Positions 1 to 64,000 of a stretch of 64,000 nucleotides of DNA are shown piece after piece; position 1 is the first letter of the stretch; each line of letters starts with the position of its first letter. The DNA is taken from contig JAZAMN010000052.1 of assembly GCA_036229005.1 (NCBI GenBank), positions 256,001 through 320,000 on the forward strand, read 5' to 3'. This DNA comes from Myxococcota bacterium. Lineage in GTDB: Bacteria; Myxococcota_A; UBA796; CAJQPC01. The translations under genes were made by a program, and so were the position numbers. The notes beneath the pieces are model-generated. The model did no database searches. It saw nothing but the letters and a program-made list of their open reading frames with translations, and was not told the origin of the DNA.

Positions 1-42
1 CGCGGTGACTCCGATGACAACGACGCCGACAAGGAGGACTGA
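1..42 (+). CDS. 3' end of an upstream gene (acidic tail), probably ribosomal protein S18 or S6 from context
   Basis: Frame reads RGDSDDNDADKED-stop and ends 3 nt before the rplI start; identity inferred only from the usual rpsF-rpsR-rplI order. Confidence 0.4.
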   Translation, partial: RGDSDDNDADKED

Positions 43-45
43 GTC

Positions 46-489
46 ATGAAGGTCATCCTGCAGGAAGACGTCCAGCACTGCGGCGTGGTCGGTGACGTGG
101 TGAACGTCGCTGACGGCTACGGCCGCAACTACCTGATCCCCCGCGGTCTGGCTGTCCTGGCCGACGAGCGCAGCGTCAAGCGCCTGGAGCACCAGAAGCG
201 CGTGACCGCGGCTCGCCGCGCCCGCATCGAGGGTGAGAGCAAGGCCATGGCCGAGCAGCTCGCCAACGTCGCGGTGTCCATCAAGCGCGCTGCCGGCGAC
301 GAGGACAAGCTCTTCGGCTCCGTCACCACCAAGGACATCGCCGAGGCCCTGGCCGCTGAGGGCTTCGAGGTGGATCGCAAGTCCATCCACCTCGACGACG
401 CCATCCGCAGCATCGGCGTGCACCACGCCGGCATCAAGCTGCCCATGGGTGTTGAGGCCAACATCAAGGTCTACGTCATCCGCGAGTGA
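46..489 (+). CDS. rplI: 50S ribosomal protein L9
   Basis: MKVILQEDV..G..GDVVNVADGYGRNYLIPRGLA and KLFGSVT motifs; AGGAGG RBS. Confidence 0.97.
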   Translation: MKVILQEDVQHCGVVGDVVNVADGYGRNYLIPRGLAVLADERSVKRLEHQKRVTAARRARIEGESKAMAEQLANVAVSIKRAAGDEDKLFGSVTTKDIAEALAAEGFEVDRKSIHLDDAIRSIGVHHAGIKLPMGVEANIKVYVIRE

Positions 490-505
490 CGGACTGACCT
501 TGGTC

Positions 506-550
506 AAGGAGGGCGTCGTGGCGATTCGCTGCGGCGCCCTTCCTTTCTCT
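506..550 (+). terminator. Probable intrinsic terminator after rplI
   Basis: Long GC hairpin with G-U pairs (aaggagggcgtcgtggcg/cgctgcggcgcccttcctt) followed by a pyrimidine-rich tract. Confidence 0.55.
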
Positions 551-639
551 GGGGACCAGGCGTGGAACGCGACCGGGTGACCTCGCCGGGACAGGTGGGG
601 CCGGGATGTTCTGGTTAGCTTGGGGGGGTAGAGGTGTAG

Positions 640-1983
640 ATGTCTGTCGAAGCGCAGCGCCAGTTCCCTCAGTCCCTCGAAGCCGAACGTGCGGTGCTCG
701 GCGGGCTGCTGATGGACCACGAGCAGATCCCGTCCGTGGGGGAGCTGCTCAACCCGCAGGACTTCTACAGCGCGGCCCACACCAAGATCTTCGAGATCAT
801 GCTGGCCCAGAGCTCCAAGGGCGAGCCCTTCGACGTGCTCGGGCTGCACGACCACGTGGTCTCGGCCAACGCGGCGGAGGACTTCGGCGGGCTGTCCTAC
901 ATCACCTCGCTCCCCGAGCACTGCCCCAGCACGGAGAACCTGGAGTACTACGCAAAGCTCGTCTCCGAGAAGGCCATCCTGCGGCGCCTGCTGGCGGTCT
1001 CCGCGGAGATCAACAAGCGGGTCATGGACGGCTCCGAGGACCTGGCCGAGGTCCTCAACTACGCCGAGCAGGAGGTCTTCCAGGTCGCCCAGAACAAGGG
1101 CAAGAAGGACTGGCAGGCCCTGGGCACCCTGCTGGACGAGGAGTGGGTCAAGCTCGAGCAGCGCGCCGCCCACAGCGGGGATGTCACCGGTATCCCCACC
1201 GGCTTCATCGACCTGGATCGCATGCTCGCCGGCCTGCAGCCCTCCGACCTTCTGATCCTCGCCGCCCGCCCGGCGATGGGCAAGACCGCGTTCGCCCTGA
1301 ACATCGCGCAGCGTGCGGCGCTCGGGGGCTACGGCGTCGGGGTCTTCTCATTGGAGATGGCCGCGGGGCAGCTCGCGATGCGTGTGCTGGGCTCCCACGC
1401 CCGGGTGGACGCCGGAAAGCTCCGTACCGGCATGCTCTCCCGCAGCGAGGACTGGCCGCGCCTGGAGAACGCCAACGAGGAGCTCTTCCACACGCCCATG
1501 TTCATCGAGGACACGCCGGGCCTCTCCATCACCCAGGTGCGCTCCAAGGCCCGCCGTCTCAAGGCCCAGAACCCCAAGCTCGGCCTGATCGTCATCGACT
1601 ACCTGCAGCTCATGAGCGCCAACGCCCAGAGCCGCGAGCAGGAGATCTCGGCCATCTCCCGTGGCCTCAAGCACATGGCCAAGGAGCTCCACGTCCCGGT
1701 GCTGGCCCTCTCCCAGCTCAACCGTGCCGTCGAGCAGCGCGCCGACAAGCGCCCCATGGTCAGCGACCTGCGTGAGTCCGGCGCCATCGAGCAGGACGCG
1801 GACATCATCATGTTCATCTACCGAGACGAGTACTACAACCCGGAGACCACCCAGGAGCCCAACGTCGCGGAGATCATCATCGCCAAGCAGCGAAACGGCC
1901 CCACGGGCACCGTGAAGCTCTTCTTCGAGGGCAAGCACACCCGCTTTGAGAACCTCGAGCAGAACATGGGGTACGCGGAGTGA
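640..1983 (+). CDS. dnaB: Replicative DNA helicase DnaB
   Basis: PQSLEAERAVLG, AARPAMGKT (Walker A), IVIDYLQLM, SQLNR, DLRESGAIEQDAD, KQRNGPTG. Confidence 0.98.
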   Translation: MSVEAQRQFPQSLEAERAVLGGLLMDHEQIPSVGELLNPQDFYSAAHTKIFEIMLAQSSKGEPFDVLGLHDHVVSANAAEDFGGLSYITSLPEHCPSTENLEYYAKLVSEKAILRRLLAVSAEINKRVMDGSEDLAEVLNYAEQEVFQVAQNKGKKDWQALGTLLDEEWVKLEQRAAHSGDVTGIPTGFIDLDRMLAGLQPSDLLILAARPAMGKTAFALNIAQRAALGGYGVGVFSLEMAAGQLAMRVLGSHARVDAGKLRTGMLSRSEDWPRLENANEELFHTPMFIEDTPGLSITQVRSKARRLKAQNPKLGLIVIDYLQLMSANAQSREQEISAISRGLKHMAKELHVPVLALSQLNRAVEQRADKRPMVSDLRESGAIEQDADIIMFIYRDEYYNPETTQEPNVAEIIIAKQRNGPTGTVKLFFEGKHTRFENLEQNMGYAE

Positions 1984-2594
1984 GCGGGGCCCTCCTGCTG
2001 GCTGCAATCACCGCCCTGGATCCCGGTGACCAGATGCACCTCGAGCTCGTCGGCGACGGCGAGGTCACCGGTATGCTGGCCGAGGTGGGGACGCAGTCGC
2101 TGGTGCTGACCGGGGGGAACCAGCGCACGGAGGTCCCGCTGGCGCTGGTCGAGGCGGCCTGGGTGGACGGCGCCCCGATGGATCTCCCCACCCTGCACCG
2201 AGAGGTGGGTGACCTGCATCACCGCCAGGAGCTGGAGCTGGCCGCATTGGCCGCGCACACGCCCAACCCCTTCCTGGTCGTGGGCAGCTCGCTGCTGCTG
2301 CCGGGGAGTGGTCACCTGATGCTGGGGGAGCGCTCAGAGGGGTGGGGCTACATCGCGGTCACCTCCATCATCTGGGGGACCGGGGCCTGGCTCATGTACA
2401 GCGAGAACTACCAGCCCCTGCTGCCCCTCGCTGGGGTGGATCTGCTGTTCAGGACCTACGCCACCGCGGACGCCGCGATCCTCACGCGTCAGCGCCGCAC
2501 GCGCCTGGGCTTGTCGGTGCACCAGAGCGGACTGGGGGTGCAGCTCTACCGCCCCCTGGGCGCGATCCCGGAGCCGCCGCCGGGCGTGCCTTGA
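1980..2594 (+). CDS. Hypothetical exported/membrane protein (small beta-rich N-domain plus SLLLPGSGH membrane segment)
   Basis: GTGA overlap with the dnaB stop; hydrophobic N-terminus; two to three hydrophobic segments after SLLLPGSGHLMLGE. Confidence 0.6.
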   Translation: MSGALLLAAITALDPGDQMHLELVGDGEVTGMLAEVGTQSLVLTGGNQRTEVPLALVEAAWVDGAPMDLPTLHREVGDLHHRQELELAALAAHTPNPFLVVGSSLLLPGSGHLMLGERSEGWGYIAVTSIIWGTGAWLMYSENYQPLLPLAGVDLLFRTYATADAAILTRQRRTRLGLSVHQSGLGVQLYRPLGAIPEPPPGVP

Positions 2595-2691
2595 CGGCGG
2601 GGTCTCGCATCCACTAAAACCGGGCTCCATTCGTCTGCCGGATGGTCAGGCGCAAGCGCATTGGGGCATTCCCCGGGAGTGGTTGGAGTAC

Positions 2692-3963
2692 ATGGAACAG
2701 GCTGAACTGCTGGAAGCCTTCAAGGCGAACCTCGAGGAGTACGCCAAGCTCCGGACCTTCATCAACAGGGCTCGCGAGCAGGAGGGCAAGTTCTCCTCGG
2801 CGACCATTGAGAAGGTCATCATGAAGAACGAGATCGCTTCGATCGAGGTCGGGGACACGATCCGCCCTCAGGTCACGGAGATCGAGGGCCAGATCCTCTC
2901 TCTCAGCGGCCAGATCGAAGAGGTCAACTCCAAGAAGGCGTCCGCCGACGAGGAGATGGAGGAGCTCCAGCTCCGCCAGGCCATCGGTGAGCTCTCCGAC
3001 GAGGAGTTCGAGACCGAGGCCGCTTCCTTCAAGGAGGAGCTCGAGGCCGCCGGTCAGCGCCTCGAGGATCTCGAGTCCCAGCGCACCAACTTCTCCGAGG
3101 CGCTGGCCCTTTGGGTCGAGCTCGCCACCGACGCGGAGCACGAGACGGGTGTGAGCGGCTCCGAGCCCGAGCCTGAGCCCGAGCCCGAGTCCGAGGTTGA
3201 GGACGAGGTCGAGTTCGACGCCGGCCTGGATGAGGAGGGCGCTGAGGTCGAGTTCGAGGACGTGGCTGAGTTCGACGAGATCAAGCCCGCTCCCGTCGAG
3301 GACTTCGGCGAGAGCGACGAGGAGGTCCTGTTCACCGAGGAGCCCAACGACGACGGCGTGCACTCCAGCACCGAGCACATCCGTGAGGATCTCTCCGGTG
3401 TCTTTGGTGATGACGTCGCCGCCAGCGTCCGCGTGGGCGAGGAGGAGGAGGTCATCTCCATCGAGGCCGGCGAGGCCGCCGAGGACGCCGAGGACGGTGA
3501 GTCCGTTGACGTTGACTTCGGCTTCGAAGGGGACGAGGAGGACATCCTGGGCGGCGACGTCGAAGATGTCGAGATCGACCTCGTGGGCGATGCGGATGAC
3601 CTGGGTCTGGACGACGACGAGATCCCGGGCGCCGACGATGAGGCACCGGCCGCTGGCGACGACAACCGCCGCGCGCTCCTGATCTACCAGGAGGGCACCG
3701 CCGAGGAGCAGATCTACCCCTTCATGGGTGACACGTTGACCATCGGTCGCGGTCGGGACAACGACATCCAGATCAAGAACGACTCCAAGGTCAGCCGCTA
3801 CCACTGCAAGGTGTTCCGCCGCGGCGACAACTTCTACATCGAGGACAACAAGTCCTCGAACGGCTCCCTGGTCAACGGTGAGCTGATCACGGAGCGTCGT
3901 CTCTTCGGTGGGGAGGAGGTCATCATCGGAGAGACCTTCTTCCGGTTCCGCATCATGGAGTGA
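2692..3963 (+). CDS. Coiled-coil, acidic low-complexity linker and C-terminal FHA domain protein
   Basis: FHA motifs IGRGRDND, VSRYHC, EDNKSSNGSLVNG; heptad-like N-terminus; D/E-dominated middle; start may be TTG 2683. Confidence 0.85.
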   Translation: MEQAELLEAFKANLEEYAKLRTFINRAREQEGKFSSATIEKVIMKNEIASIEVGDTIRPQVTEIEGQILSLSGQIEEVNSKKASADEEMEELQLRQAIGELSDEEFETEAASFKEELEAAGQRLEDLESQRTNFSEALALWVELATDAEHETGVSGSEPEPEPEPESEVEDEVEFDAGLDEEGAEVEFEDVAEFDEIKPAPVEDFGESDEEVLFTEEPNDDGVHSSTEHIREDLSGVFGDDVAASVRVGEEEEVISIEAGEAAEDAEDGESVDVDFGFEGDEEDILGGDVEDVEIDLVGDADDLGLDDDEIPGADDEAPAAGDDNRRALLIYQEGTAEEQIYPFMGDTLTIGRGRDNDIQIKNDSKVSRYHCKVFRRGDNFYIEDNKSSNGSLVNGELITERRLFGGEEVIIGETFFRFRIME

Positions 3964-3984
3964 TCGCGCCTGGCGATCACTGAG

Positions 3985-4015
3985 ACGGGGTCCTCCGGGA
4001 CCCCGTTCTTGTCTC
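3985..4015 (+). terminator. Intrinsic terminator after the FHA gene
   Basis: Perfect 9-bp stem acggggtcc/ggaccccgt with a tccg loop, then tcttgtct. Confidence 0.7.
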
Positions 4016-4026
4016 TGGGGTTTCTC

Positions 4027-4569
4027 ATGCTCAGCGCTGCCCTGCAGGACCCGACCTGGGGTTCTTGGCTTCAACACGCGGCGGCCCAGGCCGGGGTCGA
4101 GCTCAGTCGGGACGACGCGCTGAGTTGGTGGCGCCGGGATCTCGTCCTGGTCGGGCCCGAAGCCCGGCTCATTCAGGCCCTCCCAAACCTCAGTGCGGTC
4201 TGGCTGCCGATGGTTGTTGGGGTGGGGGAGTGCCCCAGTGAGCCCGCCGCGGTGTGGTGCGAAGGCTGGCTGCGCGCGGGAGATGTCTCAGGTCTGGCTC
4301 GGCTGCTCCCGAGGGCTGCGCGGGCCGGAGCGCAACGCAGGACGCTCAGGCGCTGCCTCGCGCACGACCTGCGTGGGCCAATCGGTGTGGTGTCCGGGTA
4401 CTGCGAGCTGCTGTCCGAGCAGCTCCTGGGCGCCCTGGAGGAGAAGCAGCTCGGAGCGGTCAGCAAGATCCAGGACCAGAACGAGCGGCTGCTCAGAGCC
4501 ATGGAAGACCTCGCGCTGGTCGTTGGTCCTCCGGATGGGGTCACGGACCCTACGCGCCCGGCGGTGTAG
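4027..4569 (+). CDS. Protein with a HisKA/DHp phosphoacceptor helix pair but no ATPase domain
   Basis: H-box LAHDLRGPIGVVSGYCELL near the C-terminus; stop follows shortly after the second helix. Confidence 0.7.
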   Translation: MLSAALQDPTWGSWLQHAAAQAGVELSRDDALSWWRRDLVLVGPEARLIQALPNLSAVWLPMVVGVGECPSEPAAVWCEGWLRAGDVSGLARLLPRAARAGAQRRTLRRCLAHDLRGPIGVVSGYCELLSEQLLGALEEKQLGAVSKIQDQNERLLRAMEDLALVVGPPDGVTDPTRPAV

Positions 4570-4578
4570 ACTGCAGCC

Positions 4579-5178
4579 ATGGGTACCAAAGACTCCAGCG
4601 ACCAGCGCTTTCTGACGACCCACCAAGTCGCGAAGCTGTTGGGCGTCAGCCTGCCCACCGTCGTCAACTGGGTGAACGCCGGCAAGCTGAGCGCACACCG
4701 CACGCCTGGTGGGCATCGCCGCATCGCGCGCTCGGACCTGCTCCGCTTCGCGCGGGACTTCAACTATCCGCTGTCCCAGGACTTCCTGCGGGAGCTGGTC
4801 GGGACGCCCAGGATCCTGGTGGTGGACGACGAGGCCGACTTCTGCGAGATGGTCCGGGACTATCTGCAGATCAAGGGGCCCTTCGAAGTGCAGGTCGCCC
4901 ACAGCGGCTTCAAGGCCGGGCTCCGGGTCGCCACCTTCAAGCCGGACCTGATCCTCATGGACATCATGATGCCGGGCATGGACGGCTTCGCGGTGTTGCA
5001 GACGCTGCGAGACAGCCCCGACACCCGCGCCATCCCGGTGATCGCCTGCACCGCCTTCAAGGACCCTGAGATCGACGCCCGGATCGAGCAGGAGGACTTC
5101 AGCGGCTTCGTGCGCAAGCCTCTGCGTCTGGACGAGCTGCTCGCGGAGATCCGGTCCCAGCTCAAGCTGGAGGCCTGA
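4579..5178 (+). CDS. Response regulator: N-terminal excisionase/MerR-like HTH plus C-terminal receiver
   Basis: LTTHQVAKLLGVSLPTVVNW..G.L...RTPGGHRRI; receiver motifs VVDDE, LMDIMMP, CTA, RKP. Confidence 0.9.
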   Translation: MGTKDSSDQRFLTTHQVAKLLGVSLPTVVNWVNAGKLSAHRTPGGHRRIARSDLLRFARDFNYPLSQDFLRELVGTPRILVVDDEADFCEMVRDYLQIKGPFEVQVAHSGFKAGLRVATFKPDLILMDIMMPGMDGFAVLQTLRDSPDTRAIPVIACTAFKDPEIDARIEQEDFSGFVRKPLRLDELLAEIRSQLKLEA

Positions 5179-5187
5179 AGATCCCGT

Positions 5188-6012
5188 TCAGCGCAGGGCG
5201 GGGGCCACTGCGTCCCCTTGGCGCGCGGGCAGGTCCTTTGAGGACATGGGAGCGGGGGGCTGCTGGTGACCTCGCCGAACCAGGATCAGTTCGGCGGCGA
5301 TGGACACCGCGATCTCAGCGGGGGTTTGGGCGCCGAGGCTGAGTCCCACGGGTGCGCTCAGCTTCGTGAACAGCCCGGGATCCATGCCCGCGACCTGGAG
5401 GCGCTGGAAGAAGCGCGTGACCTTGGCCCGCGACCCGATCATCCCAAGGTACGCGAAGGGGAGGGGCAGCAAGGCCTCCACAAGGTCTTGGTCGAGCTGG
5501 TGATCGTGGGTCAGGATCAGCCCGTAGTCAGCAGGTCCGAGCGCAGGGAGATGGAGGCGGGGGTCGCCTTCGTGCCGCTGGAAGTCTGCGAATGCCGGGT
5601 GCTCCAGCAGCTCAGGGCGGGGGTCGTAGACCTGCACGCGGAAGCCCAAGGTGGGAAGCAGAGGGGCCAAGGCCTGGGCCACGTGGCCGGCTCCCCAAAG
5701 GTGCAGCTCAGGCTGCAGGTCCAGCACCTCGATCATCGCCTCCATCGCGCCTCCACAGCACATTCCGAGCTCTTTGGTGAGGTTGCGGGCCACCCGGCGG
5801 TTCTCGCGCAGCTCCAGGGCCTCCAGGGCCTCGGAGACCAGCAGATGCTCCCAGGCGCCACCCCCGACGGTTCCGGTTGTGGTGCCGTCCGCGTACACCA
5901 GCATCCGCGCCCCGCCGCGCCTGGGGACCGAGCCCTTGACGCCAATCACCGTCACCAGTGCCGCTGGGGTGCCGCTCTGGCTGGCTTCGGCAGCAGCGAT
6001 CAGGACTCTCAT
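5188..6012 (-). CDS. xdhC: XdhC/CoxI family molybdoenzyme accessory protein
   Basis: GSVPR..GARMLV..DG...GTVGGG, LGMCCGG, GAGHVA, THDH.LD, GMIGSR.K, P.GL.LGA.TPAEIAVSI. Confidence 0.9.
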   Translation of the reverse strand: MRVLIAAAEASQSGTPAALVTVIGVKGSVPRRGGARMLVYADGTTTGTVGGGAWEHLLVSEALEALELRENRRVARNLTKELGMCCGGAMEAMIEVLDLQPELHLWGAGHVAQALAPLLPTLGFRVQVYDPRPELLEHPAFADFQRHEGDPRLHLPALGPADYGLILTHDHQLDQDLVEALLPLPFAYLGMIGSRAKVTRFFQRLQVAGMDPGLFTKLSAPVGLSLGAQTPAEIAVSIAAELILVRRGHQQPPAPMSSKDLPARQGDAVAPALR

Positions 6013-6116
6013 GGACAGCGCTCCAGCAGCGACTTCGTGTCGCCTTGGTGCCCTAACCGCGCAGACGTTTGACCGTCTCTGGGCCAGTGCCTACCATCAC
6101 CACCCTTGGAGCCCCA

Positions 6117-7988
6117 ATGCGTCCCCTGAGCTGGTCCGGCCTCTTGTCGTTGCTCGTGGTCTCGACCGCAGCGCAAGCGCAGGGTGCTCCCGAGCCGGAG
6201 GCAGCAGGAGAGGTGGGGCTGTCGGATGGCTCGCAGCCTCCGTCCTCACCCCCTCGCCGGGTGCCCATTCAGAGCCACGCAGAGGGCTGGGTGTGGCACG
6301 AGGTGCTGTCGACTCGGGCCGGCATGATGGACCTGGCTCAGGACCCCCAGCGCCCGACCACGCTGCTCGCGGTGGACCTGAACGGCGGTGTCTGGCGCAG
6401 CGATGATGGGGGCCGAAGCTGGACAGCGACCCTCGATGCGGCCGCGCAGGAGGTCCAGAACCTGGACCAGGAGGATCTGCTGCTGGAGGCGGAGGCCACG
6501 GCGCAGGACTTCCTGGACGACCAGGAGGTCGAAGAAGAGGGGGACTTTGACGACGAGTCTGAGCTGGTGGACGAGTTCTCCGTCTCTGCGGATCTGGTCG
6601 ACCTGATGGTCATGCGGGAGGGGGTCTCGCCGCAGGGGCCCTCCCAGCGGCTGGGTGGGGTCCTGTGGTTCCACCCTGAGCGCGGTGGCCTCGCGCTGCT
6701 CTCCCGGGCCGATGGGCTCTGGCGCTCCAACGACTCCGGCATGACCTGGCGCAAGCAGTCCGAGCTGTCCACCGCCACCAGCTTCACGCTCACACCCTCT
6801 GGCCTGCTGCTGGCTGGCACCTCGGACGGGGTCGTGTACAGCCGGGATCTGGGGGGCTCCTGGCGGCCCGCCACCGGCATCCCCACCGGGACGCGCGTGC
6901 GGGACCTCGCGGTCAGCGCTGGGCTCGTGCTCGCGGCGACCGACGAGGGCCTCTACCTGTCCGGAGATGGCTCTGCGTGGGCGCCGGCGTCGGGCTTTGG
7001 CGAGGTGAGGGCAGACCTCCGGGCCCTGGCGTCCGACCCGCGGATGGAGGGGGGGATCTGGATCGCGACCGACAACGAGGTCCTGCGCAGCGACGACGTC
7101 GGCCAGTCCTTGTTCGCGCTCTCCGGGACCCCGCTCCCGGACACGGAGAACCTTGTCCTCGCTGGCGGGGGGCAGCTCCTCGCAGCGACGAGCGATGGCG
7201 TCTGGGAGTCGGTGGACGGCGGCGTGGTGTGGCGCCCCGTGTCCTTTGGCCTCCCGGGCCCGCTGACCAAGGACATCCTGGCCGTGGCGGACGGCCTCGT
7301 TGTCGCCAGCGCCGACGGCATCTTCCTGCTCAAGCCCGAGCAGCAGAGTCAGGCCCACGTCGCCCCGGAGCTCGAAGGGCTCCCCCTGAACACCGTGGTC
7401 GGTATCGCGGTCACGAGGCCGGGCCTGGATCCCTACAGCTACGGCATCCGTCCGGGGGCGAGCTGGAGTCAGCGCCTGATCCCCAACCTGGTCGTCAAGG
7501 GGAACCTCACCGACCAGAGCGCGCTGGCTGCGGACTTCACGACCCCCACCACCGGCAGCAACTCCGCGGCGCTCCAGGAGCGCTGGTACGTCACCGCAGA
7601 GCTGCGCTGGGAGGGCTTCCGGAGCGACTACCAGTCCTCCGGGAGTGGGGTCGCGGACGGTGGAGACGCCTTCTACGTGGTGCAGGGCTCCGTGCTGTCC
7701 ACCACCGACCCGAACGCGATCCCGGTCGCGGCCGCGAACGTCCAGACCGCTGGGCTCAAGTACCAGCAGAACCTCACACGGCAGGTCGTCGACCTCTACA
7801 ACGCGCGCATGAAGCTCGTCTCCGAGCGCGCGGACCTGCCCCCTGACGACCTCCGAACCCAGACGCTCCACGAGCTCAAGATCCTGGAGACCACGGCGCT
7901 GTTGGATGCATACACCGACGGCGCCTACTCCGCTGCCCTCCAACCAGCGGGCCCCAGCCAAGAGGGCCCAACGGGAGAGACCCCATGA
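6117..7988 (+). CDS. Exported Asp-box (BNR/YCF48-like) beta-propeller protein with a C-terminal OEP/TolC half-repeat-like domain
   Basis: Signal peptide ending AAQA; repeats SDDGGRSW, SNDSGMTW, SRDLGGSW, SGDGSAW, SDDVGQSL, SVDGGVVW; C-terminus paralogous to the next gene. Confidence 0.75.
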   Translation: MRPLSWSGLLSLLVVSTAAQAQGAPEPEAAGEVGLSDGSQPPSSPPRRVPIQSHAEGWVWHEVLSTRAGMMDLAQDPQRPTTLLAVDLNGGVWRSDDGGRSWTATLDAAAQEVQNLDQEDLLLEAEATAQDFLDDQEVEEEGDFDDESELVDEFSVSADLVDLMVMREGVSPQGPSQRLGGVLWFHPERGGLALLSRADGLWRSNDSGMTWRKQSELSTATSFTLTPSGLLLAGTSDGVVYSRDLGGSWRPATGIPTGTRVRDLAVSAGLVLAATDEGLYLSGDGSAWAPASGFGEVRADLRALASDPRMEGGIWIATDNEVLRSDDVGQSLFALSGTPLPDTENLVLAGGGQLLAATSDGVWESVDGGVVWRPVSFGLPGPLTKDILAVADGLVVASADGIFLLKPEQQSQAHVAPELEGLPLNTVVGIAVTRPGLDPYSYGIRPGASWSQRLIPNLVVKGNLTDQSALAADFTTPTTGSNSAALQERWYVTAELRWEGFRSDYQSSGSGVADGGDAFYVVQGSVLSTTDPNAIPVAAANVQTAGLKYQQNLTRQVVDLYNARMKLVSERADLPPDDLRTQTLHELKILETTALLDAYTDGAYSAALQPAGPSQEGPTGETP

Positions 7989-8809
7989 CCGCCAGCCTGC
8001 TCCTCATCCTCGGCGTCCAGCTCGCCCAGCCCCTCCAGCTCAACCAGTCCGGGGCAGAGGCCTTCGCGCAGTTGGACACCATCGATCTGCCCACCGCCGA
8101 GGCCATCGTGTCCTTGCGCAGTGAGCGCGGACGCCTGAACTCCGTCGAAGAGCTGCGGGCCATTCCCGGGATGAACGACCAGCGCCTCAACGAGCTGCGC
8201 GTGAACACCTCGGTGGACCTGCAGCCCCTGGATGTTGGTGCGGCGCGCTTCTCCTCGGCTGACGAGGTCCTGGCCGCCTTCGACCACGAGCCCAGCGTGC
8301 AGGCCGTCCAGACCCTGGCGATGAACTACACGAACACCAACCGGGAGCAGGTGGAGAGCTGGCTGCGGGCCAGCAAGAACAGCGCCTGGCTGCCGGAGCT
8401 CAAGCTCAAGTACAACTACCAGGACACCTTCGGGCAGGACTTCGAGTACCAGGACCAGAACGACAACAACGTCGACCCCTTCATCGACGACTCGGACACC
8501 CAGCAGCGCTGGTATGGCCAGGTCGAGGTCCGCTGGAACCTGGACGAGCTGGTCATGTCCTCGTCCCAGATCCGCGTGATCTCGGAGGCCCAGGACGTCG
8601 TCAAGCTGCGGGACACGGTGCTCACTCAGGTCACCGGCCTCTACTTCGACCGCCGCCGCCTGCAGGTGGACATGCTCCTGGATCCCCCCAGCGATGTGCG
8701 CGCCCAGGTCGACCAGACCCTGCGCCTGATGGAGCTCACCGCCGAGCTGGATGCCTTCACCGGTGGGCAGTTCAGCGCAGAGGTCGCCCGGGGTGTGCAG
8801 ACCCGCTGA
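7985..8809 (+). CDS. Exported ComEA-like helix-hairpin-helix protein with a C-terminal OEP/TolC half-repeat-like domain
   Basis: LNQSGAEAFAQLDTIDLPTAEAIVSLRSERGRLNSVEELRAIPGM matches the ComEA HhH pattern; ATGA overlap with the upstream gene. Confidence 0.75.
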   Translation: MTASLLLILGVQLAQPLQLNQSGAEAFAQLDTIDLPTAEAIVSLRSERGRLNSVEELRAIPGMNDQRLNELRVNTSVDLQPLDVGAARFSSADEVLAAFDHEPSVQAVQTLAMNYTNTNREQVESWLRASKNSAWLPELKLKYNYQDTFGQDFEYQDQNDNNVDPFIDDSDTQQRWYGQVEVRWNLDELVMSSSQIRVISEAQDVVKLRDTVLTQVTGLYFDRRRLQVDMLLDPPSDVRAQVDQTLRLMELTAELDAFTGGQFSAEVARGVQTR

Positions 8810-8921
8810 GGTCCCACACCTGGGCCCACCGCTTTGGGCTGAAACCACTTGGAAACGATGCCCGCGCTGGACTCCCCAAGCGAGGTGCGTGGGCTACCTG
8901 TAGCCGCCCCGGAGGTAGAAG

Positions 8922-10457
8922 ATGGTCGACGGCCACGAGCTGGTTCTGATCCTGGACTTTGGCTCCCAGTACACCCAGCTCATCGCGCGGCGTCTCCGCG
9001 AGCAGGCGGTCTACTGCGAGATCCGCCCCTGCACGGACAAGGTCCCCGCCGAGCTGCCCAAGCTCAAGGGACTGATCCTCTCGGGCGGCCCCGACAGCGT
9101 GCTCAGCGACAAGCGTCCGGCGTTCGACCCGGCGTGGCTGGAGCTGGACGTGCCCGTGTTGGGGATCTGCTACGGCATGCAGCTCCTCACCGTCCTGGAC
9201 GGCGGCAGCGTCGAGCGCGGTCAGAAGCGGGAGTACGGCAAGGCCACCCTCGAGCTTGGGCAGGACCCTGGCCGCTTGTTCAAGGGCCTTTCGTTGGAGT
9301 CCCAGGTCTGGATGAGCCACGGTGACCACGTGGAGCGTGCACCGGAGGGCTACCAGGCCGCCGCGCTGTCCTCGGGCTGCCCGGTCGCTGCCTTCGAGAA
9401 CGCCAGCGCGCGCCGCTACGGGCTGCAGTTCCACCCCGAGGTGACCCACTCCCACGAGGGCACCCAGCTCCTCAAGAACTTCCTGTTCGACATCTGCGGC
9501 TGCAGCGGCGACTGGTCGATGGGGAGCTTTGTGGACGAGCAGGTCGCGCTGATCCGCGAGAAGGTCGGCGACGGCAAGGTGATCTGTGGTCTCTCCGGCG
9601 GCGTGGACTCCAGCGTCACTGCGGCGCTGATCCATGAGGCGATCGGCGACCAGCTCACCTGCATCTTCGTGGACCACGGGCTGCTGCGTCTGGGTGAGCG
9701 CGAGAGCGTCGCCAAGGAGTTCTCGGACTACAACCTGGTGGTCGTGGACGCCGAGGCGCTCTTCCTGGGCAAGCTCGCCGGCGTCACCGACCCGGAGACC
9801 AAGCGCAAGATCATCGGCGAGACCTTCATCCGCGTGTTCGAGGAGGAGGCCCGCAAGGTGGGCGGCGCCAAGTGGCTGGCGCAGGGCACCCTCTACCCGG
9901 ACGTCATCGAGTCGGTGTCCTTCAAGGGCCCCAGCGCGACCATCAAGAGCCACCACAACGTGGGTGGCCTGCCCGAGGACATGGAGCTCAAGCTCATCGA
10001 GCCTCTGCGGGAGCTCTTCAAGGACGAGGTCCGCGCCTTGGGCCGCGAGCTGGGCCTGAACCCCTGGCGCATCGACCGCCACCCCTTCCCGGGGCCAGGG
10101 CTGGCCATCCGCATCCTGGGGGAGATCACCAAGGAGCGCTGCGATGTGCTCCGCAAGGCCGACCACATCGCCATGGAGGAGATCCGCAAGGCGGGGCTCT
10201 ACGACGAGATCTGGCAGGCCCTGACGGTGCTGCTCCCGGTCAAGACTGTCGGAGTCATGGGCGATGAGCGCACCTACGAGGCGGTCGCCGCCCTGCGCTG
10301 TGTGACCTCGACCGACGGCATGACGGCGGACTGGTACCCCATGGACCCGCGCGTGCTGGGGCGCATCTCCAGCCGCGTGATCAACGAGGTGCGCGGCATC
10401 AACCGCGTGGTCTACGACATCAGCTCAAAGCCCCCCGCCACCATCGAGTGGGAGTAG
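8922..10457 (+). CDS. guaA: GMP synthase (glutamine-hydrolysing)
   Basis: [53 protein letters not shown]. Confidence 0.98.
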
Positions 10458-10466
10458 GGGAGGGCG

Positions 10467-11318
10467 CTACTCCTTGCTGGAGTCGGCGTCCGCTGCCAAG
10501 GGGAGCGCGTCGTCCGGGAGCCCCAGCCAGTCCAGGGCTTCCTGACGCAGAGCGCGGGCCACCAGCAGCGGGAGCTCGGCCTCGGTCGGGCTGCCCCGCT
10601 CCAGGTTGCGGCGGTAGACCCGCACCTGCTCTGGGGCGGTGGCCCAGGCCTTCTTGAAGCCAACGGGGGGCGGCGTCCCCTTGTACAGGGCGCCTGCGGC
10701 CGGAGACAGTGGCGGCTCCTGCGTGCGCAGCTCTTCGAGATCGGGGAGCCACGCCAAGGTCAGAGGCACCTTGATGAACCAGTCCCGGAGCTGCTCGGGC
10801 AGCAGGTCCCGGCCCAGGTCGAGGGCGCGTGTCCAGGTGGCCTCAGAGAAGGTCGGCGTGTAGGGAAAGTGCACAGGCTCCAGGCGGGCTGCCTGCCGAA
10901 AGGCGCGGTCCGCGTCCTCCAGGTGGCCCAGGAACTCCAGGCCCACGCCCAGGTAGTACCAGGCAGGCGCGAACGCGGGCTCCAGTTGGATCGCATGCTG
11001 GGCGGCCTTCACGCAGGAGTCCAGCTCGGTGAGCTCGAAGCTGGCCAGCGAGAGCCCGGCCCAGGCGCGGAGGTTGTCGGGCCCGAGCTGCAGAACATGC
11101 TCAAAGGCGAGCCGTGCTGTGGCGTAAGCCCCGACCTCGAGGCTGGCCTCGCCGACCACCAGGAGGGCGTCGACGTTGTCGGGATCGTCGTCGAGCAGCT
11201 CCTCCGCTTCGGTGATCGCCTCGTCGACCTGTCCCTTCTCGAAGGCGTCCGCAGCGCGGCGCAGCCGGAGCTCATCCAGCCCGCCGAGCTCGTTGGCCCA
11301 AGCGCTCCAGTCCATCAC
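10467..11318 (-). CDS. TPR repeats plus a minimal zincin-like domain lacking the HExxH motif
   Basis: About four TPR-like units, then LYKGTP..VRVYRRNLER..EL...VARALRQEALDWLGL. Confidence 0.65.
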   Translation of the reverse strand: MMDWSAWANELGGLDELRLRRAADAFEKGQVDEAITEAEELLDDDPDNVDALLVVGEASLEVGAYATARLAFEHVLQLGPDNLRAWAGLSLASFELTELDSCVKAAQHAIQLEPAFAPAWYYLGVGLEFLGHLEDADRAFRQAARLEPVHFPYTPTFSEATWTRALDLGRDLLPEQLRDWFIKVPLTLAWLPDLEELRTQEPPLSPAAGALYKGTPPPVGFKKAWATAPEQVRVYRRNLERGSPTEAELPLLVARALRQEALDWLGLPDDALPLAADADSSKE

Positions 11319-11344
11319 GCTGCCTCCAAGACAGAGGCTGCCCT

Positions 11345-12226
11345 CTATCGGAGGAAGAACACCACAGCCACGGCAACGAGCATGAAGATGAACACGGCTG
11401 CGGCGATCAGGGGCGTCTTGGACTTGCCCCCCGCCTCTGCGGCAGGCGCGGCGGGGGCGTTCTCCTTGGGCGCCGGAGCGTCGGCGACCTTGGGTGCGGG
11501 GGTGGGCTCAGGCTCGGGGACCTTGTAGCGGGCGTAGGCGCCGCCGCGGAGGGCCAGCGCGAAGGCCGCGAACTCGGCGATGTCCTTGCAGAGCACCAGG
11601 TCGGAGAGCATCCAGGTCTCGAAGGCCTGCTCCTCCTTGCCCTCGCTCATGCGACCGCCCTCGTAGAGGGGGAGCGGGCCCCAGTCCAGGTTGGCCTTCT
11701 CCGGCACCTCGGTGAAGGCGACGCCGGCCTTGTCGCGCAGCGCACGCTTGAGCGCGTAGCGGGCCTGCAGCACGGCCAGGGGGTAGCCGCCCGCGGCGTC
11801 GGAGACCGTCTTGACCTCCTCCAGGCTGCTGGAGGTGTCGAAGCTCAGGGCCAGGAGCTGGCGCTGCTGCGGGGTCAGGTGTGGAGCGACCTGCTGGAGC
11901 AGCTCTGTGGGGCTGCGCTGACCGGTCAGGGCGTTGGGGTGATCACCACCCTGGACGCGGCCGCCGGCGACCTGGATCTCCTCGGCGATGATGCCGTGCG
12001 CCCAGCCCGGGAGCTGACGGGCCTCGGTCACCGAAGCCACGCCCTGTGCGAAGCGCTGGCAGGCCCGCTCCAGCGGGCTGCGGCAGTTCCGATCCCCAAG
12101 CCGGGAGGCGGAGATGGCGTAGTACCAGTCGGAGAATCGCTGCGCCATGACCTGTCCGGCCTGCGCGTCCCCCGAGCGCCACTTGTTGAAGAGCTGTTGG
12201 GTGGTCTGCCCGGCCAGATCCGACAT
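11345..12226 (-). CDS. Divergent ECF sigma-like protein fused to an anti-sigma-like segment and a C-terminal TM anchor
   Basis: WRSGDAQAG..W.HGI (sigma2-like); LTPQQRQLLAL..SLEEV..QARYALKRAL (sigma4-like); LPLYEGGRM..E.W...D..C; Pro/Ala linker; C-terminal hydrophobic helix. Confidence 0.55.
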   Translation of the reverse strand: MSDLAGQTTQQLFNKWRSGDAQAGQVMAQRFSDWYYAISASRLGDRNCRSPLERACQRFAQGVASVTEARQLPGWAHGIIAEEIQVAGGRVQGGDHPNALTGQRSPTELLQQVAPHLTPQQRQLLALSFDTSSSLEEVKTVSDAAGGYPLAVLQARYALKRALRDKAGVAFTEVPEKANLDWGPLPLYEGGRMSEGKEEQAFETWMLSDLVLCKDIAEFAAFALALRGGAYARYKVPEPEPTPAPKVADAPAPKENAPAAPAAEAGGKSKTPLIAAAVFIFMLVAVAVVFFLR

Positions 12227-12292
12227 CGAATGACTCCTAGGCCGCGAGGATAGGCCCCGCGCTCACTGCAAGCAAGGTAGCCAGAAATGGCC

Positions 12293-13585
12293 TCAGAGGC
12301 CCGGCAGGGACCTGAGTCGCTCCTGAACCACCGGGTTGTCTGGCTCCAGCGCCCCCGCTCTCTCGTACAAGCTGCGCGCTTCGTCGAATCTGCCGGCCTT
12401 GACGTACAGGTCCGCGAGCCGAATCGTGCCGGAGAAATAGCTGGGATCGATGTCCACGACCTGCTCGTAGGCATAGGTCGCGGTCTCCCACTCAGCGCGC
12501 ATGCGCGCATCACCGCCCATGTAGCGGTAGTAGTCGCGGAGCTGGTCTGTCCCCAGGTGGAAGGCTCCGATCAGCGCCGCGGCGACAAAGGGCGCGGCCA
12601 CCTGCACCGCACCTCGGCTGCCCCAGATCGCAGCCAGTGTGCCGGCAAATGCCAGGCTGGCGGTGAGCCACCGGGCTTCGAGGGGGAGGATCAACACGAC
12701 CCCGGAGACCGCCAGAGCGCCGGCCAGCCAGAGCCACTCGGGGCGCGCCTGACGGAGCTGGGGTCTGGGCAGGCCCTCAAAGAGCCTGGGCGGGAGCATC
12801 AGCAGGTACAGGGTGACCATGATGTAGGAGAAGTTGCCGATCTTGAAGCCGGAGGCCTCGATGCCGACGTGCAGTGCGACGCCCAGGATCAAGGTGGGCC
12901 AGCGCAGCTTCTCGGGCCAGAGGAAGCCGATGGCCAGCCCGAACTCCAGGAACAACACGCTCCAGGCCAGGACTGCATACATCCCGGAGTCCCCGATCCC
13001 AGCGAGGTCACCCGCAGCGCTCACCAGGTCCCGGGCCCACTGCTCGGCCAGCAGCCGGCTCATGACCTCGCCAGACAGCCACTGGGGCTCGGCCTTGGTC
13101 ACCGCGGTCCAGAAGTAGACGATGGCGATCTGAGCGCGCAGGAGCCTGGGCGCCCACGGGGGAAGCTCCTTGCCGTCGCCGTCCACCCAGACCGCGCCCG
13201 CCAGCAGCCCCAGGATCACGACCACCAGGTAGTGATGCTGGTAGCTGTCGAGCTGGGACCAGAAGTAGCCGACGCTGTAGAGCGCGAAGAGCGCGGGGAG
13301 GGTGCGCCGGAGCTGCACACCGAAGGCCACGAGCACGGCCAGCACGACCTGGAGCAGGACCAGGCCGAGCATCCACCGCGCCTCGGGGGCGGGGATCAGG
13401 CCGTCGAGAGCGGGGAAGTGGCTGACGTTGAAGTTGCCCGCGCCGTAGCGGGAGAGGTGGGAGATCTGCGTGAAGGCGTCGAAGCCGAGCAGCAGGAAGA
13501 GGGCGCTGCGGAGCGGGCGGTTCAGGGCGCGCTCGTCCGAGGAGAACCAGTAGCGGTCCCAGAGGCTGGGGCGGGGCTCAGTCAC
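12293..13585 (-). CDS. HTTM-domain (vitamin K-dependent gamma-carboxylase-like) membrane protein with C-terminal TPR
   Basis: YQHHYL, QIAIVYFWTAVTK..P.WLSG, IGNFSYIM; multiple TM helices; GTG start overlapping the upstream stop. Confidence 0.8.
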   Translation of the reverse strand: MTEPRPSLWDRYWFSSDERALNRPLRSALFLLLGFDAFTQISHLSRYGAGNFNVSHFPALDGLIPAPEARWMLGLVLLQVVLAVLVAFGVQLRRTLPALFALYSVGYFWSQLDSYQHHYLVVVILGLLAGAVWVDGDGKELPPWAPRLLRAQIAIVYFWTAVTKAEPQWLSGEVMSRLLAEQWARDLVSAAGDLAGIGDSGMYAVLAWSVLFLEFGLAIGFLWPEKLRWPTLILGVALHVGIEASGFKIGNFSYIMVTLYLLMLPPRLFEGLPRPQLRQARPEWLWLAGALAVSGVVLILPLEARWLTASLAFAGTLAAIWGSRGAVQVAAPFVAAALIGAFHLGTDQLRDYYRYMGGDARMRAEWETATYAYEQVVDIDPSYFSGTIRLADLYVKAGRFDEARSLYERAGALEPDNPVVQERLRSLPGL

Positions 13586-13943
13586 AGAGGGGCTCGCTGA
13601 GCTTGCTGTAGACGGGGGTGTCGCCATCGAGCTCCCGGCAGCGGTAGAGCAGTCGGGGATCCTGGTGTCCGTGGGTGATGCAGACGCGCTCGCTGACGGC
13701 GTCGACCACGGAGGGACGTCCGCGCTTGAGCAGGGTGATCCACGCGGAGTGGAACTCGCGCTTGAGGTTCAGCTCCTGGCCATCGACCTGGTAGCTGACC
13801 TGGCAAGAGAGCAGCCGCGTCTCGGAGAACATGCGCCAGGCGAAGCGCTCGTCGTAGGGATCCGAGCTCCCCAGGTAGTAGTGGAGAGGGAACAGGGCCT
13901 GAAACAACAAGGCCCCACCGATGAAGAGGGTTCTGCGATCCAC
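13578..13943 (-). CDS. Small membrane-anchored partner resembling the last TM and luminal segment of gamma-carboxylase-like proteins
   Basis: LFQALFPLHYYL...RFAWRMFS; GTG start 7 nt after TACAAT; overlaps the HTTM gene start. Confidence 0.65.
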   Translation of the reverse strand: MDRRTLFIGGALLFQALFPLHYYLGSSDPYDERFAWRMFSETRLLSCQVSYQVDGQELNLKREFHSAWITLLKRGRPSVVDAVSERVCITHGHQDPRLLYRCRELDGDTPVYSKLSEPLCD

Positions 13944-13996
13944 GGCAGAGATTGTAGGCCGCCAGCGAGGCATGGGCGAGCGCGCCGCAGGACGCT

Positions 13997-14398
13997 ATGT
14001 CCCAGGTCATGCCGCTGCCCCTCGATGTCCTCGCTGATGCCCGTCAGGCCCGTATTGAGCTGGAGGGGGTGCCGATCTCCGAGGGGTTGGCTGCGGCCCC
14101 CCGGCTGCTCCCCAGGGTCTTCGTCTTCTCCGCGCAGCGTCCAATGGGGGGCCCGCTGGATGCTCAGGACGGCGAGCGCCAGAGGGTGTTGCTGAACACC
14201 GTGAAGCAGAAGGGGCTGGTCTTCCACCCCGTGCAGTTGAGCTGGCGGGGGCAAACGCAGGAGGCGGTGGCTGTGCAGGGCTGCACGCGCGCTGAGGCCG
14301 TGAAGCTGGCCTACAAGCGCAAGCAGTGGTGCGTCTGGGAGCTGGGCCGGGAGACGACCCGCGTCATCTACACTGGCCTGAACAGCCGCATGAAGTGA
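13997..14398 (+). CDS. DUF3293-like protein
   Basis: FSA.RP.G..L....E...L......G..F...........E.....G..R.EA..LA....Q pattern; start may be ATG 14009. Confidence 0.5.
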   Translation: MSQVMPLPLDVLADARQARIELEGVPISEGLAAAPRLLPRVFVFSAQRPMGGPLDAQDGERQRVLLNTVKQKGLVFHPVQLSWRGQTQEAVAVQGCTRAEAVKLAYKRKQWCVWELGRETTRVIYTGLNSRMK

Positions 14399-14428
14399 GG
14401 CCCGCGGGGGCCTCGGGCTCCGGTGGAC

Positions 14429-14836
14429 TCAGTGGTCCTCGCTGACCTCGTTGCGCTTCCAGGTGGGGAGCTCGACGACCACGTCTTCGCTCCCATCCGG
14501 GACGCACTGGCAGGCCAGACGCGAGCTGTCGCGCAGGGCGGGGGCCAGGTCGAGCATGTCCTCTTCCTCGTCGATGGGCTCCGGCGCGGTGTCCAGGCCC
14601 TTCTCCACGTAGACGTGGCAGGTGGAGCAGGCGACCACGCCGCCGCACGCGTGGTCCAGGTCGACGCCGGCAGCGAGCAGGGAGCGCAGCAGGGAGCCCT
14701 TCTGGCCGTCGTACTTGCGGCCGGGGAGGTCTTCGGGATCGACCTCGATGACCTGGCCGCTGTTCTTGACGGTGATGCGGTAGGCCTTCTTGGGGGGCGG
14801 GGGCGGGGCTGCGTCGATGAAGGGGTTGCGTGCCAT
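14429..14836 (-). CDS. fdx: 2Fe-2S ferredoxin, adrenodoxin/ISC type
   Basis: HACGGVVACSTCHVYV, EEEDMLDLA, SRLACQ. Confidence 0.9.
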   Translation of the reverse strand: MARNPFIDAAPPPPPKKAYRITVKNSGQVIEVDPEDLPGRKYDGQKGSLLRSLLAAGVDLDHACGGVVACSTCHVYVEKGLDTAPEPIDEEEDMLDLAPALRDSSRLACQCVPDGSEDVVVELPTWKRNEVSEDH

Positions 14837-14958
14837 CGTCTCTCCTTGGGGTGCCTTGGGGGCTGGCGCGCCGGATGTTGCGCGCGTGGCGATGGGGGCG
14901 ACGGCCCGTTAACCGCGTGTGTCCCTCGGCGTGTCCGCCGGGTTGAGAAGGAGACGCG

Positions 14959-15726
14959 GTGTCCGACGAAAAGCGCACCCTGCCCGGTGAAGAAGAAGAG
15001 GTCGACTATCTCTTCCAGGCCCGCATGGGGCTCTTCAAGTGGTTCAGCTCGAACTGGAAGATCTTCGCGGGCATCGCGGCGGTCATCCTGGTGGGCTCCT
15101 TCTTCGTGTCGGTGTGGACCACGTTCCAGACCAACCAGGCCAAGAAGGGCGCCGCGGCGGTCCACGCGATCGACGCGAAGATGCCCAAGGTCGAGCAGAT
15201 GGCGCTGATGGGCATCCTCCCGATGGACGACCTCAGCGATCCCCAGCGGGTGGCGAACCTGGAGGAGGGCGCCCGCCGCTACGAGCAGGCTGGCGACGAC
15301 AACCTGGGCGCCGCTTCGGCCACCGCCTACCTCAAGGCAGCGCAGACCTGGGAGCGCCTGGGCAAGGCAGCCGAGGCCGAGGCCGCCTACCAGAAGGCGC
15401 TCGATGCCGACGACACCGGCGTGCTGGGCTTCTCGGCCCGGACCGCGCTCGCGCAGTACGCGCTGGACGCCGGCGACTCCGCCAAAGCGCTGGAGCACTA
15501 CAGCGTGATCGCGGGTCGGGAGGCCGGCTTCCTGGCGGAGCAGGCTCTGCTCTACACCGCCTCGGTCCAGGCGGATGCGGGCGACACCGCGGCGCTGCAG
15601 GCCACCTACGAGGACTTCATGGGGCGCTTCCCCAGCTCCCCGCGGGCGCAGCAGTTCCAGCGCTACCCCGACCTCAAGCCGGTCGCTGTCGCCGCCGACG
15701 CGCCCGCTGACCCTGTGGAGGGTTGA
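14959..15726 (+). CDS. YfgM-like membrane-anchored TPR protein
   Basis: Single TM after WFSSNWK, then TPR helices ending FMGRFPSSP; coupled to a BamB-like gene as in yfgM-bamB. Confidence 0.7.
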   Translation: MSDEKRTLPGEEEEVDYLFQARMGLFKWFSSNWKIFAGIAAVILVGSFFVSVWTTFQTNQAKKGAAAVHAIDAKMPKVEQMALMGILPMDDLSDPQRVANLEEGARRYEQAGDDNLGAASATAYLKAAQTWERLGKAAEAEAAYQKALDADDTGVLGFSARTALAQYALDAGDSAKALEHYSVIAGREAGFLAEQALLYTASVQADAGDTAALQATYEDFMGRFPSSPRAQQFQRYPDLKPVAVAADAPADPVEG

Positions 15727-16913
15727 TGGGGCCGCTGCTGCTGGCGCTGGCTCCGGTGATCTTCCAGGCGGAGCCGCCGGCGCGGGATTCAGGTGCCCTT
15801 CAGGCCTTGGAAGGACGCCTCGACCAGGCGCCCGTCCCACACTGGCAGCGTCGGCTCCCCGGGGTGCCCATCAGCGCCTTCACCCACACCGAGCGCAGCC
15901 GCCCGGTGAGCGATGGGGACTCCCTCTTTCTGGGGAGCGCGAGCTCCAGTGAGCTGCTGCAGATGAGCCGCACCACCGGAGAGGTCCTGGCCGTCTACCC
16001 GGCGGGAGCGCCCGTCCAATCCGAGGCCATCCTGTTGCCGGACGGCAAGGTGCTGTTCGCGGACACCGGCGGCTACACCTGGTGCTACGAGGTGGGCTCC
16101 GACGAGCCCCTGTGGTCGCACTTTGGCGGCGCCCCGATCGGTAGCGCGCCGACCGTGCAAGGGGCCCAGGTCTTTGTCTCCAATGTGGACGACGTCGTGT
16201 ACGCCCTGAGCGTGCACGATGGCTCGCTGAGCTGGCGCTACGCGCGGCCTGCGGACCCCACCCGCAGCTCGGAACTCACCCTCTACGGGGCTCCTGGTCC
16301 GGCGGTCGCCGGCCGGCTGCTGCTGGCTGGGTTTTCGGACGGCGCCGTCGTGGCGCTGGACATCGAAGACGGTGAGGTCAACTGGGAGCGCCGGGTGGGC
16401 GAGGGGCGCTACCCCGATGTCATCGCGACGCCGCTGGTGGACGAGGGAGATGTGTTCGTGGGCGGCTACTCCGAGCCGCTGGTGAGCTTCGACGCGGCGA
16501 CCCGCAATGTGCGTTGGCGCCTGGACGTCGGCAGCGCCGCGCCGCCGCTGCTGGTGGGGGACATCCTCTACCACGGGGCCACCGACGGGAAGCTGCGACG
16601 CATCGATCGAGCGACCGGTGGGGTGGTCTGGACCTGGGAGTCCGGGACCACGGGCGCGCTGACGCAGCCCCAACTCACGGATGCAGGCCTGTTGGTCGCC
16701 AGCTCGGATGGGAGCCTGTACCTGCTGGAGCCGGAGACAGGCGTCGAGCTTTGGCGCTATGACCCCGGCTACGTCCTCACCGGCATCACGGTGGCGCCGC
16801 TGGTCATCGGCCGTCAGTTGGTGGCGGTGACCAACGCGGGCCGGGTGCTGTCCATGCTCTCCCCGCAGGGGATCAGCCCGACCATGCCTCCGCTGGGTGC
16901 AGGGCGCCTCTGA
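15726..16913 (+). CDS. BamB-like PQQ-type beta-propeller
   Basis: Repeated ALD..DG...W units; hydrophobic N-terminus; follows the yfgM-like gene. Confidence 0.75.
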   Translation: MGPLLLALAPVIFQAEPPARDSGALQALEGRLDQAPVPHWQRRLPGVPISAFTHTERSRPVSDGDSLFLGSASSSELLQMSRTTGEVLAVYPAGAPVQSEAILLPDGKVLFADTGGYTWCYEVGSDEPLWSHFGGAPIGSAPTVQGAQVFVSNVDDVVYALSVHDGSLSWRYARPADPTRSSELTLYGAPGPAVAGRLLLAGFSDGAVVALDIEDGEVNWERRVGEGRYPDVIATPLVDEGDVFVGGYSEPLVSFDAATRNVRWRLDVGSAAPPLLVGDILYHGATDGKLRRIDRATGGVVWTWESGTTGALTQPQLTDAGLLVASSDGSLYLLEPETGVELWRYDPGYVLTGITVAPLVIGRQLVAVTNAGRVLSMLSPQGISPTMPPLGAGRL

Positions 16914-16961
16914 GCCTCCCGGCGTCTCTTGCGCCTTGGGGGCGCCTGCCGGGCGGCTGAC

Positions 16962-17969
16962 TCAGTCGGTCTCGCGCAGCGGGCCGTCCGGGAGGTCTTC
17001 CCAGCGGACGGTGCCGGGGGAGTAGACGGTGGCCTGGAACTGGCGGTGCACCACGCGCTCGTTGCGGTCCTCGGGGTCCTCGCCTGGGACCCAGGCCTCC
17101 AGGGACTCCTGCAGGGCCTGATCCGGGGCGGTGAGGGGCAGACCGAAGCGGGCCGAGATCCCCTCCATGTCGACGACGTGGTCCTGGCCGTACATCAGGC
17201 TCTGGCGGTCGATCCAGTGCTGCCAGCGGCGCCCGGCGATGCGGGCCACCCGGGAGAGGACCTGGTTGCCGCGGGAGATCCACTGCAGGTCATTGGGCTT
17301 GCCGCCCAGGGAGTAGGCCAGCTCGACCAGCTCCTCCATGCTGAGCTCTTGCGGGCCGCCCAGCTCCAGGATCTGGTCCTTGGCGGCGGGGTGGTCCAGG
17401 GCCGCCAGCGCGAAGAGCGCGGCGTCCTTGCGGGCCATGGGGGTGATGCGGGCCTGGGGCTTCCCGAAGAAGCGGGGGGAGGGGCCCTGCGCGTCGGACT
17501 CCCGCACCATGTCGGCGAACTCTTCGATGAAGGGGGCGCAGCGGAGGATGGTGTGGGAGAGCCCCGAGGCGCGCAGGTGCTCTTCGGCCTGGCGCTGGCT
17601 GTCGAACTGGGGGTTCTCGTAGCCGCGCCCGGCGCCCAGGCAGCTCACCATCACAAAGTGGCTGACCCCGCGGCCGCGGGCGGCCTCGATGAGGTCGATG
17701 CTGCCGCCCAGGGTCACGACGCTGTGGTGGTTGTCGCTGCTCTCGACCTCGAGGCCGGCGGCGTGGATCACGTGGGTCACGCCGCGGGTGGCGCGCCGCA
17801 GGGACTGGGCGTCCCGCAGATCGCCGAAGAAGTAGCTGCAGCCCGTGTCGTTGAGCCAGAAGTACTCCGAGCCCGCACGGACCAGCGCGCGAACGTCCAT
17901 CCTGGCCTGTCGGAGGAGGCGGACGATGCGCCCTCCGAGCCTTCCAGTCGCTCCGGTGACCAGGATCAT
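16962..17969 (-). CDS. NAD(P)-binding atypical SDR / NmrA-like oxidoreductase
   Basis: MILVTGATGRLG, VRALVR, GDLRD, LRASGLSHTILR, ELGGP. Confidence 0.85.
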   Translation of the reverse strand: MILVTGATGRLGGRIVRLLRQARMDVRALVRAGSEYFWLNDTGCSYFFGDLRDAQSLRRATRGVTHVIHAAGLEVESSDNHHSVVTLGGSIDLIEAARGRGVSHFVMVSCLGAGRGYENPQFDSQRQAEEHLRASGLSHTILRCAPFIEEFADMVRESDAQGPSPRFFGKPQARITPMARKDAALFALAALDHPAAKDQILELGGPQELSMEELVELAYSLGGKPNDLQWISRGNQVLSRVARIAGRRWQHWIDRQSLMYGQDHVVDMEGISARFGLPLTAPDQALQESLEAWVPGEDPEDRNERVVHRQFQATVYSPGTVRWEDLPDGPLRETD

Positions 17970-18036
17970 GTGCGCCTCCAGCGGTCTCTGGCATGTATCG
18001 TCTCGGGCCGAGGCGACAAGCGCAGAGGAGCGTCAG

Positions 18037-18369
18037 ATGTCAGATGAAAAGCAGGGTCAGGGAGCGGGAGGCCCGGAGGCCGAGCCCCTGGGGCCCTTGG
18101 TGAGTGAAGCCATGATTGAGCTGCTTGGTGGCGTCGCGCGTCGAGGCCGGAGCGAGGTCGGGCGGCTGGCTCGCAGGGGCAAGGAGCGCCTGGAGGCCAA
18201 CCAGGCGCGGAAGGACCTGGACCACCTGTACCAGAAGCTGGGCCGGGAGACGGTTCGGCTGGTGGAGGCTGGAGAGGTGGTGCATCCGGGGCTGGTGGCG
18301 GGCGCAGAGCGGATCGCCCAGCACCAGAAAAAGGCGGCGGCGGCAGAAGCGCAGGAAGAAGGCGGATGA
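18037..18369 (+). CDS. Small helical hypothetical protein
   Basis: GAGGAG RBS before ATG 18037; amphipathic helix ARKDLDHLYQKLGRETVRLV. Confidence 0.6.
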   Translation: MSDEKQGQGAGGPEAEPLGPLVSEAMIELLGGVARRGRSEVGRLARRGKERLEANQARKDLDHLYQKLGRETVRLVEAGEVVHPGLVAGAERIAQHQKKAAAAEAQEEGG

Positions 18370-18426
18370 GTGACGGGCGCATCCGGCCCGGGGTCACAAA
18401 AGTGGTCCTTTTTGGGATCGCCGGAG

Positions 18427-18455
18427 TTGCTTGGGGGAGTGGGCGTCATTAAAAG
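18427..18455 (+). promoter_or_regulatory. Putative sigma70 promoter for tRNA-Ala
   Basis: TTGCTT-N17-TAAAAG followed by a GC-rich stretch. Confidence 0.4.
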
Positions 18456-18501
18456 GCTGGTGCCCGGACGGGGAAACCCGCTCGAACGCTTCCAACACTG
18501 T

Positions 18502-18577
18502 GGGGCTGTAGCTCAGTTGGGAGAGCACTTGAATGGCATTCAAGGGGTCAGGGGTTCAAGTCCCCTCAGCTCCACCA
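18502..18577 (+). tRNA. tRNA-Ala (GGC)
   Basis: GGGGCTG acceptor with G3-U70, AGCTCAGTTGGGAGAGC D-arm, CTTGA-ATGGCAT-TCAAG anticodon arm, GGTTCAAGTCC T-arm, encoded CCA. Confidence 0.97.
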
Positions 18578-18579
18578 TA

Positions 18580-18616
18580 GAAACCCCGCCGGTAACCCCG
18601 GCGGGGTTTTCTCTTT
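18580..18616 (+). terminator. Intrinsic terminator after tRNA-Ala
   Basis: aaaccccgccgg/ccggcggggttt stem followed by tctcttt. Confidence 0.85.
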
Positions 18617-18775
18617 GGGGGCGCAGCTCAGACGCCAGCGCCGCCTGGAGCACGCCGAGGTGACCTCGTCGACGGGTTTACCGGGGAAGGGCTGGAGAAC
18701 ACCCGCGTGTTACGTGGTGAGACCCATAGCTTCGGGGCAAGCCCCCGTTCTCTTTCTTCTCTGGAGTCAGTCTCG

Positions 18776-21700
18776 ATGATGAGTGGAATCGGCCTGTTGG
18801 CCCTGCTGAGCAACCCCGTCCACGCCCAGGGCATGAGCGAGCTCGACGTCACCGCCTACCCCAAGCTCCCCAAGAAGCCGGGCATGGCCATCAACGTGCT
18901 GCCCTACGAGCTGGTCTCGGGCGTCTACCAGTTTCCCACGGGGTTTCGGGTGATGTTCCAGCCGGACAACACGCTCCCCGTGGTCGCGACGACCATGATC
19001 ATCGACCACGGCTCCTCGGACGACCCCCAGGGGATGGAGGGCATGGCGCACCTCTACGAGCACCTGTGGTTCCGCACGGAGCTGATCAACCCGGAAGGGG
19101 AGAGGCTGCCCAAGACCTGGGACCTGCTCAACCATGAGCTGGGCTGCTCCATCAACGCCTACACCCAGTACGACCACACCGGGTACATGACCGTCTGCCC
19201 CGCAGACCACATGGACCTGCTGACCTTCCTGGAGGGCCAGCGCCTGATGAACCCGATGGAGGGCGTCCCCGAGGACACCATCCCCACGGAGATCGAGGTC
19301 GTCCGAAACGAGATCCGCATGCGCTCGGAGAACGGGAACATCCCCTTCTTCACGCTGCTGGCCTACCTCAACAAGCACGTGTACCCCGAGGGCCACCCCT
19401 ACCATCGGCCCATCGCGGGAGACCACACGTCGATCCGCAACATCACCTACCCGGACGTCGTCGAGTGGGTGGAGGGGCACTACAGCGCGGACAAGGCCAC
19501 GCTGATGTTCGTGGGTGACTTCGAAGCCGAGCGGGCCATGGACTACATGATCCGCGCCAACTACCTGCCGCTGATGCACGAGGACCTGGGGCCCGAGCAC
19601 ATCGTCCGCTACCCCCGGCCGGGTCTGGATCACGAGCCGGACGAGGCCAACGGAGACGATTGGTGGCTGGCGGCGATGGACCCCAACAACCCCACCGAGT
19701 TGCTGCTGCCCACCACGGAGCTGCCCGTCCGGGCCGAGGAGTTCGCGGATTTCGAGCCCCGCAGCCTGGGGGAGGTCCCCCACGGTGAGTACGTGGGCGC
19801 GGTCGAGGACACCACGGTGTTGGTGGCTTGGGAGCTTCCGCCCTCGTACCAGGGCAACGACGCCCTGATGAACACCGTCGCCAACATGATGAACTTCCTG
19901 ATCGGCGCGAACGTCGGGAAGGGGCCGGGGCTCGAGGACAACGACCCCAACGTGGGCGAGTTCCAGGGCTGCGCGCCCTTGGCGAACAAGCGGAGCACGG
20001 TGCTGCTCTGCGCGGCCACCCTCAAGGACCCCTGCAAGGATCCCGAGGCCACCGCCGAGCGCATGCTGGACCGCGTCTACCTGCTGACCGACCCCGACTT
20101 TGCCGGCGCCCCGCTGGAGCGGCAGCTCACCCAGGCGCGGATGAACTTCCTCGCGGACATGTTCCGCAACCTGGATCTCTACGCGGTGGTCGGCGGCGGT
20201 CGCGCGACCAACATCGCTGTGCACGCTCACTACACGGGCAGCCCCAACTACTTCTCCGACCAGATGAACGACTTCAACCGGCTGACGGTGGGCAACATCA
20301 CGGAGCTGGCGGGCACCTACATCACCCGGGCCCGCGCGACCTCGCTGGTGGTCCGCCCCCTGGACCGCGAGGACCTGCTGACCGTGTCCATGGACGGCGC
20401 GGATCACTACGGCGACGGCACCGCCAAGGTCGTGAGCTCGCTGGTGGACCCCTCGGAGATCACCCCCGAGCTGATCATGTCCACCTACCGCAAGCCCAAC
20501 CTGGAGAACATGCGGGAGGCCAAGCTCCCCAATGGGATGCGCGTGGTGGTGGTCGAGCACTCCGAGGCGCCGGTCGCCCGGGTGAACCTGCTGGTGCGGG
20601 GTGGTGACGCCACCGACCCCAACAAGGAGCTGTGGATGGCGGCTCAGACGGACAACCTGTACGTCAACCCCATCAACGGCGACAACGGCGGCGCCCTCGA
20701 GGACGCCCTCTCCATCGCGGGCGCCTGGGACACCACCTTCGGCTCCTTCTACCAGGGCGTCGAGCTGACCGCGTCGGCCGGCAACCTGGACGGCATGCTT
20801 TGGCTGATGCGCGACGCGATGGAGAGCCTGAGCGCCGACACCGACAACCGCCGCGACTGGATCCGCGACATGAAGGAGCGCCACCTGGGTGAGCTCCACA
20901 AGCGCGACTACTGGGTGCGTCAGACCCAGCTCCAGCACATCAACCCCGGGCACCCCGCCATCACGCCGATGACCGTGTCCGAGATCAACGCGCTGAACGA
21001 CATCTCCAAGGCCACCATCCAGGCGAGCCTGGACAAGACCTGGCACCCCGAGAACGCCACCCTGCTGATCGTGGGCAACGTCGATGCCGAAGAGACCCTG
21101 GCGCTGACCGCTCAGTACTTTGGTGGGTGGGAAGGCCGCGGCGAGGTCGGCGTGGTGCCCGACTACGTGAAGCCGAACCCCTCCCAGAAGGGCCGGGCCA
21201 TCAAGCTCTTTGACGACCCCGGCAAGACCCAGACCACCGTCACCCTGCAGTGCCAGGTGCCCGACCCGGCGGTCCGCCCGGATCCCCGCTACAGCACCCT
21301 GAGCGCCGTGCTCCGTCAGGAGCTGTTCTCCCGCCTTCGTGAGAACAGCGGTGTCGTGTACTCCCCCGCGGCCTATGTCTCCGCGTCCGAGGAGGTCCCC
21401 CGGGCCATCCTGAGCGCGCAGATCCAGAACCCCGCTGTGGCGTACACCGTCGAGACCTACCTCAAGACGCTGGAGGAGGTCGAGGCCGGGACCTACGACC
21501 CCAACCACATCAAGCGCACCCAGTACACCCAGGCCTGGGCCAGCGTGCTGAACTACCAGTCCATCGCCCAGCTCTCCGGCGTCTACGAGAACGTCATCGG
21601 CCAGGGCTTTGGCTGGGACGTGTGGGACAAGAACGCGGCCGCCTTGGCCGGCTTCGACTCCCAGGGGCTCGCAGACGCCCTGGGTGACTGCTCCGAGAAC

Positions 21701-21937
21701 GCCATCATCACGATGGTCGGGCCGGTCGAGGTCATCAGCCCCGTGCTGGACGAGGCGGAGATGGAGTACGAGGTCGTGGACTGGAAGGCCCTGGGCGACG
21801 CCGCCCACGAGGCCGAGGCTCCCAAGGACTACGCGAAGTACCTCAAGAAGAAGGCCCGCTCCAAGAAGAAGGCTGAGCGCAAGGAGGCCAAGGGGAAGGA
21901 AGTAGAGGAGTGCTACGACCCCACGGTCGAGGGCTGA
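18776..21937 (+). CDS. Exported single-chain M16 (insulinase/pitrilysin) zinc peptidase
   Basis: G.AHLYEHL (HxxEH), INAYT..D.T.Y, EVVRNEIRMR, HPY.RPIAG; second half LPNGMRVVVV lacks the zinc motif; signal peptide ending VHA. Confidence 0.9.
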   Translation: MMSGIGLLALLSNPVHAQGMSELDVTAYPKLPKKPGMAINVLPYELVSGVYQFPTGFRVMFQPDNTLPVVATTMIIDHGSSDDPQGMEGMAHLYEHLWFRTELINPEGERLPKTWDLLNHELGCSINAYTQYDHTGYMTVCPADHMDLLTFLEGQRLMNPMEGVPEDTIPTEIEVVRNEIRMRSENGNIPFFTLLAYLNKHVYPEGHPYHRPIAGDHTSIRNITYPDVVEWVEGHYSADKATLMFVGDFEAERAMDYMIRANYLPLMHEDLGPEHIVRYPRPGLDHEPDEANGDDWWLAAMDPNNPTELLLPTTELPVRAEEFADFEPRSLGEVPHGEYVGAVEDTTVLVAWELPPSYQGNDALMNTVANMMNFLIGANVGKGPGLEDNDPNVGEFQGCAPLANKRSTVLLCAATLKDPCKDPEATAERMLDRVYLLTDPDFAGAPLERQLTQARMNFLADMFRNLDLYAVVGGGRATNIAVHAHYTGSPNYFSDQMNDFNRLTVGNITELAGTYITRARATSLVVRPLDREDLLTVSMDGADHYGDGTAKVVSSLVDPSEITPELIMSTYRKPNLENMREAKLPNGMRVVVVEHSEAPVARVNLLVRGGDATDPNKELWMAAQTDNLYVNPINGDNGGALEDALSIAGAWDTTFGSFYQGVELTASAGNLDGMLWLMRDAMESLSADTDNRRDWIRDMKERHLGELHKRDYWVRQTQLQHINPGHPAITPMTVSEINALNDISKATIQASLDKTWHPENATLLIVGNVDAEETLALTAQYFGGWEGRGEVGVVPDYVKPNPSQKGRAIKLFDDPGKTQTTVTLQCQVPDPAVRPDPRYSTLSAVLRQELFSRLRENSGVVYSPAAYVSASEEVPRAILSAQIQNPAVAYTVETYLKTLEEVEAGTYDPNHIKRTQYTQAWASVLNYQSIAQLSGVYENVIGQGFGWDVWDKNAAALAGFDSQGLADALGDCSENAIITMVGPVEVISPVLDEAEMEYEVVDWKALGDAAHEAEAPKDYAKYLKKKARSKKKAERKEAKGKEVEECYDPTVEG

Positions 21938-22068
21938 CCTCTCTGGGCTGGGCTCCGTTCACCACGGGGCTCGGCCTCTGGCCGCAGGCGAGGTCACCGG
22001 TCCCTGGACGGACGCGGAGCTGAACAGCCTGTCCTCGCTGGCGCCTTGGGTTTGACCTTGGTGCGTAC

Positions 22069-22098
22069 AAAAAAGGGCCGCCCCGTGGGGTGGCCCTT
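22069..22098 (-). terminator. Intrinsic terminator for the Hsp70 gene
   Basis: aagggccgcccc/ggggtggccctt stem with an A-run on the + strand (U-tract on -). Confidence 0.75.
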
Positions 22099-22127
22099 GC
22101 TGGCTCTGGCGGTGAACCCGCGCGCGG

Positions 22128-23972
22128 TCAGTGGATCGGCGCGTCTCCGCCCCCAGCCTTGTCCGCGAGGTGCGCGAAGAAGCGCGCGAGGTAGGTGGAG
22201 AGCTCATCGAGGTTGGCCTTGTCCGAGGACTTGATGAGCGCCATGCGCCCCCGCTTGAGGGCCTGCTCGATCTCGAAGATGTCCTTCTTGTGGAGGAAGC
22301 CGCGGTTGTCGCGCAGGAAGCTCTCCAGGGAGGCGAGCTGCTTCTCCACCTGCTCGCGGAGCTGGCGGACTTCGGCGTTGCTCTCCTGGCTGACGGGGCT
22401 GGAGGGGAGTGCGCTTCCGCCCTCGTAGACGTCGGCGGCCTCGTCCCGGAGCTGGTCCAGCTCCACTGGTGTGAGGCCGGTGGGGGACTCGATGGTGATC
22501 TGGTTCGAGACGCCGGAGCGCACGTCCTTGGCCGAGACCTGGACGATGCCGTTGGTGTCGATCGCGAACTTGACCTGAATGCGCGGCTCGCCGCGGGGGG
22601 CGGGCTCGATGCCCTGGAGCTCGAACTCTCCCAGGGACACGTTCTCCAGGGCGCTCTGGGACTCACCCTGGAGGATGTGGATCTTCACGGTCGACTGGTT
22701 GTCGACGACGGTGGAGACGAGCTGGGTCTTCTGGGCAGGGATGGTGGTGTTCTTGGGGATCAGGCGCGCGCAGCGCCGACCTTCGACCTCGAGGCCCAGA
22801 GAGAAGTTGGTGACGTCCAGCAGGGTGACGGCCTTGACGTCGCCTTCGAGGATGCCGGCCTGGATGGCGGCGCCGACGGCGACGACCTCGTCCGGGTTGA
22901 AGGACTTGTTCAGGGGCCGACCAAAGAGCGCCTGGACCATCTCCTGGACCCGGGGGATCCGGCTGGAGCCGCCGACGAGGATGACCTCGTCGATGTCCTG
23001 GGCGGCCAGGCGGCAGTCCTCCAGGGCGCGCTCGCACTCCAGGATGGTCTCGTCGAAGAGGTCCTGCGCCAGACCCTCGAACACGCCGCGGCTCAGGGTG
23101 CACTGGAGATGCTTGGGCCCGGAGGCGTCCGCCACCAGGAAGGGCAGGTGGATGTCGGCCGTCATGGCGCTCGAGAGCTCGAGCTTGGCCCGCTCAGCGG
23201 CGTCCCGCAGGCGCTGGAGGACCACCTTGTCTTCGGAGACGTCGAGCTTGTGCTCCTGGTAGAAGCGGTCCAGGAGCCAGTCCACGACCTTCTGGTCCAC
23301 ATCGGCGCCGCCCAGCGCGTTGTTGCCGCGCGTGGCCCGGACCTCGGCGAGATCCCGGTCGACCTCCAGGATGGAGATGTCGAAGGTGCCACCGCCGAAG
23401 TCGTAGACGGCGATGGTGGAGCTCTTCCGGCGGTTGTGCACGTAGGCCAAGGCCGCGGCAGTGGGCTCGTTGAGGATGCGCAGGACGTCGAGTCCGGCGA
23501 TGGTGCCGGCGTCCTTGGTGGCCTGCCGCTGGCGGTCGGTGAAGTATGCGGGGACGGTGATGACCGCCTCGGTCACGGGCTCGCCCAGGAAGTCCTCGGC
23601 CGAGCGCCGGAGCTTCTGGAGGACCATCGCAGCGACCTCCTGGGGGAGGTAGACCCGCCCACCGATCTCCACGCCGCAGTCACCATTCCGGGTCTCGACG
23701 ACCTTGTATTGGACCAGGTTGAGTTCGTGCTGCGCTTCGGAGAAGCGGCGTCCCATGAAGCGCTTGATGCTGTGCACCGTGGCCTCTGGATTGATGAGCA
23801 GTTGGCGCTTGGCGATGTCGCCTACAAAGCGCTCTCCGCTCTTGGAGATGCCCACCACGCTCGGGGTGATGCGTCCACCCTCTGCGTTGATGATGACCAC
23901 GGGATCCCGCCGGTCCACGTATGCGCAGACCGAGTTGGTGGTCCCGAGATCAATTCCGATGACCTTGCCCAT
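22128..23972 (-). CDS. Hsp70/DnaK family chaperone (divergent paralog)
   Basis: [58 protein letters not shown]. Confidence 0.95.
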
Positions 23973-24051
23973 CGATAATCCTCAAGTCCGTCAAGCCTAC
24001 CGCAAGCGCCTGTCACGTGTTGTCTCTGGCCCCCCAAACAGCGGGCTGAGG

Positions 24052-24137
24052 TGCCCGGGGCGGGGCTCGAACCCGCACGCCGAAGCATCGGCTGGGGCTT
24101 TTAAGGCCCCTGTGTCTACCGATTCCACCACCCGGGC
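24052..24137 (-). tRNA. tRNA-Leu (TAA)
   Basis: Minus strand GCCCGGG acceptor, GGTGGAATCGGTAGACAC D-arm, GGGGC-CTTAAAA-GCCCC anticodon arm, long variable arm, GGTTCGAGCC; CCA not fully encoded. Confidence 0.93.
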
Positions 24138-24164
24138 AGGCAGTGATGACAGAGGAGCGATAGC

Positions 24165-24995
24165 ATGTTGGCGATGCTTCTGTGGCTCTCCCTGCTCGCC
24201 TGCGGTGCGCGGCGTGTCGACGCTCCCGATCCCGACGCCCTTGAAGAGGCGGAGTGGGAAGCCGCTTTCGCCGATCGGGCGAACCTGGAGTCCCTGGAGC
24301 GAGCCATCGCGCTGGCCCAGATTCGGCTCGGTCAGAGGCCCGGTGACCCGGCCGCCCTGGGGTTGCTCTCTCGCGCCTTCAACGCCCGAGCGCTCCATCA
24401 GGAGGTCCCCGCGCAGGCCCTCAGCGACCTTGAGACAGCCCGGAGCTACGGCATCCAGTGCCTGAACCAGAACGCGGGCTTCTCGGGGATGATCGAGCTG
24501 CTGCACGGACGCATCGGGCGCTCGCCGGTCCGCCAACTCGGCGTCAGTGACGCAGCCTGCCTGCAGAGCACGGTCTGGGCCTGGGTGCGCTGGGTGGAGC
24601 TCAGGGGCCCGGCTGGCGATGTGGATCTGGAGCCCATCGGCTACATGGCCGAGAAGCTCGCGGAGCTCGCGCCGCAGACCTGGACTGGGCCCTGGGGGCA
24701 GGCCATGGTCTCGTTGCTGCCTCGGGCGGGTGGGCGAGGGGACGTGACGCAGGCTCAGGTGCTGCTGGATCGGGCGCAGGCTTTGGAGCCGGATCTAGCC
24801 GAGATTGACCTCGACCGCATCCTGCACCTGAGCACGGCGCAGGGGGACTGGGATGGGGTGGAGGTGGACCTGGAGGCCTTCAGCACCACGCACCCCACCT
24901 CTTCAGATGGGCGGTGGCGTCTGGAGAACTCTGCAGCCCGGCATGCAGCCGAGGAGCTGTCGGTGGGCGCGCTGCGCGCGGAGAGCTGGGACTGA
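24165..24995 (+). CDS. Helical lipoprotein, TatT (TRAP T-component)-like
   Basis: Lipobox LLAC; helical repeats with YG..CL..N.GF and W....W..W; start either 24165 or 24174. Confidence 0.55.
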   Translation: MLAMLLWLSLLACGARRVDAPDPDALEEAEWEAAFADRANLESLERAIALAQIRLGQRPGDPAALGLLSRAFNARALHQEVPAQALSDLETARSYGIQCLNQNAGFSGMIELLHGRIGRSPVRQLGVSDAACLQSTVWAWVRWVELRGPAGDVDLEPIGYMAEKLAELAPQTWTGPWGQAMVSLLPRAGGRGDVTQAQVLLDRAQALEPDLAEIDLDRILHLSTAQGDWDGVEVDLEAFSTTHPTSSDGRWRLENSAARHAAEELSVGALRAESWD

Positions 24996-25055
24996 GACCC
25001 GGTGTCAGGGTCCGGAGCCGAGGGTGCCCGGAGTCTGGTGATGGGCCCAGAGCAC

Positions 25056-25077
25056 AAAAAGGGTCCCGAGGGACCCT
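25056..25077 (-). terminator. Intrinsic terminator for rpsU
   Basis: agggtccc/gggaccct stem with an aaaaa run on the + strand. Confidence 0.75.
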
Positions 25078-25118
25078 GATTGTTCGGTGCGTCCAGCCGG
25101 ATGCGGCTGGAAGGGCAC

Positions 25119-25331
25119 TCAGCGGCGACGAGCCCGCTTGATGGCGCGGCGTGCTGCCTTGCGGCGACGCTTCTCAGCCAGGCGCTGCTTGAGACGACGC
25201 TGCTCGCCGGGCTTGAGGTACACCTTGTTCTTCTTGATGTCCTTGCGGATACCCTCGCGCTCGACCTTGCGGCGGAAGCGGCGGAGGGCCTTCTCAAAGG
25301 GCTCGTTGTCTCGGACAGTGACCTGGACCAA
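25119..25331 (-). CDS. rpsU: 30S ribosomal protein S21
   Basis: VTVRDNEPFEKALRRFRRKVEREGI..Y.KP; TTG start after GGAG. Confidence 0.93.
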   Translation of the reverse strand: MVQVTVRDNEPFEKALRRFRRKVEREGIRKDIKKNKVYLKPGEQRRLKQRLAEKRRRKAARRAIKRARRR

Positions 25332-25400
25332 AGTGATCTCCAATCGGAGTAAGGGGTTTGAACCCCAGCGTCTTAGCCAGGGATGGGAGCTTCTGCAAGC

Positions 25401-26174
25401 TCAGAACACGATTCCGACGGCAGCGCCGCCATAGAAGAGGGGGTGCATGCCGCCCTCCAGGCGCAGGCTGGCCTTGTCGTTGAAGTGGAACTTCAGGCCG
25501 AAGTTGAGGTCCCAGTAAGGGACGGCGCCGGGGATTGGCAGGGGGTCCCGGTCGGCCTCGCTGCTGTCGAGGTCGTCGCGGTTCCAGGCGGGCGTGCCGT
25601 CTTCGGTGGGGCCCCAGCGCTGGATCTCGCCGATCGTCATGGCGACGCCGAGGCCACCGCCCACGATGAAGGAGAACCAGGGGGCCAGCCGCAGGTCGTA
25701 GTAGTAGTTGGCGCCCAGGGTGACGAAGCCGAAGTTGGAGCTGGGGGCCAGCCAGTAGCCGTCGTTGTAGTCCGGGTTCGCGCCGGAGGACTCGTCTTCG
25801 CGGTCGTCCCAGTAGCCGTCCTCGATCAGGGGGCCCAGGTAGTCGAAGTAGAAGGACCCCATCGCTCCGCTGCCCATGCCGTTGGAGCGGATCGCGAACT
25901 CCATGCCGGCCGCGTAGGCGCGGACGTCCGGGCGCGCGAGGTGGTTTCCGTTGTTGGCGCTCTCGTTGAAGAAGAAGATGTCCAGGAAGCTGTCGGGCAC
26001 GGACATGTACTTGCCGCGCAGGTTGACCTCCATCAGGTAGGGGCGCTGGGGGGCAGCGCTGACCTCGCCGGTGCCGGCTGCGGGTGCGGCGGTCTCCTGG
26101 GTCAGGTGCGAGACCGGGGCGATGGGGGCTTCGGCCGCCTGCGCGTTGGCGGCGATCAGGAGCAGGGGGAACAT
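25401..26174 (-). CDS. Small outer-membrane beta-barrel protein
   Basis: Signal peptide ending AQA, alternating aromatic/glycine strands (FIVGGGLGV, LNFGLKFHF, LRLEGG), C-terminal Phe. Confidence 0.7.
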   Translation of the reverse strand: MFPLLLIAANAQAAEAPIAPVSHLTQETAAPAAGTGEVSAAPQRPYLMEVNLRGKYMSVPDSFLDIFFFNESANNGNHLARPDVRAYAAGMEFAIRSNGMGSGAMGSFYFDYLGPLIEDGYWDDREDESSGANPDYNDGYWLAPSSNFGFVTLGANYYYDLRLAPWFSFIVGGGLGVAMTIGEIQRWGPTEDGTPAWNRDDLDSSEADRDPLPIPGAVPYWDLNFGLKFHFNDKASLRLEGGMHPLFYGGAAVGIVF

Positions 26175-26247
26175 GGGCGTCTCCACGGGATGCCCGGGAT
26201 TCTCTTCGGGGCTACAGTGGGTGTCAACCGCAGTCGGAGAGAGCGCT

Positions 26248-27225
26248 TTGGCACAGGCCAGCCTGGAACAGGTCCTCAGCGGGCCCCTCGCGGCCATCTA
26301 CCTGGTCGTCGGAGACGAAGCCCTGCTGGTCAAGCAGGCCGAAGAGGCCCTCACCAAGCGGGCGCTGGACGGCGTCATGGAGGCCTTCAATCACGGGGTC
26401 TGGAGGGCTGGAGAGGAGGGGGCAGATGCCTGCCTGTCTGTCGCCCGCACCCTCCCGATGATGAGCCCTCGGCGCGTCCTTGTGTTGCGTGATGTCCACG
26501 AGGCCCCGTCGGAGCTGCTCGAAGCCCTGGCCTCCTATGCGGAGGCGCCGGCGGACACGGCGGTCCTGATCTGCAGCGGGCGGAGCTGGCCCAAGGCAAA
26601 GGGCACCGACTGGGGCAAGCGGGCCGAGAACCGGATCAAGAAATCCGGGGTGGTCTTGCGCTTCCGCTCCAAGGACTCCGACCCGGTCGGGTTCGCGGTG
26701 GATGCCGCTGCGCAGCTCGGGGTGGAGCTCCGGCCCGCCCAGGCCCGCACTCTGGTGGAGTTGGTCGGCAAGGACCTGGGGCGCCTGCAGCGGGAGCTGG
26801 AGAAGGCCGCGCTCTACGCGGGCGGGGAAGGCCGTCTCTCTGACGAAGCGCTGGAGGAGGTCTGCAGCCTCCTGGCCGAAGCACAGATCTGGGACCTGAC
26901 GGACGCCATCGTGACCCGGGACGCCAACGCGGCCCTCGCGACCGCACACCGGCTCCTGGAGGCCTCCAAGCGGGGGGAGTCGCACCGGCTGATCTCCATG
27001 ATCAACTGGCAGATCCGCCAACTCTTGCAGCTCCAGGCCGGGGCCAACGTTCGGATGCCCGGCTGGAAGCGTCAGAAGATGGAGCGCGCGCTTAGGGACC
27101 ATCCGCTGGATCCGGCTGAGATCCTGGGGCGCCTGGCGCAGGCCAACGAGGACATGAACGGCCACCGGGCAGGGGACCGGAGGGTGTTCGAGGGGCTGCT
27201 GCTGGATCTCGTCGCGCGCCGCTGA
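26248..27225 (+). CDS. holA: DNA polymerase III delta subunit
   Basis: IYLVVGDE, ARTLPMMSPRRVLVL, LVELVG.DLG.L..ELEK, IWDLTDAI; convergent with rpsT. Confidence 0.9.
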   Translation: MAQASLEQVLSGPLAAIYLVVGDEALLVKQAEEALTKRALDGVMEAFNHGVWRAGEEGADACLSVARTLPMMSPRRVLVLRDVHEAPSELLEALASYAEAPADTAVLICSGRSWPKAKGTDWGKRAENRIKKSGVVLRFRSKDSDPVGFAVDAAAQLGVELRPAQARTLVELVGKDLGRLQRELEKAALYAGGEGRLSDEALEEVCSLLAEAQIWDLTDAIVTRDANAALATAHRLLEASKRGESHRLISMINWQIRQLLQLQAGANVRMPGWKRQKMERALRDHPLDPAEILGRLAQANEDMNGHRAGDRRVFEGLLLDLVARR

Positions 27226-27293
27226 GGCGTGCGCTCCGCTGCGTCACCGAGCCCCACTGTGCGGGGGCTTCCCAGCACAGAGGCCCAGAGCAC

Positions 27294-27322
27294 AAAGGCC
27301 CCGCCGAGAGGCGAGGCCCTTG
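27294..27322 (-). terminator. Probable terminator between holA and rpsT
   Basis: Imperfect stem aaggccccgcc/ggcgaggccctt around a gaga loop. Confidence 0.5.
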
Positions 27323-27342
27323 AAGCTCGTGAGCCGGTTGGC

Positions 27343-27618
27343 TCAGGCGTTGCTGGCCTTGAGCTTGTTCACTGCCTTGTAGAGGCGTGCGACCCGGCGG
27401 CTGGCCTGGTTGCGGTGAATGATGCCCTTGGTCGCCAGGCGCTGGATGATGGAGACGGCGCCGTTCAGGTTGGCGGCTGCGGTCTCGGCGTCACCAGCCT
27501 CGATGGCCACGCGGACCTTCTTGATCTGGGTGCGCATGGTCGCGCGGTAGTGACGGTTCCGCATGCGACGCTTGGCGTTCTGGCGCATGCGCTTGAGGGC
27601 GTCGGCGTGGTTGGCCAC
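27343..27618 (-). CDS. rpsT: 30S ribosomal protein S20
   Basis: ANH..A.KR.RQN.KRR.RN, KGIIHRNQASRR..RL; GTG start. Confidence 0.95.
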   Translation of the reverse strand: MANHADALKRMRQNAKRRMRNRHYRATMRTQIKKVRVAIEAGDAETAAANLNGAVSIIQRLATKGIIHRNQASRRVARLYKAVNKLKASNA

Positions 27619-27823
27619 AGAGGACTCCAAAGCTTGTCTGAAAGAAGGACTGTGCGGGGCATTCCCGCTTGAACCCTCGCGGTCTATGCCAGCGGTGCCT
27701 TGGTGTCAAGGAGACTGGGACGGCGCCGATGGACCCCAACTCGGGGTTGCAACCCTGGGTGTCCCTTGGGTTAGGTGCAGCGTAGGCTGTCGCCTATGGG
27801 TTGACAGGAAGCATGGAGCGGAC

Positions 27824-29128
27824 ATGGACATCTGTGTTGTTGGTACGGGCTACGTCGGACTTGTTGCGGGGACCTGCCTTGCGGATCTTGGTCACAAGGT
27901 CACCTGCGTGGACAAGGATCAGGCCAAGGTGGCGCTGCTCCGCCAGGGTGGCGTTCCGATCTATGAGCCCGGCCTGGACCAGCTCATCAAGCGCAACGTG
28001 CGTGAAGGGCGCTTGCACTTCACCACCGAGGGCGCCCAGGCGGTCGCAGGTGCGGAGGTCGCCTACATCGCCGTGGGGACCCCCGGTCGTGAGGACGGCT
28101 CAGCCAACCTGGACGGGGTGTTCGCGGTCGCGGAGCTGATCGGCAAGGCGATGGCCAAGCCGACCACCGTGATCATCAAGAGCACCGTACCCGTGGGGAC
28201 CGCCGACAAGGTGCGCGCGATCCTGGAGCAGCACGCCCAGCACCCCTACGACGTGGTGTCCAACCCGGAGTTCCTCAAGGAAGGCGCGGCGATCGATGAC
28301 TTCATGAAGCCCGACCGCATCGTCGCCGGCTGCGCGAAGGAGGAGACCCAGGAGGTCATGCGGCGCCTCTACGCGCCTCTGCTGCGCACGGGGAAGCCGA
28401 TCCTGTTCATGGACAACCGCAGCGCGGAGCTCTCCAAGTACGCAGCCAACGCCTTCCTGGCGACCAAGATCTCCTTCATCAACGAGCTGTCCCGCCTCTG
28501 CGAGGCTGCAGGCGCGGACGTTGACTCGGTGCGGCGGGGGGCCGGCACGGACTCCCGGATCGGGCTCCGCTTCTTCTTCCCCGGGGTGGGGTACGGCGGC
28601 TCCTGCTTCCCCAAGGATGTCCAGGCCCTGATGCGGACCGGGCAGGAGTTCGGCGTCAACATGTCCATCGTCGACGCCGTCGAGCAGGTCAACGCGTCCC
28701 AGAAGACCCTGCTCTTCCAGAAGGTGCAGAGGGTCTTTGGGGAGGACCTGCGCGGAAAGCGCTTCACCGTCTGGGGGCTGTCCTTCAAGCCCCAGACCGA
28801 CGACATGCGCGAGGCCCCTTCGCTGGTGCTCATCGAGGCCCTGCTGGCCGCTGGGGCGCAGGTCGTGGCCTATGACCCCGAGGCGATGGAGGAGGCCAGG
28901 CACAGCCTGGGCGAGCGGATCGAGTATGCCGAGTCCCGCATGGGCGCGCTAAAGGGCGCAGACGCGCTCTTGCTGGTCACGGAGTGGAACGAGTTCCGCA
29001 ACCCGGACTGGGAAGAGGTCGCAGAGATCATGCCCGGCCGCCATGTCTTTGACGGGCGGAACATCTACGACCCAGAGCGGGTCGCTCAGGCGGGCTTCAC
29101 CTACTACGGGATCGGACGCCTCACGTGA
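27824..29128 (+). CDS. ugd: UDP-glucose 6-dehydrogenase
   Basis: [63 protein letters not shown]. Confidence 0.95.
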
Positions 29129-30927
29129 ACATCGAGCGGATCCGCAACTTCGCCATCATCGCCCACATCGACCACGGCAAGAGCACCCTGGCCGACCGCC
29201 TCATCGAGCGGACCGGGCTGCTCTCGCAGCGGGAGATGAAGGACCAGTACCTGGACAAGATGGAGCTGGAGCGGGAGCGCGGCATCACGATCAAGGCCCA
29301 GACCTGCGTGCTCAAGTACAAGGCGCAGGACGGCAATGAGTACCTGCTCAACCTCATCGACACCCCAGGACATGTGGACTTCAACTACGAGGTCAGCCGC
29401 TCCCTGAGCGCATGCGAGGGGGTGCTGCTGGTCGTGGACGCGGCCCAGGGGGTCGAGGCCCAGACTCTTGCGAACGTCTACCTGGCCCTGGACCACGATC
29501 TGGAGATGATCCCGGTCCTCAACAAGATCGATCTGCCCGGCGCCGAGCCCGAGCGCGTCCTGGAGCAGATCGAGGACGGCATCGGCCTGGACACGGAGCA
29601 CCACGTCCGGACCAGCGCCAAGACCGGCATCGGCATCGACGAGGTCCTGGAGGCCGTCGTTCGCCACATCCCGCCTCCCTCTGGGGAGGACCGCGAGGCC
29701 CCGCTCCAGGCGCTGATCGTGGACTCCTGGTTCGACACCTACGTCGGGGTGATCTGCCTGGTCCGGGTCAAGAGCGGCCGGGTGGCCAAGGGCGACAAGA
29801 TCCGCATGATGGCCACCGGCGCCGAGCACGACGTCACGCAGGTCGGTGTGTTCGCCCCCGAGGCCCTGGAGACTCAGGTGCTGGAGGCCGGCGAGGTGGG
29901 CTTCATCATCGCGTCGATCAAGCAGCTCGAGGACGCCCGCGTCGGTGACACCATCACCACGCAGCGAGGTGGAGCCACCGAGCCGCTGCCCGGCTTCCAG
30001 GAGGTCAAGCCCATGGTGTTCGCCGGGATCTACCCGGTGGACTCCGGCGACTACAACGACCTGCGCGACGCGCTGGACAAGCTCTCGCTGAACGACGCCT
30101 CCATGAGCTTTGAGCCGGAGACCTCGGACGCGCTGGGCTTTGGCTTCCGGCTGGGCTTCCTGGGGCTGCTGCACATGGAGATCATCCAGGAGCGCCTTGA
30201 GCGCGAGTACGACCTGGACCTCATCACCACGGCGCCCAGCGTGATCTACGAGGTGGAGCAGAAGGACGGCACCGTGGAGAGCGTCCACAGCCCCTCCAGG
30301 ATGCCGCCCTTGGGCAAGATCAAGGAGATCCGCGAGCCCATCGCCCGGGTCACCATCCACGTGCCGGACGAGCACGTGGGGGCAGCCCTCAAGCTCTGTC
30401 AGGAGCGCCGAGGCATCCAGATCGGCTTCGAGGTGCCGAGCCCCGGGCGGAACGTCATCAGCTACGACATTCCCTACGCCGAGATCGTCTACGACTTCTT
30501 CGACCGCCTCAAGAGCGTGACCCGCGGCTACGCCTCGATGGACTACGAGGTCGCCCGGTGGGAGCCCAGCGATCTCGTGCGCCTGGACATCCTCCTCAAC
30601 GGCGACGCCGTCGACGCGCTGTCGGTCATCGTCCACCGCTCCAAGAGCCAGTGGCAGGGCCGAGAGCTGTGCCGGAAGCTCAAGGAGTTCATCCCCCAGC
30701 AGATGTACGAAGTCGCCATCCAGGCGGCCATCTCGTCCAAGGTGGTGGCCCGCTCCACGGTCAAGGCGCGCCGAAAGGACGTGACCGCCAAGTGCTACGG
30801 CGGTGACATCAGCCGCAAGCGCAAGCTGCTGGAGAAGCAGAAGAAGGGCAAGAAGCGCATGAAGGCCGTCGGCTCGGTCGAGGTGCCGCAGGAGGCCTTC
30901 CTCAGCGTGCTCAAGGTCGGGGAGTAG
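29125..30927 (+). CDS. lepA: Elongation factor 4 (LepA)
   Basis: [56 protein letters not shown]. Confidence 0.98.
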
Positions 30928-31505
30928 TGGCGGAGGCCAAGGGCCGGAGCTGGCCCCTGTGGGCGGCGGTCGGCGCCCTGGTGACCTCGCTTGCGCTGCG
31001 GCGCTTTGTGTTTGGTCTGGTGACCATCCAGACCGGAAGTATGCAGCCCAACCTGAGGCCACAGCAGACCCTCCTCTACTCCAAGACCAGAGCGGCAGAG
31101 CCCGGAGATGTGGTCGTCCTGGAGCTCCCGTGGGAGCCTGGAGTGCTGCATGTCAAGCGCTTGGTGGCCCAAGGGCCCGGCGAGGTGGAGCTGGCCGATG
31201 GTCGGCTCTACCTGTCTGGGGAGCCCGTGTTCGTGGACCGGGACGTCGATGTGCCCTGGCGCTCAGAGGACTGCCGGTCGGAGCTCGGGAGGGGGCACCG
31301 GGAGCGGATCGGGGAGGAGGAGTGGCTGGTGCTTGGGGGAGGGGATCACGCCCGCACCCCTCTGAAGGCTGGGGAGGTCTGGGTCCTGGGTGACCGCCGT
31401 GGCCGGAGCGAGGACAGCGGGCAGTGGGGACCGATCCCCGCCTCGGCGCTGCGCGGTACAGTGATCACAGCGGTCTGGGACTCGGGCCGGTGCGAGGGAG
31501 AGTGA
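30927..31505 (+). CDS. lepB: Signal peptidase I (S26), short and divergent
   Basis: Ser-Lys dyad in GSMQPNL and HVKRLVA; box E GDRRGRSEDS; follows lepA. Confidence 0.8.
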   Translation: MAEAKGRSWPLWAAVGALVTSLALRRFVFGLVTIQTGSMQPNLRPQQTLLYSKTRAAEPGDVVVLELPWEPGVLHVKRLVAQGPGEVELADGRLYLSGEPVFVDRDVDVPWRSEDCRSELGRGHRERIGEEEWLVLGGGDHARTPLKAGEVWVLGDRRGRSEDSGQWGPIPASALRGTVITAVWDSGRCEGE

Positions 31506-31912
31506 TGATCCGCAGAGCGAAGGGCAGGGCAGGCGACATTGACCTTGGGAAGGTCTTCTTCCTGCTCGTGTTCGCCAGCCTGGGCTACCTGGGCTGGGCC
31601 TTTCTGCCGGCCTACTACTCGGAGTTCCAGATGGGGCAGGCCGTCCAGGAGTCGATCCTGGACTGGCGCGACCGGGGGAGCATGGTCAAGGCGCAGGACA
31701 CGCTGGAGCGCCGGATGGAGTACCACGGCGTCCCCGACTACGTCTGGCCCCAGGACTGCGAGTTCTATGAGCAGCTCAGCGAGCGCCACGTGGACTGCTA
31801 CTGGGTCGTGGAGATCACCTACCCTCTGACCCAGAAGACGACGGAGCTGGAGTTCTCCGTCCACAAATACCTGGATCGGGGCGACCTGCTCCACGACGCT
31901 GAGGAGGACTGA
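31505..31912 (+). CDS. DUF4845-like single-pass membrane protein
   Basis: Basic N-terminus ending G, hydrophobic helix, then P.Y; position after lepA-lepB. Confidence 0.5.
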   Translation: MIRRAKGRAGDIDLGKVFFLLVFASLGYLGWAFLPAYYSEFQMGQAVQESILDWRDRGSMVKAQDTLERRMEYHGVPDYVWPQDCEFYEQLSERHVDCYWVVEITYPLTQKTTELEFSVHKYLDRGDLLHDAEED

Positions 31913-32460
31913 TGGCTGAGACCGAGGTGCTGGCGAACGCGCCCAGGGTGGACGCTCTGATCCAGGAGATGGCGCAGCAGATCCGGGCCATGGGGGATCA
32001 CCAGCTCGCGCTGGTCGGGATCCACACCGGCGGCGTGCCCTTGGCGAACCGACTCGCGGACGCGCTGGAGGCCTTGGGCGCTCCCCGTCCGTTGCTCGGG
32101 GAGACCGACATCACGCTCTACCGGGACGACCTCTACACCGGGCTGGAGAAGCCAAGCCTGGGCGTGACGCGCCTGCCCTTCTCCGTGGACGGGGCCCGAG
32201 TGCTGCTCGTGGATGATGTCCTGTTCACGGGCCGAACCGTGCGCGCCGCCGTCGACCTGCTCATGGACTATGGGCGCCCCGCGTGGATCCGCTTGGCCGT
32301 GCTCGTGGACCGCGGTCATCGGGAGCTGCCGATCGCCGCTGACATCGTCGGGATGCGCATCGAGACGGAACTTGCCGATCGGGTGACGGTTGCCTTCGCA
32401 GAGACGGAGGGCCGTCCGGACGAGATAGCCATCCAGCGCCGCGCATCCCCCGGCGCCTGA
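31912..32460 (+). CDS. pyrR: PyrR (pyrimidine regulatory protein / uracil phosphoribosyltransferase)
   Basis: DITLYRDD, VDDVLFTGRTVRAA, LVDRGHRELPI. Confidence 0.95.
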   Translation: MAETEVLANAPRVDALIQEMAQQIRAMGDHQLALVGIHTGGVPLANRLADALEALGAPRPLLGETDITLYRDDLYTGLEKPSLGVTRLPFSVDGARVLLVDDVLFTGRTVRAAVDLLMDYGRPAWIRLAVLVDRGHRELPIAADIVGMRIETELADRVTVAFAETEGRPDEIAIQRRASPGA

Positions 32461-32471
32461 GCGGAGGATCA

Positions 32472-33401
32472 GTGAGACGCAAGGATTTGTTGGGCCTCAG
32501 AGACGTGCCCAAGGAGGAGATCCTGGAGATCCTGGAGACGGCCTCTCGTTTCCGCGAGGTCTCCAAGCGCCGCATCAAGAAGGTGCCGACCCTTCGGGGG
32601 CGCACCGTGGTCACCCTGTTCTTTGAGAACAGCACGCGGACCAAGGTGAGCTTCGATCTGGCGGCCAAGCGTCTGAGCGCGGATGGCGTCCACATCTCCG
32701 CGGGGACCAGCTCGACCAAGAAGGGCGAGACCCTGATGGACACCGCCCGGAACATCGACGCGATGGCGCCGGATCTGGTGATCATGCGGCACAGCGCAGC
32801 GGGGGCGCCGCACCTGCTCGCCCGGAGCTTTGACTTCTCGGTCATCAACGCGGGCGACGGGATCAACGAGCACCCCACTCAAGCCCTGCTGGACATGCTC
32901 ACCATGCAGGACCACCTGGGGAGCCTGGAGGGCAAGACCATCGCCATTGTGGGCGACGTCTACCACTCGCGGGTCGCGCGCTCGAACATCTACGGCCTGC
33001 GGACCATGGGGGCCAGGGTCCTTCTGGCTGGCCCGGGCACCATGTGCAGGCCTGAGATGGAGCGCCCTGGTGTTGAGGTCCGACACCGCGTGGATGAGGT
33101 GCTGGAGGAGGCGGACGCGGTGATGATGCTCCGGATCCAGCGGGAGCGCCTGCCCCGGGCGATGCTGCCCACCAGCCGCGAGTATGCGCACCTGTACGGC
33201 CTCGACCAGAAGAAGCTCGCCCGCGCCAGCGAGCGGGTCCTGATCATGCACCCCGGCCCCATCAACCGGGGCGTGGAGCTCACGCCGGATGTCGCCGATG
33301 GCGAGCGCTCGGTGATCATGGAGCAGGTCACCAACGGCGTCGCTGTGCGCATGGCGCTGCTCTTCTTGCTGCTTGGAGGCGGCGATGACGCTGCTGCTTG
33401 A
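32472..33401 (+). CDS. pyrB: Aspartate carbamoyltransferase catalytic subunit
   Basis: FFENSTRT, NAGDG..EHPTQALLD, HSRVARS, LRIQRER, MHPGPINRG. Confidence 0.97.
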   Translation: MRRKDLLGLRDVPKEEILEILETASRFREVSKRRIKKVPTLRGRTVVTLFFENSTRTKVSFDLAAKRLSADGVHISAGTSSTKKGETLMDTARNIDAMAPDLVIMRHSAAGAPHLLARSFDFSVINAGDGINEHPTQALLDMLTMQDHLGSLEGKTIAIVGDVYHSRVARSNIYGLRTMGARVLLAGPGTMCRPEMERPGVEVRHRVDEVLEEADAVMMLRIQRERLPRAMLPTSREYAHLYGLDQKKLARASERVLIMHPGPINRGVELTPDVADGERSVIMEQVTNGVAVRMALLFLLLGGGDDAAA

Positions 33402-34632
33402 GGGCGGACGCCTGGTCTGCACCGAGACCGGCCTGGACCGCCAGGGGGACCTCTGGGTCCAGGACGGCCGCATCTCCACGACCGCTCCTTCGCAGGAGGT
33501 GGACGAGGTGATCGACTGCCGCGGGCTGGTCGTCACCCCCGCGCTGGTCGATCTGGATACCCGCCTCAGCGACCCGGGCTTGACCTGGCGCGAGGACATG
33601 GGGACCGCCGGACAGGCCGCGATCCGGGGGGGATTCACCACCCTGCTGGCGAGTCCGGAGGCCGATCCCGTCACCGATGGGCCCGCGCTGGTCCGGGAGC
33701 TGCTCAGCCGCTCGGAGCGGGAGTGCCCGGTGCAGGTCCTCTCCGCCGCTGCGCTGACCTGCAAGCTGGAGGGCAAGGATCTCGCTGAGTTGGGCCTGAT
33801 GCTTGAGGCGGGCGCCGCCGTCCTCTCCAACGCGCAGCGCCTCGTGACCGACAGCCTCGTGCTCCGGAATGCGCTCCTCTATGCGCGCCCCTTCGACCGT
33901 CCCGTGCTGCTGCGGGCGGGGGACGCGGAGCTCGAATCCGTCGCCGTCATGCATGAAGGCGAGTACTCCGCGCTGGCTGGCCTCCGGGGGCTTCCCGCCG
34001 CCGCAGAGGAGCTCGGGATGGCGCGGCTCATCGCGCTGGCCCGCTACACCGGGACGCACATCCACGTCCTGGGGGTCAGCACCGCGCTGGCCGTCGAGCA
34101 GCTCCGTCGGGCCAAGGCCGAGGGCGTGAACATCTCCGGCTCCACCACCGCGCTGCACTGCCTTTTGGAGGACCGGGAGGTCCTGGAGTCCGGCTACGAC
34201 AGCAACACCCGCCTGAACCCTCCGCTGCGTTCCGCCTCCGACCGGGAGGCCGTCTGCCGGGGCCTGGTGGACGGGACCCTGTTGGGGGCAGCCTCTGCGC
34301 ACAGCCCCCTCACGCGGGTCGAGAAGGAGCTGGAGTACGCCTACGCCGAGCCGGGAGCGCTGGGCCTGGAGACCGCCCTCGGGGCGCTCCTGTCCGTGGT
34401 GGATCTCCGGGTGGCGCTCAGGGCGCTGTCTTCGGGGCCGGCGCGGCTCCTGGGTCTGCAGCGGGCGCTGGTCGATGGTGCGCCCGCCGAGCTCGTGGCC
34501 TTCGACCCCTCCGAGTCCTGGACGGTGGACCCCCAGCAGTCCCGGTCACGCTCCCGGAATGAGCCCCTCGCTGGCCGCTCTCTGCCCGGCAACATCCAGG
34601 TCGTCGTCCATCAAGGGCGGCGCGTCCTCTGA
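33385..34632 (+). CDS. pyrC: Dihydroorotase-like protein, probably inactive PyrC'
   Basis: Class I DHOase fold (GGFTT, NPPLR, GLET) but DLDTRL for DxHxH, HVLGVS for HxxHxS, ASAHSP for xDHAP. Confidence 0.85.
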   Translation: MTLLLEGGRLVCTETGLDRQGDLWVQDGRISTTAPSQEVDEVIDCRGLVVTPALVDLDTRLSDPGLTWREDMGTAGQAAIRGGFTTLLASPEADPVTDGPALVRELLSRSERECPVQVLSAAALTCKLEGKDLAELGLMLEAGAAVLSNAQRLVTDSLVLRNALLYARPFDRPVLLRAGDAELESVAVMHEGEYSALAGLRGLPAAAEELGMARLIALARYTGTHIHVLGVSTALAVEQLRRAKAEGVNISGSTTALHCLLEDREVLESGYDSNTRLNPPLRSASDREAVCRGLVDGTLLGAASAHSPLTRVEKELEYAYAEPGALGLETALGALLSVVDLRVALRALSSGPARLLGLQRALVDGAPAELVAFDPSESWTVDPQQSRSRSRNEPLAGRSLPGNIQVVVHQGRRVL

Positions 34633-34804
34633 GCGGGTGCGCCAGCCGGCTGGCGTGATACCTTAGAGCGCTCGAACAGCGGCGCTCCAGCCGCCCTCGT
34701 CTTCAAGCGTCCTCTCGGCTGCCTCGCGGCCAAGCGGCCCCCACGGCGTCAGCCGGCTGGGATGGCCCGGGGCGTAAAACCCAAGATTCAAAGGTTCTTC
34801 TCGA

Positions 34805-35281
34805 ATGCAGCGCAGCCCAATCACCCCCGAAGGACACGCTCGCCTCTCCGCGGAGCTCAAGCACGCCAAGAGCGTCGAGCGGCCCGCCGTCGTCAAGCAG
34901 ATCGAGGAGGCCCGTGCCCACGGAGACCTGAGCGAGAACGCTGAGTACGACGCCGCCAAGGAGAAGCAGGGCATGCTCGAGGCCCGCATCAAGTGGCTGG
35001 AGCACCTGCTCGCCACGGCCGAGGTCATCGACATCCTGGAGATGCCCAAGAGCGAGCGCGTGATCTTCGGCACCACCGTGACCCTGGTGGACCTGGACAC
35101 CGAGGACGAGGTCGCGTACCGCATCGTCTCCGACTACGAGGCCGACGTGAAGGAGGGCAAGATCAGCTACTCCTCTCCCATCGGGCGAGCGGTCATCGGC
35201 AAGAGCGAGGGCGATGAGGTTCGCGTGGAGACCCCCAAGGGCGTGCGCAACCTGGAGATCGCTGAGGTCGAGTACAAGTAG
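34805..35281 (+). CDS. greA: Transcription elongation factor GreA
   Basis: ARAHGDLSENAEYDAAKE, IS..SPIGRA.IGK. Confidence 0.97.
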   Translation: MQRSPITPEGHARLSAELKHAKSVERPAVVKQIEEARAHGDLSENAEYDAAKEKQGMLEARIKWLEHLLATAEVIDILEMPKSERVIFGTTVTLVDLDTEDEVAYRIVSDYEADVKEGKISYSSPIGRAVIGKSEGDEVRVETPKGVRNLEIAEVEYK

Positions 35282-35289
35282 GAGCCGCC

Positions 35290-37854
35290 ATGTCCGAGGC
35301 ACACCACGGCTCCGAGCTGGGGGTGTCGGTGGACGCTGCGGCCGAGGCGAGCGCCCAGAGCGCCGGTCTCCTGCAGCGCGCCGAACGCACCCTGACCCGG
35401 GCCCTCAGCGACGATGGCCTGAACCTCTGGCGCTACCGCTGGTTGGAGCGTTTGCTGCGTCCCATGCTGGCCCAGGTGCTGGCCGAGCAGCCCCTTCATC
35501 CCGGTTGGGTGCACGTGCGCGCCGCGGACCTGGCTCTGGTCGGGGTGGATGAGCTGCCCTGGTCCCAGCGAGCCGCCTGCGCCAAGGCCGCGCTGCTCTG
35601 CATCCAGGCGGCGCGGACCAGCGGGCCCGAGCAGGATGCGCCCAAGGAGAAGGGGGAGTGGATCGTCCTGCCCGAGCTCCCCGAGGCCCCACCTCCTGAG
35701 CCGGTGAACACCCCGGACACCCCGACACCCCAGCCCGCAGGCGAGGACACCGAGTCCGAGCCCGCACAGCCCCTGGGGGCACCGGGAGCCACCGGTAAGC
35801 CCGTGCTCAGCCTGGATGGCTGCAGCGATGACCTCGCCGAGCGCCTCGGTGAGCAGGGCATCGAGACCATCGCGGACCTGCTCTCCCTGATGCCGGAGGA
35901 GCACCAGATCCTCAGCCTCCACGAAGCGGACACCCCCCTTGAAGAGGGCCCGAGCGTCGCGCTGCGCGGCGTGATCAAGGCCACGGCCGTCCGCTACCTG
36001 GCCGGAACCCGGCGCGAGGAAGCCGCGCTGGACATCGGCGACCGCGTGGTCCGCTGCACCTGGATGGGGCCTCGGCCTCAAGCTGTTCAGGTCGGGGCGG
36101 AGCTCGTGCTCGCTGGGGAGCTGGAGTTGGTGGAGGACGGAGCAGTCCTCTTCGAGCCCATGGACTGGCGCCTCGGTCGCCGCGAAGACCTCCGCCGCCC
36201 CCTCTACGGACTGGACACGGTCGAGGACGTCGAGATCTGGAGCCTCCAGCGCGAGGCCCTGGATCGCTACGCAGGCAGCTTGCTGGATCCGCTCCCCGAG
36301 AACCTCGTCCGCGAGTTCCGGCTGCAGCCCCTGGAGCAGGCCCTGGAGGACCGGCATCGGCCCATCGGGACCCTCCGTAGCACCCAGATCCGCCCCGCGT
36401 TCGAAGAGCTGATGGTTCACCAGCTCTCGGCCGCCTCTCGCCAGAAGACCCGCCTCCGCGGCATCGCGCACGCCATCCAGCACGAGGCGCTCTCGCGCTA
36501 CCAGATCGAGAGTCGGCTGACCTTGGGCGATGCTCAGGAGCTGGCCTTTGACGAGATCCGGCGCGACCTGCGTCGCAGCACCGCGATGACCCGCTTGCTC
36601 CAGGGCGACGTCGGCTCGGGCAAGAGCCACATCGCGCTGATGGCAGCCTTGCTCGTGGCGGAGACGCGCGCTCAGGTGTGCTTCTTGGGGCCCAGCGACA
36701 TCGCCGCGGAGCACCGCTACCTCTTCGCGGAGCCCCTGCTGCGGGCCGCCGGGCTCGTTCCCCAGTTGGTCACCGGCCAGCCCTCCCTGGCGCAGGCCGA
36801 CGCGATCCGCCGGGGCGAGACCCACGCCATCTTCGCCACCCACGCCCTGCTGGAGGACTTCCCGGAGTTCAAGAAGCTGGGCCTCGTGATCGTCGAAGAG
36901 CGCGACCAGTTCGGTGTCTGCGACCGAGCAGTGCTCAGCCAGAAGGGCGTGAACCCGGATCTTCTGGTGGTCACCAGCGTGCCCATTCCGCTGAGCCTCA
37001 CCTTCACGCTCTTCTCCGATCACGACCTCAGCGTGCTCCGGGAGCCCCAGCCTCAGTACGTCCAGACCCGCGTCAGCGGCCCTGACCAGCGGGAGCGCGT
37101 CTACCAGCGTGTCCGCGAGGAGCTGGAGCTCGGCCGCCAGGCCTACGTTGTGTTCCCCACCAAGGGGGAGAAGGATCTGCTGGACCTGCACAGCGCACGT
37201 CAGCTCACCGAGGCGCTGGCCAAGGAGGCCTTCCCGGGCGCGCGGCTCGCGCTCTACCACGGCAACATGGGCCGCGAGGAGCGCTTCCGGGTGTTCGAGG
37301 ACTTCCAGCGCCGCCGCATCGACGTGCTGGTCTGCACCACCACCATTGAAGATGCCCCCGAGGTCGCGAACGCCACCGCCATGATGGTGGACCACGCGGA
37401 TCGCTACGGGCTCGTGCGCCTGCACAGACTCCGGGGCCACGTCGCCCAGGGGCGCAGCGCCGGCCACTGCGAGTTCGTGCTCACCGCCCAGCCCTCGACC
37501 GAAGGCAAGGCCGTGGTGGACCTCGTGGCCGCCGAGCAGGATGGCTTCGCGATCGCCGAGAAGGACCGGGAGGCCCGAGGCGATGCTGCGCTCCTGGCTG
37601 GCCGAGAGGACGCGCTCCCCGACTTCCGCTTCGCCGACCCCATCCGCGATCGCTCGCTGCTGCTCAAGGCCCGCCGGGCCGCGTTGGGGTTGTTGAACAC
37701 CGACCCGCAGCTTCGCCAGCGCAACCACCGGGGCCTGCTGCGGCTGCTTCGGGAGTACGACCTGGAGTTCGGCGGTTCACCCGTCAGTGACTCAAGCTCA
37801 GCGCGCGGCAAGCGCACCCGAGGCCGCCGTCGCCGCAGGCGCAGGAGGAAGTAG
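35290..37854 (+). CDS. recG: RecG-like protein with degenerate helicase motifs
   Basis: RLLQGDVGSGKS, THAL, GRQAYVV.P, HG.M, DGF.IAE.D; motifs II, III, V and VI altered. Confidence 0.8.
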   Translation: MSEAHHGSELGVSVDAAAEASAQSAGLLQRAERTLTRALSDDGLNLWRYRWLERLLRPMLAQVLAEQPLHPGWVHVRAADLALVGVDELPWSQRAACAKAALLCIQAARTSGPEQDAPKEKGEWIVLPELPEAPPPEPVNTPDTPTPQPAGEDTESEPAQPLGAPGATGKPVLSLDGCSDDLAERLGEQGIETIADLLSLMPEEHQILSLHEADTPLEEGPSVALRGVIKATAVRYLAGTRREEAALDIGDRVVRCTWMGPRPQAVQVGAELVLAGELELVEDGAVLFEPMDWRLGRREDLRRPLYGLDTVEDVEIWSLQREALDRYAGSLLDPLPENLVREFRLQPLEQALEDRHRPIGTLRSTQIRPAFEELMVHQLSAASRQKTRLRGIAHAIQHEALSRYQIESRLTLGDAQELAFDEIRRDLRRSTAMTRLLQGDVGSGKSHIALMAALLVAETRAQVCFLGPSDIAAEHRYLFAEPLLRAAGLVPQLVTGQPSLAQADAIRRGETHAIFATHALLEDFPEFKKLGLVIVEERDQFGVCDRAVLSQKGVNPDLLVVTSVPIPLSLTFTLFSDHDLSVLREPQPQYVQTRVSGPDQRERVYQRVREELELGRQAYVVFPTKGEKDLLDLHSARQLTEALAKEAFPGARLALYHGNMGREERFRVFEDFQRRRIDVLVCTTTIEDAPEVANATAMMVDHADRYGLVRLHRLRGHVAQGRSAGHCEFVLTAQPSTEGKAVVDLVAAEQDGFAIAEKDREARGDAALLAGREDALPDFRFADPIRDRSLLLKARRAALGLLNTDPQLRQRNHRGLLRLLREYDLEFGGSPVSDSSSARGKRTRGRRRRRRRRK

Positions 37855-37871
37855 GCCCCCCGGGGCGGGCG

Positions 37872-39233
37872 TCAGGGGACCAAGCCCAGGCGCTCGGCCC
37901 AGTCCGTGGGCAGCTCCAGGGCCTGGAACTCCGAGAAGGAGGGGAAGGCCGGGTGGGTGTGGACCACCAGGGCCCACCCAAGCACCATCGCCGGGTAGAC
38001 CCACACGGGCGCCGGCTTCCTGGGTCCCAACGAGGACAGGCTGAGCAGGGCCAGGTAGCAGCCCTCGAAGAACACCTCGGGCGTCGCGAGGCGCCAGAGG
38101 CCCGGGAGCAGGCGCAGGCCCATGTAGACGGGGTTCCAGACCCCCTGGGGCTTGGGGCCCAGCGCCAGCAGGAACAGCAAGGCGGCGGTCAGGGAGAGGC
38201 CCTGAACCAGTGGCTTGTGGCGCTGTCGCCAGGCCACGCCCAGGCCCAGGCCGATCAGCGGGAGGTTCAAGGCCCGCCACACCTCCAGTCGGTTCCACTG
38301 GGGCGGCCAGAGGCTGAAGGTGTCGAGCATCGCGCGCTCGTACAGGTAGGCGTCGGGGTCGGCCAGCTTCCCCTCCACGCCGGAGAGCAGCGCGGCTTGG
38401 TAGGCGCCAAGGGGCAGTACGACGGCGGCCGAGCCGAGAACGGCGATGGCCAGGTCCCGGGTGCGGCCTCTGGGGATCCAGCTCCGGTCACGCGCCCACG
38501 CCGGAAGGAGCAGGGTCGCGGCGCCGATACCGCCCACCAGGGCCAGGTAGAGGTTGTCCAGAGCCATCAGGCCAAAGAGCAAGGGGGCGAGGGCGCGGTA
38601 GCGGCCGCCGTGCCGGTGGCTGCGGAGCAGGGACCACGCATAGAGCGCGAGCAGGGCGACCGAGGTCTTCTCGATGGTGTGCCAGTTCAGGTCGCGGAAC
38701 ACGTGGAGGCCCATGCCGAAGGGCATTGCGAAGGGGACCGCCGTGCGCCAGCTCCCGGAGAGCTCGCGGAGCAGGAGCGCTGCAGCGAACCAGCCCAGGG
38801 TGGGCCAGAGGATGGCCTGGGCGTTGATGGGCCCGTAGCCGTCCAGGAAGAGGTCAAACAGCGCCGTGACCCAGTGGTGGCCGGCGTGCACGCCGATCAG
38901 CCGCACCGCCGGGTCCTCGAGGGCCTGCATCGGGTGCAGGTACAGGGTCTCGTGCACGCCCAGGGCGTAGAACTGGATCTGCCCGGCCTTGTCCGGGGTG
39001 GGGAAGGCGCCGTACACGCCCCGCTCCAACACCGCCGCGAGGGGGGCGGTCAGGACGATGACCTGCCCCAGGATGAAGGCGAGTGCCCGGGCTGGCTGAG
39101 GGAGCCGCTGGACCCAGGCCAGGGCGCTGAGCGCAAGCCCGAGCACCACGCAGACCAGATACAGCGGCCAGGCCTCGGACAGTGGCAGCTCCAGGGGGAG
39201 CTGGCGCGGGTCGACGGGAGGTCCATACTGCAC
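37872..39233 (-). CDS. Polytopic membrane protein, possibly a GT-C-like glycosyltransferase
   Basis: About ten hydrophobic segments with extracytoplasmic loops; family assignment weak. Confidence 0.55.
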   Translation of the reverse strand: MQYGPPVDPRQLPLELPLSEAWPLYLVCVVLGLALSALAWVQRLPQPARALAFILGQVIVLTAPLAAVLERGVYGAFPTPDKAGQIQFYALGVHETLYLHPMQALEDPAVRLIGVHAGHHWVTALFDLFLDGYGPINAQAILWPTLGWFAAALLLRELSGSWRTAVPFAMPFGMGLHVFRDLNWHTIEKTSVALLALYAWSLLRSHRHGGRYRALAPLLFGLMALDNLYLALVGGIGAATLLLPAWARDRSWIPRGRTRDLAIAVLGSAAVVLPLGAYQAALLSGVEGKLADPDAYLYERAMLDTFSLWPPQWNRLEVWRALNLPLIGLGLGVAWRQRHKPLVQGLSLTAALLFLLALGPKPQGVWNPVYMGLRLLPGLWRLATPEVFFEGCYLALLSLSSLGPRKPAPVWVYPAMVLGWALVVHTHPAFPSFSEFQALELPTDWAERLGLVP

Positions 39234-40309
39234 GGAGCCGCACCATAGCCAAAAGCACGCCGAGCATCGACGCACAGGCCCTGTTGCAGTGGTACCAGCG
39301 GGCGGCGCGGCCGCTGCCCTGGCGCCTCTCGGAGCCCGACCCCTACAGCACCTGGCTGTCCGAGGTCATGGCGCAGCAGACGCGCGTGGACACCCTGATC
39401 CCCTACTGGGAGCGCTTCCTGGAGCGCTGGCCCCGGGTGGAGGATCTGGCCGCCGCCGAGCTGGACGAGGTGCTCGGGGAGTGGGCCGGGCTGGGCTACT
39501 ACAGCCGAGCTCGGAACCTCCACCGGGCGGCGCAGCGGGTCGCGGAGCTCGGGGCGTTCCCGAGCACGGCCAAGGCCCTCAAGGCCCTCCCGGGGGTGGG
39601 GGACTACACCGCGGCAGCGATCGCCTCGATCGCCTTCGGGGAGGACGTCGCGCTGGTGGACGGCAACGTGGAGCGCGTCCTGACGCGCTTTCACCGCTTT
39701 GAGGGGGACCCGCGCACTCCTGCCAACAAGCGGACCCTGTGGGGGCTCGCGCAGCGGGATCTCCTCGCGGGCAGCGCGGGCGACTACAACCAGGCGCTGA
39801 TGGAGCTCGGCGCGACCCTGTGCAGTCCGCGGGCTCCCCGGTGCCTGCTCTGCCCCCTGCGCGCGGACTGTGCGGGCCAGGACATCGCCGAGCGGCTGCC
39901 CAACAAGCCCAAGAAGAAGAAGGCACCCCAGGTGTTCGGGGCCTGCATCCTTGTGCGCCGCGAGGGCCGAGCGCTGCTGTGTCGCCGTCCAGATACCGGT
40001 CTCCTCGCTGGGCTCTGGGAGCTCCCGGGGGTGGAGCGGGCCGCAGAGGTCGAAGAGGTGGGGGCTCTGGTCTCGGGCCTCCAGGACCGCCTCGGCCTCC
40101 AGGTCCACCCGAAGCAGCGGCTGGGACAGGTGCGGCACGTGTTCACCCACCGGCGCCTGGAGCAGGGGGTCTGGGAAGGCGAGGTGGACCCGGGGCCCCT
40201 CAAGCTGCGGCATTACAGCGCGGCGCTGTGGGTCTCAGGCGAGGACATCGAGGCGTTGGCGCTCTCCACCCTGGCGCGGAAGTGCCTCAAGGTCGCTGGG
40301 CTGATCTGA
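39182..40309 (+). CDS. mutY: A/G-specific adenine glycosylase
   Basis: LL.WY...R.LPWR, SEVM.QQT, W.GLGYY.RARNLH, LPGVG.YTA, VDGNV.RV, C-x6-C-x2-C-x5-C; true start uncertain (possibly about 39245). Confidence 0.95.
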   Translation: MAAPGGAGAGRREVHTARSRTIAKSTPSIDAQALLQWYQRAARPLPWRLSEPDPYSTWLSEVMAQQTRVDTLIPYWERFLERWPRVEDLAAAELDEVLGEWAGLGYYSRARNLHRAAQRVAELGAFPSTAKALKALPGVGDYTAAAIASIAFGEDVALVDGNVERVLTRFHRFEGDPRTPANKRTLWGLAQRDLLAGSAGDYNQALMELGATLCSPRAPRCLLCPLRADCAGQDIAERLPNKPKKKKAPQVFGACILVRREGRALLCRRPDTGLLAGLWELPGVERAAEVEEVGALVSGLQDRLGLQVHPKQRLGQVRHVFTHRRLEQGVWEGEVDPGPLKLRHYSAALWVSGEDIEALALSTLARKCLKVAGLI

Positions 40310-40312
40310 GGC

Positions 40313-41032
40313 TCAGGTGAGCAGGTCCATCGGAGTCAGGCGCGCCTCCAGCCAGTCCTGGGCCATGGCCACACGCTCGGCGTCCGGGCCCTCGAGGGTC
40401 ACGATCACGTGGCGCGGTCCTTCGTCGAAGCGGGGGTAGGAGCCGATCGCCACCCCGGGGAAGTGCTCCAGGGCCTCCTCCAGGCGGCTGGCGATGTCCG
40501 TCTCGTACTCCGAGGTGACCACGCGGCCGGTGTGGAGGGGGATGCCGCGGAAGCGCTCGGCGACCGCCTCGAACTTGAGGCGCAGGATCGACGGCACGCC
40601 GGGGAAGATGTGGACCTTGTTCTTCACGACCAGCGGGAAGGTGAGGCCGCCGTCCCACCACAGCTCGGAGCCCTGGGGGACCCGGGCCATGCGCAGCGCG
40701 GCGGGGGTGAGCTCGCCCCGGATCTTCTCCCGCAGGATGCGCTCGAGATCGGGGTGGGAGATCAGGGGAACCCCGAACGCATGGGCGATGGCGTCCATGG
40801 TGATGTCGTCGTGGGTGGGCCCGACGCCGCCGGTGGTGAACACGTGGTCGCAGTGTGCGCTGGCCCAGCGGACCTGCTCGGCGATGTCCTCGCGCCGATC
40901 GGCCAGGACCGCGACGCGGCGCACGCCACAGCCAAGCTCCCGGAGGCGGCCGATGAGGTAGGGCGCGTTCTCGTCAGCGAACTTCCCGCTGAGGATCTCA
41001 TCGCCGATGATCAGAATCGCGGCTTGCTTCAT
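40313..41032 (-). CDS. CinA N-terminal-like molybdopterin-binding domain protein
   Basis: IIGDEILSG...D.N, TTGGVGPTHDDIT, PGVP, IGSYP. Confidence 0.88.
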   Translation of the reverse strand: MKQAAILIIGDEILSGKFADENAPYLIGRLRELGCGVRRVAVLADRREDIAEQVRWASAHCDHVFTTGGVGPTHDDITMDAIAHAFGVPLISHPDLERILREKIRGELTPAALRMARVPQGSELWWDGGLTFPLVVKNKVHIFPGVPSILRLKFEAVAERFRGIPLHTGRVVTSEYETDIASRLEEALEHFPGVAIGSYPRFDEGPRHVIVTLEGPDAERVAMAQDWLEARLTPMDLLT

Positions 41033-41193
41033 GGATGCAGCGTAGCCCGGCGTCCATCGGCCGGTTGTTCTTTCCCTTGAGCGACAACTCCCGGCGTCCG
41101 ATCCCTTGCCCAAGGCGAAAGGAACGAGACCTGGCTTCCAAGTCCATGGATTTCCGTGGGCAAGGGCGCATCCAGGCGTCTATGATGAGAAAG

Positions 41194-42747
41194 ATGAGCA
41201 AGCGCGGAACCCATCGACGCGATGTGGGGTCCAAGCCATCCATGAGGCCTGGAACTCGCAAGAGCTTTGAGCGAGGGCAGAGGCCGGCTTCGAGCCAGGC
41301 CCTGCACCTCGTCGTGCGCTTCCACGGCGCGGTCGTGGAGGACGCCTTGGTGTCGCCCCAGGGCGCGCTGCGGCGCGGCGGCAAGCTCCGGGCGCTCGGG
41401 CCGGGGCTGTTCGAGATCGGTGGGCTGCAGGGTCCGCTGGCGCTGTTGCCTCCCCAAGACAGTCCTCGCTTGGGGGCGCTGCTCAATGATCCCGGGGCGA
41501 AGCACCGGTGGAGCTTCCAGGACTCCCAGGGGGTGTTCCACGCTGTCCCGGACACCGGCTCCCTCTCCCTCCAGAGCGGGGATCTGGAGCTGGAGATGCG
41601 CACCGTCACGCACTTCTGGTTGGCCCGGGAGCTGCCGGCGGACTTCGTGTTCGTGTCGGTGGTGGCGGCCTGCGTCTGCGTGGGGATGTTGCTGAGCGTG
41701 TTCGGGGACCTCCAGGTCCGCACCACGAACAGCCCGGAGCAGAGCCCAGAGCTGATCGCCCGTCTGCTCAGCGAGGACTACGAGGGCCTGCCCAACGGGG
41801 GCTTCAAGCTCAGCGAGCCGGAGCCGCGCTCCTTCTTCCTCCCGGCAGGGGACAAGGGGGCCTTCGACAGGCTGACCCCGGGCGCCGAGGAGCCCGCCGA
41901 CGCCGGGGACAAGCTGCAGGCCGCGAGGAACCAGAGCGCGGAGGAGGGCCCTGAGCAGGACGCCATCGAGCTCGCTCAGCAGGAGGACGGCGCCCCCGCG
42001 CTGGAGCTGAACAAGGGGGCAGGGGACAGCCTGGATGGGCAGGACCAGTCCGAGCGGGAGCAGGAGCTCGTGCAGGCGGACCAGCAGGGGTGGGGCCTGC
42101 GGGACCAGTTGCCGACGGACCGGGTCGAGGACCTGCGGATCAAGACCGAGCTGGCCATGGCCGAGGCGGCGCTCAAGATCGATCCGGACGACGCGTGGGC
42201 GCTGCAGCAGGTGGGCTACTACCAGTACCTGGCCGAGGACTACGTGGCCGCTGAGGCCGCCTACAGGCGCTACGTCGAGCTCTACCCGGCGACGGCGGCT
42301 GGCTACAACAACCTGGCCCTGGTCTACAAGCGCTCCGGCCAGTACGGCCTGGAGGAGAGTTACTACCGCAAGGCCCTGGAGCGGGAGCCCGAGGACACCA
42401 CGGCGATGACCAACCTCGCGGTCAACCTGGCCCACCAGGCTCGGTACCAGGAGGCCCTGGAGGTGATGGACGAGGTCGAGCGGCTGGAGCCGGGCAAGCC
42501 CTACGCCGACCTGCACCTGGCCAAGATCTACGCATCCATGGGCCGCAAGACCGACGCGCTGGAGGCGCTGGACGAAGCCCTGGCCGGCATGGACCGCCTG
42601 GACAACCTGCACCACATCGAGTTCCGGCAGGACATCCGCGTCGATCCTGCGCTGGACCCGCTCCGGGAGGACGCCGCGTTCGAGGCGCTGCTGGTCCGCT
42701 ACTACGGTGAGGACGGCAAGCGCCTGGCCGGAGGTGTGCATGGCTGA
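41194..42747 (+). CDS. Bitopic membrane protein: beta-rich N-domain, TM, acidic linker, TPRs, DPxLxxLR cap
   Basis: LVVRFHGAVVED; TM FVFVSVVAACVCVGMLL; TPRs (YNNLALVY, MTNLAVNL); DPALDPLRED..F.ALL; start chosen from TATGAT-N7-ATG. Confidence 0.7.
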   Translation: MSKRGTHRRDVGSKPSMRPGTRKSFERGQRPASSQALHLVVRFHGAVVEDALVSPQGALRRGGKLRALGPGLFEIGGLQGPLALLPPQDSPRLGALLNDPGAKHRWSFQDSQGVFHAVPDTGSLSLQSGDLELEMRTVTHFWLARELPADFVFVSVVAACVCVGMLLSVFGDLQVRTTNSPEQSPELIARLLSEDYEGLPNGGFKLSEPEPRSFFLPAGDKGAFDRLTPGAEEPADAGDKLQAARNQSAEEGPEQDAIELAQQEDGAPALELNKGAGDSLDGQDQSEREQELVQADQQGWGLRDQLPTDRVEDLRIKTELAMAEAALKIDPDDAWALQQVGYYQYLAEDYVAAEAAYRRYVELYPATAAGYNNLALVYKRSGQYGLEESYYRKALEREPEDTTAMTNLAVNLAHQARYQEALEVMDEVERLEPGKPYADLHLAKIYASMGRKTDALEALDEALAGMDRLDNLHHIEFRQDIRVDPALDPLREDAAFEALLVRYYGEDGKRLAGGVHG

Positions 42748-43918
42748 CCTCCGCGTGACCGTGCGCTACAACGACCTGCTGGTCGAGGACAAGGTCGTGC
42801 GGGTGCGCGACCAGGTCAAGATCGGGGACTGCCAGGATGCGGCGGTGACCTTCCCGGGGGCCTCTGTCTCGGTCATGCGCTGTGGCAGCGAGCTGCTGGT
42901 CCGGGGCCGAACCCTGCTGCGCGGTGAGCGCACGGGCTTCTCGCTGGGGCAGGTCAAGGTCGAGCTGGAGCACCTCTCCAAGATGCGTCTGCGGCCTGCC
43001 GGGCCGGTGCCGCTGGATCTGCGCTTCCTGCTGCTCGCGCTGGGTGTGACGACGGGAGGGATGTGGGCGGACTGGGTGGCGGCCACCTATCAGAGTCCAC
43101 CGCCTGGCCGGCTGAGCGCTTGGGTCGCTGGGATCGATCAGGTCCTCCCCCGAGGTCAGGAGCGGGAGCGTCGGGAGCAGGTCGCGTCCGTGCGGCCCGG
43201 CGATGCTCCGGAGCTGCTTCCGCTTCCCCAGGCCCAGGGGGATGCGCGCGCCGCGGTCAATGACGACCAGGTCTCAGGCATTGGGTACTACCGCTGGTAC
43301 CGCGCCCAGGTGCCCTCGAGCCTGGAGGCCGAGCTGGCGCGCCTGCGCCTGGATCAGGATCCCAGCGACACCGAGAACCGCGCCCGGGTCGCGCGCGGTG
43401 CCTACGACAACGAAGACTTCAGCCAGGCGCTGGCCCACTACCGGGTGCTGCTCGAAGAACACCCTGGGAACACCCGCTACCTGTGGGGGCGCTCCCAGGC
43501 CGAGAAGCGATTGGGACAGCACCGGGCGGAGCTCGCCACCTACCGGGAGCTGCTCGAGAAGGACCCGGACAACGTCGGGGCCCTGGGGTCGGGCGCGGTC
43601 GCGCTGGCCCGCCTCGGTGACTTCGACGCGGCGGAGGACTGGATGCGGCAAGCCCTGGCTGCGGCTGGGCCGGTGGACCCCCAGCTCCGCATGTACGAGG
43701 CCATGCTCTTGGCGCTCCAGGGGCGTGACAGCGAGGCCCTTGCCGCCATCGAGGAGGCCATCGTGCACCGGGAGGCGCTCCCGGACGGCTTGCAGCTTGA
43801 GCTCAACAGGGACCTGGCGATCGATCCAGCCCTGGCGTCGCTGCGCGCCCGATCCGAGCTGCGGACTCTGCTGTGGCGGCAGTACGGCGCGGCCGCCCCC
43901 CGAAAGCTGCGACGCTGA
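42740..43918 (+). CDS. Paralogous bitopic TPR membrane protein
   Basis: VTVRYNDLLVED; TM after DLRF; TPRs; DPALASLR..SELR.LL; overlaps the upstream stop. Confidence 0.7.
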   Translation: MADLRVTVRYNDLLVEDKVVRVRDQVKIGDCQDAAVTFPGASVSVMRCGSELLVRGRTLLRGERTGFSLGQVKVELEHLSKMRLRPAGPVPLDLRFLLLALGVTTGGMWADWVAATYQSPPPGRLSAWVAGIDQVLPRGQERERREQVASVRPGDAPELLPLPQAQGDARAAVNDDQVSGIGYYRWYRAQVPSSLEAELARLRLDQDPSDTENRARVARGAYDNEDFSQALAHYRVLLEEHPGNTRYLWGRSQAEKRLGQHRAELATYRELLEKDPDNVGALGSGAVALARLGDFDAAEDWMRQALAAAGPVDPQLRMYEAMLLALQGRDSEALAAIEEAIVHREALPDGLQLELNRDLAIDPALASLRARSELRTLLWRQYGAAAPRKLRR

Positions 43919-43978
43919 GGCTGGAAGTCGGCCCCACGCTGCACCTGGGCTTGGTAGGCTGCAGCCAGGAGGTCTCCA

Positions 43979-44473
43979 GTGCCCACCGCAGTCGTCGCCG
44001 GTAGCTTTGATCCCATCACCAACGGCCACCTGGACGTCATCCGGAGGGCCCGGCTGCTCTTTGATGAGGTGGTCGTGGCCGCGGGGCGCAACGTCAACAA
44101 GCGCCGCATGTTCACCCTCCAGGAGCGCCTCAAGCTGATCGAGGCCGCAGTGGACGGGATGGAGGGGGTCCGGGTGGACGCCTTCGACGGGCTGCTGGTG
44201 GACTACTGCCGGAAGATCGGGGCGTCAGTGATCGTGCGCGGGCTGCGGCCCACCGGGGACTTCGACTTCGAGTTCCAGATCGGACTGGCGAACATGGATC
44301 TGGCTCCCGAGGTCGAGAGCGTGTTCATCCTGGCCAGCACGGACAACCTGTTCATCTCCTCGTCCCTGGCCAAGGAGATCGCCACCCACGGTGGGGACGT
44401 GAGCCGCTACCTGCCGGCGGCGGCCCACACGGCCTTGCTGGAGAAGCTCAGCGAGGGCGGCGCCGGAGCCTGA
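43979..44473 (+). CDS. coaD: Phosphopantetheine adenylyltransferase
   Basis: GSFDPITNGHLDVI.RA, IVRGLR...DF.FE, FISSS..KEIA..GGDVS. Confidence 0.96.
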   Translation: MPTAVVAGSFDPITNGHLDVIRRARLLFDEVVVAAGRNVNKRRMFTLQERLKLIEAAVDGMEGVRVDAFDGLLVDYCRKIGASVIVRGLRPTGDFDFEFQIGLANMDLAPEVESVFILASTDNLFISSSLAKEIATHGGDVSRYLPAAAHTALLEKLSEGGAGA

Positions 44474-44480
44474 GAGGCGC

Positions 44481-45344
44481 TCAGCCCAAGCGGGAGCTGA
44501 GCCCAGCGGAGACCAACTGCGCTGCGTCCAGGTGCCAGTCCTGGAACGCCGCGCCGCCGAAGGGGTTGAGCAGCTCCAGGACGCCGTGGACGCGGCCGCT
44601 GGGGCCTTGGAGGGGGACGGCGACCAGCGCGCGGGTGCGGTAGCCGGACTGCTCGTCGGCGCCGCGGAAGTGGCGGCTGTCGTGGCCCACCTCGCGGATC
44701 AGCAAGGCGGAGCGGGAGCTGAGGCAGACCCCGGCGATTCCTGCCTTGGCGGGGAGCCGGAGGGGAGCGACCTGGGCAGCGCGGGGGCCGCGCGCGGCGA
44801 CAAAGCGGAAGGCGCTGTCGTCGTCGGTCAGCAGCAGGATGGCCGCGGACTCAGCGGGGATCTCGCGGACCAGCAGGTCGATGGCCAGATCGCAGGCGGC
44901 ATCGGGGCTCTCAGCGCCCTTGAGGCGCTCCAGAGAGCCCTCCAGGCGGTCCATGCTGCGCTCTTCGTTCTGCTCGCTGGCGGTGTCAAAGGCTGCCGAG
45001 GCGCGGGGGTCGGGGGCGTCGAGCTGCGCGTGGTCCTGCTCGTCTGGTACCTCCGCCAGGTGCGCGGACTGTGCGAGCCGCACGCCGCTGGAGCTCTGGG
45101 CGCTCGCCTGGTCCAGGCGGATCTGCGCCGCGCCTGCGCTCGCGCGCTCCCGGATCCACAGCTCACCCTGGTCACCGGGGAGCTCCACCCGAATGCTCCC
45201 GTCGGCGCTGATCTCGCACACCACCCGTGAGATCACGACCTCGTCCAGGCCGTCGCTCTCCAGAGTCTGCTGCAACGCGTCCATCCAATCCTCCGCTCGC
45301 TGGGTGCGGGTCTGCCCGGCGCGCTCGACGTCAAAGTGGGGCAT
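44481..45344 (-). CDS. GAF domain protein with a small N-terminal domain and no output domain
   Basis: AESAAILL, F.AARGP, GIAG, D.RHF...D..SGY.TR.L..VPL, GVLELLN. Confidence 0.8.
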   Translation of the reverse strand: MPHFDVERAGQTRTQRAEDWMDALQQTLESDGLDEVVISRVVCEISADGSIRVELPGDQGELWIRERASAGAAQIRLDQASAQSSSGVRLAQSAHLAEVPDEQDHAQLDAPDPRASAAFDTASEQNEERSMDRLEGSLERLKGAESPDAACDLAIDLLVREIPAESAAILLLTDDDSAFRFVAARGPRAAQVAPLRLPAKAGIAGVCLSSRSALLIREVGHDSRHFRGADEQSGYRTRALVAVPLQGPSGRVHGVLELLNPFGGAAFQDWHLDAAQLVSAGLSSRLG

Positions 45345-45385
45345 GGGAATTGGCTCCTTGGGGAGACGCAGGCATAGTAGCCAGC

Positions 45386-47149
45386 GTGTGGTGGTTGTTC
45401 TCCAACATCGCTCTAGCAGGCGAAGTCGACCTGTGGAGAGCAGAAGCGGCGTTGGCCGCTGAGGACCTCTATTCCGCGATGGGCCACCTGGACCACGCGT
45501 TGAGTGAGGACCCGGCGGACTGGCGCGCCCATCAGCTCTTCAGGGATGCACTCTCCGAGCTGCCCTGGCTGCAGCACGCGGTGTACCGAGGGCTCCTGGA
45601 GAGCGGAACGCCCGAAGAGAGGCTGCTCGCCCAACTGGCCCTGGGGGAGCCGCTGGACCCTCCAGTCGGGGTCGATCCCGCGCTGCTTCAGCTCGCCTGG
45701 GCTCAGCGCCACTGGGAGCTGGGGGAGGTGCCGGCGGCGCTGCAGGCCCTGGAGGGGCTGAACAACCCGGCCGCCGCCGAGATGCGGCTGGGCTTGCTGG
45801 CGACCTTCGAGCGCCCCGGCGCGCTTCGCCGAGAGGCCCGCAGCAGCTTGGATGCCTGGCCTCGGCAGCTCCAGATCCTCCGCCCGCTCTTTGAGGGCCG
45901 GGAGCTGGGGGTGTTGGACCGGGGCTTGAGGTCTCAGGTGCTCTCCACCGCCGCGGAGCTGGTTGCAGGCGATGACCCCGTGGGCGTCTACCGGGCCCAC
46001 GCGCTCTACCTCGCGATGGGGGAGCGACAGCTCGCGCTGGCTGCGAGCGCGCGGCTTGTGGCGCTCTCCGAGCCCGAGAAGGTGGCTGCGCATCGGCCCT
46101 GGTCCGACTCGATGGCGCGGGATGTGGGCCGCCTGCTCGCGCTGCAGCGCACGCCCCATCTGCCGGAGGGGGCGACGGGGCTGGAGCAGGCCAAGGCCCT
46201 GGCGTGGGCCGCCCGAGAGAAGGAGCGCAAGGGGCAGACAGAGGCCGCCGAGGCCCTGTGGGAGCAACTCCTGACGGTGGAGGGGGTCTCTCCACCGCTG
46301 ATGCTGGAGGCACTGCAGCACCTGGAGCGCAGCGGTCGCAGCCCCCAGCAGCTCTTGTTGGACGCCGAGCGCCTGCGCGTGGCCGCGGCCCGGGACCCGC
46401 TGCGTGCGCCCGACGCCTTGCTGGGAGAGGCCTGGCTGCTGAGTGCGCGCAGCCATCGCCGGCTCAGCCAGCTCGACCAGGCCCTGGTCGCCGCGGATCT
46501 CGCGGCCGCCTTGGGGGCAGTGCCCCAGGCCTTGGTGCTTCAGGGGGAGCTGCTGGAGCAGCTCGGCCAGCCTGAGGCGGCCTTCTTCGCCTACGCGGAG
46601 GCTGCCGCGAGCGGAGCCGAAGGCCTGGACGAGCGCCTGGCGCGGGTCTCGCCGCTGCCCGGAGACCCGGAGCGGGTCGTGGAGGCGATCCCGGGGGCCC
46701 AGCGCACGGAGTCCGGCCCCGAGCCGGTCGCACGGCCTGCGCAGTCCCTCGCTGGCACCCCGATCCAGCTTGCGGGTGGGGAGGGGAATCTGGCTGGGGG
46801 GTGGACCGTGGTGTTCTTCTGGGCCTCCTGGTGCGCTCCCTGTCACCTGGAGCTGCCTGAAGCGGACCTGCTGGCGCAGGCGATGGCTGATGACCCCGTG
46901 CGCTTCGTCGCAGTGAGCGTGGACGCCAAGGAGGGGGACGCGCGGCGCTACCTGAGCAAGCACCCCACGCCGAACCTGGAGCAGGCCTGGGACCCGGCGT
47001 TCGGGGAGGCCGCGGACATCCAGGGGCTGCCCACGCTGCTGATCCTCTCGCCAGAAGGGGATGTCGTGAAGCGGCGACAAGGCTACGTAACCGGTGAGGT
47101 GACAGCCTTGGAGCCTGAGCTCAGGGCGCTCCTGAACAGCGGAGACTGA
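45386..47149 (+). CDS. Exported helical/TPR protein with a C-terminal TlpA-like thioredoxin domain
   Basis: FWASWCAPCHLELP, FVAVSVD, GLPTLLIL. Confidence 0.8.
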   Translation: MWWLFSNIALAGEVDLWRAEAALAAEDLYSAMGHLDHALSEDPADWRAHQLFRDALSELPWLQHAVYRGLLESGTPEERLLAQLALGEPLDPPVGVDPALLQLAWAQRHWELGEVPAALQALEGLNNPAAAEMRLGLLATFERPGALRREARSSLDAWPRQLQILRPLFEGRELGVLDRGLRSQVLSTAAELVAGDDPVGVYRAHALYLAMGERQLALAASARLVALSEPEKVAAHRPWSDSMARDVGRLLALQRTPHLPEGATGLEQAKALAWAAREKERKGQTEAAEALWEQLLTVEGVSPPLMLEALQHLERSGRSPQQLLLDAERLRVAAARDPLRAPDALLGEAWLLSARSHRRLSQLDQALVAADLAAALGAVPQALVLQGELLEQLGQPEAAFFAYAEAAASGAEGLDERLARVSPLPGDPERVVEAIPGAQRTESGPEPVARPAQSLAGTPIQLAGGEGNLAGGWTVVFFWASWCAPCHLELPEADLLAQAMADDPVRFVAVSVDAKEGDARRYLSKHPTPNLEQAWDPAFGEAADIQGLPTLLILSPEGDVVKRRQGYVTGEVTALEPELRALLNSGD

Positions 47150-47150
47150 A

Positions 47151-48974
<1,824 letters not shown>

Positions 48975-48995
48975 GCGGCGGGGCCTCTCGGGGCC

Positions 48996-50078
48996 CTACT
49001 GCGCCTTGAAGGCGAGCACCGAGCCGTCCTCGCAGCCCACGATGAGCTGTCCGGGGAGGAGGAGGGGCTGTGTGGTGGCCATGCTGGGGAGCTCCACCTT
49101 CCCGAGCTCGCCGCCCTCGTCCAGATCGATCACCCGGATCGTGGCATCGGCGAGGCCAACATAGGCGCGACCGCGCGCGGCGCTGATTCCGGTGACCGGC
49201 TGACTGGACAGCTCCAGCGTCCACAGGGGCGTGCCGTCCTGGAGCTCCCAGGCCTGGACCACCCCCTCGGGCTGCACGGCGATGAGCTGCCCCTCCCAGT
49301 AGCCCAGGGCGCCGACCGCGTGGGGATGCAGCTCCTCGCGCCAGATCAGGGTGCCGTCCAGATCGAAGCAGCTGAGCTGTCCGGCGGCGATCTCGTGGGG
49401 GGCGCTCGTGGCGCAGACCCGACCTTGGTGCACCAGCGGGCGGCCGAGCCCGGGGCCGCCCAGGTTCTCGCGCCACTGGACGCCCTCGGGTGTGGCGGCG
49501 ACCAGCTCGCCCTTCTGCAGTGAGACGAACACGAAGGCACCGCCGGCCGAGAGGGGGGCGGCCGGTGCGCTCCCCAGGTCCAGGCCCCACTCGATCAGGG
49601 TGCCGGCCTCCGAGAGGCTCAGGGTGCCGGAGGGGAGCTCCAGGGGGATCCCTGCGAGCTGCTGCAGTGTGTCCTCGACGGTGGGAGGATCGCAGAGAGG
49701 GGTCGCGCAGCGACGCAGCTCCAGGGAGCCGAGGGCGGTGAGCTGGGATCCCTGGAGGCCCAGATCCGCGGTCCAGGACCCGACCTCGGACCAGAGGGGC
49801 GCACCGCTGGGGCTGAACGCGGCGAGCTCCTGACGGGCGCTGACGACGACGCTGTCCTGCCAGGCGACCAGGTGGTGGACGCGACCCTGGACGCGGGTGC
49901 TCCAGGTCTGGGTGAGGGGCGGGAGGGGGCCCTGGAGGTCCCAGGAGAGAGCGCCGGCCTCCACCGCAGGGAGGGCCTGTTGCGCGGGGACAGTGGGCTC
50001 GGGCGCGGGCGGGTCGGGGAGGGGGGCCCGGCGGGAGGTGTCCACGCGACCGGCGCAGCTCAGCAGGATCAACAGCAC
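48996..50078 (-). CDS. PQQ-type beta-propeller lipoprotein
   Basis: MLLILLSC lipobox; repeated G...W units. Confidence 0.65.
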   Translation of the reverse strand: MLLILLSCAGRVDTSRRAPLPDPPAPEPTVPAQQALPAVEAGALSWDLQGPLPPLTQTWSTRVQGRVHHLVAWQDSVVVSARQELAAFSPSGAPLWSEVGSWTADLGLQGSQLTALGSLELRRCATPLCDPPTVEDTLQQLAGIPLELPSGTLSLSEAGTLIEWGLDLGSAPAAPLSAGGAFVFVSLQKGELVAATPEGVQWRENLGGPGLGRPLVHQGRVCATSAPHEIAAGQLSCFDLDGTLIWREELHPHAVGALGYWEGQLIAVQPEGVVQAWELQDGTPLWTLELSSQPVTGISAARGRAYVGLADATIRVIDLDEGGELGKVELPSMATTQPLLLPGQLIVGCEDGSVLAFKAQ

Positions 50079-50156
50079 GGCCCCATGATGCCCTGGCGGT
50101 CGAGAGTGCGTCAGGGGACTTGCCCGCGGGGGCGTGGGGTGTCAGGCTTCCGCACC

Positions 50157-51356
50157 ATGAAGAAGCTCATCGCATCCGCCGCTCTGCTCTCCCTGGCCTC
50201 CTGCGCGACGGCCCCGGAGAAGATCCCCGATCACACGGTCTACGCCGACGAGGCGGACGCCCTGGACGTGAAGGGCGACACGCTGACCTTCGCGATCGTG
50301 GGCAACGTCCGGGCCCCGGTTCCGGTGCTCGACAAGGCCGGCCGCAAGGGCCCCACCGAGGGGGTCTCCGAGGACCTGGTCCAGGATCTGCGGCGGCGCG
50401 TCGACCGTCAGCAGCTCGACTTCGTGACCCTGATGGGCGACAACGTGCGCTGGAGCACCACCAAGGAGTGGAAGGCCTTCGACAGCCTCTGGCAGGAGGT
50501 GCTGGACGGCCAGACGGTCCCCACGACCGAGGGCTACCGGATCCCGACGCTGCCGGTGGTGGGTGACGTGGACCGGCGCGGCGATGGGAGCCTGCAGGGT
50601 GTCTACGGGGCCTTCCCGGACATCGGCGTGGACATCGGGCACGCGCGGGTCGCGAGCTGGTACGCGTTCGATGTGCGCGTGGACGGTGTGATCTGGCGCT
50701 TCGTGGTGCTGGACTCCAACAAGGAGAAGCTGGGCTCCCGCTGGAACGAACAGCTCTACTGGATCCCGGAGGCGACCGAGGGGCGCTTCGACCACATGCT
50801 GGTCTTCATGCACGACCCCATGTACACCTTGGCGCAGGGGACGGAGCCCAACGCGGACGACGCGCCGCGCGAGCTGATCGAGGCCATCGAGGACACCAAG
50901 ACGGGCCTGTTCAAGATCCGCGCGGTGATCAGCGCGGAGCCCCACGCCAGCGAGGTCATCTTGCCGGATGGCCCCGGCGCGGCGGCGCACATCACGGCAG
51001 GTGGTGGAGGCGCGCCCGGTGAGACCCTGGACCGCTACGGCAACCTGGGCGAGCTGGGGGAGAACGTGGCCCTGGACCCGCTGTTCGACATGGCGCTGCT
51101 GGAGGACTTCAAGGCGCAAGCGCAGGCCAAGGAGTTCCCGGAGGACGCGCTGGAGCACGCGACCGCGACCGGCTCCTGGGAGGGCTTCACGGGGGCCTAC
51201 GACGCCCGCTACTACCCGACCTACGGCTACTGGATGGCGGAGCTGAGCGGTGAGCAGCTCGAGCTGGTCTACCACCACTACGCCGACGGCAGCTTCGAGC
51301 CGCTCTACGGGCTGACCTGGACCGACGCGGGCCGCTGGAAGAGCAGCAAGAAGTAG
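50157..51356 (+). CDS. Lipoprotein with a calcineurin-like metallophosphoesterase fold, metal ligands partly lost
   Basis: LASC lipobox; FAIVGNVR, MGDNV, VVGDVD, FVVLDSN, Q..W, FMHDP.Y, ISAEPH, HITAGGGGAP. Confidence 0.7.
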   Translation: MKKLIASAALLSLASCATAPEKIPDHTVYADEADALDVKGDTLTFAIVGNVRAPVPVLDKAGRKGPTEGVSEDLVQDLRRRVDRQQLDFVTLMGDNVRWSTTKEWKAFDSLWQEVLDGQTVPTTEGYRIPTLPVVGDVDRRGDGSLQGVYGAFPDIGVDIGHARVASWYAFDVRVDGVIWRFVVLDSNKEKLGSRWNEQLYWIPEATEGRFDHMLVFMHDPMYTLAQGTEPNADDAPRELIEAIEDTKTGLFKIRAVISAEPHASEVILPDGPGAAAHITAGGGGAPGETLDRYGNLGELGENVALDPLFDMALLEDFKAQAQAKEFPEDALEHATATGSWEGFTGAYDARYYPTYGYWMAELSGEQLELVYHHYADGSFEPLYGLTWTDAGRWKSSKK

Positions 51357-51397
51357 GGCCCACAGGCAGGGCCAACAAGCAGGGCAGGGGGTCGGCG

Positions 51398-51865
51398 CTA
51401 CTCGCTGAGCTTGCCGGCCTTGACGTCCTCGTAGATGGCCGCCTGCAGGTTGCGCAGGCAGGCCTCCATGGCGCCCTCCAGGCCCTCGCGCAGACCGGCC
51501 GCGTTGAGCGCCTGGCCCAGGATGGAGCCGGGGTCGTAGTCGTAGTGGAGGGTGACCAGCGTGGCCTTCTTGGCGCGGGGGGTGCGCAGGCTGTAGTGCA
51601 GCTTTCCGCCCACCCGCTTGCCCTCGGTCTCACAGAGGCACCGCCGCCCCCCGTGCGAGTCGTCCATCTGCAGGAAGCGGTAGCGCAGGGTGCGGGCCTT
51701 GGGGAAGAGCTTGAGGGTGCACTGCCACTCGCGGTCTCCCTCGCGGCTGACCTCGTCAAAGGCGCCGTCCAGGATGCGCTGGTGGTTGTCGGGCTCTCCC
51801 AGCCAGGCAAAGACCTGCTTGCGCTTGAGTCCTTCGACTTGGACATCCACCGTGATCACGGACAT
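51398..51865 (-). CDS. SRPBCC/START-like family protein
   Basis: VFAWL.EP.NH at the N-terminus, TLV.L.YDYDP, C-terminal helix CLRNL; GAGGAG RBS. Confidence 0.65.
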   Translation of the reverse strand: MSVITVDVQVEGLKRKQVFAWLGEPDNHQRILDGAFDEVSREGDREWQCTLKLFPKARTLRYRFLQMDDSHGGRRCLCETEGKRVGGKLHYSLRTPRAKKATLVTLHYDYDPGSILGQALNAAGLREGLEGAMEACLRNLQAAIYEDVKAGKLSE

Positions 51866-51943
51866 GGGCGGGCTCCTCGGGCTGACGGGGGCATAACACC
51901 GCGGGGCCTTCACAGGCCGCCGCCAAAGCCTTAGGGAGCCTGC

Positions 51944-52822
51944 GTGATTCCCGCTCTGATCCCCTATTGGCAGCCCCAGGTCTACCACCTGGGCCCGATC
52001 CCCATCGACCCCTGGGCCACCCTGGTGTGCGTGGCCTTCATCGTCGGGCTCGAGGTGGGGCGGTCGCGCGGAATCCGCAAGGGCATCGCGCCGCGGGACG
52101 TGGTCGACGGCGCCGTGTTCGTCGTGCTGATGGGCTTCGTCGTGGGCCATCTGGTGCACGTTCTGGCCTACAACCAGCACCTGATGCAGAAGGACGGCGT
52201 GTTCGACCTGTGGACCGCGGTCAAGGCGCTGGGCGCGGTGTGGGCGGGGTTCTCGTCCAACGGTGGCTTCCTGGGTGCTGTGATCGGCGCGGTCCTCTTC
52301 TACAAGGTCATCCGCCCTCGGCCCTTCTGGAAGCTGGCGGACAACGCCATGTACGGCTTCCCTTTCGGCTACATCTTCGGCCGCCTGGGCTGCTTCACGG
52401 TGCACGACCACATCGGCGTGAAGGCCAGCGAGTTCCCGGCGCTGTCCTTCCTGGCCGTGGACTTCCCCGCGCCCTACCAGCCCCGCTACGATCTGGGCGG
52501 CCTCGAGGCCCTCTGGCTGGTGGTCGTGGCCGCCATCTTCTTCGCGGTGGACCGCCTCTGGCCCAAGGGCCCGGACGGCAAGTTCATCGCGCTCTGGGGC
52601 TTCCTCTACGCCCCCATCCGCTTCCTCCTGGACTTCCTGCGGAACACCGATCTGGGCACCGCTGACGTGCGCTATCTGGGGCTCACCCCGGCCCAGTACG
52701 GCAGCCTGCTCACCATGTTCGGCAGCGCGGCCGTGCTCATCTGGCTGGTCCGCAAGCAGAAGCGCCAGGAATCCCAAGAGACGACAACGCCCCAGCAGGA
52801 GCCCGCAGATGGCACTGGTTGA
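51944..52822 (+). CDS. lgt: Prolipoprotein diacylglyceryl transferase family protein (divergent)
   Basis: LGPIPI, GFSS.GG.LG, FGRLGCF, Y...RF.LDFLR, LTP.QY. Confidence 0.8.
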   Translation: MIPALIPYWQPQVYHLGPIPIDPWATLVCVAFIVGLEVGRSRGIRKGIAPRDVVDGAVFVVLMGFVVGHLVHVLAYNQHLMQKDGVFDLWTAVKALGAVWAGFSSNGGFLGAVIGAVLFYKVIRPRPFWKLADNAMYGFPFGYIFGRLGCFTVHDHIGVKASEFPALSFLAVDFPAPYQPRYDLGGLEALWLVVVAAIFFAVDRLWPKGPDGKFIALWGFLYAPIRFLLDFLRNTDLGTADVRYLGLTPAQYGSLLTMFGSAAVLIWLVRKQKRQESQETTTPQQEPADGTG

Positions 52823-53255
52823 CCAGATCACCCAAGAGATGAAGACCGCGATGAAGGCCAAGGACAAGGAGCGCCTGGCCGCGATTCGCCTGATCCGCGC
52901 GCGGATCATCGAGCTGTCCAAGGAGGGCGGCGATTTCGGCGATGCAGACGTGGTCAAGGCCCTGCGCTCCATGGTGAAGCAGCGCAAGGACGCCGCCCAG
53001 CAGTACGTGGATGGCGGCCGCCCTGAGCTGGCCGAGACCGAGCTCTACGAGGTCTCCGTCATCGAGGACTTCCTGCCCAAGCTGGCCGACGAGGCCACCA
53101 CCCAGAAGTGGGTGCAGGAGGCCATCGCCTCCAGCGGCGCGAGCTCCCCCAAGGACATGGGGCGCGCAATGGGCGCTCTCATGAAGGCCCACAAGGACGA
53201 GGTGGACGGTGGGCTGGCCCGCAAGCTGCTCTCCACCGCTCTGAGCGAGGCCTGA
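52809..53255 (+). CDS. GatB/YqeY domain protein
   Basis: MK.AMKAKDK.RL..IR, VKQRKDA..QY..GGR.ELA..E, FLP, DMGR.MG. Confidence 0.92.
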   Translation: MALVDQITQEMKTAMKAKDKERLAAIRLIRARIIELSKEGGDFGDADVVKALRSMVKQRKDAAQQYVDGGRPELAETELYEVSVIEDFLPKLADEATTQKWVQEAIASSGASSPKDMGRAMGALMKAHKDEVDGGLARKLLSTALSEA

Positions 53256-54617
53256 ATGTTCCGACGCCTGCTGATCGCGAACCGCGGCGAGGTCGCCGTG
53301 CGTGTGCTCGAGACCTGTGAACGCCTGGGCGTGCAAGTCGTCGCGGTGACCTCGCAGGCGGACGATTCCCTGGGGTGGCTGGGCCGCGCGAGCCAGGTGG
53401 TGTGCCTGGGACCTGCGCGCTCCAGCCAGTCCTACCTCGACCAGGACAACCTGCTCCAGGCCGCCCTCCAGACCGGGGCGACGGCCATCCATCCGGGGTG
53501 GGGCTTTCTGGCGGAGAACGCGGACTTCGCGGCCCGCTGCGAGGCTCTGGGGCTCACCTTCGTGGGACCGGGGCCCGCGGTCATCCGCAGGATGGGGGAC
53601 AAGATCGAGGCACGGGAGACCATGTCCGCGCTGGGCATGCCCCTGATCCCGGGCTCCCCCGGAGAGGTCGTGGACATCGACGCCGCTCGCACAGAGGCCG
53701 AGCGCATCGGCTACCCCGTGCTGCTCAAGGCGGCCGCTGGCGGTGGCGGGCGCGGCATGCGGCGGGTCTTCGAGCCCGAGGGCCTGGAGGAGGGCTTCCA
53801 GTCGGCCTCCGGCGAGAGCGTCGCGGCCTTCGGGAACGGCGCGCTCTACATGGAGCGGCTGATCGTGGGCGGCCGACACATCGAGTTCCAGGTGCTGGTG
53901 GACGCATTCGGGAACGCCATGCACCTGGGGGAGCGGGAGTGCTCGATCCAGCGGCGCCACCAGAAGCTCATCGAGGAGAGCCCGAGTCCGGCCATCAGCG
54001 CCGAGCAGCGGGCCGAGATGGGCCAGCGGGTCGCCGAGATCGCCGCCAAGGCGGGCTACCGGAACGCCGGCACGGTGGAGATGCTGCGGGATGGGACCAG
54101 CGGCGAGCTCTTCTTCATGGAGATGAACACCCGCCTGCAGGTGGAGCACTCGGTCACGGAGATGGTCACCGGGCTGGACCTTGTGGAGCTGCAGCTACGC
54201 ATCGCCGCCAACGAGCCCCTGGACATCGAGCCGCCAGAGCTGCAGGGCCACGCCATCGAGGCCCGCATCAACGCCGAGGATCCGGAGCGGGACTTCCTGC
54301 CCTCGCCGGGGACCATCACCCGCTTGGTGTGGCCGCAAGGAGAGGGGATCCGGGTGGACTCCCACCTCCAGGAGGGGGACGCGATCTCTCCTCACTACGA
54401 CTCGATGATCGCCAAGGTCATCGCGCACGGGGCGGACCGCCAGCAGGCCATCGAGCGCCTCAAGGCCGCGCTGTCCCAGATGGTCGTCGAGGGCGTGGAG
54501 ACCACCATCCCGCTGCACCTGCGCATCCTCGACAACGCCGAGTTCGTGTCCGGCGACTACGACACGACCACCCTGACCCGCATGCTGGAGGCCGAGCGTG
54601 GCTCGAACCCCTCTTGA
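53256..54617 (+). CDS. accC: Biotin carboxylase subunit of an acyl-CoA carboxylase
   Basis: [59 protein letters not shown]. Confidence 0.93.
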
Positions 54618-56322
54618 GCGCCTCGGCGCGCCCATCGACGAGATCCTGGACGCCAAGAGCCGCCAGGCGAACGCCGGCAAGATGGCCGCGCTCGACGACG
54701 CTCTGGCCCAGAAGCTGGAGACCGTCCGCCAAGGCTGGGGCCCCAAGTACGCCGACCGGGTGCACGCCAAGGGCAAGCTGACCACCTGGGAGCGCCTGGA
54801 CGCCTTGCGCGACCCGGACAGCCCCGTCCACGCCCTGGGCTCCCTGGTCAACTGGGGGCGCCGCTTCGGCAAGCGAGAAGCGCCGGGGGCTGGCCTGGTC
54901 ACCGCGCTCGTGCGCATCGAGGGCCGCTGGTGTGTGGTCATCGCCAACGACAACACCGTCGCGAGCGGGAGCTGGTGGCCTCGCAGCCCCGAGAAGATCC
55001 AGCGCGCCCAGGACATCGCCCTGCGCCTGCGTCTGCCGGTGGTCTACCTGGTGGACTGCAGCGGGCTCTACCTGCCCGAGCAGGCCGAGTCCTTCCCCGG
55101 TCGCACCGGCGCCGGTCACATCTTCAAGAAGAACGCCGAGCTCTCCGCGGCGGGCGTCCCCCAGGTCGCCGGGGTGTTCGGGGACTCCATCGCCGGCGGC
55201 GGGTACATGCCCATCATCAGCGACCGGGTCTACATGACCGAGCAGGCCTACATGGTCATCGCTGGCGCCGCGCTGATCCAGGGGGCCAAGTCCCTCAAGC
55301 TCACCAGCCTGGACATCGGCGGGGCGGAGGTCCACGTGGGCCGCTCCGGCTGCGCGGACGTGCGGGTCCCCGACGATCCCACCTGCATCCGCATGCTCCG
55401 CCAGGAGATCGCCCGCCTCCCGGGCTCCGCGGTCGACTACTACCGCCACGGCGCCGACGCGATGGCCCCCGCCCTGGACCCCCAGGAGCTCTCCGAGCTC
55501 TTCCCCGTCGACCACCGCCAGGTCTATGACCCGCGTCAGGTCGTCGCGCGGCTGGTGGACGGCTCGCTCTTCCATGAGCTCATGCCGGACCGCGGCCAGG
55601 AGGTCATCGTCGGGCTCGCCCGGATCTCCGGGCTGTGGGTGGGCCTGCTGATGATGAACCCCCAGCTCACCGAGCACCCCGAGCGCCCCGGCGAGATGCG
55701 GGCCGGCGGGATCCTCTACCGCGACGGCATCGCCAAGCTCTCCACCTTCGCCCGCGCCTGCGAGTCGGACGGCGTGCCCATGTTCTGGCTCCAGGACATC
55801 GCCGGCTTCGACATCGGCGTGGAGGCCGAGGCCATGGGGCTCCTGGGCTACGGCAGCTCGCTCATCTACGCAAACTCCACCGCCCGCACCCCCATGTTCA
55901 CGGTGCTGCTCCGGAAGGCCAGCGGCGCCGGGTACTACGCGATGGCGGGGCACCCCTATGAGCCCATCGTGCAGCTCAGCACCCCCATCACCCGACAGGC
56001 CGTGATGGAGGGCCGCACCCTGGCGATCGCCGCCTACAACACCAAGCTGGACGACAACTTCGAGATCGCCACCCAGGACCCCGCCGAGCGCGCGGAGATC
56101 CAGGCCGGCATGGCCCAGACCGCCGCCCGGATCGAGGCGGACATGGACCCCGTCGCCAGCGCCGCCCGCATGGACACCGACGAGGTCGTCCCCCTCAGCG
56201 AGCTCCGCCCCTGGCTCGAGGCCCTGGCCGAGGCCAGCTACCAGTCCATCGGCTACCGCACCATCAAGAACCCCCGCATCTGGTCGCTGCACGACCTGGA
56301 GGCGCTGCTCCGATGCCGCTGA
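54598..56322 (+). CDS. Acyl-CoA carboxylase carboxyltransferase subunit
   Basis: GKLT.WER, ANDNTV..GSW, LVDCSG..LP.Q, AGGGY.P, QDI.GF.IG, RKA.GAGYYAM. Confidence 0.9.
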
Positions 56323-56834
56323 CCGCCACCTTCCAGGACCAGAAGCTGCTCTCGCCCGCCGTCGGGCGCTGGGTCCCCACGTTGCCTGTTGGGGCCAGCC
56401 TTCGCCCCGGAATGGAGGTCGGCTACATCGAGCGCCTCGGCCGCCGCCTGCCTGTCGTAGCGGGGCAGGGGAGCGGGAGCGTGAAGGCCTGGCTTGGCCC
56501 CGCGATGGTCGACTACGGCGCCCCCATCCTGGAGCTCGGAGAGGCCCAGGAGCAGGCGGTCGAGGAGGCTGAGAATGCCGCCAGCACAGAAGGGCTCACC
56601 GCTGTCAAAGCCCCGATGGCTGGCACCGTCTACCTGGCACCCGGCCCCGGCGAGGACAACTTCGTGCAGACCGGCCAGGCCGTCGCCAAGAACGCCCGCG
56701 TCGCCCTCATCGAGGTCATGAAGACCTTCACCCCCATCACGGCTCCCCAGGGCGGCGTGCTCGAGCGGCTGGCCGTCCAGGACGGCGACACCGTGGACGC
56801 CGGCGCGCCCGTCGCGTGGCTGCGGCCCGAGTAG
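56313..56834 (+). CDS. accB: Biotin carboxyl carrier protein with an extra degenerate N-terminal biotinyl-like domain
   Basis: APMAGT.Y..P.P, IEVMKTF; N-terminal SPAVG...IERLG...VDYG.P copy lacks MK. Confidence 0.85.
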
Positions 56835-56848
56835 GGTAGGATCCCCCC

Positions 56849-57850
56849 ATGCGTGCCTTTCTCCCTCACATCGCCGGCCTGAGCCTCTGCGCTCTGCTGG
56901 CCCTGGCTCCCTCTCAGGCCTCCGCCGCCTGCGAGGCCATGTACAGCGACGACGCCCTGCTGGTCGACATCCAGACCATGGCGGGCGCCCTGCGGGAGCA
57001 CGACGCGGCCGCCCTCAAGGGCACCGGTGACGCCATGAAGGCCGGGCTGGGGTGCATGCGCGCGCCCATGCCGCCAGCGCTCTTTGCCACCGTGTACCGC
57101 ATGCTCGGCGTCTCGGAGTTTGAGAACGGGAACGCGGAGGAGGCCCACAAGTGGTTCCTCAGCGCGACCGAGCTGGACCCCACCCACGAGTGGGACATCC
57201 AGGACGTCGCGCCCGGCAGCCCGCTCTTCGACGCCTACGACAAGGCCCGGGCCCAGAGTGGAGCCAGCCCCGTGGCGGTCGAGGGTCTGGAGCTCAACGC
57301 TCCGGCCGGTAGCACCCTCTACATCGACGGTCGACCTCTGGACGCCGCCGAGGCCACGCTGGGCCGCTACCACCTGCTCCAGCAGGTCTCCAATGGACAG
57401 GTCCGCGCCTCCTGGCTGATCGAGGGGAACGCCTTCCCCGAGAAGCTGCTGCGCGAGCCCACGCTCTCCCGCAACGAGGAGAAGGCGGCCGAAGACGCCG
57501 AGCGGGACGCTCAGAAGCGTGGCCGCAAGGAGGCCGAGGTGCTGGCCGGTGGCTACACCACCGATGAGGTCGTCGCCGTCAAGCGGGAGACCCCCAAGGC
57601 CAAGGTCCCGCTGATCGCTGCAGGCGCGGTCGGACTCCTGGCCGCCGGCGGCGTCTACGGCGCCAGCTACATGACGGCCCAGCAGTTCGAGCAGGCCGCC
57701 ACCACCGACGAGGTCCTGGCCGTCCAGCAACTCACCAACACCCTGGTGATCGCCTCTGGCGGGGTGCTGCTCGCCGGCGCCGGCGTGGGCGTGTGGGGCA
57801 TCCTGATCGACGACTCGGCGCCCCAGCCGCCCGTCAGCAGCGACTGGTAG
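56849..57850 (+). CDS. Exported hypothetical protein (helical domain, PEGA-like beta segment, C-terminal hydrophobic hairpin)
   Basis: Signal peptide ending ASA; P.GSTLYIDG; Gly/Ala-rich C-terminal hydrophobic segments. Confidence 0.6.
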   Translation: MRAFLPHIAGLSLCALLALAPSQASAACEAMYSDDALLVDIQTMAGALREHDAAALKGTGDAMKAGLGCMRAPMPPALFATVYRMLGVSEFENGNAEEAHKWFLSATELDPTHEWDIQDVAPGSPLFDAYDKARAQSGASPVAVEGLELNAPAGSTLYIDGRPLDAAEATLGRYHLLQQVSNGQVRASWLIEGNAFPEKLLREPTLSRNEEKAAEDAERDAQKRGRKEAEVLAGGYTTDEVVAVKRETPKAKVPLIAAGAVGLLAAGGVYGASYMTAQQFEQAATTDEVLAVQQLTNTLVIASGGVLLAGAGVGVWGILIDDSAPQPPVSSDW

Positions 57851-57872
57851 CCCTCAGGCGCTCAGCGGCGGT

Positions 57873-58451
57873 CTACTGACCTCGCTCCCACAGCGACTCC
57901 GGCTCCCCCAGGGCCTGGGCTGCCCAGCGGCCCAGGACGAACAGGAAGTCGGACAGGCGGTTCAGGTAGCGCATGGCGTCGTCCTCGACGCCCTCCTCCT
58001 GCTCCATCAGGGTGATGCAGCGGCGCTCCGCCCGACGGCACACCGTCCGGGCCTGGTGCAGGAACGCGCCCACCTTGCCGCCGCCGGGCAGGATGAACTC
58101 GGTCAGCGGGCCCAGGTCTCCGTTGAGGCTGTCGATCCAGTCCTCCAAGCGCTTGACGTCTTCGGGGCCTGCGCGGACCATGCCCTCCCAGCGGCTCTCG
58201 GCGGGGGTTGCGAGATCGGAGCCCAGGTTGAAGAGATCGTTCTGGATCCGATGCAGCATGGTGTCGATCCGCTGCGTGCGCTCCGAGCTGCTGCTGTTGT
58301 TGAAGCTGCGCACGATCCCCAAGATCGCGTTGAGCTCGTCCACAGTGCCGTAGGCCTCGATGCGGTGGTGGTCCTTGGAGACCCGCTTGCCCCCGACCAA
58401 GCTGGTTTGTCCCTTGTCTCCACCCCGGGTGTAGACCTTCGTGATGCGCAT
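57873..58451 (-). CDS. pduO: PduO-type ATP:cob(I)alamin adenosyltransferase
   Basis: KVYTRGGDKGQT, RIEAYGTVDELN, FILPGG, RTVCRRAER, YLNRLSDFLF. Confidence 0.94.
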   Translation of the reverse strand: MRITKVYTRGGDKGQTSLVGGKRVSKDHHRIEAYGTVDELNAILGIVRSFNNSSSSERTQRIDTMLHRIQNDLFNLGSDLATPAESRWEGMVRAGPEDVKRLEDWIDSLNGDLGPLTEFILPGGGKVGAFLHQARTVCRRAERRCITLMEQEEGVEDDAMRYLNRLSDFLFVLGRWAAQALGEPESLWERGQ

Positions 58452-58500
58452 GCTCGTCCGTCCTTGTGCGGGAGGCGGTTAGGGGACGAATCCCAAAGAG

Positions 58501-59316
58501 GTGCACGTGCAGTTGAAGATTCAGGGCCTGCGGAGCTCGGACGCTCTCTCTCTCTCCATCATGTGTCAGGACGTGGTCCGGCAGCCCCTGGTGGAGATCC
58601 ACCCCGAGACGGTCTGCGACCTGCTGCAGCTCTCGGTGACCGAGGGCCTCGAGGCTCAGATGCGCCAGGACCTGAGCCGCTTCGCGCCGCAGATGTTGCG
58701 GGAGATGGGGGATCTGCCCGACTCGATGCTCCCGGCCTTCCTCAAGGAGCTGGGAAAGGTCCCTGCTGAGAACATCCCCCAGAGCGTACGCGACGCCATC
58801 ACGGCGCGCTCCGAGGGCAGCAAGCACCCCGAGGTCGTGAAGGCCTGGGGCGCGCTGAAGTCCCACCTGGACAGCGCAGAGGTCGAGGAGATCCAGCTTG
58901 GGGGCGCCGCCAAGCACGTGAGCGTGCACACCTACGATGTCCCCGACAGCCACAAGGCACCCGATGAGCGCAGCCACAAGCAGCGCCGGCGCCGCAAGTC
59001 GGCGGCAGGGGGCGACGACGAGCAGGAAGCCAGCAGCTCCAAGCGGGGCTCGGATGAGTCCACCAGCTCCTACAACGCGCGCATGCGCAACCCCAAGCGG
59101 GTCCGCGACCCTGAGCGCGAGGTCTGGCTGCGCAAGGCGATCCTGGCGCGCCTGAGCGAGGCCCAGGGTGGCATCAAGCAGACCCTGCTGGTGGCCGGGA
59201 TGGTGCGCCGCTCTCCGTGGCCGGATCTGAGCCCGGAGGAGGTCGTCAGCGCGCTGCGGGGCCTCGGGAAGGAAGGCCGCGCCCGCCTGAGCGTTGGGCG
59301 CTGGAAGAAGGCCTGA
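58501..59316 (+). CDS. Hypothetical protein with a possible C-terminal winged helix
   Basis: Helical N-domain, charged linker, C-terminal I..RL...GGI....L.........EV..AL..L..EG......GRW. Confidence 0.55.
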   Translation: MHVQLKIQGLRSSDALSLSIMCQDVVRQPLVEIHPETVCDLLQLSVTEGLEAQMRQDLSRFAPQMLREMGDLPDSMLPAFLKELGKVPAENIPQSVRDAITARSEGSKHPEVVKAWGALKSHLDSAEVEEIQLGGAAKHVSVHTYDVPDSHKAPDERSHKQRRRRKSAAGGDDEQEASSSKRGSDESTSSYNARMRNPKRVRDPEREVWLRKAILARLSEAQGGIKQTLLVAGMVRRSPWPDLSPEEVVSALRGLGKEGRARLSVGRWKKA

Positions 59317-59361
59317 GCGCCTTGCCGCCCGGCTCTGGAGAGCTTAGGGTGGCATGACCAC

Positions 59362-59444
59362 GGGGATGTGGCGGAATCGGTAGACGCGCTCGATTCAAAA
59401 TCGAGTGGCCTCAGGTCGTGAGGGTTCGAGTCCCTCCATCCCTA
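59362..59444 (+). tRNA. tRNA-Leu (CAA)
   Basis: GGGGATG/CATCCCT acceptor, GGCGGAATCGGTAGACGC D-arm, CTCGA-TTCAAAA-TCGAG anticodon arm, variable arm, GGTTCGAGTCC; CCA not encoded. Confidence 0.93.
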
Positions 59445-59531
59445 CTTTCAAGTTTGTGGGCCCGGCGCACGCGCGGGCCACTGGACGGGGGCCGTACGGC
59501 ACGGCCCGTCCCCGGTCTAAAGTGTGGGGCA

Positions 59532-62500
59532 GTGAGCACACTTCCGCTGCAACTGGGTCCCTTCACGCTTCTCGAGCGCATCGGTCGAGGTGGCATGGGG
59601 GACGTCTGGCGGGGCGAGCACCGAGGCAAGGGCCAGGAGGTCGCGCTCAAGGTGGTCGCCCTGCAGGAGGGCACGGGCCGCAGCCTGGAGGCCTTCCGGC
59701 GCGAGGTCCGGGCGGTCGCCGCGCTGGACCACGCCGGCATCATCCGGGTCCACGATCACGGCCTGGTCCGCCCTGCGCTCGTCGAGCAGAGTGGGGGGCT
59801 GCTCCTGGCGGACAGCGCCTGGCTGGCCATGGAGCTGGCGGACGGTGGCGCGCTCTCCAGCTTCCGGGGGCGGCTGTCCTGGCCCGTGCTCCGGCGCCTG
59901 CTGCTCTCGCTGCTTGACGCCCTGGCGCATGCGCACGCCCGCGGGGTGATCCACCGGGATCTCAAGCCCTCCAACGTGCTCTTTGGCGGTCCGGGTGGGG
60001 AGCAGCTCAAGCTCTCCGACTTCGGCCTCGCGCACGCGCTGGGGCGGCCCCACGGCTCCACATCCATGGCCGGAACCCCCGCCTATATGGCGCCCGAACA
60101 GTTCCTGGGTCGGTGGCGCGCCTTCGGCCCCTGGACCGACCTCTACGCGCTGGGCTGCACCTGCTGGGAGCTCGTGACCGGGACGCCCCCCTTCTCGGGG
60201 CGGGAGCTGAGTCAGCAGATGCAGGCCCACCTGCAGCAGGAGCCCCCCGCCCTGCAAGCTCTGATCACGGTCCCCCCTGAGCTGGAGTCCTGGCTCCGGC
60301 GCCTGCTCGCAAAGCGCCCTGAAGACCGCTTCCAGCGAGCGGCGGATGCGGCCTGGGCGCTGATGGGGCTGTCGGAGGTCGGGGGGCCGCCCGAAGGGGG
60401 GCTGGTGCTGGGGGGACCTCGCCCCACCCAGGATCTGCCTCAGCAGTCCGTCGCGCTGACCTGGGTCAGTGAGGTGATCGGTCAGACCCTCGTGCCCCCA
60501 CAAGCCCCTCCTCGCCTGCCGATGCCCCCGCTGGTGAGCTCCGGCCCGCTGATGGAGCGCGTCCTGCCGCCGCTCCCTGACACCCCTGGGGCCCACGCCG
60601 GGGCTGCTCAGGGGACCCCGGGGCTCGGGCTGCTGGGCCTGCGCACGCTGCCGCTGTTGGACCGGGAGGACGAGCGCGCGTGGCTCTGGAAGCAGCTCCG
60701 TGGCCGGGTCGAAGACGGTCAGCCTCACATGGTCGTGCTCCGGGGGCCCGCGGGCATCGGGAAGAGCCGCCTCTGTGCCTGGCTGAGCGAGCGCGCGCAC
60801 GAGCTGGGGGTCGCCCAGGTCTTCTACGCGCACCACACGCCGACTGGGGGCCCGGCAGAGGGGCTCACCGGCATGGTCGCCCGGCACCTGCACGCCGCGG
60901 GGCTGTCTCGCCAGGGCCTGCGCTCCAGCCTGGAGGAGCGCATGGGGGACACGGAGGCCCTCCGGCTGGAGGCGCTCGCCCTCACGGAGCTCCTGCGTCC
61001 GATGGAGCCGGGCGGCGGACTGCGCTCGGCCCGTGAGCGCCACGCCCTGGTGCGGGGTGTCCTGGAGCGCGCTCAGGGGCAGGGGCTGGAGCAGGGGCGG
61101 CGGGTGATCCTGCTGTGGCTCGACGATGTGCAGTGGGGCCGGGATGCGCTGCACTTTGCCGGCAGACTGCTCACCGAGGCGGGCTTTGATCGCCTCCCGG
61201 TCCTGATCCTGGCGACCGCTCGCACCGAAGCGCTGGTGGAGAGCCCCGCCGCTGAGGCCCTGTTGAACCAGGTCCTGCCCTTGCCGCGGGTCTCCGTGCG
61301 CGACATCGGTCCGCTCCCCCCAGACGACCAGCAGGCCCTGGTTCGGCACGAACTCGGTGTCGGCGGCGCGCTCGCGCAGGCGATCGAGGCCCGCAGCGCC
61401 GGGAACCCGCTCTTTGCCCAGCAGCTCGTCGGGGATCTGGTCGAGCGGGGGCAGCTCGTCGAGGGAGACGGCGGCTTTGAGCTGCGAGAGGGGGCTGAGC
61501 TGCGGCTCCCAGACGACCTGTACACCGTCTGGGGTGAGCGGGTGCGCGAGCTCCTCGTCGATCGTCCCTTCGTCGAGGACGTGCTGCTCTCGATCGCCGC
61601 CGCGCTGGGCTCGGACGTCGTGACCCGGGAGTGGCTGCTGGCCGCTCGCGCCTGGGGGCTCACCGGGGACCGCCTGGAGGCCGTCAGCGCCGGGCTCGTC
61701 GAGCGCCTGACGCGCCGCAGCCTCGCCCGCCGGAGCACGGACGGGTGGCGCTTTGTGCACGGGATGCTGCGAGACGCCATCCTGCGGCGGGCCGAAGAGG
61801 CGGGGCAGCTTGGGCTCCTGCACCTGGCCTGCGCGCGCGCCCTGGAGCAGCGCTACGGGGATGCGCCCGACCTCCAGGCGCGCCTGGCCCAGCACTTCAT
61901 GGGTGCGGAGCACTACCAGGAGGCCATCAGCCCCTTGGAGCGCGCCTTCCGCTACGCGCGCCGCTTGTCGGATCTGGAGTCGGTGACCTCGCTGGTGGAC
62001 GCCCGGGAAGAGGCGCTGCTGGGGGCACAGATCCGGGAGGTTGACCCCCGATGGATCGAAGGCCTGCTCGCCCGCTCCTTCGTCCTCCGCGCCGCAGGCC
62101 GCTTCGAGGACTCCCGGGAGGTCCTGGAGCAGGCGCTCGCGCTCGCGCAGGAGGCCAGGGACCCAGCCTTCGAGATCCGCATCGGCCGTCACCTTGCCGA
62201 GTCCATGCGCCAACAGGGCCTGGCCGCAGAGGCGGAGGCCCGCTTCGCCGCGCTGCTCCCGCTGGCCCAGGAGTTCGGGGACCTCCGGCTCACCGCGCTG
62301 ATCATGGAGGGGCTCGCCAACTGCGCGCGTGTGCTGCTCCGTGTGGACGAGGCCCGGGACCACATCCTGGCCGCTCAGCGCCTCTACCTGGAGGTCGGGG
62401 ATACGGCGGGGGAGGCCACCTGTCGGCGGGGGCTCGGAAACCTGGCGCGCAGTCAAGGGGACCTGCGCAGCGCTCAGGTCGAGGTGGGCCGCGCGCTCAT

Positions 62501-63062
62501 CATCTTCGAGCGCCTGGGTGAGCGCCTGGGGATGGCCAACTGCCTCAACGATCTCGGGGACTTCCACCGCTTCTCGGGTCGGCAAGGGGCCGCTCGGGAG
62601 CACTACCAGCGGGCACTGGCGCTCTACGAGAGCCTGGGCAGCTACGCCGCGCTCTACCCCCAGTTCAACCTCTGCCTGCTCCTGCTGGGGGAGGGGAGCT
62701 TCGGAGAGGCCCGCCGGCAGCTCTTGGCGCTCCGTGCGCGCTCGCGGCGCTCCGGCATCCTGGTCATGAACGGCTCCATCGCCCTCGCCCTGGCGGCTTG
62801 CGCGGCGGCCACCCACGACTGGGTCGACTACGACAAGCACCTGGGCGAGGGGAGGGCGGCGCTGGCCCGCAGCGGCGACATGGACCACGACAACGCCTGG
62901 CCAGCCCGGCTGGCTGGGGAGCTCGCGCTGCAGGCCGGGGAGACCGAGCGCGCCCTGACCGCGCTGACCATCGCCCGGGTGCAGTTCGACGCAATCGGGG
63001 CCGACGCGCTCGCTCGGGAGGTCCAGTCGCTGCTGGACTCTGCGGCTCCCATGGCGACCTGA
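59532..63062 (+). CDS. Hanks-type Ser/Thr kinase fused to an AAA/STAND-like ATPase and TPRs
   Basis: IGRGGMG.V, VALK, HRDLKPSN, DFG, GTPAYMAPE; GPAGIGKS, LWLDDVQW, GNPLF; C-terminal TPRs. Confidence 0.92.
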   Translation: MSTLPLQLGPFTLLERIGRGGMGDVWRGEHRGKGQEVALKVVALQEGTGRSLEAFRREVRAVAALDHAGIIRVHDHGLVRPALVEQSGGLLLADSAWLAMELADGGALSSFRGRLSWPVLRRLLLSLLDALAHAHARGVIHRDLKPSNVLFGGPGGEQLKLSDFGLAHALGRPHGSTSMAGTPAYMAPEQFLGRWRAFGPWTDLYALGCTCWELVTGTPPFSGRELSQQMQAHLQQEPPALQALITVPPELESWLRRLLAKRPEDRFQRAADAAWALMGLSEVGGPPEGGLVLGGPRPTQDLPQQSVALTWVSEVIGQTLVPPQAPPRLPMPPLVSSGPLMERVLPPLPDTPGAHAGAAQGTPGLGLLGLRTLPLLDREDERAWLWKQLRGRVEDGQPHMVVLRGPAGIGKSRLCAWLSERAHELGVAQVFYAHHTPTGGPAEGLTGMVARHLHAAGLSRQGLRSSLEERMGDTEALRLEALALTELLRPMEPGGGLRSARERHALVRGVLERAQGQGLEQGRRVILLWLDDVQWGRDALHFAGRLLTEAGFDRLPVLILATARTEALVESPAAEALLNQVLPLPRVSVRDIGPLPPDDQQALVRHELGVGGALAQAIEARSAGNPLFAQQLVGDLVERGQLVEGDGGFELREGAELRLPDDLYTVWGERVRELLVDRPFVEDVLLSIAAALGSDVVTREWLLAARAWGLTGDRLEAVSAGLVERLTRRSLARRSTDGWRFVHGMLRDAILRRAEEAGQLGLLHLACARALEQRYGDAPDLQARLAQHFMGAEHYQEAISPLERAFRYARRLSDLESVTSLVDAREEALLGAQIREVDPRWIEGLLARSFVLRAAGRFEDSREVLEQALALAQEARDPAFEIRIGRHLAESMRQQGLAAEAEARFAALLPLAQEFGDLRLTALIMEGLANCARVLLRVDEARDHILAAQRLYLEVGDTAGEATCRRGLGNLARSQGDLRSAQVEVGRALIIFERLGERLGMANCLNDLGDFHRFSGRQGAAREHYQRALALYESLGSYAALYPQFNLCLLLLGEGSFGEARRQLLALRARSRRSGILVMNGSIALALAACAAATHDWVDYDKHLGEGRAALARSGDMDHDNAWPARLAGELALQAGETERALTALTIARVQFDAIGADALAREVQSLLDSAAPMAT

Positions 63063-63158
63063 AACGGGCCTGGGGCGCCGCCTGGCTGAGTGTCGCCCAA
63101 CCGTCACCACCCCCAGGGGCCCTCGGGCGGTACGTCTGCCATCCAATCGGAGGGCACC

Positions 63159-63884
63159 ATGCCGACCAAGGGTGAGAAGCTCCACGAGGGCAAGAGCAAG
63201 CAGGTCTACGCAGTCCAGGGCGACGACCGCCACGTCATCCTGACCTACAAGGACGACGCCACTGCCTTCAACGGAGTCAAGAAGGACTCGGTCGAAGACA
63301 AGGGCGCCATCAACGCCGCCATCAACTGGCACCTGATGAACCACGTCTCCAAGGTCACCGGGGTCCCCAACCACCTGATCTCCGAGGTCGACGGCACCAA
63401 CCACCTCTGCCACAAGGTCGAGATCGTCCCGGTCGAGGTCGTCGTCCGCAACATCGTCGCCGGCTCCTGCGCCCGCCGCTTCGGCCGCGAGGAGGGCGAG
63501 GTCCTGCCCTTCCCCATGGTCGAGTTCTTCTACAAGTCCGACGAGCTCAACGACCCGCCCATCTCCGCTGTCCACGCCCGCGCTTTCGGCTGGGCCCACG
63601 ACTGGGAGCTGGCCTACTTCGAGCACGCCGCCCTGCGCGTCAACGCCGCCATGCAGGCCTTCTGGGACGCCCTGGGCGTCGACCTGGTCGACTTCAAGAT
63701 CGAGTTCGGCCGCACCCCCGAAGGCCACCTGCTGCTCGCCGACGAGATCTCCCCGGATGGCTGCCGCCTCTGGGAGCAGGGCACCGGCCGCAAGCTCGAC
63801 AAGGACGTCTTCCGCCGCGACCTGGGTGACCTCTCGGACACCTACCGCGAGCTCTACAAGCGCATCTTCGGCCGCAGCCTCTAA
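63159..63884 (+). CDS. purC: SAICAR synthetase
   Basis: EGKSK, KDDATAFNG, PVEVVVRN..AGS, EFFYK.D...DP, LVDFK.EFG, LADEISPD.CRLW, DKD.FR. Confidence 0.97.
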   Translation: MPTKGEKLHEGKSKQVYAVQGDDRHVILTYKDDATAFNGVKKDSVEDKGAINAAINWHLMNHVSKVTGVPNHLISEVDGTNHLCHKVEIVPVEVVVRNIVAGSCARRFGREEGEVLPFPMVEFFYKSDELNDPPISAVHARAFGWAHDWELAYFEHAALRVNAAMQAFWDALGVDLVDFKIEFGRTPEGHLLLADEISPDGCRLWEQGTGRKLDKDVFRRDLGDLSDTYRELYKRIFGRSL

Positions 63885-63893
63885 GGAGCCGCC

Positions 63894-64000
63894 ATGATCA
63901 CCGCCCGCGTCTTCGTGTCCCTCAAGCCCGGCGTCCTCGACCCCGCAGGGAAGGCTGTCAACCACGGCCTGCACTCCCTCGGTTTCGACGAGGTGAGCTC
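63894..64000 (+). CDS. purS: FGAM synthase subunit PurS (partial, runs off the window)
   Basis: MITARVFVSLKPGVLDPAGKAVNHGLHSLGFDEV; AAGGAG RBS. Confidence 0.92.
   Translation, partial: MITARVFVSLKPGVLDPAGKAVNHGLHSLGFDEVS

Follow-up and report, generated by a model that had tools for sequence, protein, structure and literature searches.

The window, a 64,000-nucleotide stretch of a Myxococcota genome, contains two overlapping genes on the forward strand, here called A and B, whose products share a related C-terminal domain. The two overlap in the sequence ATGA at 7985-7988, where the start of gene B falls within the stop codon of gene A. The pair has the following features:

6108-6111, + strand: likely ribosome-binding site of gene A (GGAG), read from the sequence ahead of its ATG
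6117-7988, + strand: gene A, 623 aa, with a likely signal peptide (by eye), a beta-propeller and a single OEP-like repeat with an insertion
6270-7346, + strand (aa about 52-410): BNR/Asp-box beta-propeller of gene A, Vps10/YCF48 type, from Pfam and Atlas models
7359-7946, + strand (aa 415-610): half-OEP domain of A, with its hairpin at about 7479-7610
about 7611-7706, + strand: about 27 extra residues in A directly past strand 2, from alignment
7974-7977, + strand: likely ribosome-binding site of gene B (GGAG), read from the sequence inside gene A, ahead of the ATG of B
7985-8809, + strand: gene B, 274 aa, with a likely signal peptide (by eye), a degenerate HhH and a single OEP-like repeat
8033-8200, + strand (aa 17-72): ComEA-like (HhH)2 fold of gene B without GIG hairpins or DNA-binding lysines, from Pfam, VIA and residue counts
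8240-8806, + strand (aa 86-274): half-OEP domain of B, from AlphaFold2 models and hydrophobic column alternation

The pair is flanked by xdhC, which is divergent, and guaA, and no pump or adaptor gene adjoins it. A preceding sequence-only reading of this DNA had reported the ATGA overlap, a set of motifs in the two proteins and the lack of an adjacent inner-membrane pump or adaptor gene; the overlap lies where it was placed, the motifs are present in the translations, and the flanking genes agree. In RNA runs, the whole cover of the pair is one 173-base contig from a marine metatranscriptome, which matches gene B with no difference over 170 bases and could stem from DNA carry-over; gene A is uncovered, an absence that is uninformative.

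One TolC-like repeat per chain

The C-terminal domains of A and B are paralogous. BLASTP aligns them at 27% over 161 columns (E 9e-10), and profile-profile comparison with hhalign gives 99.4% (E 2.5e-21). AlphaFold2 models of the B domain (mean pLDDT 89 and 87) place helices at residues 105-116 and 120-133, a beta-hairpin at 138-183 (8396-8533), and further helices at 193-232, 238-259 and 262-273. Two copies in one chain occur in 0 of 282 ORFs. Among the best 150 library matches, 147 match in a single stretch, and the other three do not show two full copies either.

In sequence and in predicted structure, the domain weakly but consistently resembles one TolC repeat. Pfam OEP matches B only, at E 2.1e-4 and 21.6 bits (22 with neighbours) against a cut-off of 22. 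For the isolated domain, all of the first 14 Foldseek matches listed are TolC-family chains, at E 0.007 or worse; the monomer model scores TM 0.25-0.38 against TolC chains, and an Atlas row places the domain with an OEP cluster at TM 0.58. Aligned by hhalign to the genome's own TolC repeats, the domain is colinear with them except for a gap of 33 columns where their helices form the tip (E 3e-4 to 3e-3, probability 12-41%); with the B profile, global alignment gave no match and local alignment E 0.0026. VIA-align against 48,161 representatives listed TolC for neither the whole model nor the domain alone; its best matches were unrelated helical bundles, at Z 7.3, and a missing match is not proof of differing folds. 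The domain profile drew one chance match from the PDB chains (E 0.28), and neither protein reaches the cut-off of any NCBIfam family. The likeness falls under every curated or customary threshold.

The hairpin has the alternation of a membrane hairpin. Across 85 homologs, the hydrophobic fraction is 0.92-1.00 at L54, L56, Y58, G93, V95, V97 and W99, and 0.05-0.27 in the columns between them. This membrane-type pattern spans about 8 residues per strand, with aromatic ends kept in three phyla. The LP that opens strand 1, the W-x-L that closes strand 2 and the final L-D-x-x-T-G-G match conserved marks of OMF repeats. The faces of hairpin and helices that would be turned to a lumen are polar and show good conservation, consistent with a water-filled duct. 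Beyond the membrane hairpin lies a polar extension, in which acidic residues outnumber basic ones in 79 of 83 domains of the B type and in 97 of 116 from single-gene forms; the Y135-E165 span is 30-32 residues in all 83 B-type domains. The sequence-only reading had taken the paralogous C-termini for OEP repeats, one to a chain. The paralogy, the amphipathic hairpin and the single repeat all hold, and structural comparison does rank TolC-family chains first, but at a likeness below significance.

The known OMFs (TolC, OprM, VceC, CusC and MtrE; Pfam OEP, PF02321) share with the half-OEP family the order of elements within one repeat: short helices, LP, two amphipathic strands, a long helix, a return helix and a closing glycine motif. 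The family probably shares their outer-membrane location and, like them, has lipid-anchored members; by eye, two Omnitrophota proteins of the family (loci L224 and L233) have a lipoprotein-type signal like that of OprM. Unlike OMFs, which have two repeats per chain, the family has one, often comes as a paralogous gene pair, carries big N-terminal appendages and a longer acidic outer hairpin, and is unlinked to an adaptor or pump. Its helices, of 40 and 22 residues, end about 33 residues short of the TolC coiled-coil tip; those of OprM (H3 and H4) measure 67 and 36 (PMC8277102, section 6.2). The long tip, which in OMFs gates the channel and docks the adaptor, is missing from the half-OEP domain.

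The N-terminal domain of A has the fold of YCF48, Vps10 (sortilin) and BNR-repeat propellers. Asp-box repeat motifs are present in its sequence, Pfam Sortilin-Vps10 and BNR match under their cut-offs (E 3e-4), and Atlas models of such propellers match at TM 0.65-0.70 (Atlas features 0.92-0.93). It differs from them in its fusion to a half-OEP domain and in a long acidic stretch, at about residues 108-165 as read off the sequence. For the insertion past strand 2 of A, the hmmalign measure is unreliable, since the two anchors both aligned in only 37 of the A domains, which number about 83.

A widespread family remote from adaptor genes

The domain family comprises 2,493 clusters. It occurs in 193 of 301 genomes of Myxococcota, the phylum of the window, and as one copy, mostly propeller-fused, in 93 of 101 Omnitrophota genomes, including assemblies of 0.7-1.0 Mb. 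Its presence in 2 of 81 Nitrospirota genomes is sporadic, and none of 35 pattern matches in viral contigs was confirmed. The gene coupling is conserved, with an A/B-type pair in 52 of 80 GTDB loci. Even apparently lone copies follow a hairpin-only or diverged partner in 8 of 12 genes tested, whereas no reversed control fell under E 0.05. Appendages are freely swapped within the family: propeller, HhH, lipid anchor or none. The proposal that the pair is new also survives, as it matched no described family; the literature searched, which took in few subscription journals, yielded no described single-repeat OMF.

Adaptor genes are almost never neighbours. One lies near 1 of 199 family loci, whereas 9 of the genome's 11 ordinary TolC genes have one at a distance of no more than 5 kb. 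This compares gene linkage only, with flank lengths that differ between the two sets; the one family locus with an adaptor gene includes a separate two-repeat TolC. An unnamed domain that is common in Myxococcota and Omnitrophota and so rarely near an adaptor gene therefore likely builds an undescribed short outer-membrane pore.

Other neighbours recur. In 39 of the 79 loci outside the window's order, the next gene downstream, in the same orientation, is a lamin-tail gene, sometimes followed by an exported nuclease gene. In seven loci a ComEC-type metallo-beta-lactamase gene lies 1.0-2.0 kb behind; at locus L164, Pfam detects endonuclease I behind that gene, where a phmmer probe for endonuclease I found nothing and so proved insensitive. 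Upstream neighbours are comM, directly adjacent in 5 of 40 Omnitrophota loci, and TonB-system genes in seven pair-type loci; locus L096 has comEC-yraN-comM. The seven nuclease loci probably form one lineage sharing one gene order, as do most comM loci, so that kin are counted several times. Most Omnitrophota loci place the gene among housekeeping genes, without a functional hint, and lamin-tail genes occur in 6 of the 101 Omnitrophota genomes, so they are no obligate partner of the gene. Nor does a lamin-tail domain prove DNA handling: according to PMC6085458, ExeM deprived of it still clears DNA almost as well in vivo. Secreted DNases, on the other hand, carry either an HhH or a lamin-tail domain as an extra module (PMC4486849). 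The exported nucleases, comM and the lamin-tail genes still tie the family loosely to nucleic acids.

A probable pump-independent outer-membrane ring

The half-OEP domains of A and B probably build a pump-independent, oligomeric outer-membrane ring, as judged from sequence and models. A single hairpin is too little to form a closed barrel, and the chains would therefore have to oligomerise. By the structure of membrane barrels, three A and three B would restore the 12 strands of TolC; single-gene forms would make homo-rings, and larger rings would be possible too. Complex prediction of three A and three B, trimmed to 999 residues, scored 0.00 in two runs with the partner fold uncertain and the controls not folded, and so speaks neither for nor against a ring. 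With the topology of an OMF, both N-terminal appendages, propeller and HhH, would be periplasmic and lie level with the equatorial belt, beside the shortened mouth, and the insertion past strand 2 of A could act as a gate that replaces the lost iris of TolC. The gene neighbours suggest a division of labour in several lineages: a surface protein with a lamin-tail domain would bind to the outer mouth, exported nucleases would cut polymer, and the propeller would catch what enters.

Such a ring may work as an inward feeding pore, the likeliest of the functions considered here, though we propose it tentatively. Breakdown products of nucleic acid, rather than whole DNA, are our best guess at its cargo, but we hold that particular cargo to be doubtful, and the acidic outer extension counts against it, since it would repel nucleic acid unless cations bridge the two. 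Both assembly and cargo are what we infer from the evidence above. SusCD and BtuBG are lidded import pores and CsgG-CsgF is an oligomeric export pore. In all three, as proposed here, a pore in the membrane works with a surface protein encoded beside it, and the barrel of CsgG is likewise assembled from many small subunits. The ring family shows no likeness to them in sequence or fold, and the comparison is by analogy only. At its broadest, this reading would make the unduplicated TolC half the core of a separate pore class, with homo- or hetero-rings gated by plug or propeller, through which predatory and host-dependent bacteria import pieces of nucleic acid after lamin-tail proteins at the surface and nucleases, both encoded alongside, have prepared them; taken as a whole, we regard that as unlikely.

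Traffic could instead run outward. Type I secretion cargo folds outside on calcium binding; by analogy, the propeller would hold an unfolded surface protein, for instance the lamin-tail or nuclease product of a gene behind it, which would cross the short barrel and fold outside on calcium. The proteins encoded directly downstream are of surface type, with a PEP-CTERM tail or a lipoprotein signal and with Asp-rich motifs that likely bind calcium, the acidic outer mouth could gather calcium, and named propellers of the Vps10/YCF48 class are sorting receptors and assembly factors. We nevertheless think an outward conduit improbable. No energy source is encoded nearby, and in families f20 and f28 lamin-tail genes abound (23/23 and 14/14), while the half-OEP domain was found in 0/23 and 0/14. 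Myxococcus CTERM-tagged proteins, according to an excerpt of PMC11980579, reach the surface by type II secretion, and this genome has four secretins. Together with the scarcity of lamin-tail genes in Omnitrophota, f20, f28 and the type II route weaken any general need for the ring in lamin-tail export.

Little or no flux would be expected if the ring were an outer-membrane anchor or scaffold. It would then secure propellers and HhH domains in the periplasm, along with partners at the surface, to keep the envelope intact or to mediate contact between cells in bacteria that are predatory or depend on a host. Its single copy in nearly all Omnitrophota genomes, down to the smallest assemblies, points to a core envelope role, and swapped appendages and hairpin-only partners would suit a scaffold. 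This, too, seems doubtful to us: the would-be lumen faces are polar and conserved as in a water-filled duct, none of nine scanned carriers with long N-termini has a fused peptidoglycan-binding domain, and bamA occurs in 0 of 199 loci.

The TolC likeness could also be superficial, the domain being instead a module for dimerisation, soluble or peripheral, with its hairpin packed on a partner. Searches by structure or sequence never reached significance against solved structures, and the monomer TM-scores are low. The membrane-type alternation and aromatic ends in three phyla, and the three motifs at the conserved marks of OMF repeats, make such a module quite improbable; the named carriers all belong to diderm groups.

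The DNA-ratchet reading

The sequence-only reading had envisaged a tethered ComEA-type ratchet, which would draw double-stranded DNA in through the ring without secretins. Gene B does share the (HhH)2 fold of the periplasmic DNA receptor ComEA/ComE (Pfam HHH_3, E 6.6e-7; VIA against ComEA 8dss, Z 9.7, rmsd 1.6, 65 aligned). Four near-invariant arginines (R45 in 106, R48 in 109, and R58 and R72 each in 110 of 110 homologs) could form another DNA-binding face, and competence and nuclease genes are among the neighbours. However, the mouth is acidic, and a 12-strand barrel is narrow for duplex DNA. Unlike ComEA, the HhH of gene B is fused to a membrane-hairpin domain and has lost the GIG hairpins and the K62/K63 pair: of 110 homologs, none has K/R at the position of V. 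cholerae ComEA K63, 73 have D/E at that of G60, and 12 and 7 keep an intact G-h-G in the two hairpins. PMC3879209 and PMC9747964 give G60, K62 and K63 of V. cholerae and K164 of B. subtilis as the GIG-hairpin and DNA-binding lysine positions of ComEA, and the former reports that changes at the G60 and K63 positions abolish ComEA function in V. cholerae.

The HhH is also optional. It is present in 28 of 52 pair loci, missing from 24, and fused in 0 of the 79 loci outside the window's order. A complete ordinary competence set is encoded elsewhere in the genome, with ComEA, ComEC and DprA as genes separate from the pair and with the four secretins, so the pair is no stand-in for the secretin route. 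With the key lysine lost besides, a DNA ratchet is very improbable. In the pump-independent ring that we favour, the HhH would be a late optional add-on, likely a contact surface. An exit duct for a pump or exporter encoded elsewhere, by analogy with E. coli tolC, which is unlinked from acrAB, is scarcely credible: an RND gene does lie directly upstream in Omnitrophota locus L216, but that operon comes with a two-repeat TolC, the family lacks the coiled-coil tip to which adaptors bind, and the genome of the window has about ten ordinary two-repeat TolCs.

Significance

The two repeats of TolC are held to derive from gene duplication (PMC8277102, section 6.2). A large single-repeat family makes the pre-duplication state testable and presents the fold as usable without a pump. 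As a single-copy gene of nearly all Omnitrophota genomes, it is a candidate for a core envelope function of a phylum that PMC10066038 describes as host-dependent and still without isolates. As a pore scaffold, too, a short TolC-like ring could be useful, since its periplasmic heads would be exchangeable. Cultured carriers exist: for two family proteins, P0347 and P0359, the NCBI names are those of Bradymonas sediminis and Lujinxingia litoralis.

A coupled gene pair shares a TolC-like domain

Two genes in the window encode proteins that end in the same domain, which resembles one TolC/OEP repeat (the half-OEP domain).

6117-7988 (+): gene A, 623 aa, carrying a propeller
7985-8809 (+): gene B, 274 aa, carrying an HhH

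Both open reading frames have GGAG five to seven bases 5' of the ATG, and the ATGA overlap and paralogous C-termini described in the sequence-only reading held up (BLASTP E 9e-10; hhalign 99.4%). The genome contains no third copy of the domain. Judged by the names of its homologs, the window belongs to an uncultured lineage of Myxococcota. One metatranscriptome contig identical to gene B across 170 bases is a weak sign of expression. In the window and close kin the pair is flanked by xdhC and guaA, neighbours that give no functional hint. Two nearby blocks are also conserved:

2683-5178: upstream block with an FHA protein that has an acidic coiled coil, a small kinase-like fragment and an HTH-receiver gene, kept in ~30 related loci
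10467-12226 (-): TPR protein whose C-terminal domain is zincin-like, plus an unknown gene of 293 aa, both kept downstream in more than 20 related loci

Four approaches agree, each weakly, on the proposed likeness of the domain to half of TolC. Pfam matched OEP slightly below its cut-off (E 2.1e-4). The first 14 Foldseek matches listed for the isolated domain were all TolC-family chains (E 0.11-0.29), and the whole protein reached E 0.007 at best. An OEP cluster came last among nine Atlas matches (TM 0.58), and hhalign against 17 TolC repeats from the genome gave E 3e-4 to 3e-3. The hhalign alignments were colinear, with a single 33-column gap at the turn joining the two long helices. As OprM's corresponding helices are reported to span 67 and 36 residues (PMC8277102) and those of the domain are shorter, the tip that gates outer membrane factors (OMFs) and docks the adaptor is missing. 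In the main texts of the literature searched, no single-repeat OMF is described. The half-OEP pair is real and conserved, and it represents an undescribed form of TolC's building block.

The domain has the anatomy of an outer-membrane hairpin. AlphaFold2 models (mean pLDDT 89 for B, 87 for the isolated domain) place two short helices before a long beta-hairpin, followed by helices of 40, 22 and 12 residues. Across 85 homologs, the portion of the hairpin nearest the helices shows strict alternation: the hydrophobic fraction is 0.92-1.00 at seven outward positions and 0.05-0.27 between them. This portion closes with an invariant tryptophan, whereas the distal part of the hairpin is polar. That distal part is net acidic in 79/83 B-type and 97/116 single-gene domains; among the 32 A-type domains that were measurable, the figure is only 15. 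Alternation and polar distal part together form the pattern of a membrane hairpin with an outward extension, and a non-membrane module is improbable. The gene A protein carries ~27 extra residues immediately after strand 2, which would sit on the periplasmic side; some distant A-type proteins lack them.

The family is large and its heads are exchangeable

With E up to 0.001, a domain profile recovered 2,493 clusters (50% identity); at 1e-10 it recovered 1,720. The domain occurs in 25/41 close relatives, 193/301 genomes of the window's phylum, 93/101 Omnitrophota genomes (invariably one match each) and 2/81 Nitrospirae genomes, and in no viral contigs. In some whole families it was not found (f20, 0/23; f28, 0/14), as rechecked in five such genomes with every candidate scored.

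Of 277 confirmed GTDB loci, the 80 best comprise 52 coupled pairs like A/B and 28 single genes; 22 of the latter have at least 329 residues ahead of the domain, and all four single long genes scanned were BNR propellers. Another 79 loci were sampled broadly across the 193 genomes that carry the domain; 29 are pairs, 27 have a single long gene and 23 a single short one. A broader profile, applied to 12 upstream genes, detected a diverged or hairpin-only partner in 8, and none of the reversed controls fell below E 0.05. Four of 40 Omnitrophota loci have the short form; in one, the propeller is encoded by its own gene upstream, and two have lipoprotein-type signals. No open reading frame carries the domain doubled (0/282). 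The half repeat therefore forms the core, with propeller, HhH and lipid anchor as exchangeable heads.

Variants include hairpin-only genes of 160-205 aa directly before a full short copy (L120:7057-7671, L130:7247-7786, L133:7323-7826, L151:4440-4922, L170:5688-6230). In L093:3358-5583, a lamin-tail domain (LTD) and PEP-CTERM motif are continuous with propeller and half-OEP in a single open frame, either a fusion or two genes in frame.

Lamin-tail genes are frequent neighbours

A lamin-tail gene lies directly downstream on the same strand in 39/79 distant loci: 23/27 single long genes, 9/23 single short genes and 7/29 pairs. The profile used was built on nine such genes, six among the 79 loci; in seven loci of the set, Pfam also recognised the LTD. 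The products are PEP-CTERM proteins or lipoproteins. Given 19 LTD matches across the 6.4 Mb of the window's genome and low numbers in several carrier families, the association far exceeds chance, albeit with kin counted repeatedly.

Nucleic-acid genes recur at some loci. A ComEC-type metallo-beta-lactamase gene lies downstream in seven loci and endonuclease I in one; TonB, ExbBD or a TonB-dependent receptor lies upstream of seven pair loci. In Omnitrophota, comM is directly upstream in 5/40 loci and comEC-yraN-comM occurs in one more; YraN and ComM are reported to have a role in transformation (PMC13663708). In secreted DNases, HhH and lamin-tail domains are described as alternative add-ons (PMC4486849), and the LTD of ExeM as dispensable for DNA clearing in vivo (PMC6085458). 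A general role for LTD, nuclease or competence partners is disfavoured by the scarcity of LTD genes in Omnitrophota (6/101 genomes), by LTD-rich families lacking the ring gene (the gene carrying the domain), and by most Omnitrophota loci having housekeeping neighbours only.

One type of operon resembles a locus for using nucleic acids. It combines A and B with a lipoprotein that has multiple lamin-tail domains and another whose ComEC-type metallo-beta-lactamase domain stands alone (L126:6083-11677; also L128, L137, L141, L143, L147, L192), in some cases preceded by a TonB-dependent receptor. Separately, L203 has a large gene for Tc/RHS-type shell domains (L203:7247-10801), situated downstream of the ring gene with a few genes' distance between them; a related gene occurs in L206.

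Half-OEP proteins may form a feeding pore

Each chain has one membrane-type hairpin, short helices and an exchangeable N-terminal head; paralogs are coupled, and no adaptor is linked. Since a lone hairpin cannot close a barrel, the chains would have to oligomerise, and they probably form a ring, of which A3B3 would be the simplest mixed form. Such a ring would work like a shortened OMF barrel, with heads positioned in the periplasm and A's insertion acting as a gate. We tentatively favour an inward feeding pore; nucleic-acid fragments as its cargo are a more speculative suggestion. Export of surface proteins is unlikely and is placed behind the inward pore because CTERM-tagged proteins in Myxococcus are reported to use type II secretion (PMC11980579). 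A pure scaffold, with a similarly small chance, also ranks below the feeding pore.

B's HhH has the ComEA fold (Z 9.7, rmsd 1.6, 65 aligned) but lacks its hallmarks. In Vibrio cholerae ComEA, K63E, K62/63A and G60E are each reported to abolish transformation (PMC3879209), and the matching lysine is described as central in Bacillus subtilis (PMC9747964). None of 110 B homologs has K/R at the K63 position, 73 have D/E at that of G60, and the G-h-G motifs are intact in 12 and 7; the genome's own ComEA retains these hallmarks. We do not class B as a ComEA. The HhH is optional (28/52 pair loci) and fused in none of 79 loci outside the window's order. Elsewhere the genome encodes ComEA, ComEC, DprA, four secretins and an exported ComEC-type nuclease; a stand-alone gene of the last type directly precedes a tandem-HhH comEA (G000:C31:245592-247195). 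The proposed ComEA-type ratcheting of whole DNA is very unlikely. Four nearly invariant arginines in the 110 homologs leave room for another binding face. A long acidic stretch inserted early in A's propeller (6438-6611), with similar inserts in many A homologs, could pair with them.

We do not class the pair as an OMF, since three defining features of that group are absent: a second repeat, the long tip and a linked adaptor. The lack of an adaptor gene noted beside the pair extends to the family: a profile of the genome's 11 adaptor genes matched near 1/199 loci, with flanks of varying length that often end at contig ends, versus 9/11 ordinary TolC genes of the genome with an adaptor within 5 kb. 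The one match lies 4.3 kb off, next to a separate two-repeat TolC. A duct serving a distant pump has a very slim chance. At one locus an RND gene sits immediately upstream, but that RND operon has its own TolC.
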